Assembly: GCA_036785375.1 (NCBI GenBank)
Contig: JAWMAR010000391.1
Span: 1,116,001-1,180,000, forward strand
Length of the DNA: 64,000 nucleotides
DNA from: Leucoraja ocellata
Lineage: Eukaryota
Reading direction: 5' to 3'
In this document: one piece after another, positions 1 to 64,000 of the stretch
Position numbering within the stretch: position 1 is the first letter of the stretch
How the letters are laid out: the number at the start of each line of letters is the position of its first letter
Program-made: the position numbers and the translations under genes
The notes under the pieces: model-generated
Database searches by the model: none
What the model saw: only the letters and a program-made list of their open reading frames with translations
Told to the model about the DNA's origin: nothing

Positions 1-124
1 GTCCATTACATGAAAGCTGAAGGTGAGCCTTGAATATCGTTCTGACACTTGGAGCCAATGTTGCTTAAGAGTCTCTCTCCTTCAGCCAACACTGAGTTCG
101 AAGCTTTTAAATAAAATTATCTCC

Positions 125-272
125 CTCTGTGCTGCTCTCTCTCTCTCTCTCTCTGTGTCTTTCTACCTCTGTCTGTGTGTGTGTGCGTCTCTCTCTCTCT
201 CGGTCTGTGCGAGTGTGTGTTTCCCTCTCTCTGTTTGTGTGTTTGTTTGTGTATGTCTCTTTGTATGTCTGT
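125..272. repeat. Degenerate (CT)n/(GT)n microsatellite
   Basis: Directly visible low-complexity tract. Confidence 0.85.
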
Positions 273-1295
273 GAATATTTAACGCTGTAAACCGACAAGG
301 TGCATCTAAACCAGAACTTGAGGAGAAGCATCAGTTTGTACATATTCTCAGTAGGTTGGTTTAAAGTTAATCTACAAGTGTCATCGTTTTGTTGGTTGTT
401 TGTGCTTGGACATTCTCCCTTCCTGGTGTGTCATTGGAATGTGAGAAGATGACCATCTGTTGTTAATATTCTGTTGCTGGGCAGAGGTCACTACAAGAGA
501 ATAGCCCCTCTAATCAAATGGGAATAGCAGCCTTCTCTGCACAAACAATGTGATCTGTTGAGATGATTAAAATCGGGTGGAAGGTTTACCTTCTCAAGGG
601 AAAGGTGTTTATTATGAGTTCATAGAACAGAGAGTATAGAAATGCAGGAAGGTATAATTAAAGTGTGTGGTGAAGTGTGTTCAGGCAGCACCACCAGTTT
701 TCTGAAGGCATTAAAGTGTTGGCTACAGAGTGCAGCTAGCAGTCGAATGGTTGCTTTGTGTTCCATTATAGTTATTTCGTTAAGCCCCAGCATGAGTTCT
801 GTTGAAGCATTCAGAAGGGTAACAAGACTCTTTAATTTTCCTTCAAGGATTTTGTTCCATAGGTCAGAAATCAGGACTTTTGAAATTCATTATTAGCCAG
901 TAATTACTACTTGTGTATGGGGCTCCTTGGTTTTGCAAATTAAGCGGCTTTCAAGCTTATTCATGAATGTGGGAAAATGTAATTGGGAATAATTTTGCTT
1001 TTGGCTGTATTAAAATGCTTTGCCTTGCTTTAAGAAGCAAATGAATGATGAAGCTGATGACTGGAAGATCGACTTCTAATAAGAATTGCATTGTTATTGC
1101 GGCAATGGGGAAAAGTATTATTTGCTGTGAAATTAATTAAAAGACAAAAATATAACATTTTAAGAGATATTTAGACAGATTTGTGTCTTATTTTTATGTT
1201 TGCATGCCTTCTGCAGAAGAACTACAGCCACAAATGTGTTGCTGAGGTTACTTATTCTTGCTTCACAAATTAACAAGAGTATTTTCTTTCTCCAG

Positions 1296-1460
1296 GTTTA
1301 AATAATGAGGAATATCAAGTGGTTATTGGGAATGATACAACTCGTTACATTATTGATGATTTAGAACCAGCCAGCAACTACACATTCTATATTGTTGCCT
1401 ACATGCCCATGGGAGCCAGTCGAATGTCAGAACATGTGACTCAGCACACCTTGGAAGATG
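1296..1460 (+). CDS. PRTG: PRTG exon (FN3 C-terminal half; [13 protein letters not shown]...QHTLED)
   Basis: tttctccag acceptor, GATG|gt donor, 165 nt, phase 1-1. Confidence 0.93.
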
Positions 1461-4400
1461 GTACAAAAAGCTATTCTGAGATTTATTTTTCAATCTTAAC
1501 CCCAATCTCCTGCCTTCTCCCCATAACCCCTAAATGCCTGTACTAATCAAGAATCTATCTACCTCTGCCTTTAAAATATTCATTGAGTTGGTCTCCACAG
1601 CAATGAATTCCACAGATTTACCACCCCTTTGTCAAACCAAATCTATCCATTTCTTCCAACTAAAAGCTTGGAAAGTTCTTGGTTATTTAACATCTAGGCA
1701 TCGCACCCATGATTTATTCTGCCATTGGGTCACAGGTGTCGTTTATTTCAAATAAAATCGGGACCTAAATTGTTCCTAAAATTAGATGAGATGCTTGAAG
1801 TTTTTTACCAATACGTAGCCTTATTTTAATTGGAGCTTAATGTATCCACTCCCACATGTAAATCATGTTTATTTTGCAGTAATTCATTAAAACAAACGCC
1901 TGCTTCTTCCATCTTCAAACTCTCATTCTACCAAAGAAAATAGTATTAGAATTTCTGAAACAAGTTGTTAATGTATACAAGAGTGGCACAATGAATGAAT
2001 AAGGTTAAACCTAATCGTAGCTTAATCCTATTAGTCTATCAACTGTAACTGGTGTTGTTTTTCAAAAGTTAGGTTGCATTGAATATGACGATACTTGAAA
2101 TTGAACAGAGTAAATACTGTCTACACGATAAAACAAGCATACCTGGAGAAACAAATCTCCACATTCACCCTTGAATTATCAGGTTAAGAACTTATTTTAA
2201 AATGCTGTGTTAAATTATGTTTACTCAGTCCAGTAGTACAGATTAATCCTCTTGCATGCTATGCACATGGTACTATGGAGTCAAATAGTTGAATGCTGCT
2301 TCTAAAATTTGATTCCACTGACTTTTGAAAGAGGATTAAACATGTATGTATTACCACAGCTTACCTTTAGTGAGTTGGGCAGAGATAGGTTTCATTCACA
2401 ATGATTGCAGCTGAAGTAATTTGATTATCTTGCCAATGTTGCTAAATAATATAATCACTTTTACATGGACATCTTTTAAATATCATTTACTTTCTTGATT
2501 CTTTCCGATGCAGTCCCTCTAAGAGTGCCAGAAATCAGTTTGACCAGTCGTAGCCCAACCGACATCCTGATCTCATGGCTTCCCATTCCAGCCAAGTTCA
2601 GGAGAGGTCGTATTATTGCCTATCGCATTCACTATCGTAAAAGCACAGAGCGCGCTGTCCACTTGGTGGAACTTCCAGGAGCCATATCGGACCACCTGCT
2701 TGAAGACGTCGAACCTGACAGCACTTACCTTGTACGAATCTCTGCAGCAACCAAGATCGGCTGGGGAGAATCTTCAATCTGGACATCCCACAGAACCCCA
2801 AAAGCTACCAGTGTCAAAGGTAATCCATTGTGTTGGAGAAAGAGAAGAGAAATATCAGGATTCCCAACGTGTTCGCATTTCATTAACAATCTGCAACACG
2901 GGTTTTATCATCTGTCATCGTGGGTACTGAACTTAGTGATTTTTTAAATCCAGATCTATAATGATAGGATATTCTGGCAATCTGCAATGCTGTGTGTGGT
3001 TTGAAAGATTGAACACTGCAAATTTATAATGTTCATGTTCACATCCATTGGTGGAAGAGATAATTCGACTTGGAATTCCAATTAGTTACATTTTTCTGAA
3101 AAAAGAATGTGCACCAGTACATGTCTCTGAGTATAATAATTATAACAGATCAGCAATAATTCAGTGTTTTTCTACGTTTTTTGATTCGGTGTGCATTAAT
3201 TACTTTCCTAAGCAGACATGGATCTTGGTCCCAGACACTTGTCTTGGTTTATTTACTGTGGGCCTTATTAACATCTCAATTGGAAGTCTGCAAGGTGGGG
3301 TAGAACTAACTTGAATATTCTATGTAGTTCAGATAATAAATACTTGTGCTGAAATATAACATTTTAGTATAAACCTTTGGCATGGAGCGAGCATGGTCGT
3401 TTCCTTCAAAAATGCAAGGCCATTCTCTTTGGTAAAGTTGGGGAAGAGAGCTTACTTTTCAACACACCATTGATTCCCAAATTAAACTACAGATACTGTT
3501 CTACCATTTATTTAAAAAGAAAAACACGAAGGCTTAAATTCACCGAGTTCTAGATACTCAGTTCTGATCTTAATCCAGAACCCAAATAAAGTCTGTTTTT
3601 TTCAGCCTCCCCATCTCACTACGTTCCCCCCCCCCCCCCCAACCCTCTCACAATACGACAACGTGTCCTCCAGTATTGGCCATCAGCAGGGCTCAGTGTC
3701 TACAGAGGAATAATGAGTCGCAAATTCTTTGCCAACCAATGAATCTGTTTTCCATTTGGAAATGCAATTTAGTCTTTTATAATTGTTTGGTTCCTTTGCA
3801 GAGTTCACTTATCTATCTTCATAGAAACATAGAAAATAGGTGCAGGAGGAAGCCATTCGGCCCTTCGAGCCAGCACCACCATTCATTGTGATCATGGCTG
3901 ATCGTCCCCTATCAATAACCCATGCCTGCCTTCTCCCCATATCCCTTGACTTCCATTCATGATTGTGCCAAACACAAGTTTGAATTGTACATATGATCAA
4001 CACAAATAAATCTTTTCTGATGATAGCATTGTAGGAACCTTGATAATCTATCTTATTCCAGAATCCATTTAGTTTTGATCAGTACATGAAGACTTTCTCT
4101 GTTGGGTCGGTCAATAAAGGTAACATGTTTTTGAAGGATACTCAACAGAAAAGTGCAGATTCCATTCACAAGGCATTTCATTTGCATTGGTCCCTTTTGG
4201 ACCAAGATGGGAAAAGGTCAGGATTCCTCCTTAATTCCGGCCATTGGTAACACCTGGATTTAGTGCATATGTGTTGCATTGAATAAAATATTTTGAGCTT
4301 GACTATGAGACCCTTGTGTGTGTTAGAAACAATTGCCATCTCAGTTGAACAGTGACTGCTTGGGTTTAGCTCCCTTATTTCCCCCCGCCTCTTCTACCCC

Positions 4401-7400
4401 AACAGATCATTGTCTTTGGGGTAGAAGTGTGGAAACCAAAAGATTCTTGTAAATAAACTGATATGGGGGTTTATACATTCCTCTGACGAATGATGTCTAG
4501 CTGCCTTTCAGAATTTAGTGCAAACACCCAAGTTTGGATTGAATGCTCCTGAGGGAGCTCCTTTCACTGTGTTGCCATTTCAATTAATTTAATTTGATTG
4601 GAAATACTTGTAAAGTTCTTGTGATCCACCAAACTATTGCAGAACTGTCGTGATGCTTTCAGTAAATTTAAGTTTTGTTTAATGCAGATTCTTAATTCAT
4701 TTCTTCTTAATTAATTTGAGATTAATTTGGGGAAATAAATGCAAGTGAAACTAGCTTGAAGACTTGAGAAGGATGAATTATTTTTATATATTCTCCCAAA
4801 CCAAAACTCTGCCCATCCCCACAAGGAGAAGCATCGGTGATATATCTTTCTTTGTTAAACTTCCAATTTTGAGACAAAATAAAGAATTTACCATCTGATG
4901 TTTACTTTGCAGTGCTTCATTGTGCCTCATTCATCACCACTGTTATGGAAACTCTCATTGCATCCCCCTCCCCTTTATCAGACCGGGGACTAGGACCACA
5001 CTTCTCTTCACCATCCATCAGTGCCATTTTGTGATCACGGGACAAAGGAATTTCAGTTCTGTTGACTTAACTTATCTCTATGCAAATGTGTGCTGTGGAA
5101 CTGCAATGTAATCCTTGCTAGATCTTAGTGAGAAATAAGGGCACTTTGAACTAGATGAAACAGTTTCAATAACAGGGTAATTTGCAACTTGTACTGGGTC
5201 CTTCAAACTGGGGGCTAGGGTGGGGTGGGGGTAGTGAAGTGGGGCTTGCTGGTGGTTCCATTCCCCAAGTCAGAATCTTGTTCACTTTTGATTCAATTTG
5301 GTGACTTTAATATTTTGGAGAGAATGTAAAGATGTGAGCAGGTGCATCCAAAAATACTTTGAGTTTCAATATGTTAAACGTGAATCAGACCCTAAAAGGT
5401 GTTCTGCTGAGGCACATTTCCTTTTTGTCTCTGGATCTAAATTGCAACTGAAGGTTGGTGCAGGAGGTGTTTGCCATGAGCTGCTGTGCTTAGCAAAAGC
5501 CTGCTGGCCACCAAATCATTCTCCCTGGGTTAGGCGGCGTTCATTATGGAATCAATACCAGGCAGTTAAAATGGCCAGAGCACCTCAGTAAATGCATGTC
5601 TAAGTCAATTGTCAGAGCATTTAAAAAGTAAAATAGCTTGATCAAAAGAACAAAATCTACGGGCATATCTGTCAATGAAGATACTTTATAGAACTTCAAA
5701 ATGATTTTTCCTGTAAACGACTCGGATTGAGAATTGCAAATAAATAGTGAGAACCCTAAATATTTTTTATTTAATTATTTTTTTAACCTTTCGTAACGAG
5801 TGCACAAAGTGCTACAGGATAATATTGTAAGACTTAAGGTGAGGCTTGTTAATGTTCCTTGTTGATGATTGCATCATCTTCTAAAGGATACAACTTGGAT
5901 TCAATAGCAATGTTTATTTTAAAATGATGAAACTATGAGACTTCAGGATTTCAGTGGAGAACAGGTTTTGAGTTGTATTATGAGGTGCAGGAGGATGGAA
6001 GTAACTTGATATATAGGTAGCATTTAGCCAGACAGTTTGGGTTAGGTTAGTACGATACCTATTTTTAATCAAAATGCTAAATGTTGTTGCATTATGATTT
6101 TGCAACCCAAAGTACAGCATCTGGTGATCTGCCTGTTGTTCATAAGAGATTGTCAGAATAATCTTGTTAAGATGTTGCTGCAGTTCCCCTAGCGACCTTT
6201 GCCCTTGTGCCAGTAACATTAGGATGGGCCCCAAATCAATGGATCATGAGGGTTTGCATTAGTCTGCTATCACTGATAGTAGAGGTGAGGCTGTGTTTAA
6301 TGGGAAGATGGGGGGAAGAATATCTTACTGTTTACTTTTGATTTTAGTAAATGGTATCCATCTAAGAATAATTCAGTTTGGTCACAAACGAAGAGATGGG
6401 GTGTGTTTACGTTTGCTGATACAGCCAAATAAACAGTCAAAGCACCAGTATTTCATTCTGGTGCCTGCTATCTTAAACCATCAATCTTGGAGCTGTCAGG
6501 CATGGAGCAGGACACATCCCTGTGGGGCTCCAGGCCTGTTGTTTTCATCAGATTAGGGCAGTCAACAGCAGGGTGGACGGCATTCCTTCCCTTAAAAGAA
6601 GAAAAGCGAGACTTGGAAAAAGTGCATCCTGAGTTCTGCTTACACTCGTGTTTTTTGTCTTGCTTTTGTGTAGCCTCCTATCTGTCATCCCTGCCATTTA
6701 CTCCAGCACTTTTTTTTTTTTTTAACTCCATTTTGAGCTCTTCTCAGCACAAAAACCATGACTTGTTCAGAAACTAAGGCACAAAATAGAGATTTAAAAA
6801 TACTAGGCAATTTTTTTTAAAGCCCTAAGTTGAAGATTGAGAAAATAAGCTTGTCTCTTGGAATGTAAAATGTGGCACTTAAATTCTTTGAAGAAATACA
6901 TTTATTTTAAGATCAACTTCTATTGCAGCTGAACCTAAATATTAGCACAGGGGACTATAGAAACTATGGTAGTACTAGTAATAAGTATGGGTTGCCTTTT
7001 TTTTTAGTCCAGAAAAGTTTTTAAAAAAAAAGTATTCAGTAGGCTTGTTTAAACTTATTATTTTAATCTGACAGTAAACTTTGTATGAACAAAGTAACAT
7101 GTTAACAATGATACTTGCATTTACCTATAACATTCTGGAATTAAAGGAAATTGTGATACACTGTGAAACTCAAATTGAAATCTTAACAGAATAAACTAAT
7201 TTGTTGGTTACACAGAAAAGCTGGAGAAACTCAGCGGGTGCAGCAGCATCTATGGAGCGAAGAAAATAGGCAACGTTTCGGGCCGAAACGTTGCCTATTT
7301 CCTTCGCCCCATAGATGCTGCTGCACCCGCTGAGTTTCTCCAGCTTTTCTGTGTAACCTTTGATTCTCCAGCATCTGCAGTTCCCTCTTAAAAACTAATT

Positions 7401-10400
7401 TGTTGTATTAGAGTTACATAGGATGTTGCCGTAGAGAGGAGGAAGGCATGAGAATTAACAAAGTATAGATTAATGCATGAAGAAAGATAAAGGATTAATA
7501 TTTAATGTTGTATTTTAGAAATAATACATTCTAATCAGAAACAAAATTGAAAGTGCTTAAATAATACTCGTGTTATTCCATTTCCACAGTTCCCTTGGCC
7601 CCAGAACTGCGTTTAGAGCCATTCAACTGCACGACTATTACAGTGAAGTGGAAGCAAGCGGAGGAAAACGACGTGCAGATCCAGGGGTACAGACTCTTCT
7701 ACAGGGAGGAGAGCCAGCAGGAAACGGGGCCGATCACACTTGGCATGCAGAATTCCCACTACACCATCAGTGGGCTCGGTACGTAATGTTCAAATATTGC
7801 TCATGGGCTTGAGGATTTGCCATCTCACTGTGGAGACACTTTATATGATAGTGCCTTAAGCACCACAAATTCAAAGTTCTCATATGCTACTTATGGTAAG
7901 GAATAGCTTAACTCAATTATTTTCCAGAAATAAGCATGTTGCGTTTTGTTTTATATACTCTGCTGGAGGTTCGAAATCTTGTTCTCATCTCCACAGCCTG
8001 TTACTCTGTTTATAGTATCTTTTCCTTCATTTGTGCTGGAAGTCCCCAAGGGTGGGGGAAGGGTGTAATTTAATTTTCCCCATGGATTAGCTGCAGAGTA
8101 AAGTTTATTAACACCAAACAAGTTGCTTGACACGGGGTATTCAATAGGTCTGAGGAAGAAAGTCTTGATAGTTTTGTTCTGGGAAACCTAGCCAACATTC
8201 AGAGATGAGAAACTTCAATTATTTTGCTAATCTTAATAAAATAAAAAATATGGTTGAAATTGCCAGCTTTCTTCAAGTGAGTTGGAACAAACTAAACGTC
8301 ATGTCTGTTCTGAAAGCACAAGCACAGTTTGAATAAATCATGTGCATAATGTTGTGTAATGCACAATTGTAAAGGCTAAAAATTCAACGTTTTCTTTATG
8401 TACTTTTCAGAATGGGTAGTTTGGAATTTACTAGTGAATTTGCCCAGAACTTCCAAATCCTTTGATTCTATTAATAGTAACAGGATTTGAGTCGGAACAT
8501 TATCTATTCATTCTTCTGTGTGGTACAAGAATTTGCCACCTCAGTAACAGGCATGGAGTCAAAGAGTCTCCTTTTGTAAATACCGCTGTTTAAAATTGGG
8601 AATGCGGCTTTTTAAAAAAAACTTATGTTAAGCATAGAAATTACAAGTGAAAATAAGTTCATTTCTCTTTAAATCTAGCATCACAAAAATATTGCATAGA
8701 AAGGGAACCTCTTGTGTTGCCATGCATTGTTTACATTGGACCTTCCTGAAGAGATTTTTCTTTCTGTTGTGAATTATTGACACAACCTTCTCTGTCAACA
8801 CGATCCCTTAACACAGTTGTTCTGCATTTTTGCCTCCAGACCTCCTGAAATGATCTGAGACCTACTTTGTGCAGAGCCATGTATATACCTATTTCTGGCG
8901 TCTGTCCGATTGTGCCATATCAATTGTGCAAACTAAAATTTGATTCTGCACTAGTTAGGCACAGCTTTCAGCGTGCATGCTAGCTAGCCTATGTGTGTGA
9001 CAAAACTTTTCGCATCATTATAAATATCCAATTTCAAAAATCTTTTTTTCAAAAGTTTGGAAGATAAAGCCGAAAAAAACAAAATTCTAACATGTTAGTT
9101 GGTTTATCAGAAATATCCACCAGATCATGTCTTCACTCTGAGTATACTTAGTAATAGAGGCCAGGATTACTCCGAGTTCAAAATATTTGTTAGTTTGTGA
9201 ATTTCAGGAACTCCAGTTTTACTGGTAACAGCAAATTTAAATCTCCCAGTCTATTTCAATATATTTAGAATATTTTGTTAGAATTGCATTTATTATGACT
9301 TTATCCTCTGTAGTCAAGACTTAGAATTGTTTCCTTTAGTAACAAAAAAGACCAAGAATGCCCAAATGTTATTACATTTGAAAGCCTCAGTCTGAGTGAT
9401 CTGTTGGCATAAGTCACTGCAGAATTATTAAGACTGACCTCGGTCACTGTTTGGCTGTGGCCCCTGACTGTTGCTTGGTGATGAGCTGAGATGCACGTAT
9501 CCCTGTCAATGGCCCCAATCCCCATGTGATGTGGGAACAACAGCACATTCTTAACTGCTAACTGGACAACTGACCATCTGTGGCCATTCCAGCCATAGCA
9601 GGTGGCTGGCAGCTGACCATTTAACCAGGCAAAATACTGTCCAGGATAATGAACGCGAGTGTGGAACTAAACCTAATCATTGATTGGGTTCTGTTTCTGT
9701 TCCAGCATCTTTTTTTGTTGCTTTCCTCTTGATGTCTGTCTTGTAGCTGTTTTGTTTGCTGCTACAAGTTTAATTTAATATTACAAGCTAAAATTAATGC
9801 ATTTGTACCCAGACCTTCATTTCATATCACACCTCCATCACCTGACACCTTTTCACCTGGTTCATTTCTTCACACTGTTAAGGTTCAGTAGTTTCAAATA
9901 AAAGAATTTAAATAAACAGAATACCTGTCAATAAATGGCTGTCCAAATTTGTTTAATGTTTTTCCTTCACATGGTAACATTCGAATATGTAAAACTTTAA
10001 AATATAGATGTTGGAGTTGTAATTTAAATGGATCAACAGCAAAGTGGTGTGATTATCATGTTAGAAAATTATGAAAAACAAGAAAAGAAAATTATGAAAA
10101 CACAAAAATTAAATGGTTAAAAAATAAATGTAAAGCATTCATGTCCTTTAGCTTCCTCACTTCCCTGTCTGATAGTAACGGGTCAAAGTTAATATTCAGT
10201 TAGTTTCTGCTTTTGTCACCAGAATGGTCAGAATTCAGAATGGTCACCAGAATTGAAGAGCATGTTGCAGAATTTGCTATATTTATTGATAATTGTTTAA
10301 ATTGCTTTTGACCTTATTTGGGTGCAGTCCCCACCCCCCCACCCCGACTATAAATTGTCAATTTTACCCTGGATAAACTGTTTTATTGGGAATTTGCCTT

Positions 10401-13400
10401 CCGTGTATAAAATCTCAGCTTGTTTATTATATGCCAAATCAGTTTGTTCCCTCAGTCTTTTCACAAAATTCCAGGTGGGGGTTAAATGGAATGGATTGCT
10501 TCAGGCACTTGCTTGAGTCACTGCCTGTTGACCTCTGGAACCCCAGGAGTTTCTCTTGCTGGTGGATGGAGATAAGTTCTGTCTCTGTTCTTGCAGACTG
10601 TGCCCATTTATAAATGCAACTGTTTTCCAGCTCTAATCCATTTTATGAAAAATGCTTGATCGGCCGTGACATTTGCAATAATAGCATTGATTGTCGCGAG
10701 TTTAATTGCAACCTCGTCGAGCAATAAGGGCCTATCTCAGATGTTCCATGGACTGAGGCTATTGACCAAGTGGATAACAATGAGATGCAAATGTGTGAGA
10801 TTGTTGTATTTCTATTCAATGGGACTTCCAAAAATGTGGAAATAGTAACTGATGTTGAATCAAATTATTGAATAAAATAACCCCACAAAAAAACTAGGGG
10901 TGGCACAGTGGCGCAGCAGTAGAGTTGCTGCCTAACAGCGCTTCGAGCGCCAGAGACTTGCGGACAATCCCGAATGTGGTGCTGTCTGTATGGAGTTTGT
11001 ACGTTTTCCCCGTGACCATGTGGGTTTTCTCCCAAATCTTTGGTCTTCCCACACTCCCAAAGACACACAGGTTTGTAGGTTAATTAGCCTGGTAGAAATG
11101 AAAATTGTCCCTAGTGTGTGTATGATAGTGCCCTTCAGCCCACCGGTGCAGACTCGGTGTCAAGTCAAGTCACATTTATTTATATAACACATTTAAAAAA
11201 CAACTCTCGTTGGCCAAAGTGCTTTACATTTGTTATAAGAATAGTATAAACGAACAAACTATATACATAGAGCCCTCGCTCAGTGGACGTCAGGAAAGGC
11301 TTGGGAGTATAGATAAGTTTTTAGTCTTGACTTAAAGGAGTCGATGGAGGGGGCAGTTCTGATGGGAAGGGGATGCTGTTCCACAGTCTAAGAGCTGCAA
11401 CCGGTGGGCTGAAGGGCCTGTTTCCGTGCTGTATTTCTAAACTAAACTATTGGGCAGGGTGTGAATTATTCGGATTTCAGCTGTGTTATTTTAAAAATAG
11501 ATCTAGATATCCTGTTTCAAAACACACTTCACTTGGGAAAACTAACTGAAGAGGAAAGATATTACATGGTGCAAATCATTTCTATTGAAAAATACCATTA
11601 TTTTCACATGCTACTGTTTTACTGCCGCATATTACCTTATATGCTGTGAAGAGGAATCATTAACCCCAAACGTAATAATTTTTCAATCAATTCAACGAAA
11701 GATTTTTCCAAACTAACAACATCGTTTACATGTACAAGTATTTCCTAACTCCACTCGGAAAAGCATAACTCATTTTTAAACTATACCCTCTAGTTTTAGA
11801 TCCTCCCGCCAGTAAAATTAATTTGTCGACTTCTATCATGTTTCAAAATTTTGATCCTATGAGTTCTTAATCTACAAAAAGCCAACCAAGAAATTCCTAA
11901 GTTATGCAATTCTTAATTGAATCCCTTTACTTAAATCCTTGTCCTGTGATCATTTTACACTCTCACTGAGGACAACGTATTTTCCTTGAGTCCAGTTACC
12001 AAAATGACCCATACGATGATATGGAAATTAATAAAAGTGCTGTTGCAATTAATTATTTCAGTTTAATAAAATAATTATATTTTTACTTAAAGGCCATTTG
12101 TTCTCACTTCAATAGGATGATCGAAATATAAAAAACCTAAATCAAGCTTGCCCAAAGAACAACAGCATAAACTGTTTATTGAATGGAGTGGCCTAAAATG
12201 GGTTGTAACTTTACCCATCAGATATCTGTGGAATACACATTTAAGTTTGACTCTCCTGATTTGCTGCATAATGACCGACCGCTGCTGGAAAATTAGGCTG
12301 ACATAATTGGAAGAATTGGTTTTGGCTCTGATGCCCGACTGATGACAACAAATAGGAAAAGGAAGCCCACACAAGGAACGTCACTTTCAGAATTAAGCTT
12401 TGCCAAGGCTGGTAAAAGATACTCAAGTGTGAGTAGTTGCTTTTGGAGGCAGGAGGGTTAATGGAGAAAACACATAAGAAAGCAAATGCTGCAGTTCGAG
12501 GTGTGTTTTTAATAGCTAATTATGAGTTACACTGTACTAAGGTTTGGTCCAGATTTACTTTGCCAATACAGAGTTTTGCGATCAGTTTTCAGTGGGAGGG
12601 AACAACAAGAGATGAGTAAGAGTTAGAGTGGAGCTAATTTTCCCCCCAGTATTTTCTGCCCATGCATGGGAAGGTTGCTTTAATGATGGTCTCCCGGGGT
12701 GCAATAAAATTATACAGGCCAGGGTGGGCCTGAAAGACAACCCAAATTGGACTAAGTACTATGAAAAGGGGAGGCAAATTGGTAGGAAATGGAGTCTTTT
12801 ACTAGCTGTTTGTGTTTAAATAGTTGCTGTGCGTTAACAAGGTGTGAAAGCGTAATAAAGTGAAGAACACCTGTACAGAAGTGTGCCATTTTACTATGAG
12901 ACGCAAACCATTATGACAGGTTTCTGAAAGCTCAGTTCAAAAATTATCGAGGTATGTGTTTTTCACAATGAATTCTGGATTTTTTAAAAATTATTTGACA
13001 GTAAAGTTATAGTTAATGCTGTTGCTCTTTTGGCTAGCTTTTTAAAAAAAAAGAAAAAAAAAAGTGATCATCCTATTGAAGTGGCAACAAATAGCTTTTA
13101 AATAAAAATATTATTTTATTGAACTGAAATAACCCACCTTTATTAATTCCCATATCATTGTATTCTATCTAAAAACATTTGTGATTATTGTTGAACGTAC
13201 TAGTATTTTGTGTAATGTATAATTCTCATAGGATAATCTTGAAGATTTCACATTTAATAGTGATTGGGGGAGAATGATTTGCCATAACTGTGCAGAGACT
13301 GTGCAGAGACTTGATGGTCTGAAGTGGCTACTCTGGGACCACTTGCAGCGTAGCTTTATTCTCCCGCTAATTTTCCAAGTAACCTATTCTCCTTGCATTC

Positions 13401-15916
13401 AGCCATGATCACATTGAATGGCGATGCAGACTCAAAGGGCCAAATGGCCTCCTCCTGCACCTATTTTCTGTGTTCCTGTGTTTACATTCCCATCAGTTTA
13501 ATCCCATATTCCTCTTCTTACTTATGGACAAGGGATAATTTACAGCGGCCAATAAGTGAGTTCAGTATTACGAAAAACGCTAGGAATTATGGGATTTGAC
13601 AAAAGTCATTCGTGATAAAGAAAAAGCGAACGATGCTGGCTGTATAAACTGTTTACATTTTAACCTTTATTCATAATTTATGTGTAAAAATATTTAATCT
13701 GAGGAACGGGGGTGCCAGGTAGTGGGAGAGCAGGATGTAACAGCGAGAGAGAGCAGATGCGAGTTGGAGACGGGGAGAGACTGGGCCGGCGGAGAGGCAT
13801 TCTCGGTAGTTAAGCTGCTGCATGTATACAGACCTTCGCTTCATCCATAGTCAGGATCGAACCTGGGTCTCCGGTGCTGTTGAATTGCTATTGGACTGTC
13901 CCCGTCCCCTCCCGAGTGTCCCATCCCTGTCCGGGGGCGGCCAGAGATGTCCGGGATGACCCTGGACTGACGAGGATACCGAGTCGGGGTTGCCCCAGTC
14001 TTACAGCCAGCGTGGAGAAGAAGCGCTAACTCCAGCACAACTCTGCCTGACCCGCCGGGTTAACCGTCAGCCCTGGACTGATTGGACACTAGCCGGGAGC
14101 AGTGGCGACCCCAGGGTTCAATCCAGCGCGGAGAAGAAGCGCTAACCCTAGCTCAACTCTGCTCCAACTCTTGAGGATCCCGTTCCCCAACGGGTCGGGG
14201 ACCGTCAGCTGTTAGCGCTTCTCCGCGCAAGAAGGAGAAGTAAGAATCTCTTCTTACCAAGTAAGAGGCTTTTGTCTTTCCTAATTGCTGAAAAGGCTTG
14301 CATGTATTCTGTTTATAGACAAGAGTGGCTTACTGTTAGAGCTAAAGAGAAAGCCATTGAAAAATCTTATCTCGGGGAGCACTAAATTTATAATGGAATG
14401 ACAACTCTTAAATACAATCTGTTATCATAGGACCGTGAGCTAAAAGGTTCCGGCTAAAGAGGGTCAGATAATGGTAAACATAATGTATTTGTGGCTGTCA
14501 GCCCAAAGATCTCGGGATTGGAATGTTTGTGGTGAAAATCTCTGATTTTAACCATTACGAATCATTTACCACATTAATTTAGGAGAGGCACACTTTATTC
14601 AAGATTGAAAGCTTTAATTAATTTCGCTGTGCTGTTGGTTATGAGGGTCAAGTATAAGTGAAGTAGCTGTATCACTGAAGTAGATTTGCTGAGATTCACT
14701 TGAGTACATTATCTCCCAGTTAAACACTGACTCTGCAAACTGCTGATGGCGGTAAATGACACTGCATTTGTTCGGTAGACAAAAATGCTGGAGAAACTCA
14801 GCGGGTGCAGCAGCATCTGTGGAGCGAAGGAAATAGGCGACGTTTCGGGATGAAACCCTTCTTCAGACTGAATTTGTTCCATTTGTTGCTCAGGATATTA
14901 TCAGCTTAAATGCTAGGGAAAGACTATGGGAATAAGCTCTTCAAAAAGTTTGACAGAAGTGTTATTAAAGCAGAGCACTATTTTTGCCACTGAGAATTTT
15001 TTATAAAATCAGTTTATCACTGGATCTTATAATGCTTAGTAATGGAATTAAAATTATTTGATTGTAGCAGTAATCGAACCCTGCGGTCAGGCGCTTCCGT
15101 CGTGGGACTATGAGGGGTTTGTGTTTGGGCGCTTTCTGGGCAATGCCCCTTTAGTCGTTCTCGACCACCGTTTTGTTTTGACCTTTGTATTGGCTGTGTT
15201 GTGTTATACTGTTGATTTCGTCATTTCGATAATAAAACTTATTTTGGAAATCGACTCGTCTCGACTCGCTAAATTATAATCATTTTTACTGTACAGACTA
15301 AATTTAAATGCATTAGATATCTAGAATCCTTTTGATTAAATGCACGTGGCAAACGGTTAAATCATTAGTGTAAAAAATGAAGATTGACACAAAGCTGGAG
15401 TAACTCAGCTGGTCAGGCACCATCTCTCCGAAGAAAAGGAATAGATGATGTTCTTCCCTCACCCCCTCCCTCCCCATCTCCCTCCTCCCCTTCACCTCCT
15501 CCATTACCTCGCCATCCCTCTTCCTACGCCTATCCTCCATTCACCCTCATCCCTAGCACTTCCTCCTCCTCTTCACCCCCCCCCCCACTCCTCCTCCCCC
15601 CCCCCGCTTCCCAAACATCTCTCTCCCTCTCCTTTTCCCGATTCTCAATCATGCCCTCCCTCTGTCCATAACCCCCTTCCTCTCCCTACCCCCCCTCTCC
15701 CTGTAACCCCCCCTGCTCCTCCTCACCTTCCCCCGATCCCACCCCCCACAATGAAAACCGCATTAAAAATAAATCCCAACCCCAACATTAAAATTACGAT
15801 GTTTTTTTTTAACTGGATTTTTTCTTTTGTGATTTTTTAAAATGTAAATTGAACCCTCCCCCTTATCATCCCCCATCTCCCCCCCCCCCCCCACCACATG
15901 AAAATAGCTTTTTTTT

Positions 15917-15987
<71 letters not shown>

Positions 15988-18900
15988 TCATTTGCTCCTT
16001 CCCCCCCCCCCCCATCCCCCACCCTATCCACTCACGCAGAGCCCTCAACTGCGCAGGCGCGGTTAGAAAGGGAGAGGGTGAGGGGAGGGAAGGGGTAGAG
16101 ATTGAGGGGTGGGGGGGGGGGGGGGGGGGTTGCAGCATCACAGGGGAGAGGGTGCAGGGAGGGGAGGGATAGAGAGGGAGGGGGGGATGTTGGCTGCCTT
16201 TGAGGGGAGATGGGGGTGCGGGGGGGTGTGAATAACCGGGTGTTGAATAACCCGGTGGGGGGGAGGTGTGAATAACCCGGTGGGCAGCCCCAGCTAAACT
16301 CGGCAGCATCTACTCGGCCGTAGAGCACCGCCTACTCTGCCTGGTTCTTGTACCCTGGCTGTAGACTTTCGTAGCCGTCGTAGAAATATAGAAACAAGAT
16401 GAGAGTTTTAGTAATATAATATAATTAATACAAATATATAGATAGATTGATTGATTGATAGATAGATGGATGTTTAAAGGACAGCATGGACTTTGTGGGC
16501 CGAAGGACCTGGTTCCTTGTGGTATTTCTACTAATGCTGGTTTACCTTTCAGGGGAAAAACTAATTCTTCCATTACTGTTCACGGGACTTTGCTATGTAC
16601 ACATTAGCTGCTGTACTTCCTAAATTACAGCAGGGATAATGCACAAACGTTCTACGTCATTGGCTTTAAGGTGCTTGCGAATAAACAAAAGTTATGATAG
16701 CCATCGTCGGGAGTTTGCATGGTCAAACAATAGTAGCTGTTCTTTGAAAATAATGTAAGATCTGGTATCATTGTGGATTGTGGCGGTTTGTAGATAAATG
16801 CATCATCAAAGCCCTTTTCTTCAAAAGTGACGCCACGTGTTTGTGACAAATCCAAAGGTAACAATTAGTTAATGAAGGAACATCTCCGAACTAACATTGT
16901 TCAAGGCTTTATCGCACTGCAGCGAGATCAAAAAAGGCCAAAATTTATCTGATTAATTATCAGTCAAAATGCACAATTTTGTTTGAATAAATGAAAGATA
17001 AGACCTGCAGATGAGCAAGTAATGATATAAGTAAATATTAGAATGATTTGTAAACATGGTTAATGGCTTGCCATATTTATCTTTTGTAAATGATTAGTTC
17101 AATGCACTTTTCTTTGAAGTGACTTAAATGCCAGTCGGCTAATGTATGTTAATGCCCTTCAAGTACTCGTGTTATTCTAAACCTTCAGTAATCGCCAGCA
17201 TTTTTGCGTGTCACTTTATGAACGAAAGTGAATAGTTAACGTCAGTAACTAGATGTGGACATAATCAGAAAATTATAGAGATAGCTTTGGTAGAGAAACT
17301 AATCCTCTTTGCAGCTTAAAAGTACACGTGTGCAAATTCCTGTAAGATTCTCGTGAAAACCGTTCGTAACATACCCATTCAGATTCAGATTCTAGATAAT
17401 CGGAAGAAAGAAATGGTTTCTGCAATGATACAATTGTCCATAATGATTTGCATTTCGTAGATCCCTCTTCTCTGTTCTGTTCTTGTATTCTTTTTGAAAG
17501 ACATAACTTAAGAAACAAAACACTGCTGCTTTGGACTATTTGGAGTAGGATTTCACCCGCTCCTATCAGTGGTGGTCACATCTGCCCTTTGTCATCCCTT
17601 CCAGAATTTTTTTCCATTGGAGTCGAATTTTGGAATTAAGGTGCAACTTGCATTTGCTTCTATATCATACATTTAGCATGACGCAATAGTGGCTTTTTTA
17701 TTAGCATTTCTGAGAGTTTTTTTTTAACCTGGAACCTGTTGATACATATTCAAAGCTATTGTCAAAGCTAAGACACGAAATGCTGGAGTAAATCAGCAGA
17801 ACAAGCAGCATCTCGGAATAGATGGCGTTTCAGGTCAACGCAGCAACTCTGGATAGTTGGAATAGGTGAACATTTTGAGTCTCAACCCGAAATGTTCCAT
17901 CCTGAGATGCTGACTGTTCCGCTGAGTTACTCCAGCATTTTGTGTCTATCTTCGATGTAAACCAGCATCTGCAGTTCATTCCTACACATGTTGTCAAAAT
18001 TTCATAAATTAATAATTTATGTTGAGAAATATATAGGACTGCTTCAAAGATATTGTGAACAACTTTAAAATTGTTTTTGATCATTGCTCATGATCGTGTA
18101 AATGTGAAGCTTGAACTACTATAATATCTCTTCAGTTAATCAAATTGAAAGGCCAGTTATTGATCATTGAAAGAAGTTCCTTGTTTCAAAATGTCCGTTA
18201 AGGCACTGCTACTTTCAAGGAGCAAAACTTTGAGTGGGTGCTTTAGCTGGAACGGCTTTAGTGGAAAAAGATTTATACATTCTACCCTGTTTATCGCTCT
18301 CATATTTGTATATCTTTATCAGGTCATCTCTCAGCCTCCTCCATTCCAGGATAAACAAACCCATTCTATCCAATTTTTCTCGTGTATAATCACATCCTTC
18401 CAATGCGAAACTTCTCTTCAATTAATTTGTTTTAAAATTTTAATGCACTTGAGTTTAGGTTAAAGATACAGCACAGAAACAGGCCCTTTGGCCCACCGAG
18501 TCCGCGCCGATCATTCATCCCCGTGCACTAGCACTATCCTACACTAGGTACAATTTTACCATTTTTACTGAAGCCAAATTTCCTACAAACCCGTGTATCT
18601 TTGGAGTGAGTGAAGCTGGAGCACACGGGGAAACCCCACACGGTCACGGGAAGAACGTACAAACTCCATGTAGACAGCACTCATAGTCAGAATCAAATCT
18701 AAGTCTCTGTTGTAAGGTGGCAACTCTACCACTGAGCTTTCTCTTGGATGCTTTCAAGAGAGAGCTAGATAGGGCTCTTAAAAAATAGTGGAGTCAGGGG
18801 ATATGGGGAGAAGGCAGGAACGGGGTACTGATTGGGGATGACCAGCCATGATCACATTGAATGGCGGTGCTGGCTTGAAGGGCCAAATGGCCTACTCCTG

Positions 18901-21900
18901 AACCTATTGTCTATTGAGCCTGAGGTGTTTGCCCAGAAGGTACTTTAAAGCTACTTCATTATAATAAAATTAGTATTAATTTGTAAAACATTAAAATGGC
19001 AAAATTATGATCCCTGCAAAATATTGCAAGTACAGGAAGCAATCTATTTAAAAAGTAGAGAAGGTTTCTGTACCTTGTACCTTTTGAAGAGTCCGCCAGG
19101 GACTATACTGGAAGTTGGACAATTTTATACTGGACAATTTACATTTATCAAGCCGATTAACCTACAAAGCTGCATGTCTTTGGAATGTGGGAGGAAACCG
19201 AAGATCTCTGACAATACCCACGCTTGGTCACGGGGAGAACGTACAAAGTCCGTACAGACAGCGCCTGTAGTCGGGATCGAACCCGGGTCTCTGGGGCTAC
19301 ATTTTGCTATAAGGCAGGAACTCTACTGCTGCGCCACCGTGACTGTACAGTATCGATGGCACTGTTACACTGTCAGCTTTGGACGAATCGGAACATTAAC
19401 ATTTCCTAACCATCATCTTCCAGTTGAATCGAGCCTGTCTTTTCAAAGATGAAAATCTTAATCAGCACAAAAGGGAGAAATTTGTCCCAACCTACCGCTA
19501 AATATTAAACACCATCCTGCCTCTCTACTATTGAAAGAGGGGTGTTCATGCAGTTGTATTGATGATCTGTGAATCTACAGAACTCCTACTTATCACTATC
19601 AATTAAAAGCATGCCCTGAATCATTCTTGTACCTCACTGTCCAAGATAACTTTGTGTTGAACAGTTTGAAAAACTTTTTTTTGCCTCCCCTCAGTTCATA
19701 TTTTGCCCTATGAAAAAACATGGTATATTGCCTGGTGTATCGCCTGGTGTATCGCCTGGTATCCTGGCCAATGTTTTACCTTATCAAACAACAAATGAGT
19801 TATATTTGTGGTTTGTCAGACTTGGAAATTCACAAAGTTTCTTCAACAATTGCCTCCGTAACATGAGTGACGACACTGCAGAAGTATTATATTACTTGTG
19901 GGTAATGTGGTAGCCAATTTATTTTAACCATAGCATGTAACAATAAAATGTGGGCATGAATGTAACATTTTAATTGGTACTAAATGTTACCATTCTTTCA
20001 GTGTTCCATTTGAGTTGCGTAGCTCGTGGCACAGATGCCTCCAAACCAATTTTGTTAACCATAGTTCTAATTTTCATAGTAGCTCCTTGTCTTGGACTAT
20101 ATGAATGCTGATTTTTTTTTGGATTGCCTTTGTTTATTTTTTGTGGTGAGATATGAAATTCCTTATTTGCTGTTTAAAGTTCACATTCTGTAATTATTAG
20201 AGTTTGCTGTAGAAATCTTGCATATACTTGTTGAGACCTGATACCCTAGGTCAAAAATTTGTGAGATAAATGTTGTCATAAGATATTCCATTGATAATTT
20301 GAGGATTCATTTTTAAATTATGAAAGTGTGGTGCATCCATCCTTGCTGGAAGATAAGGGAAAAAAAGTTTAAAATGTTCTAATGATACTTAACTATGGAG
20401 ATGTGGTAAACAATGCGAATAAACTTAAAACTGGGTAGAATAAGTAAAAACAATGGCAGATGTAGAGAAGTGTGAAATGTTGCATTTTGGTAGAGGATGG
20501 GAGAGGTATAATTATTCTAAAGTTTTCAGGGTCCAGAGGGCCTGGGGAATTCATGGTGCATGGCTCATTCACGGAGGAGGGAATGGGGAAGAAGTGTTTA
20601 GAGAAGGGGTGGGGAACCTGTGGCCTTAAGCTTCTAGGCCATTAAGTACGGCCTTTTGAATGAATCCAAATTTTGTAGAACAAATCCTTTTATTTGTTAA
20701 TATATTTTTGTTTGTTTTATTACTTTTATTTTAATCTTAAAATGAACGTATTTAAAATACCAAAGAGTAAAAGAAGATTCAACAAAATAATCCTCCCTGA
20801 CTGATGGCCACAATTAAAACATTAGTAAGTCATGAGGGCTATTTTAACAAAATAATGTACATTTTGAAGTATTTCTAATTGAAGTTTCTTGGTTGTGGCC
20901 TTATTAGATTACAGCTAACTTAATGCGGCATTCCAACATGAAAAGGTTCCCCTGGTTTTGAGGGTAGAAACAAGGAATTGCAGGAGCTGGTTTACAAAAA
21001 TGACACTGTGCTGGAGTAAGTTGGCAGGGCAGGCGACATCTCTGGAGAAGGTGGATAGGTAATGTTTTGGGTCGGGTCCCTTCTTCAGACTGATACGGCA
21101 CAGCCAAAACTTCGTAAAACTTGAGGTATGTAAAGGGCGTTCAGCATGGGATCAAGGGCTTCATTAATAGATGTATTGAGCACAAAGGCAGGGAAACTGT
21201 CTTCAAGTTTTACGAAGCTTTGGTTGTGCCATAACGAGAATATTGGTATCCAATGTTGGCCGCCACATGTGAGGATCCTTAAAGGTCAAGAGGAGATTTT
21301 CTCAAATGATTTTAGGGAAGAAGGACTTTAACTATGATTAGTCTATTTGCCTTGGAGCCATGAGATTAAGGTGAGATTCAAATGTAATAGGCAAGATTAT
21401 GACCGGTGTAGGAAGATGGAGAAAGGGAAGTTGTTCTATTTAGCTGATAATATAAGGATGAGGGGGCACAGATTTAAGTCAGAAAATTCATGCGAGGTTG
21501 GGGTGTAGAATGTGGGGAAGAAACTTTACGTAGTGAGAGGTGATGGCTTGGACTTGCTGCCCATGAAGTTGCTAGAAATGGAGAAGATCAATGATTTCGA
21601 AACCAAATTGGCAAACGATTGAGAAATAATTCTGAATGTTTATTGTTTATGGGGATAGAACAAGGCATTGCTGTCCAGAGGGCAACATGGATATTAAAAA
21701 GGGGAGGGTTGAAGGGAGTTTAAAGGAGATTTTTGAGGCAAGTTTGTTTAAAAATGTAGAGTCGGAGGTGCCTGCAACACATTGCCAGGGGAACTGGTGG
21801 AAGCTGATACAAAAGCAACATTTAAAAGACATTTAGATAGGCTCATAGTGGCTTGAAATGGAGAGATCTAGACCATTTGGCTTTGCTGGATTTAGTTCTA

Positions 21901-24900
21901 ATTGGCATTGTGATCAACATCTACACTGTGGACTGAAGGGCCTGTTCCTATGTTGTACTCTTCTCTATTTTATGTTAAAGAGTACATACAATTAAATAGA
22001 TCCACTTTTTATTTGGAATTGAGCTTATGAAAAATATTTCACACTCCAGTGCTCTTCCAAATTGCTCTCTTAAATCCAAGTTCTTGCAAAGTTTGAGTTT
22101 AGTTTATTGTCATGTGTAAGTCAGCGTAAAGGCAATACGTGATTACAATCGAGCCATCCACAGTGTACAGTTAGATGTTAAAGGGAATAACATGAATAGC
22201 ATCTTGTGCATGATAAAGTCCGATCAAAGATAGTCTGAGGTTCTCCAATGAGATAGTAGCTCAGTTCTGCTCTGTAGTTGGTGGTACGATGGTTCAATTG
22301 CTTGATGACAGGTGGAAAGAAACTGTCCCTGAATCTGGTGAAACAACATGCAGAGCAAAACAATGAGCCAGGTAGGAGTTAAATCTATTCAGAAGTTAGC
22401 CAATGCAAGCCTTGGGCACTTTACTTCTAGGCCACCAGGAAAGTTAGTCTTCTCTGCCCATTGGAATATGGACAATGAAGGCTCAGTTTTAACCAGTTAG
22501 GCAAGAAAAATGAAAGGTCTGAATCTGAAGAAGGGTTGCGACCCCAAACGTCACCTATTCATGTCCTCCTGGGATGCTGCCTGACCCACAGAGTTACTCC
22601 AGCACATTGTGTCCTTTTTTTTTTCAGGCAAGGCATATGATAGGATGACAGCAATGACCCCTGACTCGTTTGAACAGATCCTTTGGCTGCCACGAATTCA
22701 GAGCAAAATGAAAGAAACACTATTTTGCTCTTGCACTAGTTGACCCAATACCATTGTGTAGAGTGATGATTTTTATTTTGAGTCATGCCATTTGAAATTA
22801 AATGCAATATACCAGAAGCAATTTTTTTTTGAGAATGCATGTTTTTGAAGTTTCTCAAACTTTAATAATGATTCCTGTATAAGAGTCAAGAGAGAGTCAA
22901 GAGTCAATTTAATTGTCATTTGGACCCCTAGAGGTCCAAACGAAATGCCGTTTCTGCAGCCATACATTACACACAAATAGACCCAGACACAACATAATTA
23001 CAATTTTACATAAACATCCATCACGTAGCTGTGATGGAAGGCCGAAAAAAAACTTATCTCTCCACTGCACTCTCCCCCCCCCCCCCGATGTCAGAGTCAA
23101 AGTCAAAGCCCCCGGCTGGCGATGGCGATTGTCCCGCGGCCATTGAAGCCACGCCGGGTGGTGCGAGGTCGCACACCGGGTCTTGTTGTTGTAGCCCCCG
23201 GTGTGCGCTCGCAAGTACCCGCGGCAATTCCAGCCGCGCGGGGCGGTGTAGCGAGGCCCCGCTCCAGGAGCTCTTCGACCCCGCAACTCGGGCGGGAGAA
23301 TTCTCCGTTGCAGGAGCCCCGAAAAGCGGTTTCTCTCCAGGGATCCGCGGGCTCCTGGCGCCGCTGTCCGCAGACCCGCAGCAGCAGCCCCCGACTCAGC
23401 AGCGGCATCGGCAGCAGCAGCAGCAGCAGCAGCAGCGTTCCTCCACCGCTCCGGTCTCGGCCAGCTCCGCGACGGCAACGGTGAGTCGGCACCTGAGTCC
23501 CCGGTCTCTTCCTGTTGGAGGCCGCTCCTCGTTGCGGCCTCAACGGCAACGGAACCCGACGAGAAAAAGTCGGGTCTCCAGTGCAGGGAGAGATTTAAAA
23601 AGTTTCCCCCCCCCCTCCCACCCCACCCCCACCCCCCCACACACACACCCCAACAAAAAATAACAAAAACTACATTAAAACACAGACAGAAAATAATAAA
23701 AACGCGGACAGACTGCAGAGGCCGCTGCTGGCCAGAGCCGCGCCGCCTACACACACATATAGTGTATAGTTTATATAAAATATAAATGAATGAAAAGATA
23801 GGAGTAGGCACATGCTCGACGAATTCTGAAAAACAAAAAAATATTTCTTACTGGTGCTAAATCATTAATGCTGAACCAATAAATAAGGCACAGCTACATC
23901 ATACTGTTGAGGAGAAATCTATTGCAATTAATGAAGTTATGTTGTTGGGTTTGAATACTTGCTTCAATAGTCTTGTCCTGTGCGTTGGGCAAAGTTGTTT
24001 TAATTTAACCAGTTTGATAAATGTAAGTTTTCTTTCTATTACAAGGTCACAATGGTAGTTAACCCATGAAAAACTAATAGACCATGTTTATTCTGGAAGA
24101 ATATGTATTTTTAGGCCTGAAGGCATGTTTTGGACAAATCAGAAATCTCCCTTTTATTTACAGTGGTTTATGTTACATACTGAAGTATTAACTGGTCCTC
24201 AATTACCATACACTAGGTACGTTTCCTATATCCTTGCAAATTATTCTGTCACTTCTTGACCGCCCTTAATGATTTTTGGTAATGCTGTCTTGATTCAGTT
24301 TTATCCTCCACTAAAGAACACTGTTCAGTAGACAGGGAACCATTTATTTTGGGTGGTGGGGGTGGGGTGGGGGAGTGTTTGACCTGAAGGCCTTCAAAGG
24401 GGCAGAACAAAGGCTTGAGATAGGCAGGATTACACAAATAAATCATAAACATCAGGTGACCATGAAGAAGTAGAAGGATTTACAATAGGAGCAGCAATTA
24501 AATCTCTCCAACCTGGTTTACACTACCACTGCAAATTTCAGTTTGTTGATCCAGGATAAATGGTTTGAATTTAGAAGGGGGTTTGTATTGTGAAGCTCCT
24601 CTGAATTCCACTTCCAGCCCTGAGATTCGCAGCATCAGGGAGTTTACATATCAGGCGCCATGTATGCAAAACAATATGATTCAAACTGATTATTGAATAC
24701 TGAGTATAGGCAGCAGCTAATGTGAATTAAATGTTAGTTTTAACCTCCTAGATTTATTTGACACATAACCAGTTATGGGTATCAATTTATTAAAGGTACC
24801 CATGCAATATTAACTTTACTGCAAAATATGTAAATGTTTCAGTATTTTTAAATAGACCAAGGATTTTGCTGTACTTGCACTCTGACAGTCAGCACCTAAA

Positions 24901-27900
24901 TGTATATGCAATGGTTTCACAGATGCAACAATATCTGTAGTCTGGTTGTTGTGAGTCAGAAAACCTACCTTTTAGGAGGTTTCTGTAACATCATACAGCT
25001 TGATTTTGGCTTTGTTGTGTCACCACTCCCTTTACAGTCCCCCCCAGATCTCAGTCTCCCAATTGCTTCAAAAGCAGGCTTTAGTCAAGGCAGATTCTAA
25101 GCGTGTCAAAGGGCATGGCCCAGATGTCACCATCTAGCATGGTTGGATTCTTTCCTGCATAATTGCAGCAGCTTTATTGTATTCTGAGAATGAGCTTGGG
25201 GCACTTATTCACCCCAGCAGGCTAGCCACTAGACTGTTGCGGGACAATATATGGTGAGCTTGCGAGGAACTGGACAGCACAGAAGGCATTAACTTTTTGC
25301 TTTCAGTCAGAACTTTATCCTGGATCACAGAATTTCATGTGCCTAACTAGGATAAGCCCCATCTTGTATTAAGTAGTCAAAGTTAAAAGACACTGGCTGT
25401 AAATTTTGTGTAGGCACTGTTTTTGTCTTGTCTAGCCAGGCCTTATCTGTTGCTTGGTCCCAGAGGGGACCTTTTTAGAATTGAGAGGTCTGGTTTTTCA
25501 GTACGTTTGCCTTTGTCTTTATCACCACTAAATGGAGGTTAGTACGAAAGGAATGACCCTTCAGGAAAAAAAAACATTTTCTCCATGGTTTTGACCTCTG
25601 ATTCATATTCTCTCTCTCCCCCCCCCCCCCCCCTCCCCTCCCCCACCCCCATGCCCTCGCTGGTGACCTGCGAGCTCTTTTCTTTTGAAGAACTTTCGAT
25701 ATTTGCAAATATTTTTAACAGTGAAGGGAATTGCCTTTCTTTTGAAGCGAAGCTATTTGCAGCTTGTCAATGAAAATAAATGGTTAGCAAACATTTGCTG
25801 GTAATGATGCATTTGGCAAGAGGCCCACAATGCTTTACTGACATGTTGGTGCAACTTTTGAATGACCAATTACACTTAGTTGTCCCCCAGATGTTCCCGA
25901 GCCAGTGGTAAAAGTGTAATGTTTGCTACACTGCCGGCATTTATATCGTCACTTGGACCTCCTATTCATGCCACTGTAGTTTGTTGAGGATTGGAGTGTT
26001 GAGGTGAAAGGTTTGTCAATAGACAAGGGTGACTTTTAAAAATATATATCTAAATAAATGTTTTCACTTGGCATTAGATTCCTGTTTCTGGGACTTTGAC
26101 AATGTAAGTTCGAGATACAGCGTGAAACAGGCCCTGCGGCCCACCAAGTCCACGCTGCACACTTACACAATTCTACACACACACACTGGGGACAATTTAC
26201 ATTTTTGCCAAGTCTATTAGCCTACAAACCTTGTACGTCTTTGGAGTGTGGGAGGAAACCGGAGATCCTGGAGAAATCTCATGCAGATCACCGGGATAAT
26301 GTACAAACTCCGTACAGACGAGCACCTGTAGTCAGTATCGAACCCAGATCTCTGGCGTTGTAAGGCAGCAACTCTACCGTTGCACCACTGTGCAGCCCTT
26401 GGGGAGAACGTACAAACCCTGTACATAGTCAGGACATCCGTAGTCAGTTTTGAACCCGGGTCCCTGGTGCTGTAAGGCAGTAACTCTGCTGCTGCACCAA
26501 TGGTTATTTGACTTCAGCATTTGAGCAGGAAGAAGGGGCCTGACCCGAAACGTGATCTCCCCATGTTCTCCAGGGATGCTGAATTACTCTAACACTTAGT
26601 CCTTTTTTCCATAAACCAGTATCTACAGTTCATTGTTTCTACAAGAGAGGTTAAATTTCTGCCTGGCATTGTGTGGGCATATTGGGAGCATTACTGAAGA
26701 CAAATAGGTTCAGTGTTTAGCTATGCATTGATCAGTGAATCACCGGTCAATGGCAACCAACCATTCAGCATTCAGTAGCTGCTGGAAAAAGTCACAAAAA
26801 TCAGAACAAATGGTTCAGGCACAGACATTGGGTGGGGCCAGTAGTTGTGAAAACACATTTTCACACTCGCACACGACAACGTTGGTTTCTGTTCCAGCTC
26901 CTGAAACCCCTGGTTCTTAAAGACATCAGTGGGTGCCAGCCTTTCTCCACCCTCCTGCCAAATTAGCTGCTCTCCATTTGGCAGCAGGGATAGTGAAGTG
27001 TGAGGTCAAAGAGGTCAGACCTGTTCTCTGTCCAACATTAACATATCTGAACTATCAAACACAAGTCAATGAGTGATTATCAGTAATGGAAGCTCTGCCC
27101 AGTGTTTATGGTTTTCCCTTCTGCTCCCACTGCGTCCTCACCCCACCCAAAAAAAAACTGCCCTTCGCCAAACCAAGATGCGTCTTGCACAATTTCAGAA
27201 TTCAAACCTTTGCTCTGGCTAACATCAGGGACTTGCTGTGGAAAAAAACACGAGAGGCATGCGTTTTGCATTCCTTTCAGAACCTCTCAAAGCTTCTCAC
27301 AGCTAGTGAAATATTTGTTTGATGTGTGGCCATGGTTGTAGTGGAGAAAACATTGCAGTCTGCTTGTGCGTGACTTGTGCTGGGAATAAAAACTAAAGCT
27401 GGTAAATTTGTATTGCTTGCGGTATCTCTAATGGCATATTTCACACAACTAGTGTGTGGATGAATCGGAACCTGGATTTTTCTTTTAAAAAAAAAATGCT
27501 TGCACTTTCTCTGTCACTCCCGATCTTTGAAATTATAATGTAGTGAGGCATAACCCTGTACAACAGTACTATTTTATGGCCAATAATATACTGTTTCATT
27601 TAATATGCTTTTTCAAGGAAATATCTGTAAGATAAATCTTCAAGGGCAGCACAGTGGCACAACAGTAGAGCTACTAATTTACAGTGCCAGTGACCCGAGT
27701 TTGGTGCTGTCTGTACAGAGTTTGTACATTCTCCCTTTGACCACATTTTCTCCGGATGCTCCAGTTTCCCCCCCACACGCTAAAGATGTACAGGTTGGTG
27801 GGTTAATTGGCTTTAGTAAAATTGCCCGTAGTGCATAGGGAAGTGCTTGTGTACGGGGTGATCACTAGTCGGCATGGACTCAGTGGGCTGAAGGGTCTGT

Positions 27901-30900
27901 TTCAGCACTATGTCTAAAGTAAAGAAGTTATTAGCCAGCACATCCAGTGAATCATTTCACCGAGTTTCTACATCTGTCGCATTTGTCCCATTAACACGGA
28001 CTTCCTCTATAATGCTCCCCTCCCCTTCCACCCGGCACATCTGACCCACCTTTCGCCAGATAGACACAAAAAGCTGGAGTAACTAAGCGGGTCAAACAAC
28101 TTCTCTGGCAAATAGGTGATATTTTGGGTTGAGGAAGAAGGGTCTCGACCCAAAACATCACCTATTCCTTTTCTCCAGAGATGCTGTCTGACCAGTTGAG
28201 TTACTCATGCTTTTTGTGTCCATCTTGACCTGAAACATCAACAATTCCTTCAACTTGGACACAAAGTGTTTGAGTACCTCAATGGGACACATAGTGCTGG
28301 AGCAAAAACACTATCTGCAGTTCCTTGTTTCTTCCTTCCCTCCCTTCAACTCCACAGAGGCTGCCTGACCCCTGCAGTAGTTTGATCTTTGTTCTAGATT
28401 CTAATGTCTGTGGTCTCCCCTCCCTGCATTTCACACATATTGCTGTCTTCATGATTCCCTGGTCCATTCTACCACCCTAAACCACCATTATCCTGCCCAT
28501 GGAACCGTCCATGGAACTAGATACGATGCAACATACAATGCCCTAAATAAGTGATGGGTCTTTGTCCCAAACATTATGGAGGGCACTGTATGACCAATCG
28601 CCTCTTCCCTTCCATGTGAGGCAGCGATTCACTTTTACTTCCAATCCAGTCACAGCATTTGTTGTTCACAATGGGGTCTCCTCTACACTGGAGAAACCAG
28701 ACACAGATTGCATGATCACTTTACAAGGCCCCTGTACTCAGTCCACAGGGGTGATCAAACTTCCTGTTGCAAGTCACTTTAAATCTCAATCTTATGCCCA
28801 TTCTGACCTATCTGTCTGCTGCCTCCTCCACAACCACAGTAAATTAGAACAACATCTTATCTTCTGTCTGGAGACTTAGCAGCCGTCTGGCAATGAACAA
28901 TGAATTTACCAGCTACTCTTAAATCCTATCATTTTCCTTTCTCACCTCGTTTCTATAAAGTGCCTCCCTGATAGTCAGAATTATTTCTCCTTATCATCTG
29001 ATCTATTATCCCATGTAATGTTTTGTCTGACATCTCACTCCTTCCCCAGCTCTGCTTTGAAAACAAACACCCCTTCACTCTCCCACCCCAGTTGGAAGGA
29101 AGTGTTCCTGACCTTTAATGTTGACTGGTTTCTCTTTCCACAGATGCTGCTTGACTGGCTGAGTTCTTCCAGCATTTGGTTTTATTTCAGATTCCAACAC
29201 CAGCAGTTTTGTTTGTTTTCCAATTCAGTGATTATGCCAATTGATTGTTCTGGCCTTTGGATTAAGCCATAAATGTCACAGGTTTCAACCCCAGCAGTAA
29301 ACTTTTCACACTTTGTTAAAGTAGGATTGTTACATTGGTTAACAAACCTAAATCTTATCCTCGCACTCTCCCCTTCATTTCCTTAAAAACCATGTTCTGA
29401 TATCATCTCAACGTGGTAACAGTTACCCTCCATTATTTTCCACTGGCTGTTTTTCATGTGTTGGTGGGTTGTTGAACCATCTTATTCAGGACAAGGCAGC
29501 ACCATTTTGAAAGTAATATAATATTTTATAAGAAAGCTCCGTCCATGAATGAGCAGCTGGCTACCTGGCTCACGCCAAGTGTTGTACGTTGTAAAATGGA
29601 ATATGGAAATATAGTGCTTTAAAAAAAAAAAAAAAAAAAATTGTCAATGAAGAAGACTTGAGAGATGCAAGGATTGACTTGCACATCTACATTGGTTTAC
29701 AAGTAGATGTAGCCAAAGAAAGGACCTGAGATTCTTGGGTTCGTATTTCAATAGAGCTGGGAGACGTTCTTGCACAGAATAAAGGATATTATTTCGAGCC
29801 CCAGTTGAGGATGGTGTACAGTATGAGGATCCCAGCATGAAAAGAAGGATGGTGCTGGGGGAAAGATGCACTTTGGAAGCGGTTGAGTAAGAAGCTAATG
29901 AAAGATGATTTCCACTGGTCATAGTCAGTAAGAAGTAGGCATAATGTAAGACTGGCTCCAGAAGCCTAAAAATAATGATAGACTTAAAAAACATTGAATA
30001 TATTACCACATGGCTATTGAAGGGATTTTAAATTGGCTTGTTTGAGCAGGAGCTGGATAAATTAAAGATGCAACTAAAGCCACAGGTGTTAGTTAAGTTG
30101 GAGCGGTGTTGAGTTGACAGTAGATTGGGTCAAAACTGTTTCATCTTATATTTCTATCCTATTAATATTTCCACTCTAATTTGCATTAATTTAAGTTTTA
30201 GATGTTTGGGAAGAGTTCAACAGTGGATAGATAATGTGATCCAATGACTTGTGTGAATCTATTCAAGTTGTCGTTAAAAGCTAGTGGCCCCTGAGGCTTC
30301 TTGTACAAAATGTACAAGCAATTAAAATCTGCCCTGCTGCATTGATGCCTTAGATTGCATCTGGGCGATTCAAATCGTGTATAAGATTGTGTCTCACGAA
30401 CTGTGACATGCATTAAAATATTAAAGACTCTTTAAAAATCCTTTGAGACGATGCCTCATTAGTTTGAGAGATTCAGCATGCTCCAATGACGTCTCTGAGG
30501 AGTAGAAGAATAGTATAGAATAGAATAGTTTCTTTATTGTCATTGTAACATGGGCCATGTACAACGAAATTTAAAATGTCAGCCAGTCAGTGCAGCATTC
30601 AAACATTTCTAAAGCTAACGAAACATCCACGGTAAAATAATAAAGATAAGCAAATAAATAAAAAACACAGACAAAGCACGCATACACACCCAACCCTCCA
30701 TCCTTCTGTCGATTTCACCGTTACCACAGTCCCTTAGTCTGTATCGCCCCTGCGTTCCTTGGCGGCCACATTTAGTGCTTTTATAGCAGTGGGGTAAAAA
30801 CTGTTTTGTAGTCTATTTGTCCTTGTCCTTGTGGATCTGTACCGTCTGCCTGACGGCAACAGTTCAAACAGGGAGTGTCCGGGGTGGGAGATGTCCTTTA

Positions 30901-33900
30901 TTATATTCTGGGTTTTTTTGGTGCAGCGGGAACTGTGTAGGTCCTCCAAGGTAAGGAGAGGGCAGCCGACAATCCTCTGGGCGTTGTCAATGGCCCTCTG
31001 GAGCGCTTTCCTCTGAGCCACTGTGCAGCTGGTGTACCACACGCATACACAGTATGTTAGTATGCTCTCAATGGAGCACCGATAAAAGGACAGCAGCAGC
31101 CTCTGAGTGATGTTGTTCTTCCTGAGCACCCGCAGGAAGTGCAGTCTCTGCTGGACCTTTTTCAGCAGCGCAGTGGTGTTCACGCTCCACGTCAGGTCCT
31201 CCTCAATGTGGATTCCCAGGAAGCGGAAATCCGCCACCCTCTCTACACAGTCCCCTCTGATGATCAGTGGTACCATGTCCGTTTTGTTTTTCCTGAAGTC
31301 TATTATTACCTCCTTCGTCTTTGAGGTGTTGAGGAGCAGGTTATTTTCTTCGCACCACACTGTCAGCTGCTCCACCTCATCCCGGTAGGCGTACTCGTCC
31401 CCCGCGGAGATGAGTCCCACCACTGTAGTGTCATCCGCAAATTTGACAATGGTGTTGCTGTGGTGGGCGGGGGTGCAGTCATGCGTGTAGATGGTGTAGA
31501 GCAGGGGGCTCAGTACACAGCCCTGTGGAGAGCCGGTACTGAGGCTGAGGGCCGTGGATGTGTGATGGCCCACTCTGACTCTCTGGCTTCGACCCGACAG
31601 GAAGCTATTTATCCACGTACAGGTGGAGTGTGGAAGTCCCAAGTCCCCCAGTTTGTCCACCAGTTTGTGGGGAAGGATAGTATTAAAAGCAGAGCTGTAG
31701 TCCACAAAGAGCATCCGCACGTAGCTCCCCCGCTGCTCCAGGTGAGACAGTGCAGCATGGAGAGCTGTGGCTACAGCGTCCTCTGTGGATCTATTCGCTC
31801 TGTACGCAAACTGGTGGGGGTCAAAGCTTCGGGGCAGAAGTGATGTGATGTGACCCCGGACCAGTTTTTCAAAACACTTCATCACCACTGGTGTGAGTGC
31901 GACTGGCCGGTAGTCGTTGAGGCTGGAGATGTTGTTTTTTTTGGGCAAGGGGACTATGGTGGAGGATTTCAGACAGGGTGGAACAGTGGACTGGGCCAGA
32001 GACTGGTTAAAAATCCTCGTCCAGACTCCAGCCAGCTGGTCTGCGCAGTCCTTCAACACGCGTCCAGAGACGCCGTCCGGACCAGTAGCCGGTAGAAGCG
32101 TGTGGGTTTATTCTGCATTAGAGTGTAGAAGCATGTGGGTTTATTCTGCATTTCTCAAACCTGCTACTTCAATGCCAAATAATTCTGCCGAATCTAATAT
32201 ATTCGCTTGGCATCCACATAACAAGTTGTTTTTTTAAACCAAGAAACTCAAGCATTTTAAAAATGAGTGTTGCCACTTAACCAAGTCTAAAATGAAGCTA
32301 AGTTGGACTATGTTTTTCATGATAAATAATTTGCAAGTCACTAAGTAGAACCAAGGGTCTTTGGGCTTATTGTTTTGCACTAGATTGTTTAAAAAAAAAA
32401 ATTAAATGTTTTTTTAAACAATTTGAGTACAGCATTTATAACCCTATTTTGCTGCTGCATTGGGGAAAATGTCATTGTCCTGTTTTGGTACATAGAACAG
32501 TAAACATGCTTGACTCTTGAATGAACATACGCAGATATTCTGTGGTGGCTTTTGGATATAATGGTAAAAGTTTATTGTTTTCATTATATACATAAAATAA
32601 TTCTTAGTGCAATCCATTGCCAATGCTTGAGCTGTACACACTTACTGAACATGTCGACATGTTGGTGACATGCGCCATGTTGGGGAATGTAGTGTTTGCA
32701 CTGATAGTGGCAAATTTCTGTAACTTCTGTTAGAAAAATCAAGAGAGTCTTTTGTGATGGATTAATTCTTGGTTATAGTACATCAATAACACAATGCCTT
32801 GCAGAGATCGGTTGTGGCCACTTGGCTCTGGAAACAACTTGCCACCTTGCTGATGATTAAGGTCTGAAGGAATTATAATATCCGTGTCAATAGAATAAGG
32901 CAGTTCTTCAATCATAATAAACCAATATATAACTACAAAATAATTAAAAATTGAAGTGTCCAGAAATGTTTTACCACGGGATGGTGAATCTCTGAACTTC
33001 TTTACCATGGCCAGTAGTGGAAGCTGCATCATTAGATGTATTTGAAGTGGAGATGGATAAATATTTGATAGATCGAGGAATGGAGGGGTGTGGAGAACTG
33101 CCACGTGAGGAATTTAGTTTAGTTCAGAGATACAGCGTGAACACAGGTTCTTCGGCCCACCGTGTCCGCGCCGACCTCACATTAACACTATCCTACACCC
33201 ACTAGGGACAATTTTTACATTAACCAAGCCAATTAACCTACAAACCTGTACGTCTTTGGAGTGTGGGAGGAAACCGAAGATCTCGGAGTAAACCCACGGG
33301 GGGAACGTACAAACTCCGTACAGACAGTACCTGTGGTCGGGATCGAACCTGGGTCTCTGGTGCTGCATTCGCTGTAAGGCAGCAACTCTACCGCTGCGCT
33401 ACTGTGACCGCCCTAATTGAGGACGGCATAGATCAGCCATGATCATATTAAATGGTGGCATAGGTTTGAAGGGCCTGATGGCTTGCTCCAGTCTTGTGTC
33501 CTTGTGTTCACTGCCCAATGGATTTATGGTCAAAGATATTTTTCCGCATAAAATATTCTACATAGGCCAAGTGTACAGCAAAGTCCCCAACTACAGAGCT
33601 ATGAGGCTCTGTCACTATTCCATCCACATTTGCCCATTTATCATTATCATTATTATTATTTTCATCCTTTATTGTCATCTTGTAAAGCAACAGTTGTACA
33701 GTGCAAAATGTCCCTTCCCACTGTGCAGTTTGAAATGACTCTACTTTATAACCTTTGAGTCCTGCATCTCATTTTGGCTGCACTCTTTGACAATATCTGC
33801 CACTTATATGGGAACTGTACAAATTCAAACCTCTAACCAGGTAACTTCACCAATAAAGCTTTAGTGCCACTTCAAGTTTCTTTTGTTTCAATGTTTGTGC

Positions 33901-36900
33901 TCATTGAGCTGAAACAACATCATCGAAGATGATCTGTTATTCTCTGTAAAGTGAAGACCAAACTGCACATTTCCAACTTTACTTGTTTTACCCTAACATG
34001 CCCTTCATACTGAAACACAATACAAATTCCACTAGCTACTTGGTACTTCTCCTTAAAATAAACCTATGTTGGACTGGACCACTTCAATCCATTGCAAGTA
34101 ATGTTCATTCCTTTGAAAGTGTCGGCTGCAGTATTAAAATAAAAAATAAAAATAAGGGGACAGAAGAACAACTCTAGCAAGAGTTAACAAAAGTTATTTC
34201 AATCTTGGTGGAGACACCAATAGTGCAGCAATAATTATCTGTTATTTTAAGGTAAATATTTCCATTGTTAGATGGTGCATAATAAATTATGGTCTGCAGT
34301 GGATCTCCTGATAAGTGGTGGCTCTCAGCTTTTATGGGGATTATTTAAACGCACTAGAAGTGTTCTGCGTCGTTGGAGCCTGCTGTAGGTTATCTGGTTA
34401 CCAGAAACCATTAAAACTGCAAAAGATGTGCTTTTGTTTTAGATGATCCATTAACAGCAGCAGCAAAAATAATGCTGTGAAATAGGAGCTCCACCATCCA
34501 GGGAGGAAGTGACTGGCTTTACCAGATTTTGTTTTTATTTTTGTAGGTCTTTTCACTAATGCATTTTTGTTTTAATTGTTTGGAACATTTTAAAGTAGAG
34601 GATTTTCATTCAACACTGGAATTGTGTTCACTGCCCAATGCTGTTCTATTTTAACTGAATATTATTCTTGCACATAATTATATGTTTATAGGCAGTTTTG
34701 TTTTAAATCTCCTTCTGTAAATGTACTGTTGTTTTCTTCAGTGACGTGTATAACCAATCCACTTCATGTGCCAATAACAATCCTTAAATAATCCGATGAT
34801 TTGCCCTAAAAGCTAAGTACAAGTACTTTGCATTATGGAATCTATAATTTGTCAATGTAATTATTTAATCTTTTCACTAAAAGGAATTTGCACAGGCCTT
34901 CAGCTTTTCCTAACATTTGCCCTCTCTAAGACCTTTGGAGTCCATATGTCAAAAAAACAACAAAGTTTTGTCTGCTTGAAGGCCATGAAAGAATGAGCTG
35001 CCCAATGATGCATTCCCCAATTTTTCTTTCCTTGCACAATGGGAATGAATCTGCTCTTCTTGCCTTGTGGAAACGTGTATTGATCATTAATTATCTTATT
35101 CATTTTGTAAAATTGTAACTGTAAACCTTTGGAATGGGCAAATTATAATGACAAATAGTTTCAGAAGTTACTCATTTAACACACAACGATCCTGCCTTTC
35201 CTAATTGTTCTACATCTGATTACTAATAGATATATCATATAAATCTGTTCAAGATTACTCCAGGGTATGGAGCTGAGCCATATTGTTGACTTATCTTGAA
35301 TGATAGTGGAGTGGTGGTGTGGAGGGAGGGCTAGGCTACAATTATCTTGAGTGCCTCTGGCCAGGGAGTGGAAAAAAACCCCATCTAGTTTTGTGCTCTA
35401 GATTGCTATCTAGTGACCTCTGCTGGAAAGTGTTCATTCACTGGTATTCTTATGAACATGTACCCTTTACATCTCTCTTTACTCTGAGCTGCCAGAACAG
35501 TGTTAGAACTGCAAGACCATTGCATTTTGAAAGAGAAAGGGTAAAGTTATGCTTTGGTTGAAGAATGATGTGCAGAAGATATTTTTATCTTATTACTTAT
35601 GACATCATCCATTTCTGGCTTAATTTTTTTTAAAACAGCTGTACCTAAAAAAACATGAACATAACCATACAATACTTGCTAAATCGATTCATTCGAATAC
35701 TTGAAATATATTTGAGAAAATCAGGGCTTGGTTTTTACTGACCTCATTTGGTTAATAAGGTTAACTCTTTTGTGTTTGTGGTCACTTAATGAGACTATTC
35801 ATTTTGAATTTTCTGTAAGGTATTTTGAACTGGACATTATGGTAACTTTAATTTGTACAGATTTCATTGCATGGAGCAAGAAGGCAATCAAAATGCCCCA
35901 AAATGTTGTGTTGCAGTTTTAGATAAGAAAATCTTAACCTTTATAGTACTGTAGAGTGATGAATTGGTTGCATTTACAAAGAGAGGCCCCCTGTGTTAAG
36001 ATGCATTGTGTAAACCATTGCTGTAAGCAATATCTCTCACTGAGGAAGGGCAATTCTATGTTGACATTAGACCTTTGCTTGTCTCCATTTAATGGAACGA
36101 TGACCGATTCAGGATAACCACTCAGCAGGCCAGCAGACATTTTAAGCTAGTTGACAGTATGATAAATGGTTAGTGTGGTCTTCCTCTGGCATTCAACAGG
36201 TCAGCAGGGGTCCCATGTAGATAAGTCGTTTTGTAAAAGGATCCTTAAACCAGTTACCACGGGCTTTTATTTTGTGCTTTATTTTGTATTTTCTCCAGAA
36301 GAATGCTTACTGAAAATCATAGATAAGTGTACACAACCTTAAAAAAAATGTTTCTTCTTAGTTTGATGTTGATTGCTGCAAATAGTAATTGTTTTTATAT
36401 TTTTAAATAAGTTGGCTTTCTTCAGAATCTAAGAAACCCTCAACAGTGTATTATGGTTGGAAAAGGATTATTTACAGAAATATCTGACAGAATATTTCTG
36501 GGACAAACAGATTCCATCGAGACCAAAAATTCTGCCTTTTTTTGCTGCAATAAGTGAGTCTGTCTCATATCAGCAATGATAATGGGAGAGACACCAGTGC
36601 TGATGTGATCACACATTGTCACGTTAACTAACAGGCATCAATGGAGCTGCTAATAACTGATACCAATTTGTACCTTCAAATTCAGTCTTTGAATTTGCAT
36701 CCACTTTTTTTCAATTGAATCATTTGACTGGGTTTACAAATTGGATGCATAGTGAAGTTAGCATTTATGTGGAAGGAGGGAAGGAAAATGGTGGGCGTTG
36801 TCTTGTAGCGGGTGCACCACTCATGATGGGATGTGTTGATGCTGACAGTGAAGATGTGGAGAGTGGGTGATTGAGAATGTTACGGGTAGGAAGAGGAAGA

Positions 36901-39900
36901 TGAGCAACTCGCCGCCTCCATCGATGTCCGAGGTAGGGCTAGGCCTTTTAGCTAACACCTAAACGGGTCATGTGCAAATTTCTTTGATGCACCATCTCCC
37001 CCTGGCAGTGGGAATGAGAGAAGCCATCAAGAACCCCTTGGCCAGCCCCAATTCCTTAAAAGGAGTGACCCATGATGTCATCAAGTGTTTATGGGGGTGG
37101 GGGAAGGTTGCATAGATAACCAAATGTTAAACAAATGGGGCTTTCATTCATAAAGATTACGAACCCATTGGTTTTAGTATTGTTTGAACTGTTTGAATTG
37201 TTTTTTTACACACTTGCATCAGCTTGAAATATTTTAAGAATCATGATATTCCTGACTAAATACAGCAAAAATACTGGTAAAGATAAAGCCCATAGCCCAC
37301 AGCAACCAAGTCCAAAACAATGAGGGATATTGTACACTGAATTGGGATTTGGTATCAGTAATGGGAATTTTTCAATACTAGGACAGGAAAAACATAAAGC
37401 AGTAGTTGTTTGCTCTGAGAGGATGCTATTGAATTTTAATATTTTGGGTAGGCAATGCTGGAGAAACTCAGCGGGCGAGGCAGCATCTATGGAGCGAAGG
37501 AAATAGGCAACGTTTCCGGTCGAAACCCTTCTTCAGACTGTGATTGATTTAATATTTTGGGATTTAGTTTGCAACTTACTGATCGCCCATCCATCCACCA
37601 GTCATGTCTGCATGATTTTTTATAAATGTTATTAATTCCATTTTATTTAGATTCCCACTTTTTCAATTCCAAGCATCCACTTTATTGTTTTACATTTGCC
37701 TGGTTTAGGATCCATTTGAGTAATTGTTATATGATTTGTGTGGATATACACTGACTGGATGTACAGGGACTATCAAGTGGAGTGTGGAGGAAGAATGTGA
37801 TCACAGTAAAACTATCAACTAATACTGGATATTATTATTTTTTTAGACCCTCGAAGGAAATATCAAATACGTTTATTGGCATATAATTCTATGGGTGAAG
37901 GCTACCAGGCAGACCAGACAGTGAGCACCCCAGGATGTGTGTGTAAGTGCTCAATACATAGACGATGTCTCATAATGTTCATTTCATATTGAAAAGTTGT
38001 GTATATTTTAAGTAAAATTCCTAGAATGTTGTCCACTGCTAAATCTTCAACACCAATAATTAACCATTGAAGTGATGCTGTTGGTGTGGCTGTTTTAAAA
38101 TAAAGCATCCTGTCAGTCACAGCCAAAGCAGTCAACAGTTTCACTGGTTCCCGTAAATCATTTCCGATTTATAGGGAATTGGATTTTATTTTCTCTGTGG
38201 TTTTATAAACTATTTTCTCACTCTGTCAAGGCCTTGCACAACAGATAAAGGCAAACTATTGGCAGTAAAACTGCAATAATCCAGTATCCGATTGCTTGTA
38301 AATCTTGGTTGCTGGGCATCCGGCTCACTCAATGGAGGCGTGGGCTCAGAGGGCAGCCGGGAAGAGGATCAGGAGTTTGAGGCCAAGTGTATGGGGGGGA
38401 GTTGGGGGGTCAGCAACATGGGTAGGTTTGCAGCTGGACCTGGGGCGTGCAGTGTTTGTACATTTCCTGTTCCCTTTCAACTCAGCGATTTCACTAAAAA
38501 ACGTTTTCACTGATTTCACTGTAACATTAAATGACATGGGTACCTTCTGATGTTTAAGAGTAACACCTAATCGCCGGGAAAATTTTCTCGTCCTGCAGTA
38601 AAAAATCCCAAGCAAACTGAATTTTCTGAACCAGTTTGTGTGTGTGAAGGAAAATGGGAGTGAACTACAGCTACAGTCTAAAAAGTGGAACATATCACAA
38701 AATTCCAAATTCTCAGCAATCTATAGATCTATGCTCTGAGTCTATGCGGTGAATTGGATAGCAATTCTAGTGGAGCCTGGTCTTTGCCCTTTGTGTGCCT
38801 CTCAATCAATACTTCTAGTGCTCAGCTGGTTGGTGAAACTCAGAATTTTCCCAAATGTATTTTTTTTTTAAATAATAATTTTTTAAACCCCTCGCACATT
38901 ATTTAACCACGTCGATTCCAGTGTAAAACTTAATCATATATTCTTGGAATCCAACATCCTTGTTTTGCTAACCCAATAAAGGAATAATTCAACAAAAAGA
39001 CAACCGCTGAATTCCTCCAGCAGTTTGTTTATTTTTGCTCAAGATTCCAGCATCTGCAGTCCATTGCATTTCCAAAGGAATCATTAATATGTTGACAAAA
39101 ATGTACATGTTGTTCCATATTCGGATGCTTTGAAGATCAGTCTTGTTCAATTTATTTTGGCTATATCTGGGGCTTTCAATAGCAACTTTTCCCCTGAGTA
39201 CAGAATTTGCATGCAGCTGTTAACCATCAATACTTATCCCTTTTCCAGGTTGATAAAAAACTGTAGCGCATATAGATTTTATGGTATTGGCCTTCAAATA
39301 AAAATTCAAAGTGCATTTCTAATTTCACAACATATTGCCATTATTTAAACATTTTGAAAACCTACTAGAGATGAATAATGTGTATGTTCTTATTTGACAG
39401 CTGTTCGAGATCGCATGGTGCCTCCACCACCCCCTCCTCATCACTTGTACGCGAAAGCCAATAGTTCATCTTCTATTTCCTTACAATGGGGGAAGCCGGC
39501 TTTCACTGCAGCACCAGTGATCAACTATACTGTCCGCTGTAACCCTGTGGGGCTGCAGAATGCTTCACTTGTCATGTACCTTCAAACGTAAGTTGATTCC
39601 CTCTCTGTAAATCTACAGCTCTAGGTGTTAATGATGGTGTTTATTACAGTGGCAGGAAAAGTCACTTTTTTTTTTAAATTGTCAATTTATTTTGCAGTAT
39701 CGTGGAAATTAAGTTGAGAGCCAGACTTTGAATAATTCCTGACATAGCTATTACTGTAACTACCTTCAAAGTTAACCTGTGCCCCTGTACGTGTGAAGCT
39801 ATTTGACAAAGCCATTCAATATTTACAATGGTTTATCATAGTGCAGTCGGGCTCTGATTCGCTTTCAATGAACTCTCGGCTTTACAAATGTGTCTGTCTG

Positions 39901-42900
39901 TTACACCTTGTGGGTGTCCACAACTGCCCCTCGTGATCAGGGCCAATCCACTATTGAGAACTTCTCCCATCTTATCTCAAGGTAAATAAGGATGTCAGAT
40001 AGCAAAAATGCTGGTCACCTTCCTGGTATCATCTGTTGTCGGACAATGTGAAAGAAACCTCTGACTCATTGGAGAGAGCTGGGATCAGATACTTGTTTAC
40101 TCTAGAGTTGCAGAGGGGGAAGGGCAGCCACAGACAGGCTGAAGCTTTTAACTAAACAGAGCTTTTATAGACAAACACCATAAACTTTTACTTATGATTT
40201 TCATTGTGATGTGGCACTAAACCATTCTTTGTTTAACAATTCTGAACTATTTTTATTACAAGTTAACAAGTCACATTGCAAGCAATGAGCTGTGTTGTAA
40301 CTCGGCCTCCTTTTCTTTCACCCTGTTCTAGTGAAGTGACACGGTCAGTAGTGTTGCAGGATTGCCCAATGCAAAATGTTAATGGTTCAGATCTTAGATT
40401 ACTTATTTAATTTTTCTCGTAGTTGTTACCCCATCCTTGATGCACTGATCCAAAATCAACAATTAATTTTCTTTTTATTTATTTATTTATTTTTTAAAAA
40501 TCTCTACTGAGCATTCTTTCCACGTGCTTTTCAAGCATGCAGTTCACATGGGGGGGGGGGGGGGGGAATCTAATTCTTTCTTTTCATGGAAGTGAACTGT
40601 CGGAAACACAGGCCACAATAAATGTCATCCTGCGTTGCGTATCATCAGAATAATGAGGGAATTACTGCAAATACTTGGAAATAAACGACAATTAATCATT
40701 TTGAAAATGTATATACCAACAAAAGAAACGTTTTTTTAGATTAGATTAGATTGCTTTATTTGTCATTCAGACCTTTCGGTCTGAACGAAGTAGTCCCAAT
40801 ATAATCATGAATGGGTTATTTTTGCTTTTACAAGAGGTGTCATTCTTGAGCAAATTTCTTCCAGTTGAACAGTCTGGGTCTCGACCCAAAACATAATTTA
40901 TTCCTTTTCTCCAGAAATGCTGTCTGACCCGCTGAGTTACTCCAGCTTTTTGTGTCTATCTTCAGTTTAAACCGGCATCTGCAGTTCCTTCCTATACACT
41001 TTGTCATTGGTTATCTTAATCCTTAGTTATCAGCTTGTTATATTTGGTTTTACCTGGGCAAAGAAGCTGCGTGGCTCAAGTATACAATACAACTATAGTA
41101 ATTATAGTAAATATAGTCTGAAGAAGGGTTTCGGTCCGAAACGTTACCTGTTTCCTTCGCTCCATAGATGCTGCCGCATGCGTTGAGTTTCTTCAGCACT
41201 TTTGTCTACCTACAACTATAGTAAACTGTTTCATATTTATTTTATTATAATGTTGTACTTAACATGCAAATAGGACACCACAAACCAATGCATTTTATTC
41301 AATCCTGTTTTCAATGTACAGTGCACAATGCTCAGCTATCAAATCAGCCCTGAATACATTTCTCTTCTGATAATCCTTTTTTTTTTTTTTAATTTTCCAG
41401 TTCTGAGACGCACATGCTCGTGATTGGTCTGCAACCCTTCACTAAGTACGAGTTTGCAGTGCGGCTTCATGCAGACCAGCTCTCCAGCCCCTGGAGCCCA
41501 GTGGTTTATCAGCTGACCTTGCCCGAAGGTAAGGACAAAATCACTCTATTCACAGCTCAGAACCCAAATAACCCCATCACATCTACTAAGAAACAAATGT
41601 TTGCCTGAATTTAAACCTCTCATTTTCACGGTGTCAAATATGGTTATGGCATATTCCGTCATTGAAGAGATTTCAATATATGGCATGAGTTTATCATGGT
41701 ATTTTATGTTCACATTTGAAATTTTTGAAAACAATAGGCCATTCCTAATGGAGTTGTGTTCTATCTGAAAGGAATGGACGATTCCAAAGTAAACTAGGAT
41801 AGAAGTATCCTGCACAAAAAAAGTTTAGTTAGTGAAATTCCAGATGCTATGGGCCTTACTCCACAAAATGTTCCCAAATTTTGTACTGATAGCAAGTGTT
41901 TATGAATACATGAGATTGAGGATAATTTACTGACATAGATCAAATGTTGGCTAACAGATTGACAGCCATAGAAGGAAAAATATGCTTCTCAGGGTAACAG
42001 GCTATGACTTGAGGGCAACTTCAAGAATCAATGCATCAGCCCCACTTCCATGCCAACAATTAGTCTTTTTTTTTACCATGATCGAGGAATCAAGAACGAG
42101 AGGGTTCGATGGCTGGACACTTTAATTCTCCTTCCCATTCCTACACAGACCTTTCTGTCCTCTGTCTCCTCCATTGTCAGAGTGAGGCTAAATGCAAATT
42201 GGAGGAACTTGCAGCCCAGTTGTATGAATATTGATTTCTCTCACTTCAGGTTGCCCTGGCATTCCCTCTCTATCCCTTCCCCACCCAAGTCGCACTAGCT
42301 TCTCATTTTCATCCTACAAACAGCTAACAACGGCCTGTTTCCTTTATCATCGTTTCTTTTTTGCATATCTTCCATTCATTGTTCTTTATCTCTCCACATC
42401 ACCATCTATATCTCCCATTTCCTTCATCCCTAACCAGTCTGAGGAAGGGTCTCGACACGAAACGTCACCCATTCCTTCTCTCCATAGATGCAGCCTGTCC
42501 TGCTGAGTTACTCCAGTTTTTTGTGCCTGTCAAGAACTAGAGGGCATGGGTTTAAGGTGGTGGTGGGGGGGAGATTTAATAGGAACCAGAGGAGTAAATC
42601 TTTTGCACACAGGGTTTCCGGGGTTATGGAACATGCTGCCAGTGGAAGTAACTTGAGGAGAGTACAATTACAACTTTTTAAATATATTTGGACAGGAACG
42701 TGGATAGGAAAGGTTTAGAGGGATATGGACTAGGCGCAAGCAAAAGGGATTAGCTTGGATGGAGCATCTTGGTCAGCATGGATGAGTTGGGCCAAATACC
42801 TTGTTTCTGAATTCTATGAATCTGACACTCTGTTATTCATTTATCTTGCAGCTCCAACCAATCCCCCTTCAGGAGTCAAAGCCACGTTGATAGAAGAAGG

Positions 42901-45900
42901 AACTGCTCTCATTTCTTGGAAGCCCCCAGAAAACACCAATACCGCTGTCACTCAGTACACCATCCTGTACGCTTCGAGGAAGGCTTGGATTGGTGGCGAG
43001 TGGCAAGTGCTCCATCGGGAAGGTGAGCTTCACTCAGCAAGTGTGAACTCTTGAGCATTTGTCCAGTTTTAAATCTGGAAGATGCAAACTACTTGACTAA
43101 ACTTTCAGTGAAAATGAGAGTTTAGTCAAGAGAATTGTGCAGTAAATTACAGCCAAAGTGGTCCATAATGTTCCCAGCTTCCTACAACATGTTTGCGATC
43201 CAACATCCTGGCTGAAAACTCATGTGGCCTGATGATGATGAATGAACAAGGCCTGGTCAGTGGTCAACTCAATGTCAGCTACAGCAATGAATGTCATGTA
43301 GTGAAGAATCTCTTGTGTTGAACGTGTTCATTGCCTTGTGCAAACGATGCTTGTTGCTTATCAGCAGCTGGCTCTCACTGCCATAGGCACAGGTAACACA
43401 GAACTTGTGACCACGTCCTTGTTGGGTTGGGCCTGGTCTCATACCCATTCCCCAGTCCATTATCCCTGTACAGCAAACGTAATGGAAATGTATCTGGCAT
43501 TGCATAATTCAGCAGGCTCTTCCACATGGAACAAACTTTAATCCAATTTGTTACTCCGCACCATCCTGCTGACTTTGTGTGCCAGGTGCAAGTTGACCTG
43601 CCAAATGTATTCATTGCAATTTTCAAAATTGTTATATTGAAATAATGCATTGTGCTTGCTTCAAGAGATCATGCCTTTGTTTCACTTTTCGTTTTTAGCC
43701 TTCAATCCACTAATGTTATGGTTGTTTTTTTTTAGGATCAATTACTATGACTTTGTTGGAAAACCTTGATCCGGGAAATGTATACCTCATTCAAATATCT
43801 GCAACAAATGAAGTAGGAGAGGGACCCTTTTCCAACATTGTCGAACTGGTGATCCCTGCTACAGAGACTAATTACTTCAGTCAAGGGCCAAAGTGGTCTG
43901 ACTCTCTCAGCAGTGCAGATGCCAAAGGTAAATAGATAGCCAAAACCAATATAATTTTGTGCATCTTTTACTGCCAGATGTATTTTGCAGTAAATTAAAT
44001 GAACGCCCTTCTTAGTGAAATGTTGATCAGAGCTACAAAGAAAGATAAACTGGGCAATTTACACTGTGGCTCAAGATACTTTTAATCTATCCTAATTCTA
44101 ATATGTTGTTCATGTCTATAATGAGGTGAGGTGAAACAGTGAATTAGGAATGTATGAAGTAGATGCTAGTTTAATCCACATTCTACAGCAATGCATGTTT
44201 CCATAAAGCTAATTGGATAATCAAGGAACACTATTTGAGATGCGCGGGCTCAGTTGGTTATAATGCAATTTTGAGCGGGATCTGGGGAACCTCTTAAGAG
44301 TTCCTTTGGAATTTGGCAAGCAGAAAAAAAACTCTTGAGGGAAGGAAACAGGCTGGAGTTAAAAAACCCTGCAGTTCACCTTCCTGCAGTAATCAGACAC
44401 CATTGTCTCTTTAGAAAGCTGTCTATCAGTTACATCACTGGTTGTGCCTGAAATTGAAAGCAATTGCTTCTGCTAACACTTGTGCAATGAAAGTCTATTA
44501 AACAAGTAACATGCAGCCTTCAGTATTTTTAGCTTCCACTAACAAAAATAAACTTGTTAAAAATACCTTTATTTGAAAATCCTGCAGGAAAAATAGTTTG
44601 TTAATCTGAGTTTGAAACACTCACTCCTTTTGTGCCCATTAACATAATTGTTTTTATAACACAATTGCATATAACGTGAGGTTTCTTAGATATTCAACTG
44701 TTGTGTTATAGCAGAATAACCTCTACTCTAAGTGCTTTTATTCCCCAGTAAAATGAATTTAATGGTGGAGATTTCTGATAAAGTAATACCAAAAGCTAAA
44801 AGGATATAATATATTTATAACATAGTCAACATCTACTTCCCTATCCTCATCATTCATTGTTACCTGCTCAAAAAAGCCAAAGTTGTGACTGACCTTCTCT
44901 GCACAAAGCCATACTAACCAGTTTCAATGGTTCTAATGAACATTCCACTTTGCTTGTTCCACAGGTAACTCTGATGTGTTTTACCACCTGGACCAAAAAT
45001 CAATGACTGGGATTATCGTTGGAGTTTGCATTGCCCTGACTTGTATTATCATCTGCATCCTGATCCTCCTTTATAGAAGCAAAGCAAGGTATTATTTAAG
45101 TGTTGGATACAACATGCAGACAGTTAAAGATAATGGGTAAAGATTTATATTGAAATGTTTGGACTGGATAAAACTTAGGGAAGTTAAAACTTGAAATATT
45201 ATGATTTTTGATGTATACAGTGTCTTGTCTATGGTCTTTGTTTGTTCTTTTGCACTATGTATTGTTGGTGAGATTTGTGATTTGTGATGTGGTATGGATG
45301 TACTTTATTACGGTGATCTGTGTTATTAGTGGTATGTAACTAAAGCAGTGTACCATCATGTACCGAACCCAAATACCACCAACCCTGGTTGCGTGGCAAA
45401 TAAAGATTCTATTCTATTCTATTCATGTAATCTAAATATGATGAATATAATTGTTGTGCGTGGGAGATGTTCAGCCGTCTGTGTGCTGCAAATCTTCACC
45501 CACCAGCCCCACCTAGACTCATTATTACTTGTATTTAAACAACATTTTTACTAAAATGTCACTTTTTAAAAAAGGTAGCATTTACTAGCTTTCTGCCATT
45601 TCCACTTACACCAGTGAATAAACTGAGACTACATTCAGCACCTGCACAATCTGATGATGTTAGTATTTTTGTTGGAAGTTTCCTTTAAATGGTGAATGCT
45701 TCTGTTTGTCCAGGAAATCCAGTGCTGTCAAAGCTGAGCAACAAGGGAATGTTCAGTTAGCACATGTGACAAGCCCACTGGTCAATGGGAACCATCTTGC
45801 CAAGAGTAAGGATGAACAGTGGGAAAATATGGAAACCTTAATGCCAATGATGCCTGAAAATGCCTTCTTGGACACCAAGGTAATTTTATTTTTGTTTTAT

Positions 45901-48898
45901 TCATGTTGTTATTATGTTGTTGCCTCTTCTCCTTCCAAAACGAGGCACTACTTCTTTATGAAAGTAAATAGTTTGCACTGTCTTAACAAAGAAGCTGGCC
46001 TTTCAGCGCATCATATCGGCCATCAAGTACCTATCCAGACTAAATGCATTTGCCAACACTTGAATCATACCCTACTATTCCTGGGTGATTTAAGTGCTCA
46101 TCCAAATGTTTCTGTGATAGCCTCTGCCTTCACCACCACATCCAGACGTGCATTCCAGATTCCAGGCACCCTCTGAGTCACAAACCATTCTTCTGGTTTC
46201 CTCTAAATCACCTCAACCTTATTTCCTATGGTCTTAGACATCTCTATCATCGGGTAAAGTTTCTATCCATGCCTCTCATATTTCTGTGTAACTCTACCAA
46301 GTAGCCCCTAAGTTTTATCCAGTCCAAACTAATCCTCTCAAATCTCTCTTCCCAACTGAAATGTTCCACCCCAGACGATATTCTGGTGTCTCCTCTGCCC
46401 ACTCCAGTGCAATCCATATCCATATCCTCATTGTTGATGAACAGAACTGCTCCCAGCATTTCAGCTGCGTCCTAATCAAGACCTCGTTGCACATTATATC
46501 CTGGCTAATGAAGGCAAGCATCCCACATGCCTCCCTTATTATGTTATCCATCTGTGCATCTTTGGCCTTAATAATGGAAAATTATTTGCATTTATATCTT
46601 GTCTGAGGACATTCCAAAGTACTTTGCAGCAATCTCATTTGGTGTTGCCTAATGAAGGTCTGCTCACCCTTTACTCCCAGAGGTGGAAATGAAGAGTGCC
46701 ACTTACAGTTATTATGTCAGTTCAGAAGGCTTGGGGCCATATGTGTAAATAGTTCAGGGGGCTGAGAAGTAAAAGGAAGAGAGAAACTAGGAACAGAGAA
46801 AATTGAAGACGAGTATTTTACATACCAATCTGAAATTCTAACTTAAAAATAGAAGCTTATTTTGAGCAGAAGAAAGCACAAAAAGCATTTTAGGAGTACT
46901 TTTGTTAAATTTGTTATATTTAAGAAGGGGACGAATGATGTAAACGTAGGCATTAATCCTAATGAGGGAGATAGTACCACAACATTTAAGAAACATTTAA
47001 CATGGGATAGGATAAATGTAGAGGGCAGTCACGGTGGCGCAGCGGTAGAGTTGCTGCCTTGCAACAAAATGCAGAGCCAGAGACCCGGGTTCGATCCTGA
47101 CTATGGGTGCTGTCTGTATGGAGTTTGTATGTCCTCCCCGTGATCTGTGTGGGTTTTCTCCGAGATCTTCGGTTTCCTCCCACACTCCCCAAAGACGTAC
47201 AGGTTTGTAGGTTAATTGGCTTAATAAAAATGTAAAATTGTGTAAGTTGGCGATATGCAGAGTACTGCCCTGCCGACTACAACATTCAGAAGGTTCAGAA
47301 GGTAGAGGGATATGGGATAAATGTAGAGGGATATGGGACAAATGCAGGCAGGTGGGTCTAGTGCAGATGGGGCACATTGGTCGGGGTGGACAAATTGGGG
47401 CAAAGAACCTGTTTCCATGCTGTATGACATCCTGATGAGGAATCTTGTTAAAGCCTGAAATAGTTTCAGGCCTCTAAACAGTGGAAAACAAATGAAGTAA
47501 TTGGTTTAAGAGCAAGCTGAAAGTAGGAAAACACAAAGTACTGGAGGAACCCAGCAGGTCAGGCAGCATCTGCTGAGGGAATGGACAGACATTTCTGGTC
47601 GTGACCTAAGCCAACAGCACAAAGTGCAACTTGAGCACATTCTGCGCAGCAGGCTGCAAGTGAGCATTAAGTAACCTTGGTGAATGTACTCTTTACAACA
47701 GGGTGGATCTGATCTGATCGTTAGCAACTCTGGTCACAGAAAAGAAAAGTCCAAAAAATGCTTTTTGTTTGGAAGAAAAAAGAGATCAACAAATACATTC
47801 AAGGAGGAGCAGGTACGATTGGGAACAAGTGGTAAAGTAGTTGTGATCATACATTTGCCTTGAAGGATAATGTAAGATTTGTTGATGGGGTGAGATTGAA
47901 TAGGATGGAAGTAGTCTCAGACTCTGGTTTTAGTCGTTGGGCTGCATAGCTTGTTTGACAATTTCTTACATCAGCTGATGCTTGCTTCAGTATCTATAAT
48001 GAGAGCAATTCCTGCCAGAAATAGAATTGGAATTTGTTGGGCTTGATTTGACTTGTCAATTACAATCAGTTTTATTTTTGGTTACATTAAGTGCTTGACC
48101 TGATTAACTCAACATGATGAATGAATCCTGCAATTGCAGTTTCACACAGCAAGTCACACTTGCTCATCAACTGATGGCACCAATACCTTTCATTACTCCC
48201 CATTCATAATCACTTATTTTCGCTCATTTAGACCCATACTTGCCAAAATGTATTCAATTGGCCGCCTGCTTGCTGTCTTTTTAAAAATAATTATGGATAA
48301 AGTCTAACAGTGTGGTCCTAGTTTTGCAATGGATGTATTTTGGTTTATAGTACAATAGTTTGAATATTTTGAGTTCTCTATGGGGGGGGGGGGGGGGGCT
48401 CATTCCAACCAAGGGCATTGTCTGGGATTTGAAACCGTTTCTAAATCACCATTCTTTTTCTAGCAGCCAGTGAGAAGAAACGGGTTTGGCGTGAGCCCCT
48501 ACCAGTTGACTGAGCTGAGCCATGAGGAATCGGGAGGCTCGGTGCTGATTCCCCCCACATCATTGCCAGCTGTGTTTACCGCCATGGGAGATACCGAATA
48601 TTCTCACAACAGTGATGGAAGCCACGAAACTGGAGATTCGGGCAGGTATTCGCATGATTCCAGGGAGGAGATGGAAATGCTGCACCTTTCTTCTGTCACG
48701 TGTGATCCACCTGCCTTCTTGGGATCGTCTGTCCAGGGGGACACTGCCAGCATTCCTGTCCAGCCTACCTCCGGGGAAGATCAACGTGTGTTGGTTGTTT
48801 CTCATTCCACTACCTCTGACCTACTGGCGCTGCCTCGACCAAGCCACATGTCTTCAAAACCAACAAGTGAAAACACCAGCAACCAATTTCCAATTTAA
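1296..48898 (+). CDS. PRTG: Protogenin (Ig/FN3 receptor, DCC/neogenin family), 5'-incomplete spliced CDS: join(1296-1460,2514-2819,7590-7778,37847-37942,39401-39587,41401-41528,42852-43022,43736-43927,44965-45088,45714-45879,47702-47812,48464/48467-48898)
   Basis: Exon translations match the recalled vertebrate protogenin sequence ([78 protein letters not shown]). All introns are GT-AG and phases are consistent through to the TAA at 48896-48898. Confidence 0.95.
2514..2819 (+). CDS. PRTG: PRTG exon (complete FN3 domain; VPLRVPEIS...PKATSVK)
   Basis: gatgcag acceptor, AAAG|gtaatc donor, 306 nt. Confidence 0.94.
3820..3954 (-). mobile_element. CR1 LINE 3' end fragment
   Basis: catagaaacatagaaa tail; reverse complement matches the 3' UTR of the CR1 at 59054-59478. 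Confidence 0.85.
7207..7391. mobile_element. Penelope-like terminal-repeat insertion in fold-back configuration
   Basis: ~75-nt inverted arms centred on cgtttcgggccgaaacg; 14-bp TSD aaactaatttgttg at 7193-7206 and 7392-7405. Confidence 0.85.
7590..7778 (+). CDS. PRTG: PRTG exon (FN3 N-terminal part; [17 protein letters not shown]...YTISGL)
   Basis: tttccacag acceptor, CTCG|gtacgt donor, 189 nt. Confidence 0.93.
10897..11448 (+). mobile_element. tRNA-derived V-SINE (HE1-like) interrupted by an L2 fragment
   Basis: A-box-like gtggcgcagcagtag, V-domain ggagtttgtacgttttccccgtg, CR1-like tail ending ctaaactaaact. Confidence 0.8.
11160..11401 (-). mobile_element. L2 LINE 3' fragment
   Basis: Minus strand encodes an L2-type C-terminus (RLWNS...[23 protein letters not shown]); (caagt)n tail; cggtg duplicated at both flanks. 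Confidence 0.75.
13550..14575. repeat. Unclassified GC/CpG-rich interspersed element with internal repeats
   Basis: CpG-rich block in an AT-rich intron; internal ~115-nt direct repeat and an inverted copy; boundaries approximate. Confidence 0.5.
14774..14871 (-). mobile_element. Penelope-like terminal repeat fragment with hammerhead-like core
   Basis: Reverse complement ctgaagaagggtttcatcccgaaacgtc; TSD atttgttc at 14766 and 14872. Confidence 0.75.
15063..15295 (+). mobile_element. Probable solo LTR
   Basis: TGTAGCAGTAA...TTACTGTACA termini, internal AATAAA, CpG-rich; TSD not clean. Confidence 0.55.
15320..16420 (-). mobile_element. Possible non-autonomous Helitron-like element carrying a SINE/PLE fragment and C-rich/G-rich low-complexity DNA
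   Basis: Minus strand begins tatattactaaaactctcatcttg (Helitron-like 5' end from recall); CTAG at 15321; 3' hairpin is poor. Confidence 0.4.
15918..15986. repeat. (CA)n microsatellite
   Basis: Direct observation. Confidence 0.95.
16570..16680 (+). mobile_element. Degraded DeuSINE (SacSINE1/AmnSINE-like) relic
   Basis: gggactttgctatgtacacattagctgctgtacttcctaaattacagcag resembles the recalled Deu-domain gggatcttgctgtgcgcaaattggctgccgcgtttcctacattacaacag. Confidence 0.5.
17771..17988. mobile_element. Degraded fold-back Penelope-like terminal repeat
   Basis: gacacgaaatgctggagtaa ... ttactccagcattttgtgtc inverted arms. Confidence 0.7.
18452..18735 (-). mobile_element. V-SINE (HE1-like)
   Basis: Reverse complement of the SINE at 10897 and 47022. 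Confidence 0.8.
18745..18916 (+). mobile_element. CR1 3' fragment
   Basis: FKRELDRAL...[10 protein letters not shown]-like remnant plus the CR1 3' UTR. Confidence 0.8.
19118..19345 (-). mobile_element. V-SINE (HE1-like)
   Basis: V-domain and tRNA head on the minus strand. Confidence 0.8.
19722..19768. repeat. Short tandem repeat, 12-bp unit gcctggtgtatc x ~3-4
   Basis: Direct observation. Confidence 0.8.
20604..20954. mobile_element. hAT (Charlie-like) MITE
   Basis: Termini aggggtggggaacct / aggttcccctg; 8-bp TSD gtttagag (20596-20603) vs gttttgag (20955-20962). Confidence 0.7.
21150..21975 (+). mobile_element. Old degraded CR1 fragments
   Basis: Decayed CR1 ORF2 C-terminal motifs and tail (gaagggcctgttcctatgttgtac). 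Confidence 0.55.
22090..22342 (-). mobile_element. Rex1-like LINE 3' fragment
   Basis: Minus strand encodes [16 protein letters not shown], comparable to [17 protein letters not shown] of the 30.5-32 kb element; tttattgtca tail. Confidence 0.65.
22882..23750 (-). mobile_element. GC-rich non-autonomous non-LTR element with Rex1-type 3' end
   Basis: (ttgactc)n tail, 3' stem-loop tttggacc/ggtccaaa, CpG-rich body with a (CAG)n tract, no recognisable RT. Confidence 0.65.
26108..26500 (-). mobile_element. V-SINE with a tandem second head fragment
   Basis: Two consecutive tRNA-head/V-domain segments. Confidence 0.75.
27644..27923 (+). mobile_element. V-SINE (HE1-like), diverged
   Basis: Head, V-domain and CR1-like tail recognisable. 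Confidence 0.75.
28058..28226. mobile_element. Fold-back Penelope-like terminal repeat
   Basis: agatagacacaaaaagc ... gctttttgtgtccatct inverted arms. Confidence 0.7.
28500..29210 (+). pseudogene. Degraded Penelope-like element: GIY-YIG endonuclease remnant plus terminal repeat
   Basis: [11 protein letters not shown]...[24 protein letters not shown]...[10 protein letters not shown] resembles the recalled PLE GIY-YIG C-terminus; frameshifted. Confidence 0.7.
30509..32090 (-). mobile_element. 5'-truncated Rex1/Babar non-LTR retrotransposon
   Basis: RT ORF, 3' UTR with stem-loop, (ctatt)n tail; gtagaag at both flanks (30502, 32092). Confidence 0.9.
30734..32089 (-). CDS. Reverse transcriptase of Rex1-type LINE (5'-truncated, uninterrupted frame of ~450 codons)
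   Basis: [53 protein letters not shown] motifs. Confidence 0.93.
32960..33510. mobile_element. CR1 3' fragment (+) interrupted by a V-SINE (-, ~33112-33412)
   Basis: CR1 sequence resumes after the SINE (tagatcagccatgatcatattaaatgg). Confidence 0.75.
37449..37547 (-). mobile_element. Penelope-like terminal repeat fragment
   Basis: 14-bp TSD tttaatattttggg at 37435 and 37548. Confidence 0.8.
37847..37942 (+). CDS. PRTG: PRTG small exon ([32 protein letters not shown]), absent from the ORF track
   Basis: tttttttag acceptor, GTGT|gtaagt donor, 96 nt, completes the FN3 domain begun at 7590. Confidence 0.92.
39401..39587 (+). CDS. PRTG: PRTG exon ([21 protein letters not shown]...LVMYLQT)
   Basis: tttgacag acceptor, AAC|gtaagt donor, 187 nt. 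Confidence 0.94.
41102..41210 (+). mobile_element. Penelope-like terminal repeat fragment with hammerhead-like core
   Basis: CTGAAGA 41118-41124, GAAA 41138-41141; TSD tacaactatagtaa at 41088 and 41211. Confidence 0.8.
41401..41528 (+). CDS. PRTG: PRTG exon ([22 protein letters not shown]...LTLPE)
   Basis: poly-T tract plus ccag acceptor, GAAG|gtaagg donor, 128 nt. Confidence 0.94.
42115..42530 (+). mobile_element. Penelope-like 3' fragment (GIY-YIG end plus terminal repeat) nested in an old CR1
   Basis: [29 protein letters not shown]...[14 protein letters not shown], then ctgaggaagggtctcgacacgaaacgtc. Confidence 0.8.
42439..42470 (+). ncRNA. Minimal type-I hammerhead ribozyme-like motif
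   Basis: CUGAGGA-A-GGGUC uc GACAC-GAAA-CGUC: conserved core, helix II with one mismatch, palindromic ACGU helix III; helix I is very weak. Confidence 0.5.
42852..43022 (+). CDS. PRTG: PRTG exon ([16 protein letters not shown]...WQVLHRE)
   Basis: tcttgcag acceptor, GAAG|gtgagc donor, 171 nt. Confidence 0.94.
43736..43927 (+). CDS. PRTG: PRTG exon ([17 protein letters not shown]...SSADAK)
   Basis: poly-T plus ag acceptor, AAAG|gtaaat donor, 192 nt. Confidence 0.93.
44965..45088 (+). CDS. PRTG: PRTG transmembrane exon ([40 protein letters not shown])
   Basis: ttccacag acceptor, CAAG|gtatta donor, 124 nt; hydrophobic helix followed by a basic stop-transfer segment. Confidence 0.93.
45190..45424 (+). 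mobile_element. LINE 3' UTR fragment with (attct)n tail
   Basis: Stem-loop ccaccaacc/ggttgcgtgg followed by aataaag attctattctattc. Confidence 0.55.
45714..45879 (+). CDS. PRTG: PRTG juxtamembrane cytoplasmic exon (KSSAVK...[14 protein letters not shown])
   Basis: gtccag acceptor, AAG|gtaatt donor, 166 nt. Confidence 0.9.
46090..46560 (-). mobile_element. Old CR1 ORF2 fragment
   Basis: Minus-strand [12 protein letters not shown]..., [13 protein letters not shown]...[18 protein letters not shown]. Confidence 0.7.
47022..47245 (+). mobile_element. V-SINE (HE1-like) inserted in a CR1 3' fragment (46960-47430)
   Basis: Clear A box (tggcgcagcgg) and B box (ggttcgatcc); gggataaatgtagaggg-like flank duplicated. 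Confidence 0.85.
47702..47812 (+). CDS. PRTG: PRTG cytoplasmic exon ([37 protein letters not shown]), absent from the ORF track
   Basis: acaacag acceptor, CAG|gtacga donor, 111 nt, phase 0-0; resembles the recalled human GGTDLIINSYG...EQ exon. Confidence 0.88.
48464..48898 (+). CDS. PRTG: PRTG last coding exon ((Q)PVRRNGF...[15 protein letters not shown]...NQFPI*)
   Basis: ttttctagcag tandem acceptor; conserved HETGDSGR motif; TAA stop. Confidence 0.9.
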   Translation, partial: QPVRRNGFGVSPYQLTELSHEESGGSVLIPPTSLPAVFTAMGDTEYSHNSDGSHETGDSGRYSHDSREEMEMLHLSSVTCDPPAFLGSSVQGDTASIPVQPTSGEDQRVLVVSHSTTSDLLALPRPSHMSSKPTSENTSNQFPI

Positions 48899-49178
48899 GC
48901 AACCAGATCCAGTTTCACAATAATTTATCTGTACAATGGACAAATGTGCAGTAAGCCAAAGAACACTCTGGAAAGAAAGTCTGGGTCATTTTTTTTTTTT
49001 TAGTCACGCCAGGTTCTTACACACTTGGTTTATGAATGTTCCATATTTTTTATTTTAACCGCCATGAATGTCTATGTCAAAAAAATGTGAAAAGGACCAT
49101 TACATTTCTTTTGATTTTGATTTGAAAGGTATATCATTGGAGCAGAAATATTGTTTCAGGTTTTCTGCTGAAAAAAAT

Positions 49179-49186
49179 CTACCTCA
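49179..49186 (+). promoter_or_regulatory. let-7 8mer seed site
   Basis: CTACCTCA in AU-rich context ~280 nt after the stop; Prtg is a reported let-7 target. Confidence 0.7.
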
Positions 49187-50175
49187 ATTTTACCTAATGA
49201 TAAACCCCAGTATTTAACAGGATTTGACTCCATTACCTAATAGTTGATACTTCCTTACAGAGATGTGTTGTTTGATTAAAAATATGTTTGTTGGTGTTGT
49301 TCTGCTGTGATGTAGGGGTTGCAAGGACGTTGCCATGAGAGTGTTTGACTAAAGACCTGTTTACATGAGCAAGTGAGATTCTGAAATGGGGCCATATACA
49401 CAGTGCCTTTGAGCTGAAGTTGGCTTGATTATATTGTTAATATAAAATAAGATATCCAGTCAAGTTATTGGAAGGTTTTGAATTCATAATTTCAATCCAT
49501 GAAATTTTAAATGACTTTACACAGCTGCTACATTTACACTGTGCATTTACATGAAGCTGTTGAGGGGAAATTGTAGAGCTGGTTTGATTAGAGAAAAGAA
49601 GCAATGCTTTGGATTGAATGAGGTGCGTGTTGAAGTTTTGTGCCTCATTGATGTTCTTATTGAGCTTGTCCATAATGTTAATTTTGAAAGATATCCAAAC
49701 TCTGCGCTATAGGCAGAGTGAATGTATTCCCATTGAATCTGAAGCTGAAAAGCTATGAGTACATCCAGTTTCATTGACTATCTGTTGGGAGGCACAGCAG
49801 ACTAATTGAAGCAGGCCAGGGTTAACTGAAATGATTACCTAGATGCTTCCTGTTCTAGAAACTGGAAAATACAATGCAGATGCAGAAATTAGGGAAAACA
49901 TGCCTCCTGCATTGACCCCTATCACAGCCTTGTGCTGCGCCGGTTGAGTTCTGATTTCATGCATTCTAACAGATGCTTCGGCAACTATGTGACTGGTCCA
50001 TTTCAAACAAGAATTGTATCCAGTGGGATGGTGCTTGAGCATTCTGGTTTGCTGCGTTCACTTTTTAAAAAAAGGGAAATCTTGTGGAGTGTATAGTGAG
50101 TTTATTATCTGTAAGTACAGAAATCCGAGAAAGTTCAACGATGAGAATGTTCAAACTGAAGATGAAGTAAACTTT

Positions 50176-50400
50176 GTAGGAAGGAACTGCAGATGCTGGT
50201 TTAAATCAAAGGTAGACACAAAATGCTGGAGTGACTCCGCAGGACAGGCAGCATCTCTGGAGAGAAGGAATGGGTGACGCTTCGGGTGAAGACTCTTCTT
50301 CAGACTCGGGTTCTCGACCCAAAATGTCACCCATTCCTTCTCTCCAGAGATGCTGCCTATCCTGCTGAGTTACTCCAGCATTTTGTGTCTACCTTTGATT
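50176..50400. mobile_element. Fold-back Penelope-like insertion within the inferred 3' UTR
   Basis: Inverted arms ~50199-50278 and 50326-50405; TSD taaacttt at 50168 and 50401. Confidence 0.85.
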
Positions 50401-51190
50401 TAAACTTTACCTAAAGTTAAATATTCCAAGTGAATTTCCAGTGCCACTTGGTGACATGTTCAGATTAGTAAGTGGACTCTTATAAATTTTTTTTCCTGCA
50501 GCTTTGAAGTGTGTGGTATTGGCTAGCCTTAACCAAAAAACCTTCACTAAAAATCCACACCTATCACGGTAGACTAAATACATTTAATTATAGGCAGTTC
50601 CATGTCAATAAATTCTTCAATGTCATCTTTTAAATTAATTAACAGTACTTTTTATTTTTAAAAAAATGATTTGACATAAAACCCCTCTATCTCTTCCCCC
50701 CCCCCCCCCCCCCCCAAACTCATCAAATGCCTTAATTTAACAAACTGCAAAATGAAAAATTATGTAATGTCACACTTAATTGATTTAATTAAATTGAGTC
50801 CTGGAATAAAAAGGTCCTGCAGAGTTTTAAGTCTGATTAAACTATTCAAGGAATTCATGTATAAAATAATAGGAATATAATTTTTTTTATCTAGTTGAAA
50901 GGGAAGTAGAGTTACTTTAAAATAATATAACTTTGTGCTTGGATATTCAATAACTGTATCTCCACCACAATTTCTATAAACCTTCTGATTATAAAACAAC
51001 TTCAGCTTAACGGTATTAAATGAAAGAACTCCTTCAGAGTTCCGATCCAAAGAGCACCATTTGGTGCCTCATTTGTATTTGTTTTTAGAATTGCTTGCAT
51101 TACAAAATGGAGCTTCATGATACCAAAAATGTTGAGGACAATAGAAGCTGCTACTCTCATGTGCTCTAGCCTTGCACCTCCTGTTTGATA

Positions 51191-51454
51191 CTACCTCTTT
51201 ATAAAACCTATTTTAGTGTTATTCTTTATCTAACCTCAGGGATCAAATATTTGTTACATTTGAACTGCCGCACACAAGTGTGTGGTGTACTGACAGGGTA
51301 TCTTGTTTGAATTATTGCTTTTAAAATAGTTACTGTGTAGCTTTTAAGAGTTAGAACAGATCACTAGAATTGTGTGCCAGTAAATGTTCACACCTCTGCG
51401 ATGCCGATATATCAAAACTACTTTAAAATAAGCTTACCAAAGAAAATGTACATA
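51191..51454 (+). promoter_or_regulatory. Cluster: let-7 7mer-m8, miR-125 8mer, miR-9 8mer, Pumilio element
   Basis: CTACCTC 51191-51197; CTCAGGGA 51235-51242; ACCAAAGA 51436-51443; TGTACATA 51447-51454. Confidence 0.7.
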
Positions 51455-52629
51455 ACTTTTTACTAGGATTTTTTGGGCCATTTAAATGTTGAATTTCTTA
51501 ATTTTATAATAGTTTCTAATCAATCAGAAGTAGTGACTTGTATGTGTCTCGAATTGGAATTGATTTTCTAATACCATATTACACTAGAATAATTGGAAAC
51601 CTAATTTAGAAAATGAGCTATATTGATGTGATAACGCCCAAATGCTATTAAAACCCAATCTCTAACTGGAAACAAATTGAATTGTAGTAAATAGATATAC
51701 AATGATTTATTGTCCAAAAATACTTAAGCCAATTCTTTGTCTTATCCAAATCCCAAAGATCTTATTGTTTGAATGATGTTCTAATATCGGCTCAATGAAA
51801 GATCCTTAATACTAACTACTGAGTACGACTTCTGGTTAGCTGCACTCTGCTCTTTATAGTGTAGATCAGTTTTATAGTCAGTTTAGCACTTGTCTTTCAG
51901 ATTAGTGTCATCCCATTGTGTTGTTGGTAAAGGCGGTATACAAAGGTAAATGATAAGCAACTATATCCAAAGATTTAATGTTGACGGGGCACTGTATCTA
52001 TGTAGTATCTGAATTCCAGGTCTGAACTGTGTCACTTTTCATAAAACCTGCAGTAGAATCGATGAATGAAATGTAGAGAATTCTCTTGTACAACAAGATG
52101 TAATTTTGTAAAAGTACTTTCTTCTCCAAATTGCAATAATTGTTTCATATTATTAATTATAAGAGGATTCTCTTCATCCAACTAATCATAAAACGTCAAA
52201 TCGTTATTTGCTATTTTTAAATGGGCAAATGACCTCTTTTTGTGATTAACATAAATTCTAATATTTTTGAAATATCAGATTTTTCTACACAAACATAAGT
52301 TAAAATACTCCAGTTGCCTGTGTGTTCCCTTTAAGAATTCAGTTGAATTGCTATCATGTGATTGCCTGAGCCCTTCTCCAAAGAAAACTGCATATTTTTG
52401 TGGCTCACAGTTACATGGTTTGCATTACTTTCCTAACAATTAAATATAACGCCACAACAGCTCTGGAGTATGTGGGGGGAAAAGGGACTTGTAATAGCTT
52501 TAAATAATGTAATCAATATTGAGCAATAAAAGTGTTCAGTCTCATGCCTTGACAAATTTCAGGGAGCAGAGGAGCACAACTAAAGATTTTTAAAAAACAA
52601 TAAATACAGTATTAATATTTTGTTTTCAA

Positions 52630-52664
52630 ATACAGCTAGATCAGCCGTCCGTGAAAACCAAAGA
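52630..52664 (+). promoter_or_regulatory. miR-9-5p 8mer site with 12-nt contiguous 3' complementarity
   Basis: ATACAGCTAGAT (52630-52641) + 14-nt loop + AACCAAAGA (52656-52664), versus the reverse complement of miR-9, TCATACAGCTAGATAACCAAAGA. Confidence 0.8.
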
Positions 52665-54541
52665 TTTATTTTTTGTTCACCTTTGTGTATCAACAATAGG
52701 AGTTTAGTTCTTAGCTCCTGGAATGTGTCTTTTAAATGTTGTTTTAATGACTTGCTTATTTTGATGCAGCTACAAATGATGATAGTTAACACTCCAAATC
52801 AAAATTGGCATCTTAATGCTGGACAGCAGTCATTTTGAAATACTGTACACCATGTCATAGAATAATAATCATTACGGACTTTTCTTAATGTTTGTTTAAA
52901 ACACTGTTTATTGTCCCATCTCCTCATTCCCACAGCATTGAGGTAGCAGTTGCTGAGGTTCAATTATGGTGACACTTTGTGTAACTGTTACTCTCCTGCT
53001 GTGCATCTTCCTACTCTGGGCAGTCTGGTGTTCAATTTGAGCTATTGAAAAGTTTGAAAATGTGTGTTCATAAAGCCAAATTTTACAGAGTTGCACCCAC
53101 TTAGAGCACCTTGTGCAGCGGGGAGCATCAGTAATCATTTAAATTTTCCTTTGACAAAGGCAACTGTAAAATAATGAACACCACCCCGTCCGCTCCCTGT
53201 TCACCATGTAACTGTCCAGCTTTGTGTACTAGCTGGCTAAGACACACTCCCCGTCCAGGACATGAATCGGGTGAATAATGGAAATCCAGATATTTAAAAT
53301 CTGTTTGATATCATTGTTACTTCCGTATTACCCTGCAACAAAAAACAGTGAAAATATGTCTTTATAAAATACCTTCTGCCATGTAATGTACAGTATTTCA
53401 AGCATGGGAACTGTTGTAGATTCACCAGCATTTTTTCCACACTTTTCAATTCTGCTTCGGATATGATGTAGGTTGAACTGGTGTTTACACCACATCATTA
53501 GATAGTACAGCAAGATATTTATGAAGGACCTCACTTGCCGTTGCTAAGGAAACTCGTCATTGATTTCCAGCAAATCAAATTTTGTAATTACATTCATTAA
53601 AGTGGCTACATTTTTAAATTTATTAGGAGGGCCCATTATTGGTGCCTGATAACATCAATGCATTTGGAAATGTAAGCACAGTTTTGGATGGTAGTCTGCC
53701 TTTTAAGACCAGTAAAGGCAAAGTCTGGAAAATATGCTGGCCAATTGATGAGATTTTGCTGCCAGTTTTGAGATTGGAGATGTTAATTAAAATATAACTA
53801 AAACTACTGCCTCGTTTTTAAGTTAAGTATTTGTTGATGCACATTAATCTGGAATTATGTGTTAAACTGCCTGAAATTGTATTTTCATTTTAATTATGTT
53901 TAAAATGTGTGTGGCTGGTGTAACGGGTATCTACGTGACATTTGCTGCTTGCACCTTGGTGGTACTGAAGTATGTCACGTGACCACTCATTATAACAGTT
54001 AGGATGGGTGGGAGAAAAGTCATTGTAAACTGCTTTTATTTGGTTACTGTGTTTTATTCATTTGTGATGAGAATGATTAATGTGTTAGTTTTTTTTTGAT
54101 TTAGAGCATATTGATAAGATGTGAACTAAAGGGAAGAAGTGGAGGGTGCAGTCCAATATATCTCAGGTGTTCTGAGCCTTCTATCTTCAATTGCCAATGA
54201 TCTTGTAAAGGCAGTGTTTGCGATCCCGGCTCTGGACAGTGAATCTGCATTATATCAAATTTTATTTGTCTCAGGGGATCAGCTTCACTTTCTGTCCAGT
54301 GCTGCAGGAGAATAAACGTTTGCCTTGATTTGTGAATGTACCTCATTTATGTCTTTAACTACTTTTACTGAGAAACTGTGTGTTCCTATTTTATAACAGC
54401 ATTACAGTGAATGCTGCCGAGAGCTCAGGTGCCTGATCTGTAATTTTGCTGACTCATGCCAAAAATATAACTAGTCTAAAAAGCCAAAATGTTTTAAAAC
54501 TGTTGTAAAATAGTCTGCATTTTGAATGATTGCACAGTTTA

Positions 54542-54547
54542 AATAAA
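54542..54547 (+). terminator. Candidate distal polyadenylation signal AATAAA
   Basis: Canonical hexamer after the last miRNA sites, with GT-rich gtattgtgg ~20 nt downstream; alternative hexamers at ~50606, ~50805, ~52525 and 54311. Confidence 0.45.
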
Positions 54548-56769
54548 GTTTTCCATAAAATGCAGTATTGTGGCACATTTAATGGATGGGGGAAACATCG
54601 TCATGATGATTCCTTAAAGATATTTAAACTCCTTTTGGATGTGATTCGTTCTGCTTGTGTCTGTATCTCTAGATGAGTGTTTAAAAAAAAAAAAAAAAAT
54701 TTTTTTTAAATGAAATACTACTGCCTGTTTTTCCCAGGTGAAGTTCTGGAGCAGTCAGGATTTTGGCCTCAGGACAGGCTCCACCTGGCAAAATGGAAGA
54801 ACTTTAAACTCGCAAAGCCAACAAGGTGGAATAATAATGGTTCCAAAATAAACACAGGGAGAGAAAAGAGAGAGTGCCGCAGGTAAAGGGAAAATTGAAC
54901 AACGAGAAATGGTTAAACCAGAAAATATAAATAAGGTGTGTGAATGAAACGTTTCAGAAACAGGGCAGGTTAGTTTGTGTGATCCAAATAAGTATTCTTA
55001 CTATAAACACATGGACTTTAATGGTCAAATGAACTGAAAGCATCAATTCAACATGAAAAATATGACTTGGCAGATGCAAAACAGAAAGTAGGAAGTACCA
55101 TAAGGGTTTATATAAGCACTCATATAAGACGTATCAAAATAAAAACAACCTGAATCATTGTATTAGAACGAAGGTTGTAGTCAGGAGTGATGTTGTAAGT
55201 GAATGTAAAGAAATGGACAGTAGAGGATGAGGGTTTGCATTGTCCATTACATCAACCTCTGATTGGGATTCCCTTTCAATAAGTTGGAAGGTCTGCCTAA
55301 GTGATTTTTTTTTTTAATCGTCCATTTCAGTTAAATGTAAACCTATGGGTTCTTATCAGCTTGGACTTAACTTTCACAAGTTGTGGTTTATTATGTTCCA
55401 TTACCATACTTAGCAATTTCACTGGGTGGTCTAAGAAGCTCAGAATCTGTACTTCTGACCTTCCCTGACACAGGGCTTCTTGCTGTGTTCCACATCATTC
55501 AACAATTCTTTCTCCCATCTGAGTGCATTCTAATCTTTATTTTTAAAGACAACCAGATTCCCCAATATAATTCCACTCTGAGCTAAAATCACACCACATT
55601 GGTTTAATGGATATTACTCTATAAATGAATGAATGCATTCAGCAGCAAATGAATTGTACTTACAATTAATTGTTCATCACACATATTGACACTTTCATTT
55701 ATTATAAATCTTTTTCCTCATCGTGTTGGAAGGAGGATCTATTGTCTCCCTGGTCAGTCCAAGCAACAGCCCATCTCTTTAACTACTCGTTTTGAAGAAG
55801 AACTTTGGTTAAACATCTCAACATTGACCTCGATCACATACAGAACACAAAATGATAGAACGAATGATAGGTTAAGGCAGAATAATCTCCAATAACAGAT
55901 ACCACACTTGTGATAGTCACCTTTCAAGGCCTTGAGAATGGTTTGACCATAAATGAGACATAACATCATTCAAAATTCACTTACATTTGAGTGACTGTTG
56001 TTTCTTTCATGTTTATTAAACTTCTATTGTGTAAATTACCAATTTTGCACGCTTTGGGTTCTGTCGGTGAGTGCAGTATTGGCTGGGAAGGGCAAGGTAT
56101 CCACTGTTTCCCAGTGTAGGTGCCCATGGAGTGATATCAGAGTCTTTATGCCTGTGGAGTAGGCTATCCATAGTTTCCCAGTGCACGTGATGCCAAACAG
56201 TTTGGTCTATTGTCTGTTGGTAATGGCGAGCACTGAAAATGGTGTTGCAAAATTCAGGCCGATATAATAGCATCATGCAGTTTCATTTTGGATCTGGACC
56301 TTTACGCAAGATACAAAGAAATGAAAATATTAGTGGCCATCACTGCTTCTTGCAAACACATGTGCACAGAATATTTCTGGTGTGCCCCGTTTCTATGGCT
56401 TGAACACTAATTCATTCACAAAAGCTGAACCAATCTTTTTGGCAAATTGCCTTCATTCATTTTTAATCTTCTGCCTCGGGCACACTTACACTATTTTTGT
56501 TGGCTATGGAGAGTGAAACCTTATACTTGTCATCAAATAACTGGAAATGCTGGGGATACTAATCATGTCAGGCAGCACTTGAGGAGGTGCAAACAGTTAA
56601 TGCATCAGCAAGATGATCTTCCATGAGTTTTGAAAGGTCACAATTAATGTTTCAGGTTATCAGCATTAATGTTGTTTCCTACTTTGCAGATACTGCCCGA
56701 CCTCCAGCATCTGCAGATTGCTTCTTGCTTTTAAATTTACTAATAATTTTCTTTTTTAATAGCTAGACC

Positions 56770-57380
56770 AGGACCACCTCCATGTATCTAACTGGGGCTA
56801 ACACCATGGGCAAAGGTATGAGACCTTCCAATATGTGATGCCCTATTTCTCTTCCCGCTAACCCTCTACTGCCAGTTCTATATTTGCATTTCCACCCTTT
56901 TGATTCATAGTCCGGAGAGGAGTGCTTCTGGTAAATATATCTATGTTCCACTATCACTAACAGGTCACCTCCTCAGCCTCTTTCAGTCCAAGAAAAAAAG
57001 CCCAGCTCATCTAATCTCTCCCATGTCTAAAATCTTCCAATCCAGTTGTCATCCTGATGAATCTCCAGCGCTGTCACATCATTCCCATTGAGTGGCGGTC
57101 AGAACTGCATGCTGTACTCCATATAGTCTAACAAGCGTTTTGTAAAGTTGCACCTTGGTGTTCCAACTCTTATATTCTATGCCTCGATCTATGAAGGCAA
57201 GCATGCCATATGTCATCTTCATTATCTTATTTATGTTGTCACAAAACAGCAAAGATCCCAACACTAATCACTGTAGTTCATCACAAGTCACCTATTTCCA
57301 ATCCTTCTATCACTACCTGTTTCCTGTTACCAAGCCCATTTTGGATCCAATTAGCTAGCTCGCCTTGAATCGCATGTAAA
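56770..57380 (-). mobile_element. Old CR1 fragments
   Basis: YGMLAFIDRGIEYKSWNTKVQLYKTLVR on the minus strand. Confidence 0.7.
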
Positions 57381-59053
57381 TAACTGTGCTCCCCCTCCAA
57401 GCTTTCCAATACCCAAATGAGAACACGACCCCTCCCAATGTGCAGTTCTGAACCCTACTCCCTCCATCTATCACTCTGACCTAGCTCACCCATTTTGGGC
57501 CCCTAACCCCTGACCCTTCACCTGTGACCTAACTTCCCCTCGAGGACTCTGCAATTGCATTTTCATGAGCAAAGCCTATTTTATAGAGGAGAGATTCGCA
57601 AACATTTTTGCTGAACAGTACTCCACCTCCAACATTACGTTCTCCACGTTAACTAGAAGCATTAAGTAGAAACGTATCAATTTATACTTTGCCTTCCCTA
57701 ACATTATCATAGGTACAATCGCTGCCCCATTCCTTAACTCGTCTCCCACCCCCAACCCAGACTCACAATGGAAATTATAGAGCACCACTTTGACCTCGTA
57801 TACTATAGAATTTTAGAAAAGGTTAGCAGACGTTAGCAGGTCAAGCAGTTGAAGGATGGGTGGTGGGAGGCCCCTGATCAGATTGAAAATGTGGCGGTTA
57901 ACACTAGGAGAGGGGGTGGGGTGTCTGGAGGGAGAGCCATCACAAGGTATAAATTTAATTGGGAGAACGTCCCCAGGGCAAGTCCCCAGTTCCAGACTTT
58001 TCAGCTTGTGATCTGTTCGGGGGGTAATTAACAGGTCAGATGAGCTGGCAGGAAGAGCGCAGACTTTATCATGAATGCAGTCAGTGCCTTTCCTCTTTAA
58101 CGTCATAAGCATGTTACTTGATGGAACATCCAGGTCGACCCTTCTCGCCAAATGCTACACAATAGCTCCTGCAGAATGCTGTAAATGGTGCCAGTAAAAA
58201 CCCACTGTTGTTTGAATTAGAACTTAAATGGAAGAAATTAATAAAAGTTGGGGGGGGTAAGGAAGGAACAAACAGGTCGGCAGAGTTAGATGAGGGTGAA
58301 TAAAAGTCAAAGTAAACTAAGCAGATAATTAGTGTTGACAGGTCAGGCATGGAGACGGCTGCTCATTGTGCAGTGCAGATTCCTTCAAACAAAACAAGGA
58401 CGAGAGCAGGAGCGTTGCACCACATATGTGCCTGTCACGCTGGGGCAGTAATTTAACGTGGGGAGAGTTTGAATGGGGACAAGGCTGTGACTTCTTTCAG
58501 CCAAGCACTGGAAATTCCCTCCCTGTGGAAGATAAGTCCGCTCTTGTCGGATCACCAGTTCAGTTCGAAGTTTGCATTGTGTTGCTGGGATAATTCCAGT
58601 AGGTTATTGGGTTTTTCATCTGAATGTTTTCAGTTGCTGCACTGGCCCAGCTTGTTGCCAGTTGTGTGTTTCTGATGTTTCTGTTTGGAGCCAGCTGAAC
58701 AAGAATTCCATCCTCACACATTTGCTTTATAAGTCTGCATTGTGTGAGAGGACAGGGGGACATGGTAACTCATTGAGCTGGGATAATAATTTTCTGATTG
58801 GCTAATAATGATTTCCATAACAATAAGCCGAGGTCCTGCTGTGATAGGTCATTGCCATGGAAGCCAATTGGGAAACGCATGAATGAATGCACACGTGTAC
58901 TCATCAGCATCTTATTCAGCTCCTTTATATGGGGGATTTATTCCATTTAAGTGAGTTACCAACTTTATTTAGCTTCATTTAAAAACAAAATGATTTATGT
59001 AAAGACAGAAGGATTTCATACAGTAGTAAAATGCCTGAGACTTGCCTGAGACT

Positions 59054-59478
59054 CTGCTTGTACTCGCTAGAATTTAGAAGATTGAGGGGGGATCTTATAG
59101 AAACGTACAAAATTCTTAAGGGGTTGGACAAGTTGGATGCAGGAAGATTGTTCCCGATGTTGGGGAAGTCCAGAACAAGGGGTCACAGTTTAAGGATAAG
59201 GGGGAAATCTTTTAGGACCGAGATGAGGAAAACATTTTTCACACAGAGAGTGGTGAATCTCTGGAATTCTCTGCCACAGAAGGTAGTTGAGGCCAGTTCA
59301 TTGGCTATATTTAAGAGGGAGTTAGATGTGGCCCTTGTGGCTAAAGGGATCAGGGGGTATGGAGAGAAGGCAGGTACAGGATACTGAGTTGGATGATCAG
59401 CCATGATCATATTGAATGGCGGTGCAGGCTCGAAGGGCCGAATGGCCTACTCCTGCACCTATTTTCTATGTTTCTATG
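59054..59478 (+). mobile_element. Young 5'-truncated CR1 LINE (ORF2 C-terminus, 3' UTR, tail)
   Basis: LYSLEFRRLRGDLIETYKIL...[14 protein letters not shown]...[10 protein letters not shown]; ttctatgtttctatg tail. Confidence 0.92.
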
Positions 59479-59872
59479 ACTTGTTGCAACCATGAGGGAA
59501 TGCTGTCGAAACTGTCCACATTGTGACACAGTAAGCAATCTTGCCTGCCTCTTTCTTCATTTCATTAAGCATAAGGCCTTCACCGTGTGCAGCAGCTGGA
59601 AGTCAGCCTGAGTTCAACCAGTTGCTGCCTTGAAAGAGACACAATGTGAAACGGTCCCATCCCTCAGCTACACTGCCTGAAACAACACCGCCATCAGTTT
59701 ATTTCTGTATCTAACTCACCATTTCTACTGAGCCCCCTCCAACTCTAGACTATCTGGAAATACTCAGTAATTTACTTTCACTAAACGCTGGGAAGATTGA
59801 AGCCATTAGCCTTGTTCTCTGATACTTTTTCCATTCCCTTGCCACTGTCTCCTCCTTGCCCCATGATGTTTA

Positions 59873-60310
59873 CATAGAAATATAGAACATAGAAAACGGG
59901 TGCAGGAGGAGGCCACTCGGCCCTTCGAGCCAGCACCACCATTCATTGTGATCATGGCTGATCGTCCCCAATCAATAACCCGTGCCTGCCTTCTCCCCAT
60001 ATCCCTTGATTCCATAATCTTCATGTAGCCTGTCAATTTACCAACATTTTTCACTGCACTGCCAACTGAATTGATGATGTAGATGACAAACAACAGTGGA
60101 CCCAGCACCAGCCGCTTCCTAACTCCACTGGGCTCAGGTCTCCAATCGAAAAAACAACTCTCCACAATTATTCTTTGACCACTTCAATTTTGAATCCAAC
60201 TGGCTGGCTCATCATGGATTGATTCCATGTGATCTAACCTTCCATCTAGCCTACCATGGGAGAGCTTGTGAAAGGCCTTGCCAAATTTCATATCGATTAC
60301 ATCTATTGCC
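59873..60310 (-). mobile_element. Young CR1 3' end abutting an old CR1 RT fragment
   Basis: Near-identical to 3820-3954, followed by a DWRPEPSGV..LVLGPLLFVIYI remnant. Confidence 0.75.
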
Positions 60311-61109
60311 CTTCTCTAATCTTTTTTGCCTGGGTGGCCAACAAAACAAAGTTTTTTCACTGTATTTTGATGCACATAACAATCGCAATAAACCAAAACA
60401 AGGTGTTGGAGTGAGCAGAGGTTTACTGGTAAGAAATCTAATTTAATTTAACGTGGGTTGAATAACTTTTTTAAATGCTGCTGACCATGTATCATAACAT
60501 ATTGGGCCTGTGCTCTTTTAGTAAAGCATCTGAAGTCTGGGCAGAGAGTAATTACAGGCTAACCCAGACTTAACATGTGTAAAGTTTCTTAAAATATTAT
60601 GATGCGCATGACTCCTACAAAACTAAAGACAGCATGTTGTTGCTGCTGCTGCTGCTGTTGTTGCTGTTGTACTCAGCGGGTTTTGGTTCCATGCCAAGTA
60701 CTATTAGAGCCACTCTGCTACGCAGACAATAACTTTAACACAGTTGTATCTTGAATAAGATGAATGTGAATCGCTCAGGGTACTCATTTTCCACCCCGGA
60801 TTACATCTATTCTCAGAGGAAACGGTCCTGAGAGCTAAAGGTAAGAGATTTCACACATCTGTACAATAAGAAACTGGGTGTGGGTTGGCTGGAATGAAGG
60901 ATGTCTCGTATCAAAGAAGGAATAATTGTGCCTGGACATCTTCACCATTGACAAATCCCAACTTTCTACCATTTCCACCCGATCACCAAGAATGGGAAAA
61001 CATTGTAAGCTTACACAGCATGCTAAATCCCACTGAACCTACACTATACATGAGGTGTTCAACAGCTCCATGCTCCCTTTCATGCAGCACATGTTATTTG
61101 GTAACACGA

Positions 61110-61475
61110 AGATAGATAGACACAAAAAGTTGGCGTAACTCAGGGATAGGCAGCATCTATGGAGAGGAATGGGTGATGTTTCGGGTCGAGGCCCTTCTTC
61201 AGACTGGTTAGGGGGACAAGAGAAACAAGATTTCGACAATGATGTAGAGAGATAAAGAACAATGAATGAAAGATATGCAAAAAAGTAACGATGATAAAGG
61301 AAACAGGCCATTGGTAGATGTTTGTTGGGTGAAAATGAGAGACTAGTGCAACGTGGGTGAGGGAGGGATGGAGAGAGGGAATGCCAAGGCTACCTGAAGT
61401 TAGATAAATCAATATTCATACCACTAGTCTGTAAGCTGCCCACGCAAAATGGGAAATCCTGTTCCTCTAATTTGC
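61110..61475 (-). mobile_element. Penelope-like 3' fragment
   Basis: Reverse-complement homolog of 42200-42525. Confidence 0.8.
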
Positions 61476-61557
61476 TGTGAAGTTCACCATGACCACTGGA
61501 GACCAGAACTGGAGGAATAGGGAGATCCCGGATAACTCTGGGGTGGTTAGAGGCACA

Positions 61558-61638
61558 AGAATAGAATAGAATATAATAGTTTCTTTATTGTCATTGTAAC
61601 ATGAACCATGTACAACGAAATTTAAAATGTCAGCCAGC
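61558..61638 (-). mobile_element. Extremely truncated copy of the Rex1 element at 30509
   Basis: tagtttctttattgtcattgtaacatg..ccatgtacaacgaaatttaaaatgtcagccag shared almost exactly. Confidence 0.85.
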
Positions 61639-63136
61639 CATTGAAGAATATGACAATGGAAGGATTGGCATTTAATTTAATCATTTGTTAACAAACCCAG
61701 TGCTTTAAATGTTAAAATAACTTTATGGTACCTGTACTAAGCTTTCAGAGATCTGTAAGTATTATAGGTTTTAGGATACATATCAAGGCAGGCCTCCCTC
61801 CATCAGAGAATGGCCTGGACCAATGTAAGGAGATTAATAGAACAGAAATAATTTTAGCAAACAATTCCAGCCTTATTTAGCGAGTCCCAGAACTAAATAT
61901 TGATCCAAGATTTATGTTGAACATTTTTCAAAGATCTGGTATTGTCTGTAATATTGTGAAAATTTCCAAGTCTTGTTGCTAACTTTAAAAAACTTGAAAT
62001 TGAGTAAAAAATAATATAAATAGTTTCTGTGACATATAGCAACTCAGGTTAGGAGCTGTGAATATTTCTGTCCTGGGCTCTGATAAGTGTTGTTTTTCTG
62101 TTTTTACTTCCTCATGACTCTTTGAACAAGGAATATGCAGATAAGACGCGGGCTTTACACTGACTGTAGCCCCAGAGTCATTTGGTGGAGCAGCCCTGGG
62201 TACTGTTTTGTTAAGCCCTGTCTTCCCCCTGAGATGGTGTCACATTACCGCAATGATAACACACACACACACTGATGTCCACAAATGACAGTGAAAGGAG
62301 AATGGTGATTTGGAGCTTTTAAAAGTTACCAACAAGAGTTGGAAAGTTTTACCCTTAGATCACATCACAACTTAATTTCTACAATTTACAAAAGGGGGGG
62401 ATTTTGATTGTAAGCAGCTGAAAATTTGGAGCAAATCTGATTGTACAGCTGTAGTTTCGACCAGGCTTTTGACCCTGCTGGTCAGGCTGACCTCTGCGCT
62501 CAGACAGTCTGAGGCCTGCTTGCTGTGTGATGATAGTGTGGGACGAGACACACAATAGAGGATGGAAATTTCTCCCATTGATTGCAGACTGGGGGAGGGG
62601 GTGAGGGGAATGTGCAGCCACAGTAACTTCCTCTTGATATGGGGCATGCTTCACTCCAGCCAACCCACCCAAGTGGGAGAATACTTTCAATGTGTCATGG
62701 ACAACCAGGAACTGCGGCCAATTTAATGTTTTTGTCTCATTGCCAACCTTAATCCCACCGGCAGCTTTTGGTCTTTGCAATTTGTAGAACACGTGCTGAT
62801 TTACTCTGACACTAAATGTGAAGATTCTGCATTGTAATTTATGTAACTCTGCATGGAGAGGGTGCAAGAATAAGCAACCATTATGCAAATGATGGTAATC
62901 AGTGTCATGAAGCAAGTGAGGAAAAACCCCTCCCAGATGCTGATGGAGCAGATACTTCCCTGTGCCATAACTGGGGACAAGTAGACAAAGCAACCTATCG
63001 ATCCAAAGGATCTGGTTGGCAGAGTGGCATGAATCCTAGGGTCTCGACCCAAAATGTCACCCTATTCCTTTTCTCCAGAAATGCTGTCTGACCCGTTGAT
63101 TTACTCTGGCATTTTGTGTGTCTCTTCGATTATAAA

Positions 63137-63231
63137 CAGTGGCGGACTGGGTCTAAAAATATTGGTTGCCAGGAGACAAAGGGGGCCCACTTGCCATCGG
63201 GCAAGCTGACACCCTGGCCAGTCCGCTACTG
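63137..63231. mobile_element. 95-bp hAT-type MITE nested in a Penelope-like fragment (63038-63265)
   Basis: TIR cagtggcggactgg / ccagtccgctactg; flanks gattataaa / gatataaa. Confidence 0.8.
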
Positions 63232-63345
63232 GATATAAACCAACATCAGCAGTTCCTTCCTACGCATAAATCAGGAACTGTTAGTTACAAAGACAGTCAT
63301 ATTAAAATCAAACTTTATTTTCAGTACATCCCACGGTCCTGTCAC

Positions 63346-63545
63346 AGGGTGGCACAGCGGTAAGAGTTGCCAGCTTACAGCACCAGAGACCTGTGTTCAA
63401 TCCTAAGTGCGGGTGCTGTCTGTGCGGAGTTTGCACGTTCTCCCGGTGGGCGTGTGGGTTTTTTCATGGTGCTCTGGTTTTGTTCCCACATTCTAAAGAC
63501 GTGCGGATTTGTCGGTCAATTGCCTCGTATCTCTAAACGAAACTG
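63346..63545 (+). mobile_element. V-SINE, diverged
   Basis: tRNA head and V-domain. Confidence 0.75.
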
Positions 63546-64000
63546 AATGAAACAGAATTCAACTTGTTGTCACAAATACTCAAACTTGTGAACTTCAAAG
63601 CAGTAATGGCACCTCACACGGGTAATGCACAAAAGAAGGTTTATTTAGATACTGACATCTGCCTTTGCTGTGCGTTTTCTCTCCAGATAAGCAGGGATGC
63701 CAGTGCATTTATCAGCTATCATCCCACCACCAGCCTCTTTAAATTGCTCCATGCCTGAGCTCCCCAATAAGTCCCAGTGATGAAAGTGATGCAGCTGACC
63801 TGGCAACAGCACTAGAGGTGACCTGAGCTACAGCGGGTTTGAAGCCAGCTGTAGGTTTATTTTCTGTGTTAAATATAACTCCTCTTCAGTGGCCTTTCAC
63901 TTCACCTCAATTATGACCTCTGTGAAAGATCACAGGACACAATCAGGCTGCTAATCTCTTAAAAGCAATGCTTCCTTTCTGTGTATCAATGGCATTGATG

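Follow-up and report, generated by a model that had tools for sequence, protein, structure and literature searches.

The window analyzed here, a 64,000-nt stretch of the genome of the skate Leucoraja ocellata, carries protogenin (PRTG), the exons of which map in order on the + strand between positions 1280 and 48895. The open frame at 48464-48895 is 99% identical to the C terminus of a skate protogenin and 57 to 72% identical to those of other cartilaginous fishes; this protein identity, together with the ordered mapping of the exons, bears out the initial annotation of PRTG as the host gene. A 30-kb intron (7777-37843) separates two exons of the FN3 region. Approximately 3.7 kb downstream of the PRTG stop codon, on the sense strand, lies a split site for miR-9-5p, in which a 12-nt block and a 9-nt block complementary to the miRNA stand 14 nt apart. 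The positions of these and other features of the region are collected in Table 1.

Table 1. Features of the PRTG 3′ region in window coordinates
Feature	Position	Strand	Remark
Last coding exon of PRTG	48464..48898	+	stop codon 48896-48898
Inferred PRTG 3′ UTR	48899..54560	+	≈5.7 kb (5.66 kb); from run X15 contig cover, end set at hexamer 54542
miR-9-5p 7mer-A1 site	48956..48962	+	
miR-9-5p 7mer-A1 site	51047..51053	+	
Second miR-9-5p 8mer seed site	51436..51443	+	
miR-9-5p 7mer-A1 site	51753..51759	+	
miR-9-5p 7mer-A1 site	51967..51973	+	
miR-9-5p 7mer-A1 site	52378..52384	+	
Conserved island around the split site	52592..52693	+	4 of 102 letters differ, ungapped (run X20, organism H)
Poly(A)-signal hexamer, possible proximal poly(A) site	52599..52604	+	precedes the 3′ block by 25 nt; organisms F, G, H show no listed difference
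12-nt block of the split site	52630..52641	+	pairs with miR-9-5p nt 10-21; F, G, H without listed change
14-nt spacer (target-side loop, offset +14)	52642..52655	+	two CpG; miR-184 6mer match 52645-50; likewise without listed change in F, G, H
miR-9-5p 8mer seed site plus pair to nt 9	52656..52664	+	8mer itself 52657-52664
Poly(A)-signal hexamer, likely distal transcript end	54542..54547	+	last X15 cover at 54481; weak evidence, single run

The contigs of run X15, which derive from organism G and are presumed to represent RNA, place the split site in transcribed sequence. On the window these contigs begin at the last exon's splice acceptor, and a further 183 letters fall elsewhere, the pattern expected of a spliced transcript. 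They cover 48462-54481 with gaps, with depth in every bin up to 54540 and none from 54541 to 55260, and one contig of 3223 nt spans 50881-54125, across the split site. Because no single X15 contig joins the stop codon to the site and the contigs are strandless, we only infer the extent of the 3′ UTR; the original placement of the site in transcribed sequence downstream of the stop codon is supported to the degree that strandless contigs of a relative can support it. Raw RNA reads from runs X22, X23, and X24 (organisms D and B; 1-6% of each run) gave near-zero depth over the UTR apart from repeats. A high-copy SINE-like repeat occupies 50175-50395 within the UTR.

The two-part miR-9 match is real. 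On re-reading of the window, the block and spacer coordinates and letters given in the initial annotation proved exact, and the pairing it claimed, of one block with miR-9-5p nt 10-21 and of the other with nt 1-9, was confirmed against miR-9-5p from the same genome. This mature sequence was taken from the genome's own mir-9 hairpins, found by an Rfam search that returned five loci, all of which fold as hairpins and share an identical 5p arm (5 of 5), and it begins and ends as does the sequence given in PMC3848287 (partial text). The mir-9 and mir-184 loci (L001-L005 and L027-L028) resemble one another in pairs located on separate contigs, which suggests that haplotypes were retained and that the distinct mir-9 genes number three; the 3p arm of L005 differs from the others. 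One mir-9 and one mir-184 share contig C79. We also considered whether the site could be a degenerate copy of a mir-9 gene and rejected this, as the window has no Rfam match, no 3p-arm match occurs near the site, and the locus is absent from the mir-9 hits.

In the predicted duplex, miRNA nt 1-21 are all paired (21 contiguous) around a 14-nt target bulge with an energy of −26.3 kcal/mol, as compared with −36.7 were the match perfect and −11.3 for the seed block by itself. When nt 1 and 9-11 are left unpaired, as expected in Argonaute, the split site reaches −20.2 versus −9.1 for the seed only, and the 3′ pairing of nt 11 onward accounts for −16.7 kcal/mol. Since nt 10-21 are contiguously paired, the supplementary region at nt 13-16 and beyond is covered. 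The suggestion that the upstream TC (52626-52627) might add pairs to nt 22-23 fared less well, such duplexes being energetically worse (−23.7 or −24.2 versus −25.7).

The inferred UTR contains seven miR-9 seed sites, two 8mers and five 7mer-A1 sites, compared with 0.89 ± 0.94 in dinucleotide shuffles, none of which (0 of 3000) reached seven. The miR-9 7mer-A1 word is in fact the most enriched non-homopolymer 7-mer of the 16,384 in the PRTG UTR. The six seed sites outside the split site have at most five contiguous 3′ pairs each. The chance of 12 pairs within 45 nt is ≈6 × 10−6 per seed site, or 4 × 10−5 over the seven sites; shuffled 45-nt windows reached at least 12 pairs in 3 of 375,000 cases, and among random decoy miRNAs placed on the real UTR, none of 200,000 reached 12 pairs and three reached 11.

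Across the genome, the split motif gives 33 hits: the PRTG site, two further single hits, and 30 members of a single repeat family, recognized as such by alignment in 13 cases and by the spacer in 17. The expectation is ≈4.6 and a reversed control gave one hit, so there is no excess. It is thus the context, rather than the motif alone, that makes the PRTG site non-random. The repeat family itself, ≈900 bp long and MITE-like with long internal inverted similarity (loci L006-L014 and L017-L020 plus 17 further), carries its own split miR-9 match with an 11-nt 3′ block, a 20-25-nt spacer, and a 7mer-m8 seed, which is probably due to chance; copies inside 3′ UTRs could spread split miR-9 sites. A single-copy match at L015:1501-1527 (11-nt block, 9-nt loop, 7mer-m8 seed) is likewise likely to be chance. 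A pattern scan of metagenomes returned six split-motif hits, none resembling the PRTG UTR, which we judged to be chance.

To assess conservation, four runs were aligned to 52556-52755, three of which gave cover (organisms F, G, and H) and one of which, X17, gave none. Organisms F and G cover the full 200 nt with three changes each, all outside the split site. Organism G diverges by 3.5% over 3.2 kb, and its identity over the 41 nt concerned says little because the chance of 41 unchanged nucleotides at that divergence is 0.23. The informative distant comparison is a single contig (X20, organism H) of 931 nt that fits only at the island, where identity is 96% over ≈100 nt, with changes listed at 52606 and 52623 and two more, unlisted, near the ends. 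Its flanks fail to align at 80%, and by eye its loose ends are homologous and ≈65-80% alike, with gaps. Organism H shares 4% of words over 1 kb, the amount expected from the island alone, indicating that constraint over that kilobase is strongest where the site lies. The island occurs once in the assembly, in the window itself.

Conservation of the site in other species, as originally predicted, thus holds in all three with cover, where both blocks, the spacer, and the flanks (52624 to ≈52678) have no listed change. The accompanying prediction of fixed blocks separated by a variable spacer does not hold, as the spacer is invariant in 3 of 3. Since the spacer has changed no more than the blocks, the conservation cannot be put down solely to pairing with miR-9.

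The island holds several other features on which selection might act. The hexamer at 52599 and a U-rich tract at 52665-52678 form a possible proximal poly(A) signal, with another candidate at 52525. Use of the signal at 52599 would remove the split site, such that escape from miR-9 by alternative polyadenylation is conceivable. RNA-type contigs of organisms G and H read through the hexamer. A predicted hairpin at 52622-52658, with a 7-bp stem (52622-28/52652-58), closes over the spacer and the 3′ block and also takes in the seed block's 5′ end; its energy is −9.5 kcal/mol (z −2.4; as good in 4 of 200 shuffles), and opening the seed and 3′ block against local structure costs ≈9 kcal/mol. As a conserved feature, this hairpin is weakened by the change at 52623 in organism H, which breaks one stem pair without compensation. 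Seed matches to miR-184 fall at 52645, 53186, and 53251 (two 6mers and one 7mer-A1 within 600 nt), three versus 0.12 expected in the UTR (P ≈ 3 × 10−4 before correction for the number of miRNAs). The UTR also contains seed matches to let-7 (49179, 51191, and 54339) and miR-125 (51235, 52559, and 54270), which fit the published control of Prtg by let-7, miR-125, and miR-9.

These features bear on whether the 12-nt match is a coincidence within an element conserved for other reasons, the candidates being a proximal poly(A) signal, the hairpin, U-rich flanks that bind protein, and a miR-184 site, each alongside an ordinary 8mer. The unchanged spacer and flanks, the hexamer followed by the U-rich tract, the 7-bp stem, the clustered miR-184 matches, and the ≈4.6 such motifs expected per genome are all compatible with this explanation; moreover, a rate of 6 × 10−6 per site over tens of thousands of conserved seed sites would yield a fraction of one chance case. 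However, the miRNA that the block matches, at a chance of 4 × 10−5, is the same one whose seed is enriched above every other non-homopolymer 7-mer of the UTR, the stem pair at 52623 is broken in organism H, and the RNA-type contigs of G and H continue past the hexamer. We regard coincidence as unlikely.

We favor the reading, to which we assign a probability of roughly 0.55, that the split site is an 8mer repression site with 3′-supplementary pairing at a very long offset (+14) in the likely skate PRTG 3′ UTR. An Argonaute-miR-9 complex would dock on the 8mer, the 14-nt spacer would loop out, and the upstream block would pair with the miRNA's 3′ region (about nt 12-21), slowing release and thereby lengthening dwell time and strengthening repression. 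In concert with the six other seed sites, the split site might allow miR-9, while still low but rising, to silence Prtg at an early stage in neural progenitors. The distal helix would also be displaced by the long loop from the path recognized by ZSWIM8, in which case miR-9 would be held and mostly not destroyed.

Several published results are consistent with this mechanism. Human AGO2 can span 1-15 nt between the seed and the supplementary pairing, and for GC-rich supplementary pairing, bridges of 1-15 nt gave more than 10-fold higher affinity, with 15 nt still raising repression; for AU-rich pairing, a 10-nt bridge gave only 1.9-fold (10.1101/476960, partial text). miR-9 represses PRTG 3′ UTR reporters carrying mammalian UTRs (PMC3848287 and a review table in PMC9918188, both partial text). 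Prtg, a marker of early progenitors, goes up when miRNAs are missing, as in Dgcr8 mutant progenitors, and is predicted to be a target of miR-9, across vertebrates, and of let-7 (10.64898/2026.10.02.755877, partial text). The part of these three sources available to us thus upholds the earlier description of miR-9 as a reported Prtg repressor, and from these precedents and the duplex we infer binding, repression, and a role in timing at the split site. Counting against strong bridging are the GC content of the 3′ block (4 of 12) and, against an offset of +14, the optimal 3′-pairing offsets of 0 to +4 (PMC8940178, partial text). The reading is further weakened by the spacer being as conserved as the blocks, such that selection may act on the island otherwise, by the occurrence of the motif at chance level genome-wide, and by the ≈9 kcal/mol cost that the local hairpin imposes.

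A different arrangement would use two complexes acting cooperatively, with an Argonaute-miR-9 each for the 8mer and the 12-nt block, the latter serving as a seedless 3′-only site. The block fits the published definition of such sites (at least 10 contiguous pairs and no seed run of three at offsets −4 to +6), and sites with 12 contiguous pairs repressed like a 7mer for miR-155 and miR-124 (PMC12529927, partial text). Nonetheless, 3′-only sites have been demonstrated for some miRNAs only, with no mention of miR-9 in the main text of PMC12529927, and because 3′-only association is slow, the seed-anchored complex would reach the block first. We consider occupancy by two complexes very unlikely.

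The initial annotation had put forward a trigger of target-directed miRNA degradation (TDMD) or a high-affinity site. The second of these is plausible given the AGO2 bridging data, whereas the first is disfavored by loop length and ZSWIM8 data. As a ZSWIM8-dependent trigger, abundant early Prtg mRNA would destroy the first miR-9 to appear, producing a double-negative switch from early to late progenitors. The 8mer seed with 12 contiguous 3′ pairs (triggers have at least 6) and the conservation in organisms F, G, and H suit this role, as do the 3′ energy, which lies within the trigger range of −9.6 to −17.1 kcal/mol, albeit from different folding programs, and an energy ratio to the ideal trigger of 0.89 (the TDMDfinder high-confidence cut is 0.8).

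The loop, however, is 14 nt (15-17 with miRNA nt 9-11 unpaired) compared with 3-11 nt in the validated triggers described in PMC10899785 (partial text), TDMDfinder allows only a 2-8-nt bulge (PMC8887481), and altering the 4-nt Cyrano loop substantially reduced ZSWIM8 binding and ubiquitylation for miR-7 (PMC13083262, partial text). An approximate Lin et al. trigger score comes to 4.0 versus 9.5 at a short offset, the penalty in trigger prediction being 0.5 point per nt over 3 (PMC13041716, partial text). In addition, miRNA nt 22-23 are unpaired, and the six further seed sites mark PRTG mRNA as a target.

Mouse knockout data point in the same direction. In Zswim8 knockout E18.5 forebrain, hindbrain, and eye, the log2 changes of miR-9-5p were −0.05, −0.18, and −0.06, and the miRNA is missing from the ZSWIM8-sensitive list, which includes MEFs and induced neurons (PMC10620050). 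It is listed only in the all-miRNA sheet of Supplemental Table S1 of that study, with control and knockout CPM of 146,836 and 142,294 in forebrain, 111,223 and 97,877 in hindbrain, and 34,860 and 33,518 in eye (column order deduced from miR-7a and miR-29b); miR-7a-5p rose ≈3- to 7-fold in the same tissues. These data come from E18.5, MEFs, and induced neurons rather than early progenitors, and from mouse, whose Prtg may lack the split site; a trigger of modest effect would escape notice at the miR-9 levels measured there. The available parts of PMC10499020, PMC13369745, and 10.1101/2024.01.27.577548 describe no trigger for miR-9 or from Prtg. We consider a trigger at this site quite unlikely.

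Returning to the favored reading of a repression site with long-offset 3′ pairing, the opposition of Prtg by miR-9 belongs to the timing mechanism by which neural progenitors progress from early to late fates, and a conserved natural 12-pair site at +14 would show that the long bridges formed by AGO2 in vitro are used in animals. Because present pipelines exclude or penalize such offsets (through the 2-8-nt bulge filter and the per-nucleotide penalty), the class may be unlisted. The split site also offers a test of the boundary between tight repression and miRNA destruction. Were it a trigger after all, a long-loop (14 nt) Prtg trigger active only in early neural progenitors would be the first vertebrate miR-9 trigger found in the literature searched, and would imply both a timing switch built on mutual antagonism and a group of triggers with long loops that present pipelines filter out.

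Repression of Prtg by miR-9 is already published; the split architecture was not found in the literature searched. Searches for Prtg with TDMD found no paper, those for miR-9-5p with ZSWIM8 found no trigger study by title or start of abstract among the matches listed, and a search for a 12-letter piece of the site found no match in text, although a diagram of the mammalian site may exist in figures. The TDMDfinder table (PMC8887481 supplement) has six miR-9-5p rows and two Prtg rows, none pairing both, and its bulge filter would drop the site.

The closest known system is miR-9/Prtg repression itself (PMC3848287; La Torre 2013 via PMC9918188; 10.64898/2026.10.02.755877; all partial text), which shares the same miRNA and gene, several seed sites, a long 3′ UTR, and let-7 and miR-125 sites. 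The published sites are, in the available text, described as seed sites only, with no split 21-pair site; a human PRTG site in this literature (partial text), “mut3067-3102,” is 36 nt long. The TDMD triggers Cyrano/miR-7, Nrep/miR-29b, Plagl1, Lrrc58, Atp6v1g1, and Lpar4 (PMC10899785, PMC13041716, PMC13083262; partial text) resemble the PRTG site in their 8mer, long and strong 3′ pairing, and conserved 3′ UTR context. They differ in their shorter loops; moreover, the PRTG site leaves the last two miRNA nucleotides unpaired, miR-9 is not ZSWIM8-sensitive in the mouse data, and PRTG mRNA is a heavy target of the same miRNA. The 3′-only sites of PMC12529927 (partial text) likewise have 12 contiguous pairs to nt 10-21 and no nearby microseed, whereas the PRTG block has a full 8mer 14 nt downstream. 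Finally, long-bridge 3′-supplementary sites (10.1101/476960 and PMC8940178, partial text) likewise have a canonical seed and bridge a target loop as long as 15 nt to reach the 3′ pairing, while typical natural supplementary pairing in the same sources involves 3-5 bp at offsets near 0 to +4. The long loops of those sites are synthetic, whereas the PRTG site is natural and conserved, with 12 contiguous pairs at +14.
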